In this document: positions 1 to 64,000 of the stretch, in pieces
Layout of the letters: every line of letters starts with the position of its first letter
Position numbering within the stretch: position 1 is the stretch's first letter
From: Podarcis cretensis
Lineage: Eukaryota
Direction: 5' to 3'
Length of the DNA stretch: 64,000 bases
NCBI GenBank assembly: GCA_951804945.1
Contig: OX638159.1
Coordinates: 3,162,001-3,226,000 of the forward strand
The notes under the pieces: generated by a model
What the model was told of the DNA's origin: nothing
The model's database searches: none
What the model saw: the letters and a program-made list of their open reading frames with translations, nothing else
Made by a program: the position numbers and the translations under genes

Positions 1-218
1 TAAAAAGGAGTAAAAGTAACTGAAAACTGAAACTAACTTTGGATTCTTTGAACTGTGTTTAAAAGAGGACATTATTGATTAATATAAATAGAAACTGTTT
101 CCCCCTAGTGGAAGTTTCTGAAAACTGGTTGCTTTACAAGAGCTGGGCTAGGGGAATTTCCAGCTGCAAGATAAAAAACTGTGAGACTCTGGGACTGACC
201 TTGAATCTTTTAAGTGCT

Positions 219-1385
219 ATGGCAAATGGAAAGGAAAAAACAGACCAGTCAACTGCCGAAAAAACATTAAGGTCTGGGAGGACTTTGCAGCAACCCAGGA
301 GAGGCTCAACATCAGGCCTCCCTGCTTCTTCTGTGGCTGCTTCTGTACCAGTACACTCAAAACCAAGAGGAATGTTGACAGAAGAGGCCTTAGCGGTTGC
401 ATTAAATAAGATAAATGATTCACTGGAACAGCTTAACAAGAAAACAGATGCGACAAATGTGAAAGTGGATGCTGCAACTATTAGTATAAATAATCTGGGA
501 CAAAAGGTGAATACCAATACAGAAACCATCCAGAAATTGATTCAGGAATCTACTTTGATACGGCAGACTGCGGAGGAAGCTAGGGAGAAAGCCGTTGCTG
601 CGGAATGTAAAGTAACACAATTGGAGAGAGAGAGAGTCCTAGCCCTACAGAGGCAACTTGATGATCATAAGTTGACGCTTGCTATGATTGAACTTAAAGA
701 AAAACAGACAAATCTGAGGATCATAGCCCTACCTGAATTGGAGAAGGAAAGCTTGATAGACTTCCTCACACAGGAATTTGCTGACTTTTGGGACTTGGAC
801 TTGGGTCAAGAAGAGATTAAAATTGTGAGGGCCTTCAGACTTGGAAGAGGAGGGAAAAAAGAGAAGAACAGAATAAGAGACTGTTTGATCACCGTTCGAA
901 CTAAAGAAGAGACAGATAGAATATTGTGTTGGCACTATCAGAAGAACCTAGAAGTACAACAGTCAAGAGTGGAAATTTTTAAGGACGTCCCGAAATATCT
1001 TTTGGATCTTAGACCTAATTATGGAGATTTGATTGCCCTGCTGAGAAGGAATAAATTCATCTTTAGGTGGGAGTTCCCCCAAGGTTTACCCTTCAGTTTC
1101 AAAGGAAGGAAAATAAAAATAAGATCAGTAGAAGATAAAGTAAAGTTTTTGTATAAATACAAAGAAGATCTGCAGAAGGGACTTGGAAAAGAGCCAGGGG
1201 CATCGGATAGAAGATCACCAGATAGAGGACTAGAGCAAAGAGCATCAGATAGAAGATCACCAAATAGGGGAATATTGGATATATCAGCATTATCCTTTGG
1301 ATTGGATTTCCCAGTGAACGTGTCACCACCACCACCAACAGAAGAAGAGCAAGCATTGGGTGCAGTTGGAGGAATATCAGCGTAA
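219..1385 (+). CDS. L1 ORF1p (coiled coil + RRM + CTD RNA-binding protein)
   Basis: Open frame from ATG 219; coiled-coil region (LNKINDSLEQL...LERERVLALQRQL), RRM start NLRIIALPE, CTD motif IFKDVP; 42-bp tandem duplication (ASDRRSPxRG) at about 1200-1270. Confidence 0.85.
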   Translation: MANGKEKTDQSTAEKTLRSGRTLQQPRRGSTSGLPASSVAASVPVHSKPRGMLTEEALAVALNKINDSLEQLNKKTDATNVKVDAATISINNLGQKVNTNTETIQKLIQESTLIRQTAEEAREKAVAAECKVTQLERERVLALQRQLDDHKLTLAMIELKEKQTNLRIIALPELEKESLIDFLTQEFADFWDLDLGQEEIKIVRAFRLGRGGKKEKNRIRDCLITVRTKEETDRILCWHYQKNLEVQQSRVEIFKDVPKYLLDLRPNYGDLIALLRRNKFIFRWEFPQGLPFSFKGRKIKIRSVEDKVKFLYKYKEDLQKGLGKEPGASDRRSPDRGLEQRASDRRSPNRGILDISALSFGLDFPVNVSPPPPTEEEQALGAVGGISA

Positions 1386-1392
1386 TTACACG

Positions 1393-2155
1393 ATGGCGCT
1401 GCAGGTTTCGAGCTGGAATGTGAATGGATTAAATTCCCCAGAAAAAAGGCGGAGAGTCTTTCATTTATTGAAAAAAGAACATTTGGACTTGATTTGTTTA
1501 CAAGAAACACATGTGATAAGGCTACACAGGAAGATATTGAGCAATAAAAGACTGGGCCAAGAATTTATCTCATCAGATAAAGTTAAAAAAAGAGGAGTGG
1601 TCCTTTATGCAAAGGAGAGCCTACCACTGAAATTCATATTTAAAGATGACCAAGGCATTTGTTGCAATTGAAATTCCATCACAAGGAGAGAAATTCCTAA
1701 TTGTAGGTATTTATGCACCAAATGAAGGAAAATCGGAGTTCTTTAAGAAGCTACATGAGACTCTGATGGATTACATGGACTATAATATGATTTTGATGGG
1801 AGATATGAATGGAGTGGTGTCTACAAATATGGACAAGGCACAGAGACAGGTAGTCACCAAAGATGGTAGACTACCAAAAACTTTCTTTGACATGACTGAA
1901 AATATGGACTTAGTTGACATTTGGAGAGTGAAGAACCCTCTGGGAAGAGAGGGAACTTTCTTCTCTGAGGCTAAAATGACATGGACAAGAATTGACCAAA
2001 TTTGGGTAACCAGGGGATTAGCTCCGAAGATCAGCAAAGTGGAGATCTGCCCCAAAACTTGTTCTGAACATAATGCTGTGAAGATGGAAATGAAGTTGAC
2101 GCCAACTGGTTCCTTTAGATGGAGGATGAATGATACTTTGTTTAGGAATGAAGAG
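1393..2155 (+). pseudogene. L1 ORF2 APE endonuclease domain, frameshifted and truncated
   Basis: Motifs SWNVNGL, ICLQETH, GIYAPN, MGDMN, TRIDQIW and SEH (canonical SDH), then WRMND; frameshift at about 1655. Confidence 0.9.
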
Positions 2156-2965
2156 GTTGGGAGTTTGTTAAGAGGGAGATAGTAAAAGCACAACTTCAGG
2201 CAATACCAATGAGACGGAAACATGGAAGGTGCCTAAAGAAGCCAGGGTGCCTATCTAAAGAACTTTTAACTGAGTTAAGATTAAAAAAGGATGTGTACAA
2301 AAAATGGAAAAGGGGGGAAACCACCAAAGAGGAATTCAAACAAATAGCCAACACGTGTAGACACAAAGTCAGAAAAGCTAAAGCACAGAATGAACTCAGG
2401 CTTGCTAGAGAGGTTAAAAGCAACAAAAAAGGCTTTTATGGGTATGTTCGTAGCAAAAGGAAGAAGAAAGAAACAGTGGGGTCACTCAGAGGAGAAGATG
2501 GTGAAATGCAAACAGGGGACACAGAAAGGGCTGAACTCCTCAATGCCTTCTTTGCCTCAGTCTTTTCCGATAAAGAAAACAATGCCCGACCTGAAGAACT
2601 TGGAGCAAATGATTCAGCAGAGGAAACACGGCCCAGAATAACTAAGGAGATAGTACAAGAATACTTGGCTAGTTTAGATGTATTCAAGTCTCCAGGGCCA
2701 GATGAACTGCATCCAAGAGTATTAAAACATTAGGAAGAACTTCCTGACACCTAAACATTAGGAAGAACTTCCTGACAGTAAGAGCTGTTTGACAGTGGAA
2801 TTTGCTGCCAAGGAGTGTGGTGGAGGCTCCTTCTTTGGAGGTCTTTAAGCAGAGGCTTGACAACCATATGTCAGGAGTGCTCTGATGGTGTTTCCTGCTT
2901 GGCAGGGGGTTGGACTCGATGGCCCTTGTGGTCTCTTCCAACTCTATGATTCTATGATTCTATGA
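2155..2965 (+). mobile_element. CR1 LINE fragment with large internal deletion and (TTCTATGA)n tail
   Basis: CR1 ORF2 middle region (GWEFVKREIVKAQ...AELLNAFFASVF...KSPGPDELHPRVLK) joined directly to the CR1 3' end; 8-bp tail repeats at about 2944-2965. Confidence 0.9.
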
Positions 2966-5900
2966 GGAGGGGACACTGAATTTTGGAGTTGCACGAGGCA
3001 CCGCTGAAATTTGAGAGCCCAGAGTCTGCCACTGGGCAATGGGAAGATGAAGATCTGGCCCATCAGATCAAAAAGTTGTCCCACTCCTGCTTTAGGAGGA
3101 TAACATTTCAGCAGCAGCGTTTGCTGTGCCGAAGTGGGAGTATGACATATAGTAAATATAAATTGCTGTTCTATATGCTGGTTGTTTGGTAATTGGTAAG
3201 GACTTAGTTTAATTAGTTTAAATAAATCCCATATTTTGTTTATTTATTTTTACAAAGCTCAGATTTTGTTTTCCAGTGCTTGGCACCAGCTGTATCACCC
3301 TAGCTGCAGTTAACAAATACAAAAGTATTATGAAGATTCCTAGAACACATATTTGAACATAGTTTAGTAAACATAACACTAGGCAAAGTATTAACAGTAA
3401 ACAGAGGACCTCATTGAGTTCACTAGTTGCCATCTTCCAATATTCTTTTCCTCAGTGAAGAAAATCCCACTTAGCTGATTGGCATAACCAACATTTGCCA
3501 CTGCATTATAAAGATTTTATGGAATTCCAGAGGGATTAGATTCTATTGGAGAACTATCTTAAAGCAATTTTCTCTGATACCTAAGGAGACTGTAAAATGA
3601 TATCCTTTCAGGGGTTTTTTTCTGGGATGGTGTCTTAAAGGTTGCTATTCCATTTTATCTTTTAAAGCAGTTGCTTCTCTCTTACTAAATTTGACATGGT
3701 GTTGAATTGTTTATTTGGATTATCAAATTCAGATACAAAGTGAATTTATTATAGCATCTATAGTTAGGGATGGGCCATGCAGCCAATTTAGGTCTTGCTA
3801 GCACTCAAATATTAGTTCCATTTCAACCCATTGCCCCCTGTCCCATCCCAATGTAAGCACATTGTATGTATTTTGTGTGCACCTTTAACATAAAAATATG
3901 CACTTGAAGAGAAATGCACGATCCAAATGGGAGTTGCATTCCAATCCACAAGTTTGGAATCTTTGGATTGGGGCCTCAGCCGCACATACCTTTAAAGTGG
4001 TATCTTACCACTTTAAGCAGTCATGTTCAAGCAGTTTGTTCAAGAAAACAAACAAACCTGGGAACTGTAGTTTGTTAATGTGATGAGAGTTGTTAGGAGA
4101 CCCGTATTCCCCTCAGAGAACTACATTTCCCAGAGTTCCCTGGAAAGAGAAATTGATTGTTAAGCCACTCTGGGAACTGTCACACTGGTATGCTCAATTT
4201 TTCATTTTTATTGTGTACCTCCCTTCTGTATCAACATCTTCCTTCCACTCTCCTTGTGGTAAGCTTCGCTACACTTTTCTGTGTTGCATTTTGACAAATG
4301 TGACCTATACATGTAATTATAATTACTTTTAAGTACATAATTAAGGTAAACACATGTAATTGCATTATTGTAATATGCAATAACCTTGTAACAGTTCTTC
4401 TGAGACATTGGGGCAAAATTGTCGCCAGCATGTGGACCTTGGCTGATCGGCAGCTGCTGCTATCACACCCATTATTAGTTGTGCTGGCATTTTAAAATGC
4501 AAAATAATACATGGATTTAATCTACATTATAGAGCAACCCCTTTTTCAGAAGCGGCATTGAAATGTTTATCCCAAAGTAACAGGATGTTTTGCAAATCTC
4601 TGTCAAGTTGGCTTTTCTTTTCTTTCGGAGGTGTCAGGGATCTCAGAAATGAGGTTTCTTTTGAAATGTTGCAGACATTAAAAAAATTGGCTTTGAAATA
4701 TAAGCCCAATTATTTAATGTGCAGGGATTTAGCAGCGCAACACCCATGAATATCACTGCAGGTTCTGCCTCCGCGGCCCAGTACGCCAGGCAGAGAGCAA
4801 ACTGCTTTAATTTAATGCTGGTCAGAAGAGAGTTGTGAAATAATTACTTGCACGGGACGTCTCTCAAAGTATTAACAAAAAAGCTTGTGTAACAGTGATG
4901 ACAATGGTGCCATCTGGTTCCATTATTATAATAATTAGCGCACATTTCATAAATAGTGGTACATTTACCTCAGGGTATGTGTGAGAGAGAAGAGAGGCTG
5001 CTAGTGCAATTTTCTCTGTATGTGTATGCAAAACTCCATGCACATAAAGAAAAACAGTTTATCATGGAGAAAGTTCTAGCTTAGTTTTCTCCCTGAGAAT
5101 CTAGTTTTGAACAAGAAAGCATCCCAGAAATAGACACAGCAGGTGTGAAGAACTTTTGGCCCTCTAGATACACACAGGCCCTCTTGATCTTGTTCCCACC
5201 ATCTCTGTCCACTGGCATTCATGCTGGGACTGATGGGGCTTTTGGTCAGTGACATCTGGAGGGCCAGAGGTCCCCTCACCTGAGTTCCATCGTGTGAGGA
5301 TGCTGATAACGTGCTCTTTCTCTTAGACATTGTCATCCGTGGCAAATGGTTGCCATTTTTAGTGAGGCACTGGGAGAAGTTTGTTTATTCCAGTGAGAGA
5401 AGCTAACTCATAACTCATTTTGTGCTGCTAAACTGTTTTGCTTTTTTGCTGTTTTAAGGATAACCATTGTTGAACAGCCTCACTCACAAAGATAGGACCA
5501 AATGGTAGCAGATGGATGGTTGCTTTACTTGCTAATTCTGGGTAACTTTTCTAAGCAAAGTCCCAAACTTTGATAATGTTGGGGCTTACCCATTCTTACC
5601 TTTTGCCCTGCACTTTCTAGGCACAGGTTCACACTCTTCCAGTTCATGTCCAAGCATTGTTTACTTTTGCCCCAGGAAAATCCTATCTTCACCACTGAAT
5701 ATGAGCAAACAGCAAATTGACTTTTCCTGAATTAGTGACTACACCACACTGTCTCTCCCCCCATGTCATCACTCCCCAATGCAAAATGTTGCCTGAATCC
5801 ATCCTTAAACTGCATCCAATTGCCTTCTCTCTTGAGTGCAGGCTAAACAAACAAATAAACAAGTAACGTTTCCAATTCTCGCAATGTTTAAATCACAAGC

Positions 5901-7140
5901 AGGATGCTGTTATTGTTGTGCTCCGAAGAGGACCCTGTGGTGAGGATTAAGACTTTTTTCTTCCAGTGTGTGTTCCTCAAGTGTCAGCACATATCACAAT
6001 GCAAAGAATATTCCCAGGCTTTCTCTATGACACCAGTGCCTAGCAAGAGCTAAAGCTCCACACACTGGCAATGCTAATTATACTAATAATCCTACTAAGC
6101 AAGATTATATATATATTCACACTAATGAAGCTCTAGCATGCCTCAAAAAACTCCGAGAGGAGTATAGGATGACATATCAGAAAGAACCGCTGATAGGCGA
6201 GAACGTAATTCCTCGTCTGCTTTCCAAAAGGCTTGGAAGGTATCAACAAAACCGGGAAGTTGAGATTAGAAACTGCAGCAGCATTTAGTCTTTCTAGAAA
6301 GGGGTTATATTAGCCAGGGGATAATCTTCTCCTTTCTTCCGGATGGTCTTGGGACATGAAATCAGCAGCTAGATTTTGGAGACAAAAGTAAAGATCGTCT
6401 CAAGCATTGCCACGCTGAGATAAGTCTTCATGGCAGTTTTTCCTGCTGTCAAGGAGAAGCGAGGGAGGGCACAGTTCTGCATGACATGGAACCAGCATCA
6501 ACACAGGAATTGCCATTTAGAGGTGATAATGAAGCCTCTGTTTTTCACACAATGGGAGTTATTTTCGTATTCTCTTCCCAGCTGCTTGCATCTCTGAATG
6601 TTCATGTTGTTAGATAAGGTAGTGCTATACAGTATGTCAAACATTATCCCATTTCAGAAAAACCTGTGGTTTATGCAATGAGAAGACCAGGTTTGTTGTT
6701 CCTGAAAAGAAGTTTCTTCCCTCCAAAGGAAGTGCAGTCTTAATTGTTCAAATGTTTGCCCACATCTAGCAGTAGGACAATTCGAGGGCCACATTCCTTT
6801 CCAGGCAAACTTATGGGGGCCACCTGCCAGTGGTGGGCAGCCAGAGGCAAAAGTGGGCGGAGCAACAGGTGTGACTTTCACATTTGTGCAGCAGGCTAGT
6901 TTCTAATGCATCCACACGCCCCTCTCTAGCCTCCATTTGGGGACGGGGGAGGCATTGTTAGAGGTAAAGGACACATTCCAACAAGGAGAGGGTAGCAGCT
7001 GTGACTAAGGGGAGTCCCAAGGGCCAGCAAAGCAAGCTTGGAGGGCCATATTTGATCTCCAGGCACTAGGTTCTCTACTCCATCTTCCTCAAAGGATATT
7101 TGAGAAAACGCTCTCTTCCCCAGTTTTGCTGCCCACAAAT

Positions 7141-7495
7141 AGGTAAAGGTAAAGGGACCCCTGAACGTTAAGTCCAGTCGTGACCAAATCTGGGGTTGCG
7201 GCACTCACCTCGCTTTACTGGCCGAGGGAGCCGGCATACAGCTTCTGGGTCATGTGGCCAGCATGACTAAGCCGCTTCTGGCGAACCAGAGCAGCACACA
7301 GAAACACTGTTTACCTTCCTGCTGGAGTGGTACCTATTTATCTACCTGCACTTTGATGGGCTTTCGAGCTGCTAGGTTGGCAGGAGCAGGGACTGAGCAA
7401 CAGGAGCTCACCCCGTTGCGGGGATTCGAACCACCGACCTTCTGATCGGCAAGCCCTAGGCTCAGTGGTTTAGCCCACAGCGCCACCCACGTCCC
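7141..7495 (-). mobile_element. Sauria SINE (older subfamily)
   Basis: tRNA-derived head with A and B boxes on the minus strand, (ACCTTT)n tail, short flanking repeat CAAATAG (7136-7142 / 7495-7501). Confidence 0.9.
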
Positions 7496-9808
7496 AAATA
7501 GCATGGACAAATTTTGGAGGTAATTTATTTCAGTCTTAAGTTCCTGCATCTTCCCACCATGATGTAATTGGAGAAGAGTGTGACCGGGAGGGAGGGCTCT
7601 GATGCCAGGCCCAATGGGAGTGGGGGGGCGGGGCAGGGAGGCCTCTGAGACCACGTCCAATTAACAACACCACAAAAACCCTTCCGCCACCCTGCTTTCG
7701 TTCCCCATGGAGAACTATGGCACTGGTATACTGTATTATTGGCCCATCTAATCCCAGTCCTGACAGGTTCCCTTATAGGCTTGTCTGCAAATATTGTGCC
7801 TTGGAAATTCATTGACATATCTATTTAGACATAACTGACTATACAGCATAGCACAGCCTTCAAAATAATGCCTTAATTTGAAACAGTGAGACACTTTAGA
7901 CCAGGGGCTTTAAAGTCTGACCCTTTCCTGCTTCAAAGCAGTGTTAATAAGAGAATACTCCTAGCTCAGGAAGGTAGCAGTGATGGGCATGTTTTTAAGT
8001 GGCACCCCTAATTTGTAGCTACGGCTTGCGGGCTCATGCTGAAGGTCTTGCACATGCTGAACTTTACAGACAGAATGGATTTGTTAATTCAAACCTTTGA
8101 TGCCTGTGCTATACCTTGGCTCTCAGTAACAAGAGAAGATAAGAAATATAAACAAATTCATGAATGACTGCAGAGCAGCTGCCCAATCAAATAATAAACA
8201 CAACTGACATATAATTCACACATAGACAGACAATATTTGGTTGTGCAGTAAGTGCTGTACAACCCACAGAAATGACTGCCCAGTGGGCCTTACAGTGCTT
8301 TTGTCCACTGTAAGCAAATGGGGCATTTCTTTTATTCCACAGTGTTCACTATGGGCAAAAGCCAGTAGTGTGTGTGCCAAGCTAGAAAATTAATACTTAG
8401 TGTTCATTCAGTGGGTCAGGAGTGGGAAGTTCAGGCATGGGGACCGATTGCATCCTGTCAGGTCTCTCTGTACAGCACACAGAACTCTCCCCAAGCCACA
8501 TACATCCTTCACCGGCCTGCTCTACACCCCAAGTGTTTTGGTGCAGCTTGAATGTGCCCTAGACTCTGGTAATACGTTTTGCTTGTTTGGATGAAGGACA
8601 GAGGATACTGGGGCTAGAATCTGTCAAATTTGGCAGTTAAGTAGGCAATCCTTGGAATATTTGCTATTTTCTCTAGATAATATGATTTTAAGCTATTGCT
8701 AGTGTAATACAATTTAAAAATATTAAAATACTAAGTGAATAAATTCCTAAATGAACAATAACAGGAGCAACAAATTAGTGCAAATAAATGGCCAAGTCTG
8801 CACATATCATTTCTGGACTTTATGATTCTACAAATCCAAACATTTAAGTATTAGTTATTCACCGTTAAATGTTCGTAAGTGGGGGGAAAGAACTTCCATT
8901 ATTTCTGTGCGGGGAATGTAAGCATTTTCTTAGACATAAATGGGATTGAAAAGCACCTAATGTTTCCCAGAAGTTGCTCCTACGGTGCCAAATGCTGCTT
9001 TATATTTATTTCATTTTAATAGAATTGGATACATGGCACCATTCATGTTTTCCTCAAGCATTCATTCAGTTGTATAACAGCTGTGTTGTTAAAAGAGATC
9101 CAAAATGAACAAGGTGAAAACCACTTTTGTGGTTTCATTCAGTGGGGCAATGGGGCAACCATTGACTCCACCAGGCTGCTCTGTTACTTTCTCTCTACAC
9201 AAGGTTAAGAACTCTTTGTACTGATTTGACATGGTGACTCTTGTCTCCCCTCCCTCCTGCCGCCAATCTGTGTGTGCTTCAGAGCTAATTGGAGCCCTCG
9301 ACTAGCATGCAGTTAAGGGTAACTGGGAAAAGGTCAAACTGTGTTCAGACAAACATCTCAATTATAGATGTTTACATGTGCTAACTAAAGAATTCATTGT
9401 GACACAGCCTTGCAACCCCTTTATTTATGACACCATTACAGCACAGACAGATTAGCTTTGGTGCAGGAATTGCCTGGGGGAATATTACAGTGAATGTGTT
9501 GACAGATCACATCCTAAGAGACTCTTTTGAACAATACCAGGAAATGCTTATTGTCCTTGCTCCCTCAAGACACATTATCAGGTTTTTATAACACATATTA
9601 GTGATTCCTTAGCACCTTGTTACAATACCCTCCCTGGAAGCTAAACTCTAGAAGGTGTCCCATGGTTGAAATGATGGTGTTGTAAGATGCAAGTTCACTC
9701 TGTTCACTCTGTGAGGTCACTGTTCTTCCTTAGCACCTGGAATGTGAAGAGTAGCTGCCAGCAACCCCGAGAAGACTACAGCCTCAAGATTCAAAGATGC
9801 CCAGCATG

Positions 9809-10845
9809 TAGAATCATAGAATTGTAGAGTTGGAAGGGACTTCAAGGTTCATCTAGTCCAACTCCCTGCAATGCAGGGATCTCAGCTAAAGCATCCATGA
9901 CAGATGGCCACCCAACCTCTGCTTAAAAACCTCCAAGGAAGAAGAGTCCACAACCCTTCCAATGTCAAACAGTTCTTATTGTCAGAAAGTTTCTTCCTGA
10001 TGTAATCTCCTTTCTTGTAACTTGAAGCCATTTGTTCAAGTCCTACCTACCAGGGCAGGAGAAAACAAGCTTGTTCCCTCTTCCATGTCACAGCCCTTGA
10101 GATATTTGAAGATGGCTACCATATCTCCTCTCAGTCTCCTCTTTGCCAGGCTAAACATACCCAGCTCCCTCAGTCATTCCTCGCAAGGCTTGGTTTCCAG
10201 ACCCTGGATCATCTTGGTTGCCCTTCTCTGCACACATTCCAGCTTGTCAACATCATTCTTAAATTGTGCTGCCCAGAATTGGACACAGTATTCTAGTTGT
10301 GGTCTGACCAAAGCAGAATAGAGTGGTTCTATTACTTCCCTTGATCTGGACACTAGACTTCTGTTGATGCAGCCTAGAGTAGCATTACCTTTTTTTGCTG
10401 CTGCATCACACTGTTGACTCATGTTCAGCTTGTGGTCCATTAAGACCCCTAGATTATTTTCAAATGTACTACTGGCAAGCCAGGTGTCCCCCATCTTATA
10501 TTTATGCATCTGGTTCTTCCTGCCTAAGTGCAAAACTGTACATTTGTCCCTACTGAAATTCATTTTGTTATTTTAGTCCCAGTTCTCCAATCTGTTAAGG
10601 TCATTTTGAATTCTGATTCTGTCCTCTGTGGCATTGCCACCCCTCCCAGTTTGGTTTCATCTGCAAATTTGATGAACATCCCCTCAATTCTTTCATCCAA
10701 ATTGTTTATAAAGATGTGGAACAACAATGGGCCCAGGACAAAACCCTGTGGCACCCCACTTGTCACTTTTCCCCAGGATGACATGGAACCGTTAATGAGT
10801 ACTCTTTGAGTTCAATCAGTCAACCAGCTACAAATCCACCTAACA
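9809..10845 (-). mobile_element. CR1 LINE, 5'-truncated, RT C-terminal part plus 3' UTR
   Basis: Minus-strand translations SGVPQGFVLGPLLF..IKFADETKLGG and LYSALVRPQLEYCVQFW..LECVQRRATKMI; TTCTATGA-type tail at about 9810-9820. Confidence 0.9.
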
Positions 10846-11299
10846 CTTCCCTTGTTCAGCTACATTTTACCATATGAACTTTGGTTAACATCACCCAGTG
10901 TCACGCTTAACACTGATCTGACATTACCAACTTTACTGGAAGGGCAAGGAGATAGGAATGTTCCAGAAATAATAGGAAGAACCACTCATGGCAGGATATT
11001 CCTTCCTCCTATCAAGCTTGCACTTTTATTTTGATGGACTTTTAATGTGCAACAAATAACTGTATTGTTGCTAGATTATTCTTATTTTTTACCACCCTAT
11101 TTTCAAAAATGAATTAATTCTTTTCTCCTGCTGCTATCAGATTTGTGCTTTGTTTTATGTGTTGGTTGCATCTTGTAATTGCTTTTAGAAATTGGTCATT
11201 GCACTTGCATTTCTATTGATTATATCATATGGTTTTAAGATGAAGCTGTTCATTGCTCTCCAGAAGAGCAGGATATATATAAATAAAGAAGTGCCACTA

Positions 11300-11470
11300 A
11301 CATAAGAATATAGGAAACTGGCTTCTACAGAATCAGAGCATTGGTCCATCTAGCTCAGAATTATCTTCCCTGACTAGCAGCACTTTCCAGTGTTCCAGAC
11401 AGGGATGTCCTCTGGTCCCACCAGGAGAAAGCATGTGATGCAGATACTCTACCACTGAGCGGTGGCCCTT
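11300..11470 (-). mobile_element. Degenerate tRNA-derived SINE fragment
   Basis: Minus strand reads GCTCAGTGGTAGAGTATCTGC (tRNA A-box-like head) and ends in a CR1-type tail (...TTCTTATGTTA); followed by a TAG/CAG microsatellite. Confidence 0.5.
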
Positions 11471-12889
11471 CCTTACTGCTGCTACTACTAGTACCACCAC
11501 TAGTAGTAGTAGCAGCAGCAGCAGCATTAGAAGTAGTACTACCATTAGTACACAGTTTGAGAATCTGGGACTTTCTTTTGTCAAAACAACTGCAGAAACA
11601 GAAATCAGATTACCAATTGGGTTCTATTTGTCACACTCAATAATTGTGGAAAGCTTTCATCAAAACTGCCAATCCTACATATATTTCTGTGAGGATGTTT
11701 TGTTCTATTAGAAATGAAGAAACAATAAGGGGAGAGTGTTTGTTTTTTGTAGCCTTCAGTTTGTATTTCGTTTTGTGCAGTGTTCTTTATAGCATTTTTT
11801 AATATTTTTAGTAGCCCACAGCAAGGTCATCATGATGAAAGGTCATCTGAAGATGCAGATGCTCCTCTGCCACAAAAGGCACCAGGGTCCTGCAACTGCC
11901 AAGCATGCTCTGTGGTCACTCTAAGAGGAGGGAATGGCAAGCATGACAAGGAAAGGACGCAGGTGTCTGCTAAGGACATCTGAGCTCAGATGCCACCTGG
12001 GACCTCCAGCTTCCCTGCTCATTTCAGGACTTGTCCAGCCTAGTGCCTCCACTGAAGGTGGCAAAGTTGAAGGCAACCCATATGCCACAGAAGCAAAGGA
12101 GATGTGACGTACTGCCAAGGAAGGGCACTGCAGCTGCTGAAATGCAAGGCTGCCATTTCTGGAAATTTTGCCTGCACCACACTGCTTGGATTTGTAGGAC
12201 TATCAATGTGTGTGCACAAGTCATGGCGGCATTATGTTTTCTATATATTTTTTTAAACTTGCACATTCTGTGTAGAGAGCTGTAAGGCAATGTGGTGTTG
12301 AAGAGTTTTAATGTTTGATGTTTTATTGTGCTTTTATATTTGTTGGAAGCTGCCCAGGGCGGTTGGGGCAACCCAGTCAGATGTTCAGGGTACCAAAAAA
12401 AGAAAATTATTATTAAATTATTATTTGATGCAAATATGTAAAACAACTATGCATTTTGTAGAAAAAAAGAGTTTGGAAAGTAAGCCTCCAAATCATTTCA
12501 TGCATTTATTCATTCTCTGCCCTTTACCCTAAGGTCCTAAGGCAGGTTACAGCAGTATTAAAATGATTACACAATATTAAAATGATTTTAAATGGCTTCC
12601 AACTATAAAAACAAGGTGCTCCTAATAATATACTGTACACTTCAAGTGTCAAAAGTTGGGGCAAAGAGATGTGTCTTCAGCATTCCCTGAAAGCTGTATA
12701 ATGAAGGTGCCAGACACAGCGCTCTGGGGAGGGAGCACCAAAGCTTAGGGGAGTGCCCTGTCCCAGGTTGCCATCCCTGCCCCCCAAGCTTCTTAGGGCA
12801 GAGGGACTACCAAGAGCCTCCTCTGCTGATCTCAGTACCTACAAGGGTCTATAGAGAAGGACGTCTTTCAGATATGTCTACATTAAATG

Positions 12890-14032
12890 GCGCAATTCTC
12901 TCCCCAATGCTTTTTAACATCTTTATGCGCCCCCTTGCCCAGATTACCCGGAGCTTTGGGCTGGGCTGTCACCAATATGCTGATGACACTCAGCTCTATC
13001 TGCTGATGGATGGCCACACCGACTCGGCCCCAGACACACTGACCAGATGCTTGGAAGCTGTGGCTGGATGGTTTCATGGGAGCCGATTGAAACTGAATCC
13101 TTCGAAGACAGAGGTCCTATGGCTGGGTCGGGATGGCATGGGGATGAGGGACCAACTCCCTTCTCTTGTGGGGGCCCAATTAGTGCCATTGCCTTCCGTT
13201 AAGAGTTTGGGTGTAATTCTTGACGCCTCCCTTTCCATGGAGGCACAGGTTACAGCAACAGCCAAGGCAACATTTTTCCACCATCAAGCAGTTGGTCCCT
13301 TACCTTTCCCGCCCCGACCTGTCCACAGTGATCCATGTGATGGTCATCTCCAGGCTTGACTACTGTAATTCGCTCTACGCGGGGCTGCCCTTGAAGTTGT
13401 CCCAGAAACTCCAGCGGGTGCAGAATGCTGCAGCGAGGCTCCTCACGGGGTCTCTGCCATGGGAGCATATTCACCCAGTGCTTTTCAAACTGCACTGGCT
13501 CCCGGTAGAATACAGGGTCAAATTTAAGGTGCTGCTTTTGACCTTTAAAGCCCTTCACGGCCTAGGACCCTCGTACCTATGGGACCGCCTCCCCCAGTAT
13601 GCCCCACGGAGAGCCTCAAGGTCCATAAATAACAACACCCTAGTGGTCCCGGGCCCTAAGGAAGTTAGATTAGCTTCAAACAGAGCCAGGGCCTTTTCAA
13701 CTCTGGCTCCGGCTTGGTGGAACGCTCTGCCTCATGAGACCAGGGCCCTGCAGGATCTGATTTCTTTCCGCAGGGCCTGTAAGACAGAGTTGTTCCGCCT
13801 GCCCTTTGGCTTGGAGCCAATTTGATTCCCTCCCTCCCTCTCTTTCTTTTTTCTTTTACTTCTCCTTCAATGAGGCATTTTAATATTTTAATGTTTCAAT
13901 ATTTTAATGTTGTATTTTAATTTTGTTTTAAGTTGTAATCATTCAACTTGTTTTTATTATTGCTTGTTAGCCGCCCTGAGCCCGGCCTTCGCTGGGGAGG
14001 GTGGGGTATAAATAAAAATTATTATTGTTATT
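12890..14032 (+). mobile_element. L2-clade LINE, 5'-truncated, relatively young
   Basis: GAILSPMLFNI..CHQYADDTQLY, LKLNPSKTE, SRLDYCNSL, LQRVQNAAAR, LHWLPV; frameshift at about 13280; (TTA)n tail; 8-bp flanking repeat ATTAAATG (12882-12889 / 14033-14040). Confidence 0.9.
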
Positions 14033-15284
14033 ATTAAATGCCATCACATAACTCGGGTGCTCAAAAGTTTGCCCAGATTCAGCATGCTTCTATGAACTTG
14101 CAAGGCCCTTAACAACTTGGACCCAGGATACCTCACAGAGCACCTAATACCTTATATTCCTGCCTGATTGCTGCAGTGTTTGGGGAGTCATTGTTAGTGG
14201 TGCCCCATGCATGACTTGTATCCGCCATGAGCCATGCATTCAGTTTTGTGGCACTAAGTGAAGATGGTTTTATTCCAGCAGGCATTTTAATTGACGTCTG
14301 CTTTTATAGTTTTAACCACTTTTTACCTTTTCTGCATTGCATTTCTTGTACACTGCTTAGAGATTATTGTAGCTATGTGGAATATAAATTGTTCAAATAC
14401 TAATATTAGTACTAGTACTAATAATAAGAATAATGATGAGTCCTGAGAAGTAATTCACTCATTAATAATCTGGGAAGGACAACCCTTCTGAGGGTGTGTT
14501 CTGGACTGAGATGACCCTGTGGCAAGCATCATCCTACTACAATACAGCCCTGCTTTTCATCAACAAAGGACAGCCTTTCTTTCTGCCACAGGAAGACATT
14601 TTGCGGGGCAGGGTGGGGGGAGGGCCTGGTAGTAGGCTCAGCTTGCACATAAAACTATGGGGTACATACATGGAGAACGCAGAAGCTCATACTACGTGTA
14701 TTTCATTTCTGCTGCATGTTTGGTTGTGTTCGGGGAAGCGCCCTGGAAACTCAAGTCTCCTAGTCTTTTATACTGTGCTCGACTGCTTAAAAAAAGGAAA
14801 ACCTTGCTGCTTCTATTTTTGCTGGTTTGGTTTCCATCTTGTATTTTTTTTAAAAAACAAAAACTTATTTTATACTGTGTTTATTTTGTGTAAGCTGCCT
14901 TGTGTACTTTTACAAAGGATGGGAGATCTAATTGGTAAACTTAAAAGCAGAAAGCTTTGAAATCTGAGCTCAGACTGCCAAAAACATAGAGCTCATTTGA
15001 TAGGGTCACCACTGAATTTCACTCAACATTGATTTCAGCAGAAGATGTGAGGCTCTGACCCCATGGAATAACTTTTGCAAACAGAAAAAGATGGGGGTTT
15101 TCAAAGTTCTATTTATTGAAGATTTCATAAAAAGCTAGGATTGTGAGCATTGCCCTTGAGCCAGTGCCACCAACTGGACTCACACACTTCAGCCCCGACT
15201 GGGCCAGGCAAGCTGGGTAGCACTTCCAGAGACCACCTTCTGCACAGGAACAGGTCAAAGTGCTGTGGACTCACAGCTTAGAGT

Positions 15285-15533
15285 TGTGAGCACCGGATTC
15301 ACTCCAACAAGAAGACAGTCGTCACACAGCAGAGTATAGCAGAGTATAGCAGAGCATATAAACGACTTGGAGAGCAGCTCTGTAGAATATCTTCTTTTAT
15401 TCTATCTACAACTATAATACACAACTATGTACAGAGCTAAATGAGGTCTAAATGAAAATGCTGAACTGCACTGAGTGTCTGCAGCTGCTCTTAGCAGCAA
15501 CCTTATCTATACACACGATCTCTCTCTAACACT

Positions 15534-15570
<37 letters not shown>

Positions 15571-15643
15571 GAGGCTGGAGCGGAATAAGTAGAGAGCAGA
15601 AACTGCCCCCTCCTCTCTTGAGAATCAGCAGAGAACATCAGCA
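15285..15643 (-). mobile_element. Probable solo LTR
   Basis: TG...CA bounded segment with AATAAA on the minus strand and an internal (TC)n; flanks GAGT/GATT give only an imperfect 4-bp TSD. Confidence 0.45.
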
Positions 15644-15772
15644 GATTCTTGGATATGGGAGGGGTGAAATCTCCTCAAGGATCACACCCCACCCCACCCC
15701 AAATAAACCCAAAATGGACAATGCCCCAAATTCCCTGTAGCCACTGTGCAATTGCAGGACATTAAATAAATA

Positions 15773-15775
<3 letters not shown>

Positions 15776-15805
<30 letters not shown>
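15776..15805. repeat. (TG)n microsatellite
   Basis: About 15 GT units read directly. Confidence 0.95.
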
Positions 15806-15807
<2 letters not shown>

Positions 15808-16197
15808 GGATGGGTGAATCTGCCCATTTCACCTTCTCTCAGTTTCTCATTCTTCCAATCTTAAGTTCAGTTCTGCACATTTTGACACTGTTTTGATTTT
15901 TCTTTTGAAGCACTCAGGAAATTCACCAGCATTTTAGTGTCAATTTATTCCAAAGTACACAGTTTTCTATGCAATTTTTTTGCAATGGAATTTTGTGTGT
16001 TGTTTTACTAATATATGTGTATTATGTGTACTTTACACGAGCCTGTGCATTTTGTATACATTATTTGGCTGGATAACCACAACAAAAATTCAGAGAACTA
16101 TAAATTTCTGAAGGATTACTGTATCAGTTTGCGAATTGTTTTGGAAAGTGTGATTTAAGAATATTCACCTTTAAATGTGAACTGAATCAAATTTCTC
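15806..16197 (+). repeat. Dispersed unclassified repeat; related copies at about 37480-37910 and 46788-46850
   Basis: Shared GGATGGGTGAATCTG...CAGTTTCTC...TCTTAAGTTCAG, and CCTTTAAATG in the two long copies. Confidence 0.65.
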
Positions 16198-19100
16198 CGT
16201 GTGTGTGTGAGAGAGAGAGAGTGTGTGTGTATCTTTGTGCATATTTGTGACTGCAGTGAAAACTTACTTTGTTTTAGCTCCAGCAATCTTAAATTGCTGG
16301 CCTCAGCTATTCTCGCCTTAAAATTATGAAAATATATTTCAGAACTGTTACAGTCTTCTCCCCCCCTTTTGCTTTCCCTCCCCTGCCATATCAACTTACA
16401 GCTCTCCTTCTTGTAATCTTCAAATTAGACATTTACTCAGTGCCCACTCCTCGTTCCTTTTTGCATTGCAATACATATTTATAGACCAGGAATTGCAGGG
16501 TACAGGGAAGGAGGATATATATGTGTGTGTTTTAATCTTCGTCCTCCTGAAAACAAGATAGAAATTCTGTGCACCATTTTAAAAAAAACAGCTAAGTTAT
16601 TTACATTTGCAGTTGTAACACCTTTTTAGCATTTGTTCCAGTATAGCTAATTGTCTAATATAAAACAGTCCTTGGCAGAAAGGCAAACTGTTTCTTCCTT
16701 ACAAGAAAAAGGTGCTAATGCACAGCACATACCCAATCCAGGTAACTGATGATTTGCTTATTTAACAAAGCTGATGTAACTAAGAAGGAACAGGTTGTAC
16801 CCCAAGGGCTTTTGTACGATACCACAAAGAAATATCAAAGAAATTTAAATGTATTCTCATTAAACGTGGTGGCCCAGTTTCCAGGGCACAGCGCTGAATC
16901 ATCCCAATCCATTCCATGAGAGTAAACTTCTAGTGACTTTCTTGAGAACGGATCCAAAAGGAAGCCCTTCAACCCAGTTGCCTGAGGGAAATGGCATCCG
17001 GCTCTCCTATCTGAGCTTGCTTGCAGCTTCAGGTATAAAAGAACAAATTAAGTTCTGCTCCTGCCCATTACAGAAAGGTCTAAAGATGCATTAAACTGTG
17101 TTTTTTTTTTGGGGGGGGGGATGATACCAAATCCCTTATTTGCATTTCATTTCTTATTACATTTTGGATCCCACCTTCCCCCCCAAGGCGTTCAACACAG
17201 TTCCCCTTCTCATTTTACCTCACAACAACCCCATGAGGTAGGTTAGGTTAAGAGACAGTGACTGGTCTCATTTTGAGGGGCAAAAGAGGTACTTTAAGTA
17301 CAGAATCTCGATGCCCTGTACAGCTTCCTCCTTCTATACTGATTAGATGTCAGGTCAAATCCACCCAAGATCTTGCTATGCTCATGGCATATGTGTCAGA
17401 AACAATGCTTTGTGGGGGGACGGACAATGACGACAGAGATCACTGAGATAAAGAGGCAGAGGGAACTGCCAAGGTACAACAATTATACGGAGTCTCCTCT
17501 GACCAGCAGGAACTCTTTAGGATCTTGGGCAAGGCTATTTTCAGCTCTGCCACAAGAGAGCCTTTCATTGATTCTATTAAGGTCCTTAATAGAGTCAACT
17601 GCCCCGAAAAAAATGGGACTTCCATTTTTTTCTTGCAAGAGGACAGCAGCTAAAACGGTTACTGTGATCTTGTGTGATTTTGGGCTGCACGTTTTGGGGG
17701 CACTATGCCCAAAAACATGTTTTGGGGCACTGTGCAAGATTGCTGCCCTGAAAATCCAATTCAGGGTATTGATCTTGTGTGGTGCCCCAAAACACATGTT
17801 TTTCAGCAAGGTTCCAGAAAAAAGTGTTTTTGGGGGAGCAGTGATCTGGTGCAGGTCATGTGAAGTGCATGGAAGTGTGGACCTGGAAGATGGCATCCCA
17901 GACTTGGGCTGCATTAAATTGGAAGGTATGCCTTTATCTATACCTCCAGGATCGAGAACCTCACGCGGAGTCTACTGTACAAAAATACAATTTACATTCA
18001 TTGCTCTGTCCACCTTTGCCCCTGACCCTGCCCACCACCGGCCCCCAGAAGGTTGTCTAGAAGGGAATGTGGCCCTCAGGCTGAAAAAAAGGCCTTCTAG
18101 CCCTGATCTCACACAAAATATCCGTCTTCAGGCATTCCTTTAGTGTTAGTTGACAAGTGAGAAGACAGCTCACTGTCTCAGCCTCCCCTCCTTCACCCTT
18201 TTCATCACCTTCCAGTTCATGGAGGGCAACTATCTACGGCCTTTTGAAACTGGAGGATCTCCTACATCTTAGAACCCTGAATAATTGAGCTTTTATGGGG
18301 GCTGTGTGACCCCATAAAGAACTCTGTCTTCCTGCTTCCATGAGCAGATTAGTCTCTAGGATGTGCATCAGTGTTTGAAGGGAAAGAGGTCCTTCTGGGC
18401 TGATAGTAGCATCTCAAGATAGCCAAGCAGTTGCTGAGGACCCAGCATCCCTGGAGGACACAACAGCATTTGAGTTGGCCTATCTGTCAGCTCCATTGCT
18501 TTGGCAGTTGTGGCCAGGGGAGGAGGCACCATTAGGATGTGCCACAGAGCTTTATGGGAACATCAAAACAAGTGAGCCGCAGACACTAACCCACCCCAGA
18601 TTGCTGTAGTGCTATGGCTCCTTGCTGCAACATTATTGCCACTGAGATGAGGCGGAGCCTATGCCCGGGCATGCCCCCTGAGTGACTTATTTCGGGAGCT
18701 CTCACATCTGGAGCTAGTTCTCTGACTAACTAAAGATCACGCACAACACTTGTAGAGAAACCTATGTAAGCCTGTACCTAACATTCATTCTGCTGTGGTT
18801 CTACCCTATGTAATATAATATATAGCCTATGATTATCAGAATATGATAATTCAAAAATCTAAATGACTAAATCATGAATATCTCATACTGTATTCTTCTA
18901 AGGCTATTTTAAGAACTGAAGAGAAAGCTGTTGAATTGTACATGTACGTATGTCCATTCTATATAACATCAGATGTAGTCTTGTATGTGAACCTATTTAT
19001 TTGCTATGGCCAGATGTTCAGAAGCCCCATGACTGCTTTGCATCAGTCTAGCCATCAGTGTGAATGTTCATGTCATATATGGCTACGTCCTACTGACTAG

Positions 19101-19771
19101 AGTTCAATTAGCATCGCTGCCAGGTGAAAGGAGGTTTGTCACTGGTTGAAATTGACACCTAGGCTGTGCTGGTATTTATACCCCTCAGTGCTTGTGTGCA
19201 TGCAATGATATATAGATTGTGCTGATAAAGGAATTACATTGATATACTTGTCCCGTGTCCCCGTTCTTACAAAACTGCCAGAATGAATGATTGCTTAATG
19301 ACCCAACTGCACGATATATTTCATGCAGTTGTTAGGAAACCCCTATTCCCCTCCCAGAGCGACAATTCCCAGAGTGATCTAATAATGAATCCCTCTTACC
19401 AGGGAACTCTGGGAATTGTAGCTCTGTGAAGGGACTAGGGCTCTCCTAACAACTCTCAGCACCCTACAGTTCCTTTTCTTCTTGTTTTTGAAAAGCCATG
19501 ACTGGCACAATACTGCTCTAATGTAAACTGCAAGTCCACCTAGTGAGCTTTAATAGATGAGAAAGAAGTTCAAACCAGATTTCCCAGGTTCAAACTCACA
19601 CTGCTCAAGATGCTATACCACAGTGTTCTGCTTTTGACAGCCATGACAACCATGAGAGGCAGATTTGTGTCCAAATCCTTTTGAATTTTTTACTGCCCTG
19701 GACTATTCTTAGAGATTGTCTTTAGAAAATGGCTTTATATCTGTCTATCTATAATAGCTATCAGTCTATAT

Positions 19772-20060
19772 TGTGTGCAACCCTAATTTCCAAGTGATGA
19801 AGGATTCTAGAGGTTCAAGCGCTTACCCAAGGTTCAGTTTCCTTGGGATGAAGGTTAACAGAGACGGTGGCATCTTGATGATGCATTGTTTTATTTACAC
19901 ATGTATACAACCTGAGCGAAGGATGGAGAGTTTCCCAGCATTGATGCTCCAGCTGATCTTGCTTCCCCATTAGGCTACCTAAGAAGCCCTAAGTCACCAT
20001 TTAGCTTCAGTACAGAGCAAGACATGCCTCTGTCTCTCCAGCTTCCAGTCCAAACTCACC
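19772..20060 (-). mobile_element. Possible LTR remnant
   Basis: Begins with TGTG on the plus strand; minus-strand AATAAA at about 19890; right boundary and TSD not identified. Confidence 0.3.
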
Positions 20061-23000
20061 CACACTACTTTCCTAATGATCTCCATCCTGGGATGATGGT
20101 GGCATCCAACCAGGTGAAGTGAGAAAAGGTCCACCCGTTTGACCAGGGCCGTGCAGAGCTTGTCTGAGGACACAGGCGGCAGTCTTGTTGGTTATAAACT
20201 CAAACAAATAAGCAGTTGGTGCCTGGCACCCTCTGAGGCCAGGGGCGTGTGCATCTGGCTCTCTGGCTCCCCTGCATGGGCCTGAATTTGACTCTATGGC
20301 AACAGAATTCACTCTTTGGATGTGAATGGTGGGTACTTAGCTGAGCAGCTCAAACTGTTCCCTTGACAAAGTGGCCTGACCACTTCAGCAAGCTTCCTCC
20401 TATGGTTATAGTCTTTATAGCTACGGTATATTCTGGTTAGAACTACAGTCGCCAATCCCTTATTCCAAAAGAGCCCCACTGACTTACATGGAGCTATTCT
20501 GAAGCAGGGGCTTTCAGCATTACAATGCAGGCATATTAATAAGTCTCCTCCTTGATCATATTTCCCCAAGGCTCCTCTTCTCCCCACCCAAGAATCCAGT
20601 GCTGAGATACAGAAGCAGCCATGTCTTGTACATCTGTCTTGCCTTTCTTTGGTGTTCATGTGAAAGGAAAACCTGATTCTTTTTTCAGACATGGCTGATA
20701 CATTTCTGAACAGCTTGTGTATCTATCTGCCTTTGCTATGCTGACGTAATGGGAAGGCCTGTTTCACTAGCAATTTGCTTGATATATCCCATCCTAAGCA
20801 TTTTAAATATGTACGTCTTAGTAGGCTGTGATGGCAGTTCATTTATTAATTTATGTTATTTTGAAGAACCTCCTCTCCCTCCACCCCAGTATTACATAAA
20901 GCAAAACTCAAGAGCTCTGTCTTCAAAAGGCTTATTTTAATAAATATAAATGCACAAAAGAATGCATTTATATTAATTTTTTATTAGAGATCATCTCCTG
21001 CATGCAACAGAAGCTCACATTCATAGCCTATGTATTTGGTATGCATCATTAAATTTAAACACACAAACATGTGTGTGTGTTGTGTATCTAGATCTGATGG
21101 TTAAAAAAGATATTTTCCACATCTGAGGGATCTTATAAAATATATTTTAATTTTTAATTCACTTCTTTTAAGTGCAAAAATATCTGTTTTTCTGTGTACT
21201 TCTCAGGGTTTAAGGGTAAAAAAAAAAATTGCAATGATGAGAATGCCAGAATCCGTTATCTGATTGTTTAACCTTAAGCCAACTCAGGTGTGAAAACTGT
21301 GGATGTAACTTTGAGAAATCATTTTGAATGTGACAGCAAAATTACTGTGTTGTGTTTGTAGGGGGGCTTTTTTTGTCATGGTGTTACCCGACAGAAACAA
21401 TTCCTATATTATTCCTTACAGTGACAGTCTGAAAAAGAAATATGTAGGCTTCTAAGAGGCGAGATTTTGCTGATGCTGCTTTTATGGAGCTTTTGTTCAC
21501 AAAGGGAATATGCCACAGTTAAAAGCAGTGAAGTCGTAAGACAGAGGAACTAGGAAGTGTGCCAGTAGCTTCTCTAGTGTGGCGAAGAAGCATGTGTGTG
21601 CATATGTGCATGTGAAAGAGAAAGGGGGGAGCTTTCTCTGGTTGTGCATCTATGTGTGCATATGAGTGTGCATGAGCTGTTGCAGACAAAAACAGAATAG
21701 CAGCCAGAGAGCACAGGACTTAGACAATGTGCCACTGAGCTCAATAAATCTATACAATTTCTTTATACCCTGCAAGGTCATAGATGATGCTGACATTGGT
21801 CTCCTAGCAACACACTCTACTAACCTACTTTTTCCCCAATCATTGGAGATATGGGACGAATGCTCTGAGCAGTATTTCAACATGTGGGGGTGGGTGGGGA
21901 TAAAATCAATGCAATGTCACTGCACTTGTGCAACATGCTTAAAAAGATAGGGAACATGGATTTCCATGGGTTCAGTTTCTATTTGCACCAAACAATATGC
22001 TCCAGTTTAAAAGATTCAACCCCTAAGCCCTCAAATCTTTGTTCAACTTTAAAAATACTGTTTCATTGAATAAAAGCTCGACATTTTGAGCTTTTTGTAT
22101 ATAAGCTTGAATTGATACATGTTACACCTGCAGTTTGGGCTTTAAATTGTTGACAACATTAATCCTATAGAATAATGTGCCAAACCTCACCCACACAGTG
22201 TTGGGGGAAGAAAAAAATGGGAGCATCAAAGGATCAATGTGTCAGTTTCTAGCACTTTTGAATTTGCTGTACCTGTGACAATTTTTATCAGATCCGTTTG
22301 AAATTTGGCACATTTGTAAAGGTCATCAACTAGATCATGTATCCACGCATGCGTGCGCACGCACGCACGTGCGCGCACACACACACAGCTCAAGGTGATG
22401 CACAATGAAAACCTCTGAAACTCACACAAAAACACCAGCAGCTAAATTGAAAACAAAGCTAAACACTAAATAGATATCCATGGCAGAGACCCATTCATCC
22501 AGCTTGGAAAGCCTGTTGAGACAGAAAGATCTACAATTGTTTCCAGTTGTGGGTGCCTGTCACACCTCGAGAAGAAGGCAATCCCACAGAACTGGGGAAG
22601 CCCCACTGTCAGTAGCTTAACAGGTACAGAATTGTTTCCCATAATTTAATGATGGACTTGTGAAATGCTTCTAAAAAATTCAGTGTCTTTGTATATATTC
22701 ATTTGACAATATAGCCTGAGAGAGAATATGCCTATTCTTTAAATAAGAGTGTGATAAGAGTAATCCAGCCCTGCGCCACCCCTGCTCCCTCACACAATAT
22801 AGTCACCAACAGCATAAGTAGACCAATGATTGCCTTGATCGTCAGTGCCAGCCATGTGTGCTGCTGCTGCATCTGATATGCAACTGTACAGTATAGTTAA
22901 TGCAGGTTGGATGTACAACTCCACTAGTACAGACATAGCCAAAGGCACAATCCACTTACTCCAGGGCAATTCAATTGACTTAATAGGATTCATTGATCAT

Positions 23001-23304
23001 AAGTCCAAATACATCTCTTTCAAACTGAGCAATGTTATTTCTGAAGTAGCCACCGTATTTTGCCATGTACAATAGCTGAAAATCAAATATCCCATCAAAA
23101 GGACCAAATGTGTGTGTGTGTGTGTTTCTGTGACATTATCCCTACAAGATGGCAGCTTAGCCCATACCTTTCTAAACCCTAATGATGAATGGTTTAATTA
23201 AATAACTCCCCAGTGACAATAGCACCTTCACTTCAGAAAAGGGATATATATAATATATAGCATCCTTGCAATAGTCACTATGTACAAAATTTGTGTTTGG
23301 TGTT

Positions 23305-23474
23305 TCATAGAATCATAGAATCATAGAGTTGGAATAGACCACAAGGGCCATCGAGTCCAACCCCCTGCCAAGCAGGAAACGCCATCAGAGCACTCCTGAC
23401 ATATGGTTGTCAAGCCTCTGCTTAAAGACCTCCAAAGAAGGAGACTCCACCACACTCCTTGGCAGCAAATTCCA
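23305..23474 (-). mobile_element. CR1 3' end, same young subfamily as 2753-2965
   Basis: Near-identical reverse complement of the 3' part of the first CR1, including the (TTCTATGA)3 tail. Confidence 0.9.
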
Positions 23475-23989
23475 AGAGAGTTTCCTTGTACTCTCATTTC
23501 TTTGTGTCCAACTTTATAAGCACAATAGCGGTTCTGCATTGTGTTTAAGTTCTGTAAGTTAAACATTTACCTGAGAATCTCATTTGCCAAAATATCAGTG
23601 CCCCCACCACATGTTAAAAGTCCCCTTTATCTTTATGACATATTCAGCACTTTCCACCTCTCACTTTACTTTATCATTTTGTTTTTCCATGGAATCCATA
23701 AACATTGAGTCACTATTTTAATACCACTTTCTTTATCATTCATCACTCCTGGGAAGTTTGAAGCTTTTTGAAATAAAAATTCCTATACCTCTCTTGGATT
23801 TTTTTATTCATATCATTATTACATGCTAACATACTGTATGTTTATGTACTACCTCTGTTTTTAATAATAATTTGGTACATCTTAGAGAAACAGACTGATT
23901 TATCTTTTTCTAAAATTATTTCAAACTCTATCTTTTCTCTCCATTATCTTATGACTCATTCTATCCAGGAAGGTTCAGATTTCTACATG

Positions 23990-24231
23990 CAGTGGTACCT
24001 CGGGTTACATACGCTTCAGGTTACATATGCTTCAGTTTACAGACTCTGCTACCCCAGAAATATTACCTCGGGTTAAGAACTTTGCTTCAGGATGAGAACA
24101 GAAATCGTGTTCCGGTGGCACGGCAGCAGCGGGAGACCCCATTAGCTAAAGTGGTGCTTCAGGTTAAGAACAGTTTCAGGTTAATAATGGACCTCCAGAA
24201 CGAATTAAGTACTTAACCCGAGGTTCCACTC
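23990..24231. mobile_element. Tc1/mariner (Tigger-like) MITE, copy 1
   Basis: TIR CAGTGGTACCTCGGGTTA ... TAACCCGAGGTTCCACTC; homologous to 53525-53766 and 60547-60772. Confidence 0.85.
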
Positions 24232-25762
24232 TATTGGTAACTGGGTGGGGTTATCTTCATTATATTTGTCACAGGTTCATATATTGATATGCCTTTCCAG
24301 TGTTGGAAGGTTTCTATTATATGTTCCTTCCATATCTGGAACTTTCCCAAATTAGTGCCATCTCTTTTAAATCACCTGCTATTTTATGAAGAAAATAAAT
24401 TTGTCATATTGAAAGAGTGAAAAAATAAAGATTTATATTTGTTGAAAGCTTTTTATATAGGCATTAGACCAAAATCAGGAGATCAACCCAAAATGCAACT
24501 TGCAGAACTTGATTCCAAATTGTTCAAGAATTACACCTAATGGCAGTTCCAGAAGTGGTCAATCAGGCCACAAGACTGCCCTAGAAATACGATAGACACA
24601 AAAGGAATAGCGAATAAAGTTGTCTGAAATATATAAAATCCCAAAATTCCTGGTTTTAGAACTGTGGTTATGTTTTGAGTTTTGCCTTATTCCTGTAGTT
24701 CTTTTTTCAAAGTTGTCACTTTACTTAAATCTCTGACCGGTTCCAGTGTGTTTCTAACAGACTTGACAAAACAATAGTTAAAGACATTGATTTAATTGTA
24801 AATATTTGAAGTATTCTTTCTTCATTTAGATGATTTCTAACCAGTACTTCAATAAAAATAATAATAATCCTAGAGTGATGATACTATGTTGCTACAGGTA
24901 CAAGACAGCATTTGGTAGGTAGGCATACATTTGCCTATTTGCATTTTAACACAAAATATAAGAGCAACATATTTCATCTGCAAAGAGATTTACACACAAA
25001 CACCTCCCAAAAATAGTGTTACATAAGAGATTAGTTTTGCTGGTCTTGGCCTGTGCCTTGCCTCTTGGATGCATATACTGCAGCTGCTAAAATTAAGACA
25101 AAGCTCCTGCCATCACTTATAAAACTCTGCTACCTCTTTTGATCCTCACAGAAGACAAAAGGTTCATAGTGAGATTTTGCCTCTTCCCAGGGTGGGAAGA
25201 GGGAGCCCATTTTCAGTATTTAAAGGAATTAAGGGGCTGCTGCAAGAGATAAGCAGTCTTTACAAAAGCAGCGCCAATTGTTTATTGTGCTGACTGTAGC
25301 AATGAAAGAAATTCTCCTTCGAAGCACAAAACAAGGATCCTTTAAGGTAGTCTTGGCAACAACTTGCACTTGTTTTTTCACACCTGCTATTAGTTTCCCT
25401 GGGTCTCTTTCTCCTCACCTGAGTGGCTAGTGTAGTTTGGAAAGCCATCATATTCTATCTGTAATGAGAGCTATGTTTTTTGTAAGGAGGGTAAAAACAG
25501 AGTTTGGATTGAGGAGGTTTGAAAGATTACTATCTTTTTTTTAATTGTATGATTGTCTCTCCAGCTTCTTCAAATATTTGTTCTAGAAAAAACAATGAGT
25601 TGGCTTAGTCTGTGTTTGCCTTCTTTCATATTCAAATATTTGAGCCAAGTTCCACTACTTTCCAAAAATGGTATACAAAGCCTCCTTAAGTCTTATTTCT
25701 GAAATCCTAAAGAGCAAACCCTTCATTTTCAAACTGTGCCTCCAAAGATGTTTCACTTTCTC

Positions 25763-26686
25763 TTTTTTTTAAATAATATTTATTAAATTTTAGTTTAACA
25801 ATAAAATACATAGATAATAACACAATCTTTTCCAAAATCCACATTTCATATTCATCTTTGGACTTCCTCACAACCCTTGTTCCTGCTTTCTAAACTCATA
25901 AATTTTACCAGCAAATTATTAACTTGGTTAATATAATATAATATAATTTTCCAATATTAATCTCAAATTTTGGGATTTAACATACTCTTATTAAAACTTA
26001 ATCATAAAATGTTACTTATCCAAAATTTATCTTTTCGTCTTCCAATTAAATTTAAATTTATATTCTTTATAACTAGTTTGTTGAAGCCATGTTTTTGCTA
26101 ATCTTACATCTTTCTTAACATTCATACAATTTACAATATTTTTGTAGATAGTCCTTGAATTTCTTCCAGTCTTCCTCCACCAGTTCTTCTCCCAGGTCTC
26201 GGATTCTGCCCGTCTATATAGTCTATCAGTTGCATCTGCCATTCTTCCAGTGTGGGTAATTCTTGAGTTTTCCAGCTTTTTGCGATGAGTATCCTTGCTG
26301 CTTTGTGGGACGCAGGTGGCGCTGTGGGTTAAAGCCTCAGCGCCTAGGACTTGCCGATCGAAAGGTCGGCGGTTCGAATCCCTGCGGCGGGGTGCGCTCC
26401 CGCTGCTCGGTCCCAGCGCCTGCCAACCTAGCAGTTCGAAAGCACCTCCGGGTGCAAGTAGATAAATAGGGACCGCTTACCAGCGGGAAGGTAAACGGCG
26501 TTTCCGTGTGCGGCTCTGGCTCGCCAGAGCAGCGATGTCATGCTGGCCACATGACCCGGAAGTGTCTCCAGACAGCGCTGGCCCCTGGCCTCTTAAGTGA
26601 GATGGGCGCACAACCCCAGAGTCTGTCAAGACTGGCCCGTACGGGCAGGGGTACCTTTACCTTTACCTTTATCCTTGCTGCTGTTG
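25763..26686 (-). mobile_element. 5'-truncated L1 (ORF2 C-terminus + 3'UTR + poly-A) with 17-bp TSD, interrupted by a SINE
   Basis: Minus strand encodes AARILIAKSWKTQELPTLEEWQMQLIDY; poly-T at 25763; TSD AGATGTTTCACTTTCTC at 25746-25762 and 26687-26703. Confidence 0.85.
26307..26670 (+). mobile_element. Sauria SINE (young, CpG-rich subfamily)
   Basis: A box GTGGCGCTGTGG, B box GGTTCGAATCC, (ACCTTT)3 tail, 13-bp TSD TATCCTTGCTGCT (26290-26302 / 26670-26682). Confidence 0.95.
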
Positions 26687-27295
26687 AGATGTTTCACTTT
26701 CTCAATGGGATTGCAAGGAAATTATGCAAAGCAAGTTTGACATGATAGACTGCTAAGCAAGGACTGGTTCACACTCATGTGATTTAACCATACATACATA
26801 CATGCATACAGTGGAGAAACAAAGTCACTCATATGTCCCAGCCACAGGAGCAGTGTACTATGGGTAGGATCCAATGAAGTCATTGTTAGCAGGATGACTT
26901 CTGCTTGTGCAATGAAGTGTCCCCTTGCTTTCCTTTCTTGCACCCACCCAAAACTGCTCCAAGGCATTGGTGGGGAACCCAGTGAAGATCTGGAGGTGTG
27001 TGTGGAGGGACTAGAGGGAGGGGAAGTTCAGTTGTGCAAGAGGAAGTTGTTCCACTCACACTATGACTTTGTTAGATACAACCCAGCGTGCTCTGAGCAA
27101 GGCTGCTGTGAAGCAATTGGAATTGAATGGTTGAACTGTGCACTTTGGTACCATTGTGACTCATGTCTCAGTCCTACATATGTTAAAGGAAGAAAGTTTC
27201 ATTAAAAAGAAACATTGATTTTTTTCCCAAATAACCTGTTCAGGAATGGGATGGAAAGCATTCTGTACTAGGCAGAGGGCACCCTCGGTAGTGGC

Positions 27296-27706
27296 TGTGG
27301 AGTTTGGAACAGACAGGGTTAAAACTCCGTGGTGCCCTGCATCTGGGAGGGGCCGGAAGCAGGGCTTTACGTCACAGGCTTTGTCTGTGAGAGTTACTTT
27401 CAGTTCTACCGAGAGACACTGAGAGACACAGCTAAACAGACAGGCTGTGTCTGTGTGCTTTTGGGAAGCACGGAGAGATGCCAGAATGGCGGAGGCTTCT
27501 GACGGGAAAAAGACTGATTTATGGCTTGTAAATAAACTCTTCTAAAGATAAGAACCGATCTGTCTTTTGGACTTGATTTATCCCTTTCTCACATGGACTC
27601 AGGACCGCTGCATTACTCTGCTATCCTACCAGGTCAGAGCTTCCTAGCAGAGAAGGCTCAGAGGAAGCGTGACTGGACGGTGAATTTATATTCAGTTACC
27701 AGCAAA
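27296..27706 (+). repeat. 5' LTR (411 bp)
   Basis: Direct repeat of 32048-32453; ETS-like CCGGAAG (27353-27359), CRE-like TTACGTCA (27367-27374), YY1-like AATGGCGG (27485-27492), AATAAA (27531-27536). Confidence 0.95.
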
Positions 27707-27729
27707 GGTTATGGACATTACGTGTTTCC
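27707..27729 (+). promoter_or_regulatory. Primer-binding site, half-tRNAiMet (Drosophila copia) type
   Basis: GGTTATGGacattaCGTGTTTCC immediately after the LTR, compared with GGTTATGGGCCCAGCACGCTTCC (complement of the internal 5' half of vertebrate initiator tRNA-Met, sequence recalled). Confidence 0.7.
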
Positions 27730-27899
27730 TGATAAGTGTGAGAAGGGAGGAGAACGCCAGCTTTGAGTTGCTGTGATCTCCTGCCAGGAAGGGCAGTGGG
27801 AGACGCTGGGGAGCGGAGCCAAGAGCCAAGAGAGACGGCTGCTTCGGACGTCCAGCTTGCTGGCAGAGTGAGTACGCTGAAAGCCCCGGGGGGAGGAGA

Positions 27900-30800
27900 A
27901 TGGCTGCTGCTCAGGCACAGCAGGGCCAAGACAGCTACCCCGGTGAAAGGCTCAGTGGGGCCAACTGGAAGGCCTGGAGTGAGCACATGTACCACTGGCT
28001 GAAGGGAAAGGAGCTGTGGGAATGCACGCAAGTCGATCCAGCCCAGGCCCAGGCCCAGCCCAAAGCAGACATGGCTGATGCTCTAGAGAGAGAGCAAAGG
28101 GTGCTGGCCATTTTAAAGGGCAGCGTTCATGCCTGGCTGTTGCCAGAGCTCCAAGGGAAGACGCCCTGGGTTGCGTGGCAGGCACTGAAGACAGCATGTC
28201 AGAAAGCAGTGGGAGCCAGGCCAGAGGGGGCTAGAAGATGCCCAAAGGGAGCAGCAAGCCCAGGAGGGGCTGAGCAACGCCCAGAAAGCCCAGAAGAAGC
28301 TGGGGCTGTTTTGGGAGGCTGTTTTTATGCTTCAACACATCTGAGTGATGGACTGTGTCCTGGAGAAAGGCTGGGAGCTGGAAAGAGGAAAGCAGTGGCA
28401 AGCTGTTCCTTAGGCGACGTGGCACCCAGGAGTGGGGGTGCAGGCCGTTCCGAGAGCTCTGAGAAAGCCAAAGTCTCCAAGAGTTGTTTGTGCTTTGAGG
28501 CGAAGTCCAACAGCAAAGGGCATTGTTCTGCTGAGGCTCTGGAATGCAAGGTCAGCCACCTGCAAGGAAGGCAGATAAGCAGTGATTCGCAGACAACAGA
28601 GCCTGGGAACAGCAGCAGCAGCCGTGCAGTAACCATGGCAACCAGGATGGACACTGGCATTGACACAGACCCCGGTGGGGGTGCGAGCGTTGCCATGGCA
28701 GCTTTGGAAGACAGCCAGAGAGACACTTTATCTCTAATTATCGATACGGGAGCCGCTCACTGTCTTGTGCCATCTGGTGGGCTCCTGAGGAACTGCAAGA
28801 CAGTTAAAACTGGACGTTATGTCAAAATGGCAGATGGATCTAAGAGACCACTGACTGAATCTGGGTCTTTATATTGTTCTTTCTTGGATTGTTGGGTGCA
28901 AGCTTATGTTGTCCCAGAGCTTGCGCACTCTCTTTTAAGTGTAACAGCCTTAAATGATGCTGGGTTCGATGTTCGTTTTTCTAACACTTGTTGTTCCTTC
29001 TACAGGGATGGAAAGAAGATCTACAGTGTTGAGAGAACAGACAGGCTCTTTCTGGTGCAGATGCCTATTGAAAATGGGGTTGGTGGAAAAATGGGACTAA
29101 TGGAAAATGGGACTGGTGGAAAAATGGGGCTGGTGGAAAATGGGGCTAGTGAAGAGTCCATTGAAGATGCCCATGTGCAGTGTGCAAATGTCCCACCACA
29201 CGATGGTTGTATTCACTTGTGGCACCGAAAATTCGGGCACGCTGGGTGGTCACTTGTGAGAAAAGCCGCAGAGAACACCATTGGGTGTAGGTTCAAGGCT
29301 TGTGGCAAATACCTAGATTGTCAAGCCTGTAAGCAGTCGAAGGTTACAACTTGCCCATATCCCAGATCAGAGAGGAGAACAAGCAAACCCTTTGAACTTG
29401 TCCATGCAGATTTGTCAGGTCCCATGCCGACACCTTCTTTAGCTGGGTCTAAGTGGGTTCTAGTTCTGATTGACGATTTTTCGAAATTTAGTTGGGTTTT
29501 TGCGCTTAAATGCAAGTCAGAAGCGGCTACATTGATCAGGGACTGGATCACAGCGATAGAGCTACAGTTCTCTACCAGGGTGATTTCCTTTCAATCTGAT
29601 CATGGGGGGGGGGGGAGTTTACAGGTTCTGCGCTGCAATCGTTTTTCAGGCAGAAGGGTATCAATCATCGATTGTCTGCCCCCTACAGTCCGCAACAGAA
29701 CGGGATTGCAGAGAGAAAGTTTTGCACATTACAGGAATCTGTGAATGCTATGCTGGCAGACTCGGGTTTGCCACAGTGCTTTTGGGCAGAGAGTTATCGG
29801 ACAGCATGTTTTGTACAGAATAGGGTGTACAATTCCAGTGTAGGCAACACACCGTATTACTTGTTGCATCAGAAGAAGCCGAAGGTGGGGTTTCTCCATG
29901 TTTTTGGTTCTGAGGCTTGGGTCCTCATTCCAAAAGCCATGCGCAGAAAGGGTGAGCCAAGGTCTAGGAAGATGATCTTTGTGGGCTATGAGCCGGGTTC
30001 AAAGGCGTGGCGTTTCGCATACCCTACTGGCAACCAGTCTAAGCTGCTTATTAGCGGCAGTGCTGAGTTTTGCGAGCAGAGTGGGTGGAAGTGTCTTCAC
30101 GGGAACCCAGATGTTCTGTCAGACTCAGATGAGGAAGAGGAGGAAGGCGAAGCTGAACCTGTTGCTGATGTGCGCGGTCCACAGCAACAGGGTCCAGTGC
30201 CAGTTTCTCCAAAAGGGAGTCCCAGGACCCCTCCACAGGTCACTGTCAAGTCTGAGCTAAGGAGTGCACCATCCTCACCAGCAGAACCAGCTGTACGTCC
30301 GAAATGGCGCAGCAGGTCAGAGGGGGATGTGTCAGACACAGAGGATAGTAGGGTTGATCCAGGTGAATCAGGCGCAGTTCCAGAATTCATGCTGAGGAGG
30401 TCAGCAAGATCAACGAAGGGAAAGCCACCTGAAAGGTATGAAGCCACTAGTGTCTGGGTTGGTGTGGCTAGATGTGAGCCTGAATCCTTTGAGGATGTTC
30501 AGGAGTTGCCTCAGGAAGAAGCTAGCAAATGGCGTGAGGCGATGCAGAAGGAGATGAACTCAATGGAGTCTCTAGGTGTGTTCTCTCTCACGAAGTTGCC
30601 GATGGGCGAAAAAGCTGTTAGCTGCAGATGGGTTTACCGTTTGAAACCCACAGAAGCAGGAGAACCACAGTATAAAGCGAGATTAGTGGCCCGAGGATTC
30701 ACACAGAGGAAGGGTGTCCATTTCACAGAGGTATATTCGCCAACCTCGAGAGCGGAGACTCTGAGAAAGCTTTTGGCGATAGCAGCACAGAGAGGTTGGA

Positions 30801-32174
30801 AGGTGAACCATTTTGATGTAGATGTCGCCTACCTGAACTCAGATCTCAAGGAGGAGTTGTACATGCTTCCTCCTCCAGGGTTTGAAGTCAGTGAGCCAGG
30901 CGTTGTGTGGCAGTTGCACAAATCCATCTATGGATTACGTCAATCTGCCAGGAATTGGAATATGTGCCTACATGAAGCCTTAGAAGAGCTAGGTTTTAAG
31001 AGATCTCTTGCAGACAGTTGTCTTTACATTAAAGAGTCAGGCTTAAGTGATCCAGGTGTTTGTTGACGACCTTTTGATCATGGCACAGACAGGTAAACAG
31101 GTGGAAAAGTTTGCTAGAGAGCTTGGAAAGCGGTTCAAGCTGAAGCAGCTTGGAGATGTCAAATCCTATTTGGGCGTGCAGATCACAAAAGCAAGTGATG
31201 GAAGCTTCTTGCTTTGCCAGAAAGGTAAGATTGAACAGTTGCTTGAGAAGTTCAGGATGTCTGAGTGTGCAGGTGCCAGATCACCCATGGAGGCTGGTTT
31301 TGTAAAGGAGTGTCAGCAAGTAGAACGTGTGGTGTTCGAAAACACTGAGCTCTTTCAGTCAGCTCTGGGTAGTCTGTTGTATCTGTCACAGTGGAGCAGA
31401 CCAGATATAGCGTTTGCTGTCAATCTGCTCAGTAGAGAGGCCTCAAGTCCTAGTGTGCAGGCCTGGAATGGTATAAAGCGGGTGCTGCGTTACCTGCAAG
31501 ATACCAAAGACTTTTGTCTTAAGTTGTCAGCTCAAGGAGATGTCAAGCTGACTGCTTGGGTGGACTCGGATTGGGCTAACCTTGAGGATCGCAAATCAGT
31601 GTCAGGTCTAGTGGTGAAGTTTGGGGACTCAGTAATTGGGTGGAGGTCCTGGAAGCAAAGTCTCATAGCGCTTTCGTCTACTGAAGCTGAGTTCAGTGCG
31701 CTATCAGATGCTTGCAGAGAGTTGGAGTTCTATGTGTGTTTGGTCGAGGAAATCTGTGGAGAAAATTGTCTGCCCGTTGTGGTGCATGAAGACAATCAAC
31801 CGTGCCTTAAATTGGCTGAGACAGGGCAATTCAAGGCGAGGACCAAACATTTGGACATACGTTTTCAAAATGTGTGTCAGAGCGCTCGTGAGGGGCTAGT
31901 TGCTCTGAAATACTGTCCCTCAACCAAGAACCTCGCTGATGGTTTCACAAAACCATTAACCTTCCAGAAGCACAAGGAGTTCTGTGAGGGTTTGTGTATG
32001 GGGAAAGCATTGTTGGCTATCGTCCCCAGATGCAGGACAAGAGGGGGTGTGGAGTTTGGAACAGACAGGGTTAAAACTCCGTGGTGCCCTGCATCTGGGA
32101 GGGGCCGGAAGCAGGGCTTTACGTCACAGGCTTTGTCTGTGAGAGTTACTTTCAGTTCTACCGAGAGACGCTGA
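27900..32174 (+). pseudogene. Copia Gag-Pol polyprotein in three frames (two frameshifts)
   Basis: Gag N-terminus (LSGANWKAWSEHM..KELW), protease IIDTGAAH, integrase HHCC (LWHRKFGH..CQAC) and D-D-E (HADLSGP, QSDHGG, NGIAER), RT (SCRWVYRLK..YKARLVARGFTQ, LHKSIYGLRQS, FVDD), RNase H (VDSDWA, EAEF, EDNQ, ADGFTKPL); shifts at G12 run 29604-29615 and about 31040-31048. Confidence 0.95.
32033..32047 (+). promoter_or_regulatory. Polypurine tract
   Basis: CAGGACAAGAGGGGG directly before the TG of the 3' LTR. Confidence 0.85.
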
Positions 32175-32453
32175 GAGACACAGCTAAACAGACAGGCTGT
32201 GTCTGTGTGCTTTTGGGAAGCACGGAGAGATGCCAGAATGGCGGAGGCTTCTGACGGGAAAAAGACTGATTTATGGCTTGTAAATAAACTCTTCTAAAGA
32301 TAAGAACCGATCTGTCTTTTGGACTTGATTTATCCCTTTCTCACATGGACTCAGGACCGCTGCATTACTCTGCTACCAGGTCAGAGCTTCCTAGCAGAGA
32401 AGGCTCAGAGGAAGCGTGACTGGACGGTGAATTTATATTCAATTACCAGCAAA
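32048..32453 (+). repeat. 3' LTR (406 bp)
   Basis: Differs from the 5' LTR by 2 substitutions and a 5-bp indel (visual alignment). Confidence 0.95.
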
Positions 32454-32652
32454 GTGGCACCCTCCCTGTGGAACACCTTCCCTTCAGATGTCAAGGAGAT
32501 AAAGAACTACATAACTTTTAGAAGACATCTGAAGGCAACCCTTTATTGGGAAATTTTTAATGTCTGATGCTTTACTATATTTTTATATATATTGTAAGCT
32601 GCCCACAGTGGCTGGGGAAACCCAGTCAGATGGGTGGGGTATAAATAATAAA

Positions 32653-32686
<34 letters not shown>

Positions 32687-32697
32687 TTACTACTACT
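32454..32697 (+). mobile_element. L2 3' end (host of the copia insertion; its 5' part lies at about 27270-27295) with (TAC)n tail
   Basis: Joining the flanks restores GGCAGAGGGC..CTCGGTAGTGGCACCCTCCCTGTGGAAC; the end matches the L2-type terminus at about 12300-12420. Confidence 0.75.
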
Positions 32698-33048
32698 AGA
32701 TTGCTTTTCTCTGGGTGGATGACAGAACTATGCCAGACGTTTCACTTTTTTGTTGATCTTAGTAGTCTCATAACTTTTTGGGCATACTGAAGTCAAAACT
32801 GCTGCACATGCTTAGCCATTTCAGACACAATATTCCCAAGGTCTCTAGCCCCTTTTATTTTCAATATAGACCTATTCACATTCATCACAATATGCCACAC
32901 ATATGCTCCACATGTGTACTAAACTGCCACAAGAAATAGATTTGGAAGGAGAGTGTTGACCATTTGTACTCACAGTGAAAGAAGGGAGAAGCGGAGGGGG
33001 AAATAGCCAAAAAGGGAAATCAACTTCAACTTTTCATGACCTCTAAAT

Positions 33049-33175
33049 CAGGAAAGGGAATCCAGTTGTTGTCAGACACCAACTCAGTTTAGCCCCAGTC
33101 AGCAAGGCCAATGGCCAGATAGGGTGGAGGTTTTAGTCCACCAGTGTCTGGAGCTCCATGACTTCTCCATCCCTG
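33049..33175. mobile_element. hAT MITE
   Basis: CAGG...CCTG ends with 8-bp flanks CTCTAAAT / TTCTAAAT. Confidence 0.65.
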
Positions 33176-33360
33176 TTCTAAATAGTCAGGTGAGTTAAGT
33201 AGGGATGGTGACAGCAAATTGTCTTGCAAAACAAACTCAGGGCCCAAAATGGCAGAATTAATAGTCATAACTTTCATTGGTATGTTTTTTATATCTTATG
33301 CCAAAGTACTCAAAAGTATTGTAGAGGAAGACATATATAAGTCAGCATGTGGATTTATAT

Positions 33361-36300
33361 TGTTGTTGTTGTTTAGTCGTTTAGTCGTGTCCGACTCTTC
33401 GTGACCCCATGGACCAGAGAACGCCAGGCACTCCTGTCCTCCACTGCCCCCCGCAGCTTGGTCAGACTCATGCTGGTAACCTCGAAAACACTATCCAACC
33501 ATCTCGTCCTCTGTCGCCCCCTTCTCCTTGTGCCCTCCATCTTTCCCAACATCAGGGTCTTCTCCAGGGAGTCTTCTCTTCTCATGAGGTGGCCAAAGTA
33601 CTGGAGCCTCAGCTTCACAATCTGTCCTTCCAGTGAGCACTCAGGGCTGATTTCCTTCAGAATGGAGAGGTTTGATCTTCTTGCAGTCCATGGGACTCTC
33701 AAGAGTCTCCTCCAGCACCATAATTCAAAAGCATCAATTCTTCGGCGATCAGCCTTCTTTATGGTCCAGCTCTCACTTCCATACATCACTACTGGGAAAA
33801 CCATAGCTTTAACTATACGGACCTTTGTTGGCAAGGTGATGTCTCTACTTCTCAAGATGCTGTCTAGGCCTGTCATTGCCCTTCTCCCAAGAAGCAGGCG
33901 TCTTTTAATTTCGTGGCTGCTGTCACCATCTGCAGTGATCATGGAGCCCAAGAAAGTAAAATCTCTCACTGCCTCCATTTCTTCTCCTTCTATTTGCCAG
34001 GAGGTGATGGGACCAGTAGCCATGATCTTCGTTTTTTTGATGTTGAGCTTCAGACCATATTTTGCACTCTCCTCTTTCACCCTCAATAAAAGGTTCTTTA
34101 ATTCCTCCTCACTTTCTGCCATCAAGGTTGTGTCATCTGCATATCTGAGGTTGTTGATATTTCTTCCGGCAATCTTAATTCCGGCTAGGGATTCATCCAG
34201 CCCAGCCTTTCGCATGATGAATTCTGCATATAAGTTAAATAAGCAGGGAGACAAAATGCAGCCTTGTTGTACTCCTTTCCCAATTTTGAACCAGTCAGTT
34301 GTTCCATATCCAGTTCTAACTGTAGCTTCTTGTCCCACATAGAGATTTCTCAGGAGACAGATGAGGTGATCAGGCACTCCCATTTCTTTAAGAACTTGCC
34401 ATAGTTTGCCATGGTTGACACAGTCAAAGGCTTTTGCATAGTCAATGAAGCAGAAGTAAATGTCTTTCTGGAACTCTCTAGCTTTCTCCATAATCCAGCG
34501 CATGTTTGCAATTTGGTCTCTGGTTCCTCTGCCTCTTCTAAATCCAGCTTGCACTTCTGGGAGTTCTCGGTCCACATACTGCTTGAGCCTTCCTTGTAGA
34601 ATTTTAAGCATAACCTTGCTAGCGTGAGAAATTAGTGCAATTGTGCGATAGTTGGAGCATTCTTTGGCACTGCCCTTCTTTGGGATTGGGATGTAGACTG
34701 ATCTTCTCCAATCTTCTGGCCACTGCTGAGTTTTCCAAACTTGCTGCATATTGAGTGTAGCACCATAACAGCATCATCTTTTAAAATTTTAAATAGTTCA
34801 GCTGGAATACCATCACTTCCACTGGCCTTTTTATTTGCAGTGCTTTCTAAGGCCCATTTGACTTCACTCTCCAGGATGTCTGGCTCAAGGTCAGCAACCA
34901 CACTACCTGTGGTGTATGAGCCATCCATATATTTCTGGTATAATTCCTCTGTGTATTCTTGCCACCTCTTCTTGATGTCTTCTGCTTCTGTTAGGTCCTT
35001 TCCACTTTTGTCCTTTATTATGGAAATCTTTGTACGAAATGTTCCTTTCATATCTCCAATTTTCTTGAACAGATCTCTGGTTCTTCCCATTCTATTGCTT
35101 TCCTCTATTTCTTTGCATTGCTTGTTTAAGAAGGTCTTCTTGTCTCTCCTTGCTATTCTTTGGAAATCTGCATTCAATTTCCTGTATGTTTCACGATCTC
35201 CCTTGCATTTTGCTTGCCTTCTCTCCCCCGCTATTTGTAAGGCCTCATTGGACAGCCACTTTGCTTTCTTGCATTTCCTTTTCATTGGGATGGTTTTCGT
35301 TGCTGCCTCCTGTATAATGTTACGAGCCTCCATCCATAGTTCTTCAGGCACTCTGTCCACCAAATCTAAATCCTTAAACCTGTTCCTCACTTCCACTGTG
35401 TATTCATAAGGGATTTGACTTAGATTGTATCTTACCAGCCCAGTGGTTTTTCCTACTTTCTTCAGTTTAAGCTTGAATTTTGCTATAAGAAGCTGATGAT
35501 CTGAGCCACAGTCAGCTCCAGGTCTTGTTTTTGCTGACTGTATAGAGCTTCTCCATCTTTGGCTGCAGAGAATATAATCAATCTGATTTCGATGCTGCCC
35601 ATCTGGTGATGTCCATGTGTAGAGTTGTCTCTTGTGTTGTTGGAAAAGAGTGTTTGTGATGACCAGTTGTTTGTGATGGGCAGTTGTTCTCTTGGCAGAA
35701 CTCTATTAGCCTTTGCCCTGCTTCGTTTTGATCTCCAAGGCCAAACTTGCCAGTTGTTCCTTTTATCTCTTGACTCCCTACTTTAGCATTCCAATCCCCT
35801 ATAATGAGAAGAACATCCTTCTTTGGTGTCACTTCTATAAGGTGTTGTAAGTCTTCATAGAATTGGTCAATTTCAGTTTCTTCAGCACCAGTAGTTGGTG
35901 CATAAACTTGGATTACTGTGATGTTAAAAGGTCTGCCTTGGATTCGTATCGAGATCATTCTATCATTTTTGAGATTGCATCCCAGTACAGCTTTTGCCAC
36001 TCTTTTGTTGACTATGAGGGCCACTCCATTTCTTTTACAGGATTCTTGCCCACAGTAGTAGATATGATGGTCATCCGAACTGAATTCGTCCATTCCCATC
36101 AATATTTATTCTTGCCATTTCATTTTTGACCACATCCAACTTACCCATTCCTGTCCATTTTAGTTCACTGATGCCCAGGATGTCAATATTTATTCTTGCC
36201 ATCTCATTTTTGACCACCTCCAACTTACCCATGTTCATGGTTCTTACATTCCAGGTTCCTATGCAATATTTTTCTTTACAGCATTGGACTTTCCTTTCGC

Positions 36301-36654
36301 TTCCAGGCATATCCGCAACTGAGCGTCCTTTCGGCTTTGGCCCAGCCGCTTCATCAGCTCTGGATCTACTTGTACTTGCCCTCCGCTCTTCCCCAGTAGC
36401 ATGTTGGACGCCTTCCGACCTGAGGGGCTCATCTTCCAGCGTCATAACTTTTATATGCCTGTTGTCTTTGTCCATGGAGTTTTCTTGGCAGGGATACTGG
36501 AGTGGCTTGCCGGTTCCTCCTCCAGGTGGATCACGTTTGGTCAAAACTCTCCACTATGACCTGTTCATCTTGGGTGCCCTGCTCGGCATAGTTCATAGCT
36601 TCTCTGAGTTCTTCAAGCCCCTTCGCCACGGCAAGGCAGTGATCCATGAAGGGG
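33361..36654 (-). mobile_element. Full-length BovB (RTE clade) LINE, ORF disrupted
   Basis: APE (IGTWNVRTM, LGISELKW, QVYAPT, IIGDWNAK) and RT (NYRTIALISHASK, QGCILSP, LRYADD); (CAA)n tail; 12-bp TSD GTGGATTTATAT (33349-33360 / 36655-36666); lesions at about 36100-36230, 35660-35690 and 34745. Confidence 0.95.
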
Positions 36655-37009
36655 GTGGATTTATATAGCCTTGTCTATTTAGTATTGCTCACATTTTCTC
36701 TCTCAATACATGAATGAATATATATTGTTTGTGTATTTTTCCATTTTGAGCATCCTGCTATTATATGTATTTCTTATGCCTATTTTACAAGGCTTCTCAC
36801 AGTTCATTCTTTCACTCTCATGCTATGCCAATATCCAACTCAAACATAAGGTCTGAGTATATTGACACTGAGTAAAATGGGAATTTGCTTTAAACTGCAT
36901 AAATATTGAGAATACAAAGATCCTTGGAACTGCCTTTTAAAAGTCTATCCAGGGAAAGCGTAAAGAAGTTAGGTGTCCCTGTAAAGAAAACAGTGAGCTG
37001 TCTCCGTGT

Positions 37010-37043
37010 GTGTGCTTTCCATTGCCTTCCTTTTCAGGTGAGT
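37010..37043 (+). promoter_or_regulatory. Candidate recursive splice site (3' splice site followed directly by a 5' splice site)
   Basis: GCTTTCCATTGCCTTCCTTTTCAG|GTGAGT. Confidence 0.4.
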
Positions 37044-39206
37044 TACCCTATAACAAATATATTGAGTAGAGAAAGGATTCCCCAGATACTAAGCATTTTC
37101 TCTGGCTCCCATGCCATGTGCCTCTAAGAATCTGACCACTGTACAAAAACAGCAAAGAAAATCAGTATAGACTGATTTCATTTATAGCCCAAATCACTTA
37201 TGTTTTGGCACTGCGATGGGGGATTCTTTGCTGGATGTCCATTTCAAGTAGTAGGAGCAGCCAGCATGGAGAGGAAATGCTGTGGGCAGGGTGGGGCAAG
37301 GAGGGTGGGGCCCTCAGGCCGGGCGGGGGGGGGGAACAGCCACCCTGTTGGGAGTGCTGAAACAGTTCCACCCATGCAGCTTCCCTGCCCTGCCCTGCCC
37401 TCACTCCCACCCTGCTCTGTGGCCCTGTGACTTCTTGATGGTCACTCCTGCTACACTGCAAATATAAATACTGTTTGGGGTGGGGATGAATCTGTAACCT
37501 TGTCCATTTCAGTTTCTCTCAATTTTTCATTTTTCTACTCTTAAGTTCAGCTCTCCCCATTTCCACATCAGTGGGGGCATTTATTAAATTTCTTGTGGAA
37601 ATTCATCAGCATTTTTGTTTCATTGTCTCCTAATAAACATGTTTTTGTGAATTTTTTTGCAAAGCTTTCTCCTAAAGTAATGCAGTTTTGTGGCCCCCCC
37701 CCCCACTAATATATGCTTTTTCTAAAATCACACTTTACCCAAGTACTGTATGTCCATTTTTGTATACAATACTTAGCTGGAAAAGTGCACTGCAAGATTT
37801 GAAGAGGTGCAAGTTTTGAAGGATTGCTGTGTTTTGGTTCACATATTATTTGGGAAAGTGCAAATTAGGTAGGTTTACCTTTAAATGCAAACAGAATTGA
37901 ATTTCCCCTTTCCAGTCATAGCCCAGCAGACACAAAATATTGAATCAACCTAAGGTAGTTGCTGATGTTGTTTTCCATTCATTTGCTGTTTGGCTTTACC
38001 TTTTATACATTCAAATTTATAATTCCTGCCTCCTATCACACCTTCCTACTTCTAGAATTTTTGAGTGTGTTTTGTTTGTCTGCTAGTGGTTGTTTTTGGT
38101 TGTTGTTGCTTGCTATTGTCATCTTTTTAGTCTGTTTGCATATGGACTAACTGCACTTGGACCATATCACAGTAAAACCAAATGATAGCTACGAACTGGA
38201 TAAGAGTGCTGTACACCTAAATACTGACAGCATTTTTAAACATTATGTACATTGTGTGTGAGCTAAATAGCTTGAAAGAGAACAAAAAGTGACTGAGCAG
38301 AGAGAACTAGATTCAAAAAGAACAACCACTATGATATTTCGTTTGGATTTAGCAACCACCATCCAGGGTACATTTGATTAAGTTAAGTCTGTGGGAAACT
38401 AAAATAAAATGTTTTTTTTAGTAATAAGAGCCTTTACAGAATGTTGTAATCACTCCTGCCATCTAAACTCGGCATCCTCTTGCTGACTGCGAACATGTTG
38501 TAATAATATGCACTATTCACGTGAACAAAATTAAGTAGCCTAGCAATATGACTTGCACAGTGACTCATATCATAATATTTGATATTGGAGCAGACCTCTT
38601 ATATAATTTTGTCCTTCCAAATGCATCAACTAATTATGTTAAAGAAACTCTCGCCTCAACTTCTCAAATCAGTGGAACGTTTATTGATGGTCCAAATTAT
38701 ATTACTTTTCCAAAACCGTGCAACAGGGAAATGCAAGTGAAGATGAGCTATTGTTAAACAAGCAGGAAGATATGGGTGGAAAAGTCAACAAGAGGAAGAT
38801 GATACTTGACACACCTTTGTTCCGTGCAAAGTCCACAACTTTAGGTCTGTCACAGAGAAACAACCAAGAGGGTTGTAGTGTAGAGATCCTGGGGGCCTTC
38901 TCTCATTTGAACTTGAAGGTAAGGAACAGCAGGAACCTCCCAGTCATCTTCTCAGAAGGGACTTCAGCTGTTTCTTACGGTCTTCAAACCACAAGTCAAA
39001 TGAGAGCTTTAGGGAAGGTTTCTGTGTGCAAAATGTCATGGTGGGTAAGCAAGTGGATTTATAGATGCCTGATAAGAAAATACCAGTAGTTGTGAGATGT
39101 AATTCTTAGGCAGCCAAGTTCTATTACATTCCAAAAGAGGACTAGAAAGGTTTGGAGAGTGTTCCCTTCCCTCTTGGCTCATGTCCTGGGAACCAACTAA
39201 CTTGGG

Positions 39207-39366
39207 CAGTGCTTTTTTTCCTTACAAAATGTTTAGGGGTACATTTTGACTCAAGAAAACCACCAATTTATAGTTCAAATTGGGAAAAATAAATACAGTA
39301 AATGGACAAAAGTACAAAGCTTCACAAAATGTTTAGGGGTATGCGTACCCCCAGAAAAAAGCACTG
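39207..39366. mobile_element. hAT MITE (same family as 60942-61086, opposite orientation)
   Basis: TIR CAGTGCTTTTTT; 8-bp TSD AACTTGGG / AACTCGGG. Confidence 0.8.
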
Positions 39367-40080
39367 AACTCGGGTATACTAATGTTATTTTAGATAAATA
39401 ATTTAAGAGGAAAATCACACAAAAACTGCATCTAGGGATAGTTAAAATTTCCCAAGAAAAATGCAGAAATCTGAACAGATAAAAAATGCGAGGTATCTTG
39501 ATCTGGCATTCAATTGCCTCAGGAGACAATGGAGGAGTGTATCTATCATATTTACAATGGAAGTTCTACTGCTTTTATTCTAAGTGCTGTTAATAATAAC
39601 ATCCATCACCCTGTAAAATTTTCATTCTCAATAGACATAAAATGCATAGAGGATCTTCTACTTCGATTAGTCAAGTTTTCTGATAACCCAGGAGGGATTG
39701 ATTTAAATTGAGAATATATAAATCATAAAAGGGAAAAGGGACTTAACTTAAATAACTATTAATTTCCATTAATTGTTTTAAAGAATTGGCTGATAAATTC
39801 ATTTCTTAATCATTTTCTAAACCCTAAATGAAGGTATCACATAGTCTTCAAGACCTGAGGCTTGACTATTTTTGCAACACCTGATATCTTTGTTGAAGTT
39901 TTTGACTCACAAGAACAACAAAATGATGTAACCCGGGTGATATAGTTGGGATGGAGGTCCACCTCAGTCAAACAGATGATTCAAGTAAGTTTATTTCAAT
40001 TCAAGAAATGCAATGAACTTCAAAATAAAACATAAGAGCCCTATCAGGTCAAAGGTCTATCTCAATGCCATATTAAACCC

Positions 40081-40567
40081 TGTGGAGGCTCCTAGGTCAA
40101 AATCTCTGTGCCTGTCAGGGACTGGGCAGAGGAGGAATGGTGGAGACAGCCTCCCCAGCCCAACCCTTCCAGAGAAGAAGAAGACAGTTCAGAATTACAA
40201 CGGGTTTGAGGGAGGTCACAGCTCAGAAGCAGATGAGGGGGAAAGCTGGGAAATAATGGGAGAGGAGGAAGAAGAAGAGGAAGCACCGGGGGGGGGGCGA
40301 TAGCTGATGGACACAGGGTCTTTAGAAAGCATTCCAGACCCCCCCCCTCTCTCAGAACGTGGTGAGCCTTGAAAGTAGGAGAGCAAAGAGCTCAAAGGCA
40401 GAGGGCACTTATCAGCACCTGTAGGGATGATGAATGAGGAAGTGGAAGAGACGGGGGGAGGGGTCCAAAGCCCCTCTCTGTAAATATTGAATAAAAAGCA
40501 GAAACATTCCTTGTCTTTGTACGTTCCTGGGCAACCAGCCATGGGAGTTGCTTGCAGCCACCTAACA
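40081..40567 (+). mobile_element. Probable solo LTR
   Basis: TGTG...AACA ends, purine-rich body, AATAAA at about 40490; no clean TSD. Confidence 0.45.
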
Positions 40568-40819
40568 GTGCCCTCCTCAGAAATGATCTCTCAATACGTT
40601 TTTGATTTTACCAACCAATCATTTTAATGAACCAATTTTAATACACAAAACATACAGTATTTATTCGATCTGTTGTCATGGGACCCCTAAAAGGCATGGG
40701 GTCCATAGGCCAGTGCCTACTCTGCCTATTTGGTCACCTGGCTCTGGTCTATCTAGCGCAGGATTATTCTCCTGCAGTGGCCAACCAAGTGGAATTCCAC
40801 AAGCAAGACATGGACACAG

Positions 40820-41165
40820 TACCCGTGTGGATCAGAGAGGCAATGGTAGATGCAATGAAAACCTCTCTATAGGGGAGACAACCGATGTAGCTGGGCCAAA
40901 TAGACAGCTGGCTTTGTGGCATAGCAAAACATTCTTTCATCCACACCTCTTACCAGAGGCCTTCAGTGTAATATGTCTCTGTGTGGGGATACCCTTGAAC
41001 CTGGTCCAGAAACTCCATCAAAGGTATGTAGTTATACTGTAGATAAGGACCTGTGGTGTAGTGTGGAGAAGCAAGGGGTGGAACTCCTGCCAGCCGGGAG
41101 CCTGGACTTTTCCCATCCTGTGCCTTCCCTGGTGTGCGTCCTTGAGTGAGGCATGCACTCTGCAG
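40820..41165 (-). pseudogene. Possible degraded MADF/Myb-SANT-like gene (PIF/Harbinger accessory protein type)
   Basis: Frame-broken minus-strand motifs in the expected order: SLKDAH..RE, YIPLMEFLDQV...T, DERMFC....AQLHRLSPL*R. Confidence 0.3.
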
Positions 41166-44100
41166 AGGGAGCACTGAGAAGAGAGCTGACCGCTCACCCA
41201 GGATCCGCTGGTGCCCGCCCTCGCACTGCGCAGCCAAGGAGAGGTGGCAGGGGAAGGGCTGTGCTTGGTGCCTCAGGCTGCTCTCTGTGGTCCTCCTCCT
41301 AGACCTACTGCAGCTCCAGCACTGCTTGGGATGCCACCAAGTCTGTCAAGAAGCACCAGCCACTGCTCCTGCTGGGAGCTCATCAAGCTGAGAGGGTGAA
41401 TGTGGTGACCAGAAGGTGACCTCCATGAGGAGCAGCCTCTGCAGGGGCGCAGTGAGCAAAATCCACTGTTGCTTCCTGCATGATGCCCACACTGAGGTTA
41501 GGGGGTACAATCCTTGCCTTGCCTCAGGCACTGGCAATGCAAGCTATGCCACTGGTGGGACAGACTATCAACACTTAACACCAGTGCTTAGAAGTTTGCA
41601 CTGGCTGCTTTCATGATATTCAGCAAAGTTCAGGGTTCTTATATTAGTTTATAAGGCACTTAACAACTTGCGTCCAGAAAAACTTAAGAACTGCCAGATC
41701 CCTCTGGCCAATCACAGAGATCTTTGGAAGAGTCACTATCACTGATCCTCCATGGCTTGGCACATAGTTTGTATCCACCAGGAGCTGTGTGTTCAGTATT
41801 GTGGGGCTGCTTCTGTGGAAGTGCCTCCTGGCCGAGATGAGACAGTCCCTCTCCCTGTTGAGCTCCAGGTGTTTTCTATTTCAGCAGACATTTCAAGAGA
41901 CTGGGAATTTGCTGTTCACTTGATTCATTTATTTGATCATCCCTTGGATGCATTTTTATTTCTATTAGAAGCTTCAGTAACACCAGAGGGCTAACAAACA
42001 CAGACAGGAGGGGGACAGGAGAAGGTGGCTTCATTCCCTCTATACCAAGGTGGAAAACGACAAAGGTCCAACTGAGCACTCAACTATGAAGCCTGTTTTA
42101 TTTGAAATAAAGAGGCGGCAACAGTGAGTTATTTGCACCCTTTTTAATGCTTGAGAGACTGAGCTCTTATTAAACAGAGCTGCTGCTTAGATGCCCAGAC
42201 AGAAGGCGGTTAGAAATAAACAAATGAGCAGGGATCAGGCTGTAGGGTGTGTTCCTTCGCATATTGCCATTGCCTGATCTCAAGTTCACTGTTAACTGCT
42301 CTTGTTTCCCAATTGGTTCCTGCCTCTGGCCTTTAGCAGTTACAGTATATGGCTAAAATTTCTGGTCCATTCCAAGTCAGTAGGATTCTTGTTTCAAATT
42401 TGTAATCTTCAATTAGTTTGATTTTAGCAACCCTAGTCAGACATCGACACAGATTAGTCTGATCTTAAATGAACTAGCTGAACTAATCAAACTAATTGAA
42501 ATAGAAGTTTTGGTTAATTTAAAATGCTAACTAAGTACGTAAATCAAATATGAAATTTGCCAAGGCTCTCAAAGGGTGAGAATTATTATTTGAACACTTT
42601 AGTTCAACCACAAAGTATCCGGCCATTTAATTTCAGGATGTGGTCATAGCATTCTAGAGCTTTGGGGAGTCTGCTGGGCTAGAAGGGAGGGCCCAGCAAA
42701 ATAAAAGAGAAGGAGTAGCTATTATCTAAGATGTACGTTTAGCTGTAGAGCGTTGCAAACACCTTTTTGAATTTAACACATAGACTTTTCACTTTACTAC
42801 CAAGACCAAAGAAAGTAAGGGAAATAATGGGAACCACAAATTCAGCTGACAATCAAGTTATCTGACTTGGCTGGAAAAGAGATGTAGGTTTTAATTCTAA
42901 GCACACTTGTTTGGGAAAAATCAATAGGGCTTAGAGTGATTTTGGTAATGATGATCAAAAACAGACCACAAGATAGTACCCTAACACAACAGGGGATTTG
43001 AGACACAACATTCCCTTCACCTGCATCTCTTGTGTTGGGTTTGATACGGGGGTGAGATACTTCAGTGAAACAATGCAGCAGCTCCTGCTTTCTTGCTGCC
43101 AAACAATATTTCTTTTTCTTAAGTTCTGACGGCAACATCACAGCATTTAAACATATGAGGTGATCTCAGGATATTTTATATGGAAGAAAGGAAAGGTAAC
43201 AGCAAGGCATGCACATTTGTAAGAAATTGATCTTCTAGGGTGACAGCACCCACACTTTGCAACTCCCTGCTTGTTGATGTCAGGCTGCCACTTTCACAGC
43301 ACTCTTCCCAGCGCCTGCTAAAACCATTTGTGTTGTGGCAAACCTACCCAGATATGGAGAATATTGGTGTGTGTTTTCATCTGGTTTTAGCTTATTATAG
43401 ATGCCTGTGGGATACCTTCAGGCAGGATCAGAGCACAAGAGCACTCTCCCCTTCTATCTTTTCCAGCGATTGGTATTAAATATTAATGACTCCGACTGTA
43501 GAGTCAGAGCACAGCCCACATGGTTAGTGGCCACTGACAATGTTATCTTCCGTGAATATATCTAATCCTCTTTTAAAGGCATCCAAGTTAGTGGTCAGCA
43601 CTGCCTCTTGTGGAGTGAGATTTGTAGTTTAACTGTGTGCTACATGAAGATGCATGTTCTTTTATCTGCCTTGAATTTTCCAATCTCATACTCTCCCATG
43701 ATCCATCTTGCATGGCGTAGTGGCTAAAGTTGGACGGGGAGACCAAAGTTTAAATCATGAACTTTACTGGGTGAATCACTGCATTGCATTCTACCTGACA
43801 TGGTTGTTGCGAGATTTGTAGGCAGCAGTATGTGCATCACATCATCTAATCCTACTCGGATTCAATGTGTACAACAGTGGTCATTAGCCATGACTGCAAA
43901 TGGAGTTAATACAACTGGGAAGAACTAGGATGCATTTCAACTTACTTTTTGGCCTTGAGGAGTTTAAAATATCCAGGCTCACTATTTTCTATATGTAATC
44001 CATCTGTTAGTTAGAGTTTCAAGGTGTACCACATCTCCTGGGGAACAAGCTTCATGACTTATTATCCTAAATAGTTAGCCACTCACTTCCATTAGCTCTA

Positions 44101-47100
44101 GCTATGGAGTGAGTGTTTTGCCAGCTTGGAAATAATTGTGCTGAATATTCACCATTTTCTTGGAGGGTTAATTGGGGAAAATGAAATAGTGTTTTGTGTA
44201 ACAGCAGTTATTAAACTGAGAGTATGTTGCAGTTAGAGTCTCATTTCGTATCAGCAAAATGATTCTTTGTGCAGTCGTAGCTCTCAGCAGTGGGGTTTTG
44301 TCCTTTAATGATCTAGCTTCAAAAGGACAAGGGGAACAAATTTAACAGACTACAGTGAACTTACCACAGAATACTTTTGCACTTAATCTTGGCCCAAGCC
44401 AGCTATGACTGCAAATGAGCCTCAATGTCCAACAAACAGCAGCTCCTTCAGGCAATGACTTTTGATTGTTTTGCTCATAAGAGACTTTGGCCTATATGAA
44501 CAAAGAAACTTTAAATGTCCCCTGGTCCTACTAAGCAAGTTGTTACTATGGGTCATGAATGAAATACGTTGGCAATGCAATATGATAAATGCTGAGAATG
44601 ACAAAATGGCAGATGAAACAAACATCAGATTGCACTTGGATGCTAAGCAATATAAAATTGGGGGGGGGGGTGCAACTAGAGTTAATTGAGCTTGGAGATC
44701 AAAATGAAACCCATAGGTAACAAAGATATGTGATATGGTGCGGTCTGTCTCCTTGGTAGGCCTATATTCCCTCCCTGATAGAAGGAGAGCTGAGTAAACA
44801 TGCACATCACTGAGTAGCTCATCACTTGTTGACCTTTTGCTCTGTGATTTGCCCCCAATGTGTGAAGGGCCTCTTCTGGAAAACAATGCTTTTGAGGTGA
44901 TTTCTGCAGACATAAAAGGTCCCTCACTCACGATGCAGTCAGATACCTATTAGGTGCCTTTGCACATGTAAAACAGCGGTTGCCATCAGAGAGAGCGATG
45001 TGAATGCATGTGTAAACTCATCTGGAGCCCAACATTTACTCTGAGTTTCTCCCAGACAAATCTAGCTGGCAGTGCCCTCTGTTCCTTCTTGGCACTACAA
45101 TGTACAACATAGTATTGGTATGTTTTGGGGAAAGGAACGCGTCTACCTCCCCAGACATCCCCACCATGAATGTGCAAATAAATTCATGTGGACTACAGTA
45201 CTCAAGTTAGAATTGCATCAGCCTTAGCTGACCTTGGTAGGTGTGCAGTTGTCAAGTTCATTTTTCCTGATTCAACTGGCATTTTTACATATTTTGGTAT
45301 GTTTGCATTTCCTGTTTAAATATGTTAATAAATTAATTAGTGTATAGTGAAGTCAAGTCATGTAATTTTAAAAATCCTTTGTTAGTATTCATAATCAGAC
45401 AGTTAAGGGGGGAAAGCAGAAGAGAAAATGTAAGAGTTAATAAACAATAGTCCAGCCCAGCATTCTTCAACCTTGTTGGACCACCACTGCCATCATCCTT
45501 GACCATTAGCTAACTGGCTGGGGATGATGAGAGTTGTAGTCTAACATCTTCTGGGGACCCAGGGTTGAAGAACATGGGGCTAGGCACTAATCATTGGCCA
45601 ATATGACCCAGGCAACATCCTGAAGTGATGAGCTGTGGTTGGCCATCTATAATGAGAGGATTGGAAGAAAATGCAGTGACTTACTCTATTCTGTTGCAAC
45701 ACCAGAAGCATTTGGTTCCATGAAATCTGTCCGTTATAAAAACTCTATTTCCCTCCTCCTTCCCATTTCATTTTCCTCTTATGTTGCATCTTAGATTATA
45801 TGCCTGAAAGCAAGGATCTTTTATCATTGACATCCGTAAGCTGCTCTGGGGGCCTTTTCCCTCTTTTCCCACCTCAAGAAAAAATGCTCTAAATAAATAT
45901 AAACATATCATGATATGACAAAGCAAGAGTCATTCATATTTGTAGCTCATTCTGAAACAGACAGGGGCTTTGGTTTAGATGAGTTTTAGCTCCTTCCTGA
46001 AGGCAACAGCTGACATCATCTTTCACACACATGTATGTATATCACTCAATATTAATCACTCGTTGCATTTCAGCTGAATGTGTGAACTCCTTCCATTGCA
46101 AAGTATTGTGTTCTAGTTGTTATGAGCTTGTCAAGTTAGAAGCAAGGTCTCTACGTGGTGATCAACTAGCCAATGAGTGGTGAATATGCTGGAACAAATT
46201 CACCCTTAAACTACCTTAAACTACCAGAAATTGGAAGTGAACCATCAGGGAATATTCTGTTATTGAGGAGTTCAGTGATTACTGGGCAATGTGATAGAGA
46301 GTATTCCCAGCTAAGTGAACCACTGATCTGAATTAAGAAGGGGTTTGTGTGTCTGTTTGTGTGTCCCCAGCTAGGAAGCTAGGATGATGGGTTGCTGTTG
46401 TTTTTTAAAAAACCACCTCATTATTTTGTGTATTCTAGTGTTTTTCTTTCTCTCTCTCTAACCTAAAAGCTTCCCCAGCTCGTTTATGCATTAAACAACA
46501 ACCCTTTCATAACAAGCCTCACACCTCTGTCAAGAAGATTATTTAATCAGTCGTTATGTAAGCAAGAAGGGCTGCTTTTATCCAGTCTGGAAAGAGTACA
46601 ACAGTGAAAAAGAAAGGTATGCCCCCTCTATCTTTTGAAGGGGGTTGCTAGCTGCCTTCATGACTGATGCTGAAAATGCAACTATTTAAGACAGCCTCTT
46701 TAATATGAGCCAATAAACCTATTTAATAAAAATGCATGATTTTTCTTTTTTTCCAAATGCATGCTTTGCACTCTTGCCACTTATGTAGGGATGGGTGAAT
46801 CTGTCTATTTCAGTTTCTCACAGTCTCTCATTTTCCCAGTCTTAAATTTTATTTATTTGTTTATTTGTTTGCTTATTGCATTTATATTCCACTTTTCTTT
46901 CAAGAAGCTCAACAAATATTTTGCTTCTAGTTACCTTATATTCTGTCTTTTCTCCCCAGATGCATTCTACTTTTGTTCTTGTGACAAGTCTTTGTGAGAC
47001 GAGAAACTATTTTACATCAGTACATTTCCCCCTTGCACACACACCAAGCCTTTCCATACATTCACAGCATGTACTAAGAGTAGGTCCAATAAATTCAAAC

Positions 47101-49867
47101 AGGAGGAATGAATTAGAATGTCATCAATAGCTCTGTCTGGAATACTATAACTAGAGGGGTCATTTAATAAGTGAGATTAGACTCTATGCTCTTCAGAAGG
47201 TAAACCCTGTTGATACTGGGTTAGTAAAAAGAATCATCAAGAGGGGCGGGTGGGTGATATTTTATATTTGATTTAAGCACTCTAATGTAGTAATGTTGTT
47301 TTGCAAAGTAGCATTTTTCAGAACACAAGATCTTTCACAGATGGCAACTAGGCAACAGTTTTCAATTGCCCCATTTTTTCATCAGTGAAGTCTGGGACAA
47401 ACTTATTTATGCAAATGATCTGGGGGGATTTTACAAAATCTGGAGTGTATCCCAATCAATATTTTGTTGAGAGCTCCAATGGTGGCACACACATTGTTTT
47501 TGTAGGAACGAAGGAGTTTGTTTCAGGGTTGGACAAGCCCCTCACATGACGCTGTCCATGGTTGTGCAGTAAATGGTGAATTGCTTGCTTGATCAGGAAA
47601 ACAAGATGTGCAGTGAAGTGGAGGTTTGAAGATCCTCCACATTGATTCAGATCTTCAGAGTCATGTAGCTGGCGATGTGGATGGTGCTACAAAGTTTACT
47701 TCAAAAGGGTGGAGATTCAGTTAATACTGCATGTATTGTGTTCTGATTTCTTTTAGTCATCTGAGAGTGGACATGCATGCAACTGGTTTTAGTAACGGAA
47801 ATCAACAAAGACAGTCAACAGCTGTTTACAGAAGTTTTTGAAAAGTGAAACCTTCTAAATATAATTTGGCCAGCATCTACAAAATATGTTGAACAAATCC
47901 TAAGGTCAGATCATAAGTTGCATGTGTAATAATAATAGTGGGAGGAGGCATGCAAGCATGTAAACAACTTGAAGCCAGGCTATCTAAGAGACTGCCTCAC
48001 CCCATACAGTGGCATTCAGTGAAATTTTTAATAGGGGAACAGTTAGGGCCAGAGGTGCCAGCTTGCGAAGGTGATGGACGTCCTGATGGTGCATGTGTGA
48101 GCATTGCACCTCCATCCCTAAGCTGGGCAGAAGCTTCCTAGGCTTTGGGGAGGAGGTGCCAGGAGAACATTTAGGGGACAAGCCTAGTCCCCCTAGTCCA
48201 CTGACTGCACACCACTGACTCTATCTATCATCTATCTATCATCTATCTATATGGGACCTCTGGGTATAGGGTGGTAAGCAAGCAAGCAAGCAAATATCCC
48301 TGCCGAACATTTGCACTCCTCAGATGGGGCACTGTACTCTATGACCCAGAGGTGTGCTTAGCTTATACTAGAAACCAGGCTTTTAGTGTTGCAGTTCAAT
48401 ATCTCTAGAATACATTACCCTCCAAAATTAGACAAGCATCCCACTTCTGACACATCTATTGTTGAGATTCCTGCATTGCAGGGGGTTAGATCCCTTCCAA
48501 TTCTATATTTCTATGATTCTAAGTTTAGACACCTACTGAAGACATGTTTGTTTAAGAAGACTTCTCCTGAGGTATGACTTGGTTATTTCTGGAATGATTA
48601 TATATCTGTTGTTTAATGGTTTTTCGAGTTTGTGATTATTATTATTATTTATATCTTACATAAACCTTGATGGCTTTATGCTGTGAAGCAGTCTATAAAT
48701 TTCTTTAATAATAATAAGTCTGCCACAAGGCAATTGAAAAATGTAAACTCTGGACTGAAAAAGTAGCCCAGTGTGGCAGTGTGAACTCATCTATATAGTT
48801 AACATCTGCCATGCTGTAGCTCCATAATATATGAAATGTGGGGTAGTTTGCTCAAGCCTTGCAATGTATTTCTCTAGTCTGGGATAAAGAAAAATGGCTT
48901 ATGTAAAGCAAGATCCTGAGCAAATGAAGGAGAAGTAACAGCACATAAGAGAAAGGGTGGACTGGCAGTGATGTTCTCCCAGTGGGGGGAGCATTGCATT
49001 CTCTGGGACAGGGCAGAGTGAGCTGGTAGTGAGGTTGCGTGAGTTTCATGTTGGCAGTGATAAAGTCCCACAGGTAAGAGCTCTGAAGGGGGGTGGGGAG
49101 TATTGTGCTGAGCACAGAGATTTTGAGTACCAAAACTGGTCTGAACTAACAGTCCTTAAAAAAACTGTTTCTGGCTGCCACAAGTTTTCTGCTTATCAGT
49201 ATCTTAATTTAGCTCCGGGGGATGTCATTTTTTTGCTGATATTGTTAACCATATGAGAGTCAGAAATCCTTGACAATCTACTGCAAATCACTTGGAGAGC
49301 TATCAACAGATCCTGCCCACCTCTGCTCTGATGCCTCAAGATCTATGTATCATTGCCACCCTCCCTGTTGCACATTTCAGCAAAATTTAAAATGCCAAGT
49401 TAGATCCAATGGGCTACATCCAATGTTAATAGTACTCAGAGTTGCCCTAGTCATTATTAATGGACACGACTAACTTAGACCCATTATTTTAAGAAGCTCT
49501 ATTCTGAATAGAACTTAATGGGATACAACCCAATGTCAATCGCTTATGCTGCTCTTTTAATCATGTATGAGCAAAGTATGCCAGCTCTGTGTCTTCTGTT
49601 TATAATAAAAATGGTAATAATCTGCCATACCTTTGGGTTGCAACATTTTCTCTCCCCTGTAATATTTTAGACAAATCTAAGAGCCCAGTAATTTTCAGCA
49701 GTGCATTCTACTGTGCCAATAATATACCTGTGCTAAAGGAATTACTCTGGCTATTTGCTGCTGAGATGAGTTTAAGGTCCTGCTGCTTATCACAAGGTTA
49801 ACTGAGATATTGCCTCCTTCTGCACAACCCAGCCCATGCACTGGAATCATTGGACAAGGCCCTTTTA

Positions 49868-50308
49868 TTATTAATTTTTTTAAATAATATTTATTAAAAT
49901 TTTAAAGATTACAGAAAGAAAAAGTAAAAATGCCACATTAAACATAAACAAAACAACACATCACAATATAAAAAAAACAGAGAAATAAAACCCATTAAAC
50001 AAAAACAAAAACGCAAATAAAAATACATCAGATCTCCTCATTACTAATCTTTCATTAGCTTATTTCCTTGACCTCCTCACACCTCCCTTTTTTGTATTCT
50101 AGGTCAAATATCCATTTCAGCAAATCCTTTCCCTCTTTAAAAACTTTTGTCCTGTAAATTGTCTTAATATAATGTAACTTTACTTTTCCTCCTTTCACCA
50201 ATTAACAGTCAGTTATTCCCAAATCCTTTATATCATTCCTGCTAAAATCATATAATATTATTCCAACATCCTTCTAACAGATATTAATTTTACAATGTTT
50301 CTGTAAAT
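49868..50308 (-). mobile_element. 5'-truncated L1-type 3'UTR insertion
   Basis: Same terminus as the 25763 copy (TTTTTTAAATAATATTTATTAAA); 19-bp TSD ATTGGAC(A/G)AGGCCCTTTTA at 49849-49867 / 50309-50327. Confidence 0.75.
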
Positions 50309-51868
50309 ATTGGACGAGGCCCTTTTAGTGAACCAAGCCTGGCATTTGCTTGGTGGCAACTTGAGGAAGGGTCTCCTTCTCAGTGGCCTCCATGCTATGG
50401 AATGATCTGTGGTAATTCACTGCAACTGAGTTCCATCACTTGGTCAAAACATACTTATTTATGGGTGAATTCCCAAACGCTGAGTTTTAGTACCTGCTCT
50501 ATTGGAAACTTGTATTTGTGCTTTCTGTATCTAAGCATTTCATTGTGTATTGATCTGAGTATGTAAATCCGCCTTAGTGGGAAGTCCATCTAGAAATGTT
50601 TTACTAATTAAAATGTATAACAGCCCATCTAAAAAGGAAGGTGGTATTTACACACAACAAGGGCACTTTTATATAGAAACATGCAAGTTTTTATAGTCCT
50701 TTCTAGGGGGAAAAAACCAAGAATCCATGGTTTTGCTGCACAAATCATTGTGTTCAACCTGTTCTCCTTGTGCTGTTCTTTTTCTTATAGTCCTATAGTG
50801 TTTTATTTAAAAACAGCCAGTTGATGAGAAAGGGGTCGTTAGCTCGGAAAACAGTACATAACTATATAAATGATGCAGCCTGTGTGGGTAGATTTTCAAG
50901 GCTTTGTGTCTTTTACCTTACCTTTATCCAGCTGAAAAAGAAGATCTGCCCGCAGCACAGAGGCGTTCTCTGCACTAAGTGAGGGAGGCGATTATTCTCT
51001 TCCCCACCACCTCCAACATCATTCAAAGGGCCCTATCAATGCAGGCTTGTCATAACAATTTGTCACTTATTTTTTGTTTCCATATATCAGCGAAGGCTCC
51101 AGGCCACTGCTATAGGCTATGTGCTACAGCCTGGAAAATAAAAACCCTGTCGCATGTAATAAATTGAGAGTACCATCACAAAAGAGCCAGCTAATGGCCA
51201 GGACTGTTTCTATAAGCTCTGTCAGACAACCTCAGAAATGGGTAGCCTGGCTTCAAAAACTGGGGCAGGAGAGGGAGATAGAAAAATTAAGAGCTAAAAA
51301 ATATAGGCATGCAGCAACTGGTGCTTAATAAAACCACTGTGCCCACCACCAAAATGTTTACTGGAAGCAAGAGCTATGGATTGCAATCATTTGCCAAGAA
51401 GTCTCAAAATGCCAATGATGATATACTAACTGGACATCTTCCAACTCAATTGTCTTCATTCACCTCCAGATACAATAAACTGCTCCTGGCAGAAAGGAAG
51501 AATAAGCAAATGTGAATACTGAGAGCCCAGTAGAAGCAATGCTCTCAGGATAGATAAACATGTTCATACCCATCATGAGGTTTTCTGAAGATATTGTCTC
51601 ATGGCGGCTTCTTTCATTAAATTGTTTATTATCATGGTCAGGGCGACTTCAGGGAGAGGGAAGTCTGCCCGTCATGATGAACCATGTAGATGGATGTATG
51701 TTGGGTTTTCTGAATCCACCTTATGCTCTCAAAGATGAGAAGAGCTTAGGTGCTCATCCACTGTCATATTACTCACCTCTTTTCCTTGCTCCAGGTTTGT
51801 TTATCAAGGCCTCTTCCCCATCTCTTTCTCAATCCCACCTACTATAGACCGCAAGTAAGTGCCATCTT

Positions 51869-52238
51869 GGACGCAGGTGGCGCTGTGGGTAAAAGCCTCA
51901 GCGCCTAGGGCTTGCCGATCGAAAGGTCGGCGGTTCGAATCCCTGCGGCGGGGTGCGCTCCCGTCGTTCGGTCCCAGCGCCTGCCAACCTAGCAGTTCGA
52001 AAGCACCCTCGTGTGCAAGTAGATAAATAGGGACCGCTTACCAGCGGGAAGGTAAACGGCGTTTCCGTGTGCGGCTCTGGCTCTGGCTCTGGCCAGAGCA
52101 GCGATGTCACGCTGGCCACGTGACCCGGAAGTGTCTTCGGACAGCGCTGGCCCCTGGCCTCTTAAGTGAGATGGGCGCACCAACCCCAGAGTCTGGCAAG
52201 ACTGGCCCGTACGGGCAGGGGTACCTTTACCTTTACCT
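51869..52238 (+). mobile_element. Sauria SINE (young subfamily, nearly identical to the 26307 copy)
   Basis: A/B boxes, ACCTTT tail, 13-bp TSD TAAGTGCCATCTT (51856-51868 / 52239-52251). Confidence 0.95.
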
Positions 52239-52306
52239 TAAGTGCCATCTTTAGTACAGTAGCTAGCAGCACATTGCCAGCACTAAATTTGTTCATTTAA
52301 AGGATT

Positions 52307-52461
52307 TACCATATTTTCCCGTGTATAAGACGCCCCCTATTTTGGGGGACTCCAAACTAAGAAAACCCCCCCTCAGAACTACCTGTGTATAAGAGGAGCC
52401 CCAATTTTAAACCTATTTTTTTGGTTAAAAAAACCTAGTCTTATACATGGAAAAATACGTA
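52307..52461. mobile_element. Tc1/mariner-type MITE (second family)
   Basis: TA-flanked imperfect TIRs CCATATTTTCCCGTGTATAAGAC / GTCTTATACATGGAAAAATACG. Confidence 0.75.
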
Positions 52462-53524
52462 CAATATGTACAAGCCACAGAGCAATTTACAACAAAATTA
52501 GACATTTTAAAAATCCATAAAATCACACAACCCCTCAAATACATAACAAAACAACACACAACAATTTACTAATAGCAGCAACAAATGATTCAATTTATCC
52601 AACCATGTGTTTCCTCCTCCAAACGCCTGACGATGTAAAACAGAAACATTGTTACAGATCTCTTTTCAGAAACAGAGGAAAGGAAGGATTGTTGTGATTG
52701 CTGTTGTGTGTTGTTATTATTATTATGACAGCAGTTACTGTCCATCGTTGCTTCCCTTAATTTTCCTCTCTCTTTGGGGCATAAGCCTCTTAAAGCTGCT
52801 TCCATGGAAACCTTTCAAATTAAAGGGGTGGCTGTTTCATTCACTGCATTGCTTCTTGGTGGTTGGCAAAGAAATAAGTTTGATAGTGCAACAGTCACAG
52901 GAGCACACAAGCACTGTGAGCCATCCAGAGTGCATTACTCACCTACCCCGTACATTTTCACTTGTATGAAAAAAATAAAATTTGCTTGCCGGGAGATCCA
53001 TTAGCAATAACAAAAGCAAATCTAAAGCAATAGTTAAAAGCAAGGTGGGAAGTGGGGAATGTAACTTGTTTTATCTTAGCTCCTTTCAATCCCAATGCTT
53101 CAGGGCATAAGCTGATTGCCAGCTGAGGCAGTGGAAAAAAATTTCCCCATTGTATAGTGCTACATAATTAGATGAATTGTGGGGGCTGTAGGATTTGTCT
53201 GAAATAGCCAGCATCAGCCACTGTCACAGACAGGAGAGGATACTGGATTAGATGCATCATTAGTCTGGCCTGGCTGTGTACTCCATGGCAGAGATTCTGA
53301 ATAACAAGGTACCACTGGGCATGTCTGTAATGTCATGTAATTAACAGGGCTCTGTCTGTCAAGCTGGCTTTCCCCTAGCCAACAAAATAAGCAAATATAT
53401 ACATAAACTGGATGGTTTTGTTTTGGCTGCATTTTGAAGCAAAATATTACACATCTGTCTTGCTGCTAAAAAAAGAATAGCATTGCATATGAAACAACAA
53501 CAATAACAACAACCCTGCACTTTA

Positions 53525-53766
53525 CAGTGGTACCTCGGGTTAAGTACTTAATTCGTTCTGGAGGTCTGTACTTAACCTGAAACTGTTCTTAACCTGAAGC
53601 ACCACTTTAGCTAATGGGGCCTCCCGCTGCTGCCGCACCGCTGGAGCACGATTTCTGTTCTTATCCTGAAGCAAAGTTCTTAACCTGAAGCACTATTTCT
53701 GGGTTAGCAGAGTCTGTAACCTGAAGCGTATGTAACCTGAAGCGTATGTAACCCGAGGTACCACTG
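53525..53766. mobile_element. Tc1/mariner (Tigger-like) MITE, copy 2 (inverted relative to copies 1 and 3)
   Basis: Perfect TIR CAGTGGTACCTCGGGTTA, TA duplication at both ends. Confidence 0.92.
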
Positions 53767-55415
53767 TACATTATTATCATTGATGCTGTTTGGATTTTTT
53801 GCTGGTACAAAACACAGTGCAGAGGGAGTGTGGTTTCTCAACATTTAGTTTGTTTCAGTTGTCCCAACAAGAAGCTGCTTAGACTAAAATCTCATTCTTC
53901 TGCTCCCATGTTCTGGTCAACACATGATGCCAGGTTCTAACCTCAAGTAAAATCATTTCCCCCTCTTGACTTCTGTGAGATGTTAGACATGCTTTACACT
54001 GCCTGGTCACATATCGTGCCCCAGCATGACAGCTTGCTCTTTTGATTCTCTGGTATAGAACAAGTTCTGGCCCATTTTGTGTTGCAACACTCAAACTTGG
54101 AGATATTTACAGATAGATAGAAGCAGCCAGCAAGATTATACTCTCTGCTGAGCAGCTGGTGAGCAGAGGGTTCAGTATCGCTCGGTGCTCGTTTGCTAGC
54201 CCATTCCCTACCAGGAACATGCTGGTAAACCAAATCTCTTCCCCTCTACCTCCATTAGTCAACTTGGGCAGGTGAGCAGGACCTCCCACTTATCAGTCAC
54301 CTGGTGTCATCATGATGTCATATGATTGACAGGTGAGTGACCTCATTTGCCTGTCAAAGTTGGCTCATGGAGTTGGGGGGAGGTAAACACCTGACTTTCC
54401 TAACCACAAAAGTTCTCCACGTCTGGCATGTAATATTGCAATATTAAAACCAGGAGATGTAGTGCTAAACCAAAGCACCCAGTCTGTAAATTGAAAGACA
54501 TTATTTTGCAATGAAATGTGTTTTTTCTCCCCTAAATAGTTTTTTGGAGAACATTTGACAACTGGAATGACACCAAGGTTGCATTCAAACATCAGTTTAT
54601 TCATTTTCCCGATGTTTCCCATGCTGTTCAATGAGGACATGTGAAAGTTGAAAATGCACAATGTACTCTGACTGTCTTGATCAGCTGAACTGGCAGCTTT
54701 AGAGGTGCACATGATCCCTGTTCCACTTTTGTAAGAACTCTGTCTTTTAAAATGGCAACACCTACACTTTGGAACTCCCTCCTTATGGATACCATGCAGG
54801 TGTCTTTGCTGTACTCTTTTCAGCACCCGCTGAAAACATTTTTGTTTAGACAGATGTTTAGAAAACTTTAATCTGTGGCAGTTTTAATCTGAAATCTTAG
54901 GTGCAGTACTGTGCCCAGAGCTCAGAAACTGCTCACATTAATGAAATTCCCTGTCGTAAAACACGCCCAGAACAATGGGAGTTTAAAATGCTGCATCAGG
55001 ATGATGCAGTTGCTTCCACATTCCTAAGTTGCTCAGAAGTCTGAAATGCTAGAAGAGGGAAGTTTATGTATCTCTGAGCTCAAAGGTTTATATGTCCCTG
55101 GACCCCAGAATAAAAACTGGGATACACCATAGCATGCACCTGCACAATTGCAACAATAATGGTTGTTCAAAGTTATAATGCTTCCAAAATACTCACAAAT
55201 GCATTATGACATTGCATAGTCTACACACACACACACACGCAGAGATACACACACTCTTGTATTTCTTGATTTGGGGTTTGCTTTTCCCCTCAGGCTTCCC
55301 TGAATGCAATACATAAATTCAAAGATTTGTGTGATTAAAATAATGTACTGTAGCTTTCTGTGTTTCCTCTAATAACTTTTGTACTTGACCAGGAGGAAAT
55401 GCTCAAGCAGTGATA

Positions 55416-55763
55416 AAGGTAAAGGTAAAGGGACCCCTCTACCATTAGGTCCAGTCGTGGCCAACTCTGGGGTTGAGGTGCTCATCTCACTTTATTGGCT
55501 GAGGGAGCAGGCATACAGCTTCCAGGTCATGTGGCCAGCTTCTGGCGAACCGCTTCTGGCGAACCAGAGCAGCGCACGGAAACGCCGTTTACCTTCCTGC
55601 CGGAGCGGTACCTATTTATCTACTTGCACTTTCAAACTGCTAGGTTGGCAGGAGCAGGGACTGAGCAACGGGAGCTCACCCCGTCGCGGGGAACCGAACC
55701 GCCAACCTTCTGATCAGCAAGTCCTAGGCTCTGTGGTATAACCCACAGCGCCACTCACATCCC
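55416..55763 (-). mobile_element. Sauria SINE (older subfamily)
   Basis: ACCTTT tail, tRNA head, 12-bp TSD CAAGCAGTGATA (55404-55415 / 55764-55775). Confidence 0.92.
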
Positions 55764-57500
55764 CAAGCAGTGATACTGATGTAGAATAGAATGTCCCTAT
55801 TTTCATCTGACGAATGTTGGACAGTATGTTATTGTATCAGAAACAGAATAGACACAACTATGTGTATACAATGAAAAATAATATTCAGCAACTTTTTTGG
55901 AAACCCCAATTTAAATGTGAAAAGTAACTTTCAGTAAAATCCAAAACCAGCACACTTCTTTGCTCAGTCAAAGAGCAGTTGTAGTTTTATAAATGCATTT
56001 TGTAATATTTAAAATGCAAATGATTTTCAAGAATGAAAGAACAAAATTATTCTGTTGGGAGAAGATTTTACACCTCCTTTCACCTCTGGCATTGGAGGTG
56101 TACTGCAGAATTGCAGCATAAACATGCTTTGTACCTTTTGATTCTGATTTTCCCCCACCCCATTATCTTTCTATATAGACAAGTTCCACATTTTTTTTAC
56201 TATACCGAAAAAGTGACTTCTGTGTATAACTTTGTAGCAGCAAAGGCTACTGCAAATAGTGTTTTTGTGTGTTTTAGGTACACAAAGATTAAATACCAGT
56301 CTCCGGACCTATGTCAGAAATACTTACATATTAACCAAAATGCACAGAAAATGATGCGGATATGTATTGCTAGCTGAACAGCCCAATCAAAATCATACTA
56401 TGTTATGAGGTAGCATCATTCCCCGGAAAGTGACTGAAACCACACTGCCTCCTTATGTCAAGTCTCCTCCTACCCTTCAAAAACATAAGAATTTTTCCTA
56501 GATGCTGAATATAGCCAAAGTTATTTAGGGTGCTTTCTCCCTACACTGAAAGTGATAAAATTGACCAAATATTTTTGTCAGCACTAGTTGAGCTACTCTG
56601 CATTTCTGCAAACACTTTAGAGCAAAACTGTCCATATAGTGCAAGACACAACTAGTTCTTATCAGCTCTTTGAGTAGGACCTTGAAGAGGAAAATAGCAT
56701 TTGGAGAATTACTTACCATTTAACGTCTTTTCCTATTTGTTCCTAAAATGAAATAAAAAGAAACAAGAAGGAAATCAAGTGACATCTGGAGGAAGAAAGG
56801 CTAAAGAAATCAGAAATGCTAAATGCCAATTATGTAACATGCTATATGCTATTGTGATTATTTTCTCATTAGAGTGATGGGTGAAATCTAAGTACGTACC
56901 TAGGAATGGAACTTTAAAAAAAGAAAAGAAAATCTAACCCATAATCCTTCTAACAGACTTGCATGGCTACTGAAATCCATGGGCCTTACTTAGGAATAAA
57001 TCCACTCCAGGCCATAGGCCTTGTTTCTATCTTCCTTCTCATTATCAAATTGCTTTTTAAAAAAATGTTGCCATTGTTGCTATTGGCAGCAATCACGTTA
57101 GCATTTTGTATGAACCACAACCCTCTTTACTTAAAATGGTTTTAATTTGTAAGTACATTTTCAGCAACCACAAAATATAAGCAAACACAAGACGGTCTGA
57201 ATCAAAAGCATTATGCCTATGCATGTTGAAACCTCTAATGCAGAGGCACCAACGTAAGTATTCAGCATGCAAGCGGGGAGAAACACTCTTGCATTTTAAA
57301 ACTGACAAGTTTCAGGGAAAGGGGGAAGTTTTGATGTTTTCACTTCAAAGAACAGCAGATCAGCCAGTGTCATTTTGATGTGGTCAGTACTGACCATTGG
57401 AGTTTGCAAAATATGTACACGTGCAGGGGCATCATAAACACACTTAAATACAGGACAGCTGCATTAAATAATGTGACCTTGCTACCTTTTAATGGTAGCC

Positions 57501-57712
57501 NNNNNNNNNNNNNNNNNNNNNNNNNNNNNNNNNNNNNNNNNNNNNNNNNNNNNNNNNNNNNNNNNNNNNNNNNNNNNNNNNNNNNNNNNNNNNNNNNNNN
57601 NNNNNNNNNNNNNNNNNNNNNNNNNNNNNNNNNNNNNNNNNNNNNNNNNNNNNNNNNNNNNNNNNNNNNNNNNNNNNNNNNNNNNNNNNNNNNNNNNNNN
57701 NNNNNNNNNNNN
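57501..57712. other. Assembly gap
   Basis: Run of N. Confidence 1.
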
Positions 57713-57852
57713 GTACCAGGAGGCAAACACTGTGCCTTCAGCCCATTAACAACATTCAGAGTGTTGCTTCCCATTGAAAGGGTTATTGGCTAACCACTGG
57801 GTGACCAATTAAATGCTATGAATAAGTCCCAAACCAAACAGCATGAGGCCTG

Positions 57853-58016
57853 NNNNNNNNNNNNNNNNNNNNNNNNNNNNNNNNNNNNNNNNNNNNNNNN
57901 NNNNNNNNNNNNNNNNNNNNNNNNNNNNNNNNNNNNNNNNNNNNNNNNNNNNNNNNNNNNNNNNNNNNNNNNNNNNNNNNNNNNNNNNNNNNNNNNNNNN
58001 NNNNNNNNNNNNNNNN
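57853..58016. other. Assembly gap
   Basis: Run of N. Confidence 1.
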
Positions 58017-59953
58017 CATGAAAGTGATCTACAGCTCTAGCCTGCCTACCGTTGTAATGGGTGGATCTTCATTACCGGAAGCTCGTTTGACCTGATTGCT
58101 CAGGTAGCATTCCTTTCACTGCAAGGGTTCCTCCACTTCAACCCCCTGGTCTGCCATGAGTTCTGCTTGCTTTCATAGTACTTCTTATTGGCTCACGGAG
58201 AGCCACCTTATTTTCTACAAGACTCCACCACTATCACTTGGAACTGAAGTACAAGAGAGTTTTCATTCACTCCTTGGGAGGCTCCCTTTCATGCTCCCTT
58301 TTATAAACCCTGGTCTTTAAAATCCCCAATTCAGGAGAAAATTACAGAATTATAATTAAAAAGAAATTATCTTTGCTGTCTCCTCCTCCATTATCCAATA
58401 TCATTTGCCTTGACTTTTGTGCAGACATCTATTAGGCTGAAGAACAGGTAGCCAGACCTTCCGAAGCAGAAGGCAAGGACCCAAGTTCTCCTGGTGAGAG
58501 GTGGTTGTAAAAAAACTTAGTAAAAAATCTAAATGCAGAAACAAATTAAGTAGCATTAAATTAAGCTTTTAAAGAACTAATTTCTAGTCAAAGTGTATGG
58601 AATGGTCACATTCCTAGAATATATTAACACCTTGAGCGCAAGTATGTATATTTTAGAATCCGAAGTAATGATGTCTAGGATAAAAGCCTAAGGCTGAAAT
58701 TATAAAGATACTTATTAGGGAACACGCCTCATAGAACATAGCAGGACTTATTTCTGAGTGATCATCCATTGGATTATTTAAATGGTGGGCTTTTGTGTGT
58801 TTTATTCTGTTTTGGATATTTCCTTCTGTTCTCTTTCACACACTGTATTACTATACTATTGCACCAAACTCAGTGGTCATATTTAAATATTAATGTTTTT
58901 GCTGTTAGTTCTTTAGAAATGCCCATCAACCATCTTCTACTATGCCAGGGAGAAGTCATAACCTCATTATGAGAGCCATTCTTCTCTGTGGGAAAAAGAA
59001 GAAGAAGAAGTGGTCATTGACAGCCAGATAATGTTCTAGAAGCACAGTTTGTAGAAGCAACTGATCTGGCTGTTTCCACAGACAGTGCTCTGTTATTCTG
59101 CAGGTTAGAGCCAGGGCACATGTTATCCTTCCACTCTCTTAGCAACTTCCCTGGATAAGAGTCGCAAACAGCCACATAAGGTGACAGCATTTTCACATGA
59201 GTTTGTCATCCCCAACCAATTCACCCTAACCTTCATTCAGATCCTGGTTTTGGCATGAGCCACAGAGTTCTGACCATTTAGCACTAAAATAAATCTTTGT
59301 TGCATCCTCCTTGTGCGTGTGGTCCCTCCCTTTGGGGAAGATTGGGACCTCCATCCAAGGGAAGAATTTTCAGAGCAATATTTTTGCAACAAGAGGGCAA
59401 AGGTGGAAAGTAGAAAATACACTATGTGGTGTGAAAATGGAGCACCACACAGCAGGACTCTGCCTCCCTCCAGTTCACTTAAATGTCACAATTAGCTCCA
59501 TGTGCAAAATGTGCTGTCCTGGGACACTGAAGATGATAGGAAGCCTTTAAGTGTTTGCCTTGGATTTCCTCCTCATTGCAAGACCTTTGAAGAAATGATG
59601 CCAGGAACGAAGGATCATGATGAACTGGCTAGAGCATAAACGGATGAGTGGGCGTGTTTGCATTTGATTCAGTCTGCAATTAATGGTGAATCTACCTAAT
59701 ACACACTTCCTGAAATGACAGATAAACCAAAACTCAGTCATTCTTTAAAATATGCACGTCTCTGAATGTTATGATCCAATTCGCCAGCGAAGTAATGTGT
59801 ACAAAAATGCTTATTCGAGGTAAAGAACTTTGCCTCTTTCCTCACCCAAAAGGAAAGTGATGCCCAACCTGGAGATAACAGAACAAATGGTATAAGGAGG
59901 GAGCTGCAGCCCAAGATAGGAAAAGAGGAGGGAAGGGAACACCCAGCTACTTT

Positions 59954-60084
59954 CAGTACCATTTTTCTAGAAAAAGAGGTGCCGGAAGTCACCATGAACC
60001 CTTGTTCTCTTATAATGGCAATGGCACCCACCTGAGAGGGGCCAGAATTGAGTTCTGGCGAGTTCTGGCTGAAAAAAAGCCCTG
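59954..60084. mobile_element. hAT MITE
   Basis: CAG...CTG ends with perfect 8-bp TSD GCTACTTT (59946-59953 / 60085-60092). Confidence 0.8.
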
Positions 60085-60546
60085 GCTACTTTAAATGACA
60101 AAGTTGCTGAGTTTAGAAGGTGTGCAGGTATACATAGCGGTGATGAGACATATTCTCTTTCTGCCGCATTCCTTCAATGGCTCTGCAATGCTATCACGGC
60201 TCAGGTTTATTTCTATTCATTTCAGGTATATTCATAAATAACAAAGAAGCTTGTGGCATGTTAACACTAAAAAATTGGTTGTTTAAAATTTTATTTAAAT
60301 TTTATTTTAAACAACAACAACATCCTTTTGGACCATCTAGCTCCACAGGGCTCTCATTGCAGGATCATAAGAGGAAAGGGAAATGGCAGTTGAGCCAAAA
60401 TAGGAGCAGTTGGAATTATGCTTCGTTTTTCAAGACCCCCTTAGGTAAGTTCAGTAGAATTTCCTTCCTTCCTGTCTTTCTTTTTTCCTGTCTTCTTTCC
60501 TACCTTGCCTGCCTTGGAGTCGATTACTATTCAATTTATTCAAGTA

Positions 60547-60772
60547 CAGCGGTACTTCGGGTTATAGATGCTTCAGGTTACAGACTCCACTAACCCAAAA
60601 ATAGTACCTCGGGTTAAGAACTTTGCTTCAAGATGAGAACAGAAATTGTGCTCCAACAGCACGGCGGCAGCAGGAGGCCCCATTAGCTAAAGTGGTGCTT
60701 CAGGTTAAGAACAGTTTCAGGTTAAGAACAGACCTCCAGAACGAATTAAGTTCTTAACCCGAGATACCACTG
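60547..60772. mobile_element. Tc1/mariner (Tigger-like) MITE, copy 3
   Basis: Slightly decayed TIRs, TA at both ends. Confidence 0.88.
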
Positions 60773-60941
60773 TATTGGTAACTGGGTGGGGTTATGAAGG
60801 AATAAACATACATAGCTATAAGCCCCTGCACACATATGAGCTCCATTCTACTCTAGCTAATATGCAAATACATCGGAGAATATGGCTGCCCTTCCTTGAA
60901 TCTCAAACAAAAGGAAAGAAAGACAAGTGGGTAGGAAGAAA

Positions 60942-61086
60942 CAGTGCTTTTTCTGGGGGGACGCAGGGGGACGCATACCCCTAAACATTTTGTGAATCTA
61001 AGTTTGGCATCATTGAGGGGCAGTATTTCAGCATGAGCAGACAAATGAGAGTACCCCTAAACATTTTTTTAGAAACAAAAACACTG
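60942..61086. mobile_element. hAT MITE
   Basis: TIR CAGTG(C/T)TTTTT; TSD GGAAGAAA / GGAAGAAG. Confidence 0.8.
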
Positions 61087-61985
61087 GGAAGAAGTAGCAG
61101 GCCCTTGTGTGTTCCTGTTAAGAACAATAATAGCAAAAACTTCATGCAGGCAGGTAAAGAAGTTTGGTGTCTCTTCTACTGTAACCATCAAATATCTGGG
61201 TTTCTTTCTTTCTCTCTCTCTTTATAATCTGCATCCTGCAAGGTTGTTAAAGCTTGACGTCTGACTACACTTAAAGCTCTGCAATCTTGTTAACCGACTG
61301 GTGACAGGCATGAAGCTGCTGCTTTCACAAGGTGTACTGCAAGCAGCTATCAACTAGGAAGCCTTGAATTAAATCTCTGCCCCTAGATTCCCACTGATCT
61401 CTCAGCCCTCTTGCTCAAGCAGTTTTGCCTGCCTTATTCCACACTCGTCCCTTTGGCACATGTCTTATGAGAGGCAAGGGAGAAATGATTCCCCCCTCCT
61501 CCACTCGCTGCCAGGTACTTTATCTCTCTTCAGCTATTGTTTTAATAAGCTCCTTGCCGTTATGTCATAGAGCCTTCATAAATATCAGAATTACAGTCAT
61601 TTATTTGCAGTCAAATAGCTGACGAGGTGCTTCTCTGTGTGTTGCATGACACCTGGACCATCTTGAATATGATGAATGATAACAAAAGGAAGGTTTGCCT
61701 CGGTTGCTGCTGCTCAAAGGCACACCAAAGAATAGCGCCAGGAATACAGGTGGATCACAGTGATGTGCATTATATTTTCCATGCTGGTTGCAGCTTTAAA
61801 ACACTAGTCAAAGGAAATGTTAAGTTTACTTACTTTGCAAAGCATTCATTAGATTTTCTATCTGCTTCTTATAATCACATTTTTATTAATTTTTATTAAT
61901 AATTTTTATTAATAATTTAATAATTTTTATTAAATAAAAAATAGCACTGTAAGCAGATTCACAGCCCTTTTTATTTTATTTATAC

Positions 61986-62152
61986 CAGGGGTTGTCCACC
62001 TGGTCCCTATCGCCCGCTGGTGGGCGTTTCAGTATTCTAGGTGGGCGGTAGGGGGTTCTACGGCACAAGCTGAATCCTCCTTCCATCGAGCACTTTGCCT
62101 TCAAGAAAGATGCATTAGTGGGTGGTAGGTATAAAAAGATTGACTGCCTCTG
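61986..62152. mobile_element. hAT (Charlie-like) MITE
   Basis: CAGGGG...CCTCTG ends; TSD ATTTATAC / ATTTAAAC. Confidence 0.75.
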
Positions 62153-62963
62153 ATTTAAACAGTCACATTTGTTTTAAAAAATCACAAGGTTGTTTTCACA
62201 AGCAACACTGAGAATGCCTTTCAGCCTTCAATATATGCTTTTGGGTTCAGCTTAGCATGTCATGTAACATGTTAAGCAACTGTTATTGTTTAATTTGGAT
62301 GATAGCTGCTAGATAGGTGGCTTTCTCTAATTTGAATGCATTTTTCCCATTTCATGAAATGATATATTCACAGAGATGCACCTTTTCGATGCTGTTGATT
62401 GACACTTTTCTAACACAGAGACACACACATTCACAGAGAGAGAGAGCACTACAAAATTGTTCTATTTCTAAGAGTTTGCAAACATGCTAAATGCCAGCTT
62501 GGTCATGCCATTGAACAGATGTGAATCTTGCAAGCCAATGGTATTGTTGTATTGAGAAAGCAGCCTGAGTGAAGATTTCCCACTTGGGGAGACTAACGGC
62601 TCTTACTGTGTACTTGTTTTATGTGAGGCACATTCATTTTGCTACCAAGGGTCCATGTGAGTCATGACCATGAGGTCAGATTCCACCTTTTCAAGGAATG
62701 AAGCCAGGGGTTTGGAGTGGGAGAAGGAATTGCATTCAGGGCCGGCCCAAGGTTACAAACTGAAAGGGAGGAACTGGTACAAGAGGAAGATATTGTGTCA
62801 CTTCCTAAGAACCCAAGAACTCTGGTGAAAGGTGGAATTAGCTCCTGAGAGAGAGTTGCAATTCCTATTTAAGGCTCAGTCTGTGGACATATGAAATATC
62901 ATATGAACTCTGCTCTTCTGGAGACTTGGGCCAGGGCTCAGCATGGAGTTGTTCAGGGTGTTG

Positions 62964-63020
62964 TGCCCTGCCCTGCCCTGCCCTGCCCTGCCCTGCCCTG
63001 CCCTGCCCTGCCCTGCCCTG
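62964..63020. repeat. (TGCCC)n pentanucleotide repeat
   Basis: About 11 perfect units. Confidence 0.95.
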
Positions 63021-63346
63021 CAGTCCTGCACCTCTGAGGTTGAAATTCCAAACAGATCAATGTGATTTAGTAGCTAGCATAATGTGGTGGGGGGAAATAC
63101 TTGTTGGGAATTCTTGTTCAGTTCTTGATTGATTGATTGATTGATTGTGGCTATAGCCTACCTTCTGCCTGTCTTTCCTCCAAGGAGATCAGCTTGATAC
63201 AAGATAGCAACTGATCCAAGAAGTTTTCATTACTGAATGAGGATGTGAACCTGGATTTCCCCTGCCCTAGTCAGCCACTCACCACAGGACACTCTGACCA
63301 CACTGTCTTACCGGTGTGGGTTGCTATCTTTTAAGAATCACCTTGA

Positions 63347-64000
63347 TTCTTCTTCTTCTTCTTTGGCAATCACTCGCAGCTGAGTAAGATTATCTTCCAT
63401 GAACACTGTCCTAACAGTGAGTCTGTAAGTGACAATGGAGGCCAATTCTGGATCCACACGTCCTTCCACAGTGGGGACATAGGTTTCCGGTTGGGAGTCG
63501 ATCATGGTAAAGGTTTGCCAAACATGTCTTCCTCTTAGCACATTTCTCCCTTTCATCCTGAGTACAAGCGTCTTTGAAGTCTATGATGCCTTTGGTAAAG
63601 GCTGTTCTCCAATTGGAGCACTCACAGGCCAGTGTTTCCCAGTTGTCGATGTTTAGATTTGCTTTGAGAGAGTTTTTAAACCTCTTTTGTTGACCACCAG
63701 CATTACGCTTTCCATTTTTAAGTTTGGAATAAAGTAGTTGCATCTGAACAACATGACCAGTTCAATGAAGTTGATGTTGAAGAATCATTGCTTTGACACT
63801 GGTGATCTTTGCTTCTTCCAGTATATTGGAATTAGCTCACCTGTCTTCCTAAGTTATGTGTAAACTTTTCGGAGCCCGGCTTCAGCTGGCGAGGGCGGGA
63901 TATAAATAAAAATTTATTATTATTATTTCAGCATCAATGTCGGCCCTTGTTGAAAGATGAAGTGATTGACACTTTCCAATGTTACACCAATGAGTTAGAT
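63347..64000 (-). mobile_element. RTE-clade LINE (not BovB) 3' part, degraded, (GAA)n tail
   Basis: QLLYSKLKNGKRNAGGQQKRFK..CPHCGRTCGSRIGLHCHLQTH; interrupted by a short L2 3' end at about 63872-63925. Confidence 0.85.

What the first reader, a model, noticed from the sequence alone, without database searches (positions are those of the whole stretch)
27296..32453. Recently active, full-length Ty1/copia retrotransposon in an amniote genome
Seen: PR-IN-RT-RH domain order, catalytic residues intact, 5-bp TSD, LTRs differing by only 2 substitutions and one 5-bp indel, no in-frame stops and two frameshifts (one in a G12 homopolymer that could be slippage or assembly error). Known: Ty1/copia is abundant in plants, fungi and insects, essentially absent from mammals and birds, and sparse in reptiles. 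Inference: a lineage that was transposing very recently in this lizard, possibly acquired horizontally from an arthropod.
Basis: partly seen in the sequence, partly recalled or inferred. Interest (0 to 1): 0.8.

Follow-up and report, generated by a model that had tools for sequence, protein, structure and literature searches.

The report
Young, broken copia retrotransposon in lizard
This is a real, recently inserted but defective copy of a Ty1/copia retrotransposon family that already lives in lizards and snakes, so it is an ordinary member of a known kind and shows no sign of a recent arrival from an arthropod.

Summary
The element spans 27296-32453. It has a 411-nt and a 406-nt LTR that differ by 2 transitions and one 5-nt indel. 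It has a 5-bp target duplication (GTGGC), the order PR-IN-RT-RH with catalytic motifs present, and two frame breaks: one in the G12 run at 29604-29615, one near 31040-31048.

"Full-length" needs a caveat. Gag keeps only its N-terminal ~100 residues. The copia capsid domain and a canonical zinc knuckle are missing.

- The insertion is young, about 1-5 Myr old. It is present in one coded organism and apparently absent at the same site in two close relatives.
- The family is not exotic. Its nearest named relative is an annotated polyprotein of the lizard Podarcis lilfordi (86-88% identical over RT and RNase H).
- Every named member of its clade is a squamate. Named arthropod and nematode copia are at most 39% identical, across a branch with 100/100 support.
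- Related contigs at 90-95% identity outnumber near-identical ones, which points to long residence in the genome.
- Published work already reports catalogued, expanding, expressed and mutagenic Copia in squamates.

The scan has also noted similar young copia elements on other pieces of this genome. Interest is low.

The parts
27262..27295 (+). 5' part of the host repeat (a 5'-truncated SINE-like copy) that was the insertion target. Its last 5 nt (27291-27295, GTGGC) form the left copy of the target-site duplication.
   Evidence: In one search, loose-end consensus from other copies of the abundant repeat reads through from this sequence into the 3' flank.
27296..27706 (+). 5' LTR, 411 nt. It starts TG and ends ...CAAA, and has an AATAAA signal at 27531.
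27707..27724 (+). Primer-binding-site region. Its first 8 nt (GGTTATGG) match, from memory, the start of the Drosophila copia PBS, which pairs with the anticodon-loop end of a 5' half of initiator tRNA-Met.
   Evidence: Sequence. The tRNA match rests on recalled sequence and was not tested with a tool.
27900..29603 (+). ORF piece 1. It holds the Gag N-terminal ~100 aa, then a low-complexity stretch in place of the capsid core and zinc knuckle. Protease (DTGA at about 28743) and the integrase zinc-binding H..H/C..C and first two catalytic D follow.
29604..29615 (+). G12 homopolymer inside the integrase core. This is the first frame break.
   Evidence: In one search a contig of organism B has a run of different length here.
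29615..31042 (+). ORF piece 2 (other frame). It holds the integrase catalytic E and C-terminal SH3-like domain, an acidic/Pro-rich linker, and the N-terminal two thirds of the reverse transcriptase.
31040..31048 (+). Second frame break, just upstream of the RT FVDD motif. This copy lacks a short stretch that family contigs of organisms A and B carry here.
31047..32174 (+). ORF piece 3. It holds the rest of the RT (FVDD at 31062-31073) and RNase H. There is no stop before the LTR, so the reading frame ends inside the 3' LTR.
32034..32047 (+). Polypurine tract directly before the 3' LTR.
32048..32453 (+). 3' LTR, 406 nt.
32454..32700 (+). Right copy of the TSD (32454-32458, GTGGC), followed by the rest of the very abundant SINE-like host repeat with an (ACT)n tail.
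   Evidence: In one search, summed depth in the 32472-32670 bin (covering this repeat) is about 10^4 times that of the unique flank.

Best explanation
This is one young, defective copy of a Ty1/copia (Pseudoviridae-type) LTR retrotransposon family that is resident and multi-copy in this lizard and its relatives.

Mechanism (inferred from the anatomy and from what is known of copia):
- An RNA transcribed from a source copy was reverse-transcribed, probably primed by a 5' half of initiator tRNA-Met at the PBS next to the 5' LTR, with plus strands primed from the polypurine tract.
- The integrase inserted the DNA into a SINE copy and made a 5-bp duplication.

That happened roughly 1-5 Myr ago, after the host lineage split from two close relatives that lack the insertion.

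The copy now carries two frame breaks, in the integrase core and in the RT palm. Its family has a Gag without a recognisable capsid core or zinc knuckle. This copy therefore cannot move by itself.

The lineage belongs to a squamate clade of copia elements and was inherited within squamates, not recently acquired from an arthropod.
For: - Structure: LTRs, TSD, PBS, PPT and domains are all present.
- Target: the flanks join into one SINE copy with exactly 5 bp duplicated.
- Filled site: a contig of organism A is identical over the 5' flank and runs 28 nt into the LTR.
- Likely empty site: contigs of organisms B and D match the flank at 98.2-98.7%. They stop matching at 27289 and 27295, with 24 and 17 further letters that are not LTR (table 8).
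- Family size and age: internal summed depth is tens of times the unique flank depth. Contigs laid in organism A number 817 at >=99%, 2882 at 95-99% and 8396 at 90-95%.
- Spread: 31-mers of the element occur in runs carrying about 10 different species labels.
- Relatives: Podarcis lilfordi polyprotein P0298 is 76/86/88% identical to the three pieces. A second lizard lineage is P0146/P0299. There is also a corn snake protein, P0167.
- Trees: window element + P0298 has 100/100 support, the lizard clade 99/98, and the split from all named arthropod, nematode and plant rows 100/100.
- Literature: PMC4350176, PMC4657000, PMC8872380.
Against:
- Only two squamate species are named in the clade, so congruence with the host tree could not be tested.
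- No fish, amphibian, turtle or tuatara copia were available as named rows.
- The empty-site reading in organisms B and D rests on where contigs stop matching. I could not see the letters.
- Neither frame break was checked against raw reads of the assembled individual. The G-run break could be an assembly error.
Confidence: 0.85

Rival explanations
1. The family entered this lizard lineage recently by horizontal transfer from an arthropod (prey or parasite) and then amplified.
For: Only general points support it: copia is abundant in arthropods, and this copy is young. Some close relatives are unnamed, so a non-squamate holder cannot be fully excluded.
Against: - The best named arthropod hits (pseudoscorpion, mosquito, ant, spider) are 35-36% identical over IN-RT-RH. 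Squamate relatives are 58-88% identical.
- A branch with 100/100 support and length 0.34 separates the squamate-containing clade from all named arthropod rows.
- The genome holds many diverged relatives at 90-95% identity, as expected of long residence.
- Near-identical words occur in about 10 species labels.
Confidence: 0.03
2. The copy is intact and still autonomous. Both frame breaks would then be assembly errors, one of them homopolymer miscalling.
For: The first break lies in a 12-nt G run, a classic error site. Run length differs in a contig of organism B. At the second break the only contig laid there in organism A carries the stretch that the window lacks, so the assembled version was not seen independently.
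Against: - The second break is not in a homopolymer.
- Contigs drop rare variants, so not seeing the window's version is weak evidence.
- Even with open frames, Gag lacks the copia capsid domain and a canonical zinc knuckle.
- The LTRs also differ by a 5-nt indel, so small indels have really accumulated in this copy.
Confidence: 0.08
3. The element belongs to a Gag-defective sublineage that does not make its own capsid and is moved in trans by the Gag of canonical copia families in the same genome. This is a refinement of the best explanation, not an exclusive rival.
For: - Retrotran_gag_2 is absent here at E<=1 but strong in P0298 (1.4e-30) and P0146 (8.6e-28).
- The capsid core is not found in any frame.
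- The remodelled region 28094-28491 is covered by family contigs at several times single-copy depth in organisms A, B and D. It is therefore shared by several copies and species, not private damage.
- Canonical copia with full Gag exist in lizards.
Against: - A short, divergent Gag might still work.
- Depth summed over contigs is a poor copy count.
- No canonical-Gag copy from this same genome was examined here.
Confidence: 0.35

Closest known systems
Copia polyprotein annotated in the lizard Podarcis lilfordi (P0298, 'Retrovirus-related Pol polyprotein from transposon TNT 1-94', 1376 aa)
   Same: It has the same domain order and the same catalytic motifs. It is 76% (PR-IN), 86% (IN-RT) and 88% (RT-RH) identical and is sister in the tree with 100/100 support.
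   Different: P0298 has a full copia Gag (Retrotran_gag_2, 1.4e-30) and a CCHC knuckle. The window element has neither. At about 86% aa identity it is a related family, not the same one.
Squamate Copia families already catalogued or studied: Repbase Copia-6 of Anolis carolinensis, the 5.8-kb Copia insertion in corn snake OCA2 (PMC4657000), and Copia subfamilies expanding and expressed in hydrophiine snakes (PMC8872380)
   Same: The same superfamily in the same host order, with similar size (5-6 kb) and evidence of very recent transposition.
   Different: No nucleotide library (Repbase or Dfam) was available here, so identity with a named family could not be tested. The corn snake protein found here (P0167) is only about 40% identical.
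Drosophila copia, the type element of Ty1/copia
   Same: Both have PR-IN-RT-RH order, a 5-bp TSD, and a PBS that starts directly after the LTR with the same 8 nt. That PBS implies priming by a 5' half of initiator tRNA-Met (from memory: Kikuchi et al. 1986).
   Different: It is very distant in sequence: named insect copia are no more than about 39% identical. Beyond the first 8 nt the PBS has drifted. The LTR ends in CAAA rather than CA, and Gag is remodelled.

Membership tests
Ty1/copia LTR retrotransposons (Pseudoviridae) | Integrase lies upstream of reverse transcriptase (PR-IN-RT-RH) | tested here: met
   Pfam order along the element is Pol_BBD, gag_pre-integrs, rve, SH3_retrovirus, RVT_2.
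Ty1/copia LTR retrotransposons (Pseudoviridae) | RT of the copia type (Pfam RVT_2) that places among copia elements in a tree | tested here: met
   RVT_2 scores 4.7e-50 and 3.8e-14 on the two RT pieces.
Ty1/copia LTR retrotransposons (Pseudoviridae) | Two LTRs in direct orientation flanked by a 5-bp target-site duplication | tested here: met
   The TSD is GTGGC on both sides, and the flanks rejoin into one SINE copy.
Ty1/copia LTR retrotransposons (Pseudoviridae) | LTR termini TG...CA | tested here: not met
   The LTR starts TG but ends ...GCAAA if the TSD is 5 bp. This is a variant terminus and does not affect superfamily assignment.
Ty1/copia LTR retrotransposons (Pseudoviridae) | Gag with the copia capsid domain (Retrotran_gag_2), usually with a CCHC knuckle | tested here: not met
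   It is not detected at E<=1, while P0298 and P0146 score 1e-30 and 1e-27. It is not found in any frame. Only the N-terminal ~100 aa align.
Ty1/copia LTR retrotransposons (Pseudoviridae) | PBS complementary to initiator tRNA-Met (a 5' half in copia-like elements) and a PPT before the 3' LTR | tested here: inconclusive
   The PPT is present. The PBS shows an 8-nt match judged from recalled tRNA and copia sequence only. No tRNA gene was found in the window to compare with.
Autonomous, currently active element | Uninterrupted gag-pol reading frame | tested here: not met
   There are two frame breaks. They were not verified against raw reads.
Autonomous, currently active element | Near-identical LTRs and insertion absent from close relatives | tested here: met
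   LTR identity is 99.5%. The site is filled in organism A and apparently empty in organisms B and D. The empty state is inferred.
Horizontally transferred TE | Similarity to an element of a distant taxon far above what divergence time allows, with a tree incongruent with the hosts | tested here: not met
   Named non-squamate hits are at most 39% aa identical. All named members of the nearest clade are squamates. Sampling of other vertebrates was not possible.

The most novel reading that the evidence does not exclude
A copia sublineage that lost the capsid core and zinc knuckle of Gag has nevertheless kept transposing within the last few million years in at least three related lizards. It would do so either with a minimal Gag or by borrowing the Gag of canonical copia families in the same genome. 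That would make it a vertebrate example of Gag-parasitic, otherwise pol-competent LTR elements.
Probability: 0.3. Interest if true: 0.4.

Novelty: new member of a known kind. Interest (0 to 1): 0.15.

Why it matters
It matters little beyond annotation. The element adds a dated, well-delimited insertion to a copia family that is evidently still turning over in lizards. It could serve as a presence/absence marker between closely related species or populations. It also corrects the idea that a young copia in an amniote calls for horizontal transfer: squamates keep their own active copia lineages, as published work on anoles and snakes already shows. The one feature worth a specialist's second look is the remodelled Gag, which several copies share.

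Tried and rejected
- The first word-based protein search with the 464-aa piece could not see full-length polyproteins because of its length window. It gave mostly plant hits. I solved this by searching representatives and then re-searching with full-length hits.
- Cluster look-ups named only Podarcis lilfordi and Pantherophis guttatus among near relatives.
- Rfam found nothing around the element at E<=0.1 or in the whole window at gathering scores. ARAGORN found no tRNA gene.
- The window holds no second copia copy or solo LTR.
- A hidden double frameshift in gag was considered and rejected. The capsid core of three relatives matches no frame of the element.
I rebuilt it on the RT-RH columns.
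- The Anolis genome paper and the Anolis TE-profile paper are not held.
In scripts the element was read through with X at each break. The letters that other copies carry at the breaks are deliberately not given.
Full report
**What is there**

A direct-repeat search finds two long repeats 4.75 kb apart. When aligned, they are a 411-nt LTR (27296-27706) and a 406-nt LTR (32048-32453). They differ by two transitions, one at a CpG, and one 5-nt indel. GTGGC precedes the 5' LTR (27291-27295) and follows the 3' LTR (32454-32458).

A primer-binding region starts directly after the 5' LTR with GGTTATGG. A polypurine tract (32034-32047) lies directly before the 3' LTR. The LTR carries AATAAA at 27531. 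The element is G+C-richer than the rest of the window (50% against 42%).

**Coding content**

Three overlapping ORF pieces on the + strand cover 27900-32174.
- Piece 1 hits Pol_BBD, gag_pre-integrs and rve.
- Piece 2 hits SH3_retrovirus and RVT_2 (4.7e-50).
- Piece 3 hits the rest of RVT_2.

This is the copia order PR-IN-RT-RH. The translations show protease DTGA, the integrase H..H/C..C and two D, and the integrase E after the first break. They also show RT FVDD and the RNase H acidic residues. All of these align with invariant columns of relatives.

One is inside a 12-nt G run (29604-29615, in the integrase core). The other is at about 31040-31048, just before FVDD. The last piece has no stop before the LTR and ends at 32174.

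**A caveat to "full-length"**

Only the first ~100 residues of Gag align with relatives. Two lizard relatives have a strong Retrotran_gag_2 domain (1.4e-30 and 8.6e-28), and P0298 also shows weak, sub-threshold zinc-knuckle hits. The window element shows nothing at E<=1. The capsid core of three relatives matches no frame of the element, so this is not a hidden pair of frameshifts. Family contigs of three organisms cover this remodelled stretch at several times single-copy depth. It is therefore a trait of the sublineage, not private damage.

**Proof of integration and dating**

The 3' flank is a hugely abundant SINE-like repeat with an (ACT)n tail. Loose-end consensus from its other copies reads through from the sequence of the 5' flank. 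The element therefore sits inside one SINE copy, with exactly 5 bp duplicated.

LTR divergence is 2/406 = 0.49%. That gives about 1-5 Myr at 0.5-2.5e-9 substitutions per site per year, with a wide Poisson interval. The rates are assumed, not measured.

Evidence from contigs of public runs (coded names):
- Organism A has a contig identical over the 5' flank that runs 28 nt into the LTR.
- Organisms B and D have flank contigs at 98.2-98.7% identity. They stop matching at 27289 and at 27295 and continue for 24 and 17 letters that are not LTR (table 8).

I read this as filled in A and empty in B and D. That fits an insertion younger than the split of these hosts. The empty state is an inference, because the letters were not shown.

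**The two breaks**

At the G run, a contig of organism B has a run of different length. At the second break, contigs that represent most of the family in organisms A and B carry a short stretch that this copy lacks.

The breaks are therefore private to this copy or its near kin, or they are assembly errors. They are not family traits.

**The family**

The window holds no other copy. In the runs, summed depth over the internal region is tens of times that of the unique flank. Contigs at 90-95% identity (8396 in organism A) far outnumber those at 95-99% (2882) and at >=99% (817). Near-identical 31-mers occur in runs carrying about ten species labels. A 2958-nt contig of a run guessed to be RNA, from a further organism, is 94% identical over RT-RH-LTR. 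That is only a hint of expression.

The scan's own notes list several other ~5.0-5.2-kb young copia elements on other pieces of this genome. I did not check them, but they agree with the depth figures.

**Relatives and the transfer hypothesis**

- The representative search gave a best hit at 59% identity, and most other hits fell to 33-49%.
- Re-searching with full-length hits brought in an annotated polyprotein of the lizard Podarcis lilfordi (P0298, 1376 aa). It is 76%, 86% and 88% identical to the three pieces.
- A second lineage (P0146, P0299) is 58-67% identical. Its 90% cluster also holds Podarcis lilfordi proteins.
- A corn snake protein (P0167) is about 40% identical.
- The best named arthropod hits are 35-36% identical and the best named nematode hits (Trichuris, Trichinella) up to 39%.

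In a maximum-likelihood tree of the RT-RH columns, the window element was read with X at each break. It pairs with P0298 at 100/100. The lizard clade has 99/98 support. A 100/100 branch of length 0.34 separates the squamate-containing group from every named arthropod, nematode and plant row (quick tree).

None of the three usual signs of horizontal transfer is present. There is no excess similarity to a distant taxon and no incongruent tree. There is also no lack of old copies.

Named copia of fishes, amphibians, turtles and tuatara were not available.

**What is known**

- Copia is reported in fishes, amphibians and reptiles but not in birds and mammals. It is taken as part of the ancestral vertebrate mobilome (PMC4350176).
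- Corn snake amelanism is caused by a 5.8-kb Ty1/Copia insertion whose best Repbase hit is 'Copia-6' of Anolis carolinensis (PMC4657000).
- Copia makes up 0.5-1.65% of elapid genomes and is expanding and expressed in hydrophiine snakes (PMC8872380).

A young copia in a lizard is therefore expected.

**Verdict**

The reading "recent insertion" holds. "Possibly acquired from an arthropod" is not supported. This is a new member of a known kind, of low interest. The one point that may repay study is the Gag-poor sublineage that has still multiplied.

Noticed in passing
window 28200-28740: The Gag region after the first ~100 residues is a G+C-rich, low-complexity stretch with no copia capsid domain and only a degenerate knuckle-like C/H pattern. 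Family contigs in three organisms share it.
   Followed up: partly
window 27700-27724 and 32448-32458: The LTR ends in ...CAAA rather than CA if the TSD is 5 bp. The PBS matches the Drosophila copia PBS only over its first 8 nt and then drifts. These are noted separately as s1-836720 and s1-836691.
   Followed up: partly
window 31990-32174: The pol reading frame has no stop where relatives end, a few residues after the conserved ...FC.GL motif. It runs through the polypurine tract and 127 nt into the 3' LTR.
   Followed up: no
window 27262-27295 + 32454-32700: The insertion target is a 5'-truncated copy of an extremely abundant SINE-like repeat with an (ACT)n tail. Summed contig depth is about 10^4 times single copy. 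A 76% identical fragment lies at 12306-12415.
   Followed up: partly
window 57501-57712 and 57853-58016: Two runs of N (assembly gaps or masked stretches). They were left untouched.
   Followed up: no
protein P0167 (Pantherophis guttatus, 778 aa, four XP accessions): A corn snake 'uncharacterized protein LOC117676053' groups with the lizard copia clade on a very long branch (1.6). It could be a decayed or a domesticated copia pol.
   Followed up: no

Follow-up and report, generated by a model that had tools for sequence, protein, structure and literature searches.

Which primer starts reverse transcription of the LTR retrotransposon that lies near the middle of this window (the whole 64,000-nucleotide stretch of Podarcis cretensis DNA analysed here), and how is that primer held on its template? 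An earlier note on positions 27707–27729 had proposed a 5' half of initiator tRNA (tRNA-iMet) lying on a split, partly wobble-paired primer-binding site (PBS). That stretch adjoins the 5' LTR of a Ty1/copia element, the features of which are given below.

27291–27295, forward strand: left target-site duplication, 5 bp, with letters identical to 32454–32458
27296–27706, forward strand: 5' LTR, 411 nt, with TG...AAA ends (not CA), delimited by comparison with the 3' LTR and by the target duplications of several copies
27531–27536, forward strand: AATAAA, the sole one in the LTR, from which the sites downstream of it are taken to lie in U5
27777–32047, forward strand: gag-pol region, with three open stretches (27777–29744, 29600–31066 and 31047–32174), from open frames and domain matches
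32039–32047, forward strand: polypurine tract, immediately 5' of the 3' LTR here and in other copies
32048–32453, forward strand: 3' LTR, 406 nt, from alignment to the 5' LTR
32357–32374 and 32393–32425, forward strand: the U5 site and sense look-alike described below, repeated in the 3' LTR, from sequence comparison
32454–32458, forward strand: right target-site duplication, with letters identical to 27291–27295

The two LTRs are 98.3% identical (2 substitutions and one 5-nt indel) and the 5-bp target duplication lies directly outside both LTRs of this 5.2-kb coding element; with the LTR borders and the flanking duplication so fixed, 27707 is the first base past the LTR. Two LTRs, a PBS, a polypurine tract and a target duplication are present as in other Ty1/copia elements, integrase precedes reverse transcriptase, and the RVT_2 (E 5e-50) and SH3_retrovirus domains score above their cut-offs, whilst rve (E 4e-5) falls under its cut-off as the domain is split and gag_pre-integrs is likewise under its own. 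Since the frame shifts within integrase and again within reverse transcriptase, the window copy is broken. Ty1/copia LTRs usually run TG...CA, although this trait is not strictly defining; here the LTR runs TG...AAA and the duplication follows at once. Family letters A to J are labels of this analysis, A being the clade of the window element. In clade A the LTRs finish with AA(A) and the 5-bp duplication abuts them, both in the window (27704–27706 and 32451–32453) and at L015, L017, L093, L098, L101, L196 and L197; no matching duplication was seen at the pairs L004/L011 and L002/L012, nor at L102. In family D (L189, L193) a spacer of 4–5 nt, missing from the 3' LTR, separates CA from the PBS.

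A DNA search of the same genome returned 136 candidates, 40 of which were scored and all 40 matched, and among named proteins the closest relative, at 86% identity, belongs to Podarcis lilfordi. Contigs from 4 of 23 runs carry pieces of the family, none of which spans the stretch, so that they give no start, end or level. The rest of the window holds interspersed repeats and LINE-like frames (63–2733, 12691–13825, 26299–26617, 33373–36553 and 51860–52186), ordinary by eye.

The split primer-binding site and its probable primer

27707–27714, forward strand: PBS core, complement of tRNA-iMet nt 39–32 (anticodon loop), placed by register; perfect in 22 of 24 copies
27715–27720, forward strand: variable spacer, 6 nt long, facing tRNA nt 31–26; 9 variants in 24 copies
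27721–27729, forward strand: distal PBS block, pairing with tRNA nt 25–17, its last 2–3 bases also lying in the predicted fork stem described below; placed by register and fully paired in 24 of 24 copies

The tRNA-iMet reference was the host genome's own L068, one of eight genes of this type (L068 plus seven further ARAGORN calls) among the loci scanned, and the complement that the earlier note had used agrees with it, as do its letters and coordinates for 27707–27729 with the sequence. Against nt 39–32 the core makes 8 of 8 Watson–Crick pairs, the middle described as mostly mismatched makes one Watson–Crick and one G:U pair out of 6, and the last nine bases pair with nt 25–17 through 6 Watson–Crick and 3 G:U pairs, just as had been read. 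By chance, the 9-nt block would be expected in its fixed register at 1.6e-4 and the core at its fixed place at 2.8e-5, and a genome pattern made from the site gave 82 matches versus 1 with the reversed control. The LTR–leader junction was located in 24 of the 25 loci examined (the exception, L030, was later read as L102), 8 of these 24 copies having been chosen by a pattern that requires both blocks. Across the 24 copies the split pattern is kept and the middle takes 9 forms, which rules out the decay of a single copy as its origin, whilst three divergent copies from the DNA search (L102, L195 and L194) have a 7-nt middle and distal blocks that pair at 9, 9 and 8 of 9 positions (by eye). The split PBS is thus supported as a trait that the family keeps.

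That no TGG follows the LTR, as had also been noted, is not literally so, since one is present at 27712–27714 inside the core; it is nevertheless improbable as a canonical site. The bases right after it are the most variable ones, and among 38 distinct host tRNA sequences, an incomplete set covering 10 amino-acid types, no 3' end gave a run longer than 5 nt. The self-priming trait of Tf1/Sushi and TAR, a PBS complement in the 5' LTR, was looked for as well, and the LTR holds no match to the complement of the 8-nt core within 2 mismatches. A PBS at the LTR edge complementary to the tRNA-iMet anticodon stem-loop, one mark of half-tRNA-primed copia elements (copia, Ty5, Osser type), is present here. 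When the first 45 leader bases were paired with whole tRNAs, tRNA-iMet was not on top, another Met-labelled call and those for Asn, Leu, Lys and Val being as low or lower, so that the primer is argued from its register at the LTR edge together with conservation. We consider it very likely that the primer is the 5' half of tRNA-iMet (nt 1–39) with its 3' end at nt 39; register, conservation among copies and the copied tRNA halves of sister families all speak for this part of the earlier proposal.

Copied tRNA halves in sister families

Other LTR families, in which an unbroken complement of the tRNA half comes after the LTR, account for most of the 82 pattern matches. Outside family B, 17 such loci were scored (L081 and L082 being probably one event, and L065 perfect over 23 nt only), by a pattern that is blind to copies shorter than 23 nt: the copies begin at nt 39/40 at the LTR end, 11 stop at nt 7–12 and 6 exactly at nt 1. 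In L188, L189 and L191 the tRNA copy runs into a U5 stretch, duplicated or inverted, beyond which stands the PBS proper to the family, with a tRNA match of only about 8 nt. The copy departs from that 8-nt-core PBS further along; families with a short core thus do use this tRNA half as primer. Judged by their sequences, the copied halves are footprints of this primer.

Five of these loci (L188, L189, L190, L191 and L199) have near-identical LTRs with a primer copy of 27–30 nt at the 5' LTR, three of them running into the duplicated or inverted U5. At five others (L037, L077, L079, L032 and L065) a single LTR is followed by the tRNA-half copy and then by unrelated DNA, without a 5-bp duplication; these look like captured plus-strand intermediates.

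Human tRNA-iMet carries m1G9, a modification described as blocking reverse transcriptase and hindering annealing (PMC7293042). In the full-length copies an A faces nt 9 in 2 of 5 events, and both this A and the stops near nt 10 would fit m1G9, the modification being assumed for the lizard. The PBS of family B (e.g., L185:1081–1112) is a contiguous 30–32 nt complement ending at tRNA nt 10–8. Opposite nt 9 it has A in 27 of 31 copies and C in 4 of 31, a count that leaves out L080, also with C, and a few further copies, and C needs four separate changes on the tree; the scatter of A and C looks as if the primer were sometimes written back. The 5' end of family B type recurs near many chromosome ends (L172 and about 15 similar matches), probably by subtelomeric duplication. 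No primer copy was found on a clade A LTR, either among the 82 pattern matches or in a second search (0 of 4), and in this clade primer sequence would not normally be written back into the PBS.

A third complementary site in U5 and the probable docking of the primer

27605–27622, forward strand: U5 site, complement of tRNA-iMet nt 18–1, with 15 Watson–Crick pairs, 2 G:U pairs and 1 mismatch (z -5.7)
27646–27678, forward strand: sense look-alike of tRNA-iMet nt 1–31, 27 of 31 identical (z -8.0)
27583–27604, forward strand: U5 arm of a predicted fork, 27583–27594 pairing with 27736–27747 and 27599–27604 with 27727–27732 (p 0.005 versus shuffles; 0 of 60 sliding controls as strong)
27727–27747, forward strand: leader arm of the predicted fork, from its pairing with the U5 arm

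The split site noted earlier is a real pattern, but as an account of primer binding it is incomplete, since it passes over the 18-nt U5 site, the sense copy and the predicted fork. Both the U5 site and the look-alike are the best of 4232 windows, and none of 29 control tRNA 5' ends pairs as strongly as the U5 site. A U5 site at z <= -3 is found in 15 of 19 half-tRNA entries (it is weak in A5, B, F and H) and in none of 3 entries primed from a tRNA 3' end, where the entries are related within clades and the three controls make up one clade. Clades A and C have the sense look-alike in 12 of 12 entries, the 10 remaining entries in none, and the U5 site occurs in families D, E, G and I, all of them without the sense copy. 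In clades A and C the U5 site never has C opposite G9 (19 of 19 entries), which is what a G9 unable to pair would lead one to expect.

The predicted fork pairs the bases just 5' of the U5 site with those just 3' of the distal block. It reaches p <= 0.04 in 7 of 7 clade A entries, in 6 of 7 clade C entries and in E; in families B, D, F and I it is weak or absent and not significant. U5–leader stems are not specific in themselves, because the control L178 comes close (p 0.07; 0 of 60 sliding controls). Clades A and C have the same fork layout built from unrelated stem sequences: their LTRs give no significant blastn match (best E 0.02) and their integrases are 53–64% identical, forming two supported clades whose joint node is not resolved, and with the stems wholly changed from one clade to the other the tRNA-like stretches are still identical at 21–27 of 31 and 14–18 of 20 positions. 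Within clade A, 96% of the 15 stem pairs counted are kept, and covariation is no better than in shuffles (1 of 15 pairs changed on both sides; 144 of 500 shuffles).

Predicted net energies were -23.6 kcal/mol for the three sites together and, for single sites, -13.3 with the U5 site and -8.4 with the core, whereas core and distal block in combination came to +4.6; these values omit junction and loop penalties, and protein chaperones would alter the kinetics. The split PBS, put forward earlier as what holds the primer, would thus cover only part of the contact, since core and distal block alone are predicted not to open the tRNA half. The fork is predicted to persist with all three sites held open. 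Ordinary co-folding, a method that cannot draw the crossing structure, gave a gain of only 2–9 kcal/mol.

We think it probable that the tRNA half docks at three sites across an RNA fork to form a three-way junction. Reverse transcription would start from the 5' half of tRNA-iMet (nt 1–39), of which nt 39–32 would lie on the core with the cut 3' end abutting the LTR, nt 31–26 would be looped out, nt 25–19 would lie on the distal block and nt 18–1 would cross to the U5 site; the U5–leader stem would bring the ends of the U5 site and the distal block together and so give the three-way junction. The stem would explain why both of these sites have terminal bases able to pair with tRNA nt 17–18, the last distal bases sitting in the stem and the primer crossing there. 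That the U5 site is predicted to give most of the binding energy would explain why an 8-nt core is enough.

Our tentative proposal for the sense copy, which we rate somewhat below an even chance, is that it acts after synthesis has started, its minus-strand copy folding back on the primer and peeling it off the template; the alternative is a role at the RNA level as a decoy or hairpin. A prediction in which RNA parameters served as proxy has the look-alike's minus-strand copy pairing with 28–34 primer nt in clades A and C and with 3–14 in others, and the look-alike ends at nt 31, where the core begins. Against fold-back stand the read-through copies of clade C (L051, L075 and L084), which has the sense copy, and the hairpins that the look-alike is predicted to form in the RNA; the direction of changes in the sense copy (12 versus 6 events) is not decisive, as hairpin compensation would give it too. 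Going further, the element RNA could be a jig that makes and recycles its own primer: the three sites would invade intact tRNA-iMet and free its 3' half, which is predicted to form one long hairpin, a host nuclease such as RNase P would cut at nt 39/40, and fold-back would usually limit plus-strand copying to the 8 core bases. We regard this extension as speculative and unlikely; if true, a programmed DNA fold-back would be doing the job of m1A58 in retroviruses.

Among the alternatives to three-site docking, the one that survives best is half-tRNA priming through core and distal block only, with the U5 site and the sense copy as relics of an old primer capture and fold-back kept as hairpin arms. 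Such captures do occur (inverted U5 follows in L051 and L075, and in L073 the sequence returns to U5), the sense copy forms part of U5 hairpins in several predicted folds, and an A inserted in the clade A copy suits the hairpin partner and not the tRNA (by eye). We nevertheless hold relics to be an unlikely explanation, since the fork stems have changed fully between A and C with the tRNA-like stretches kept, the U5 site stands in D, E, G and I where there is no sense copy to go with it, and core plus distal block would bind unfavourably.

Less probable still is a closed switch, in which the sense copy within the element would be the main pairing partner of both distal block and U5 site, the tRNA sitting on the 8-nt core only or displacing the copy as in the masked primer activation signal of HIV-1. 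On the distal block the sense copy pairs roughly as strongly as the tRNA (-8.4 versus -7.8), but on the U5 site it is far weaker (-15.7 versus -30.6), and its corresponding position (G23) has changed in the subfamilies A2, A3, A3b and A7, in which the tRNA still pairs at 9 of 9 positions; such a switch is compatible with three-site docking as the state before docking. Canonical priming by some tRNA 3' end at TGG 27712, self-priming or a decayed site is largely refuted and very improbable, for although the TGG lies 5 nt past the LTR end, inside the 0–5 bp window given for plant elements (PMC6317226), and the host tRNA set compared was incomplete, the six bases past it take 9 forms, the longest 3'-end run is 5 nt, the LTR has no complement of the core at up to 2 mismatches and the same core recurs across subfamilies. 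A tRNA 3' end with CCA in the LTR, an idea noted by eye, was also rejected: the 5-nt indel creates this resemblance in the 3' LTR only, and the letters concerned form the last part of the U5 site.

Spread of the layout and relation to known systems

At least 123 metagenome loci carry a 14-nt PBS, and the 103 with enough upstream DNA fell into 67 clusters. At z <= -3 and among the matches listed, a U5 site was found in 2 of 67 clusters and the sense copy in 0 of 67, where the hosts' own tRNAs may differ; the three-site layout, by these comparisons, looks lineage-specific. A motif of 6–7 nt for tRNA nt 1–7 is enriched upstream, among the matches listed, in 22 of 67 clusters versus 8 of 67 on the other strand (p 0.006) and 8 of 58 downstream (p 0.02), and a second pattern for it gave p 0.0003 and 0.13, likewise among the matches listed, a post hoc hint of a shorter contact with tRNA nt 1–7 elsewhere. 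At L175:1132–3927, L184 and other clade C loci, the one frame scanned comprises Gag and integrase without a reverse transcriptase match, and in most loci of this clade the match breaks off where reverse transcriptase begins. Clade C, which shares the priming layout of clade A, may borrow its enzyme.

The PBS of Drosophila copia is a contiguous 14 nt, as seen also in the metagenome loci, whereas the core here is 8 nt. Priming by a tRNA half was shown for copia in 1986 (Kikuchi) and for Ty5 in 1999 (Ke), as cited in PMC10275265, PMC10886601 and PMC5371799, so that the link between tRNA halves and transposition, as drawn earlier, was overstated and is not new. Besides copia and Ty5, such priming is described for fungal Copia and a number of plant lineages (PMC10886601, PMC6317226, PMC10275265), with tRNA-Met named for copia (PMC7773854) and RNase P for the cutting of the Ty5 primer (PMC5371799). 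A distal block, a U5 site for nt 1–18 and a sense tRNA copy, all present here, are absent from the passages of these citing accounts that describe copia and Ty5.

Extra primer contacts are known for Ty1 and Ty3 (PMC5371799) and for HIV-1 (PMC11181671). As described for Ty1 and Ty3, a short core is here aided by template sites that would bind other arms of tRNA-iMet, but those elements prime from the intact 3' end via the T and D arms and not from a 5' half, and the second site of Ty3 is in U3, about 4800 nt off, compared with about 85–100 nt upstream for the extra site here (PMC5371799). The account of HIV-1 likewise has an upstream template site pairing with another part of the primer, a three-way junction in the PBS segment and a tRNA look-alike beside the PBS; its element, however, mimics the anticodon loop in shape and binds lysyl-tRNA synthetase, whereas here 31 nt of primer sequence are copied (PMC11181671). 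Here, unlike in HIV-1, the junction would have the primer as one of its strands. Helenus TRIMs also have a tRNA-like sequence inside the LTR, and the fungal ones use anticodon-loop priming, but their tRNA-like sequence is reported to keep the Pol III boxes A and B and to have no complementarity to the PBS (PMC10886601). The tRNA copy here is a 5' part only, matching the primer itself; with a look-alike of nt 1–31 in a 5.2-kb coding element, the element is unlike Helenus and TRIMp3, which are short and non-coding.

Mtanga is a Copia clade reported for squamates (PMC11889832), and neither PBS nor tRNA occurs in the main text of that survey of metazoan Copia; by its host group the window element may belong to this clade. 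In the literature on copia priming we found no U5 site for the tRNA 5' end, no fork and no primer copy in an LTR, and an earlier mention for Ty5 or copia, or in the supplements of PMC11889832 and PMC6317226, is possible. The primer call, very likely right, is of a known kind; the new part is the predicted three-site fork layout together with the tRNA look-alike, for which the sequence gives good support.

The findings would extend half-tRNA priming to several vertebrate families, of which we found no such description in the literature on copia priming. The copia-type literature that we found says little on the cutting of a half-tRNA primer, on its hold by a very short PBS and on its removal, and this locus offers a concrete model, open to tests with a 200-nt RNA and a 39-nt oligonucleotide. 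Furthermore, primer footprints whose ends and misread base fit m1G9 would make a tRNA modification readable from integrated DNA.
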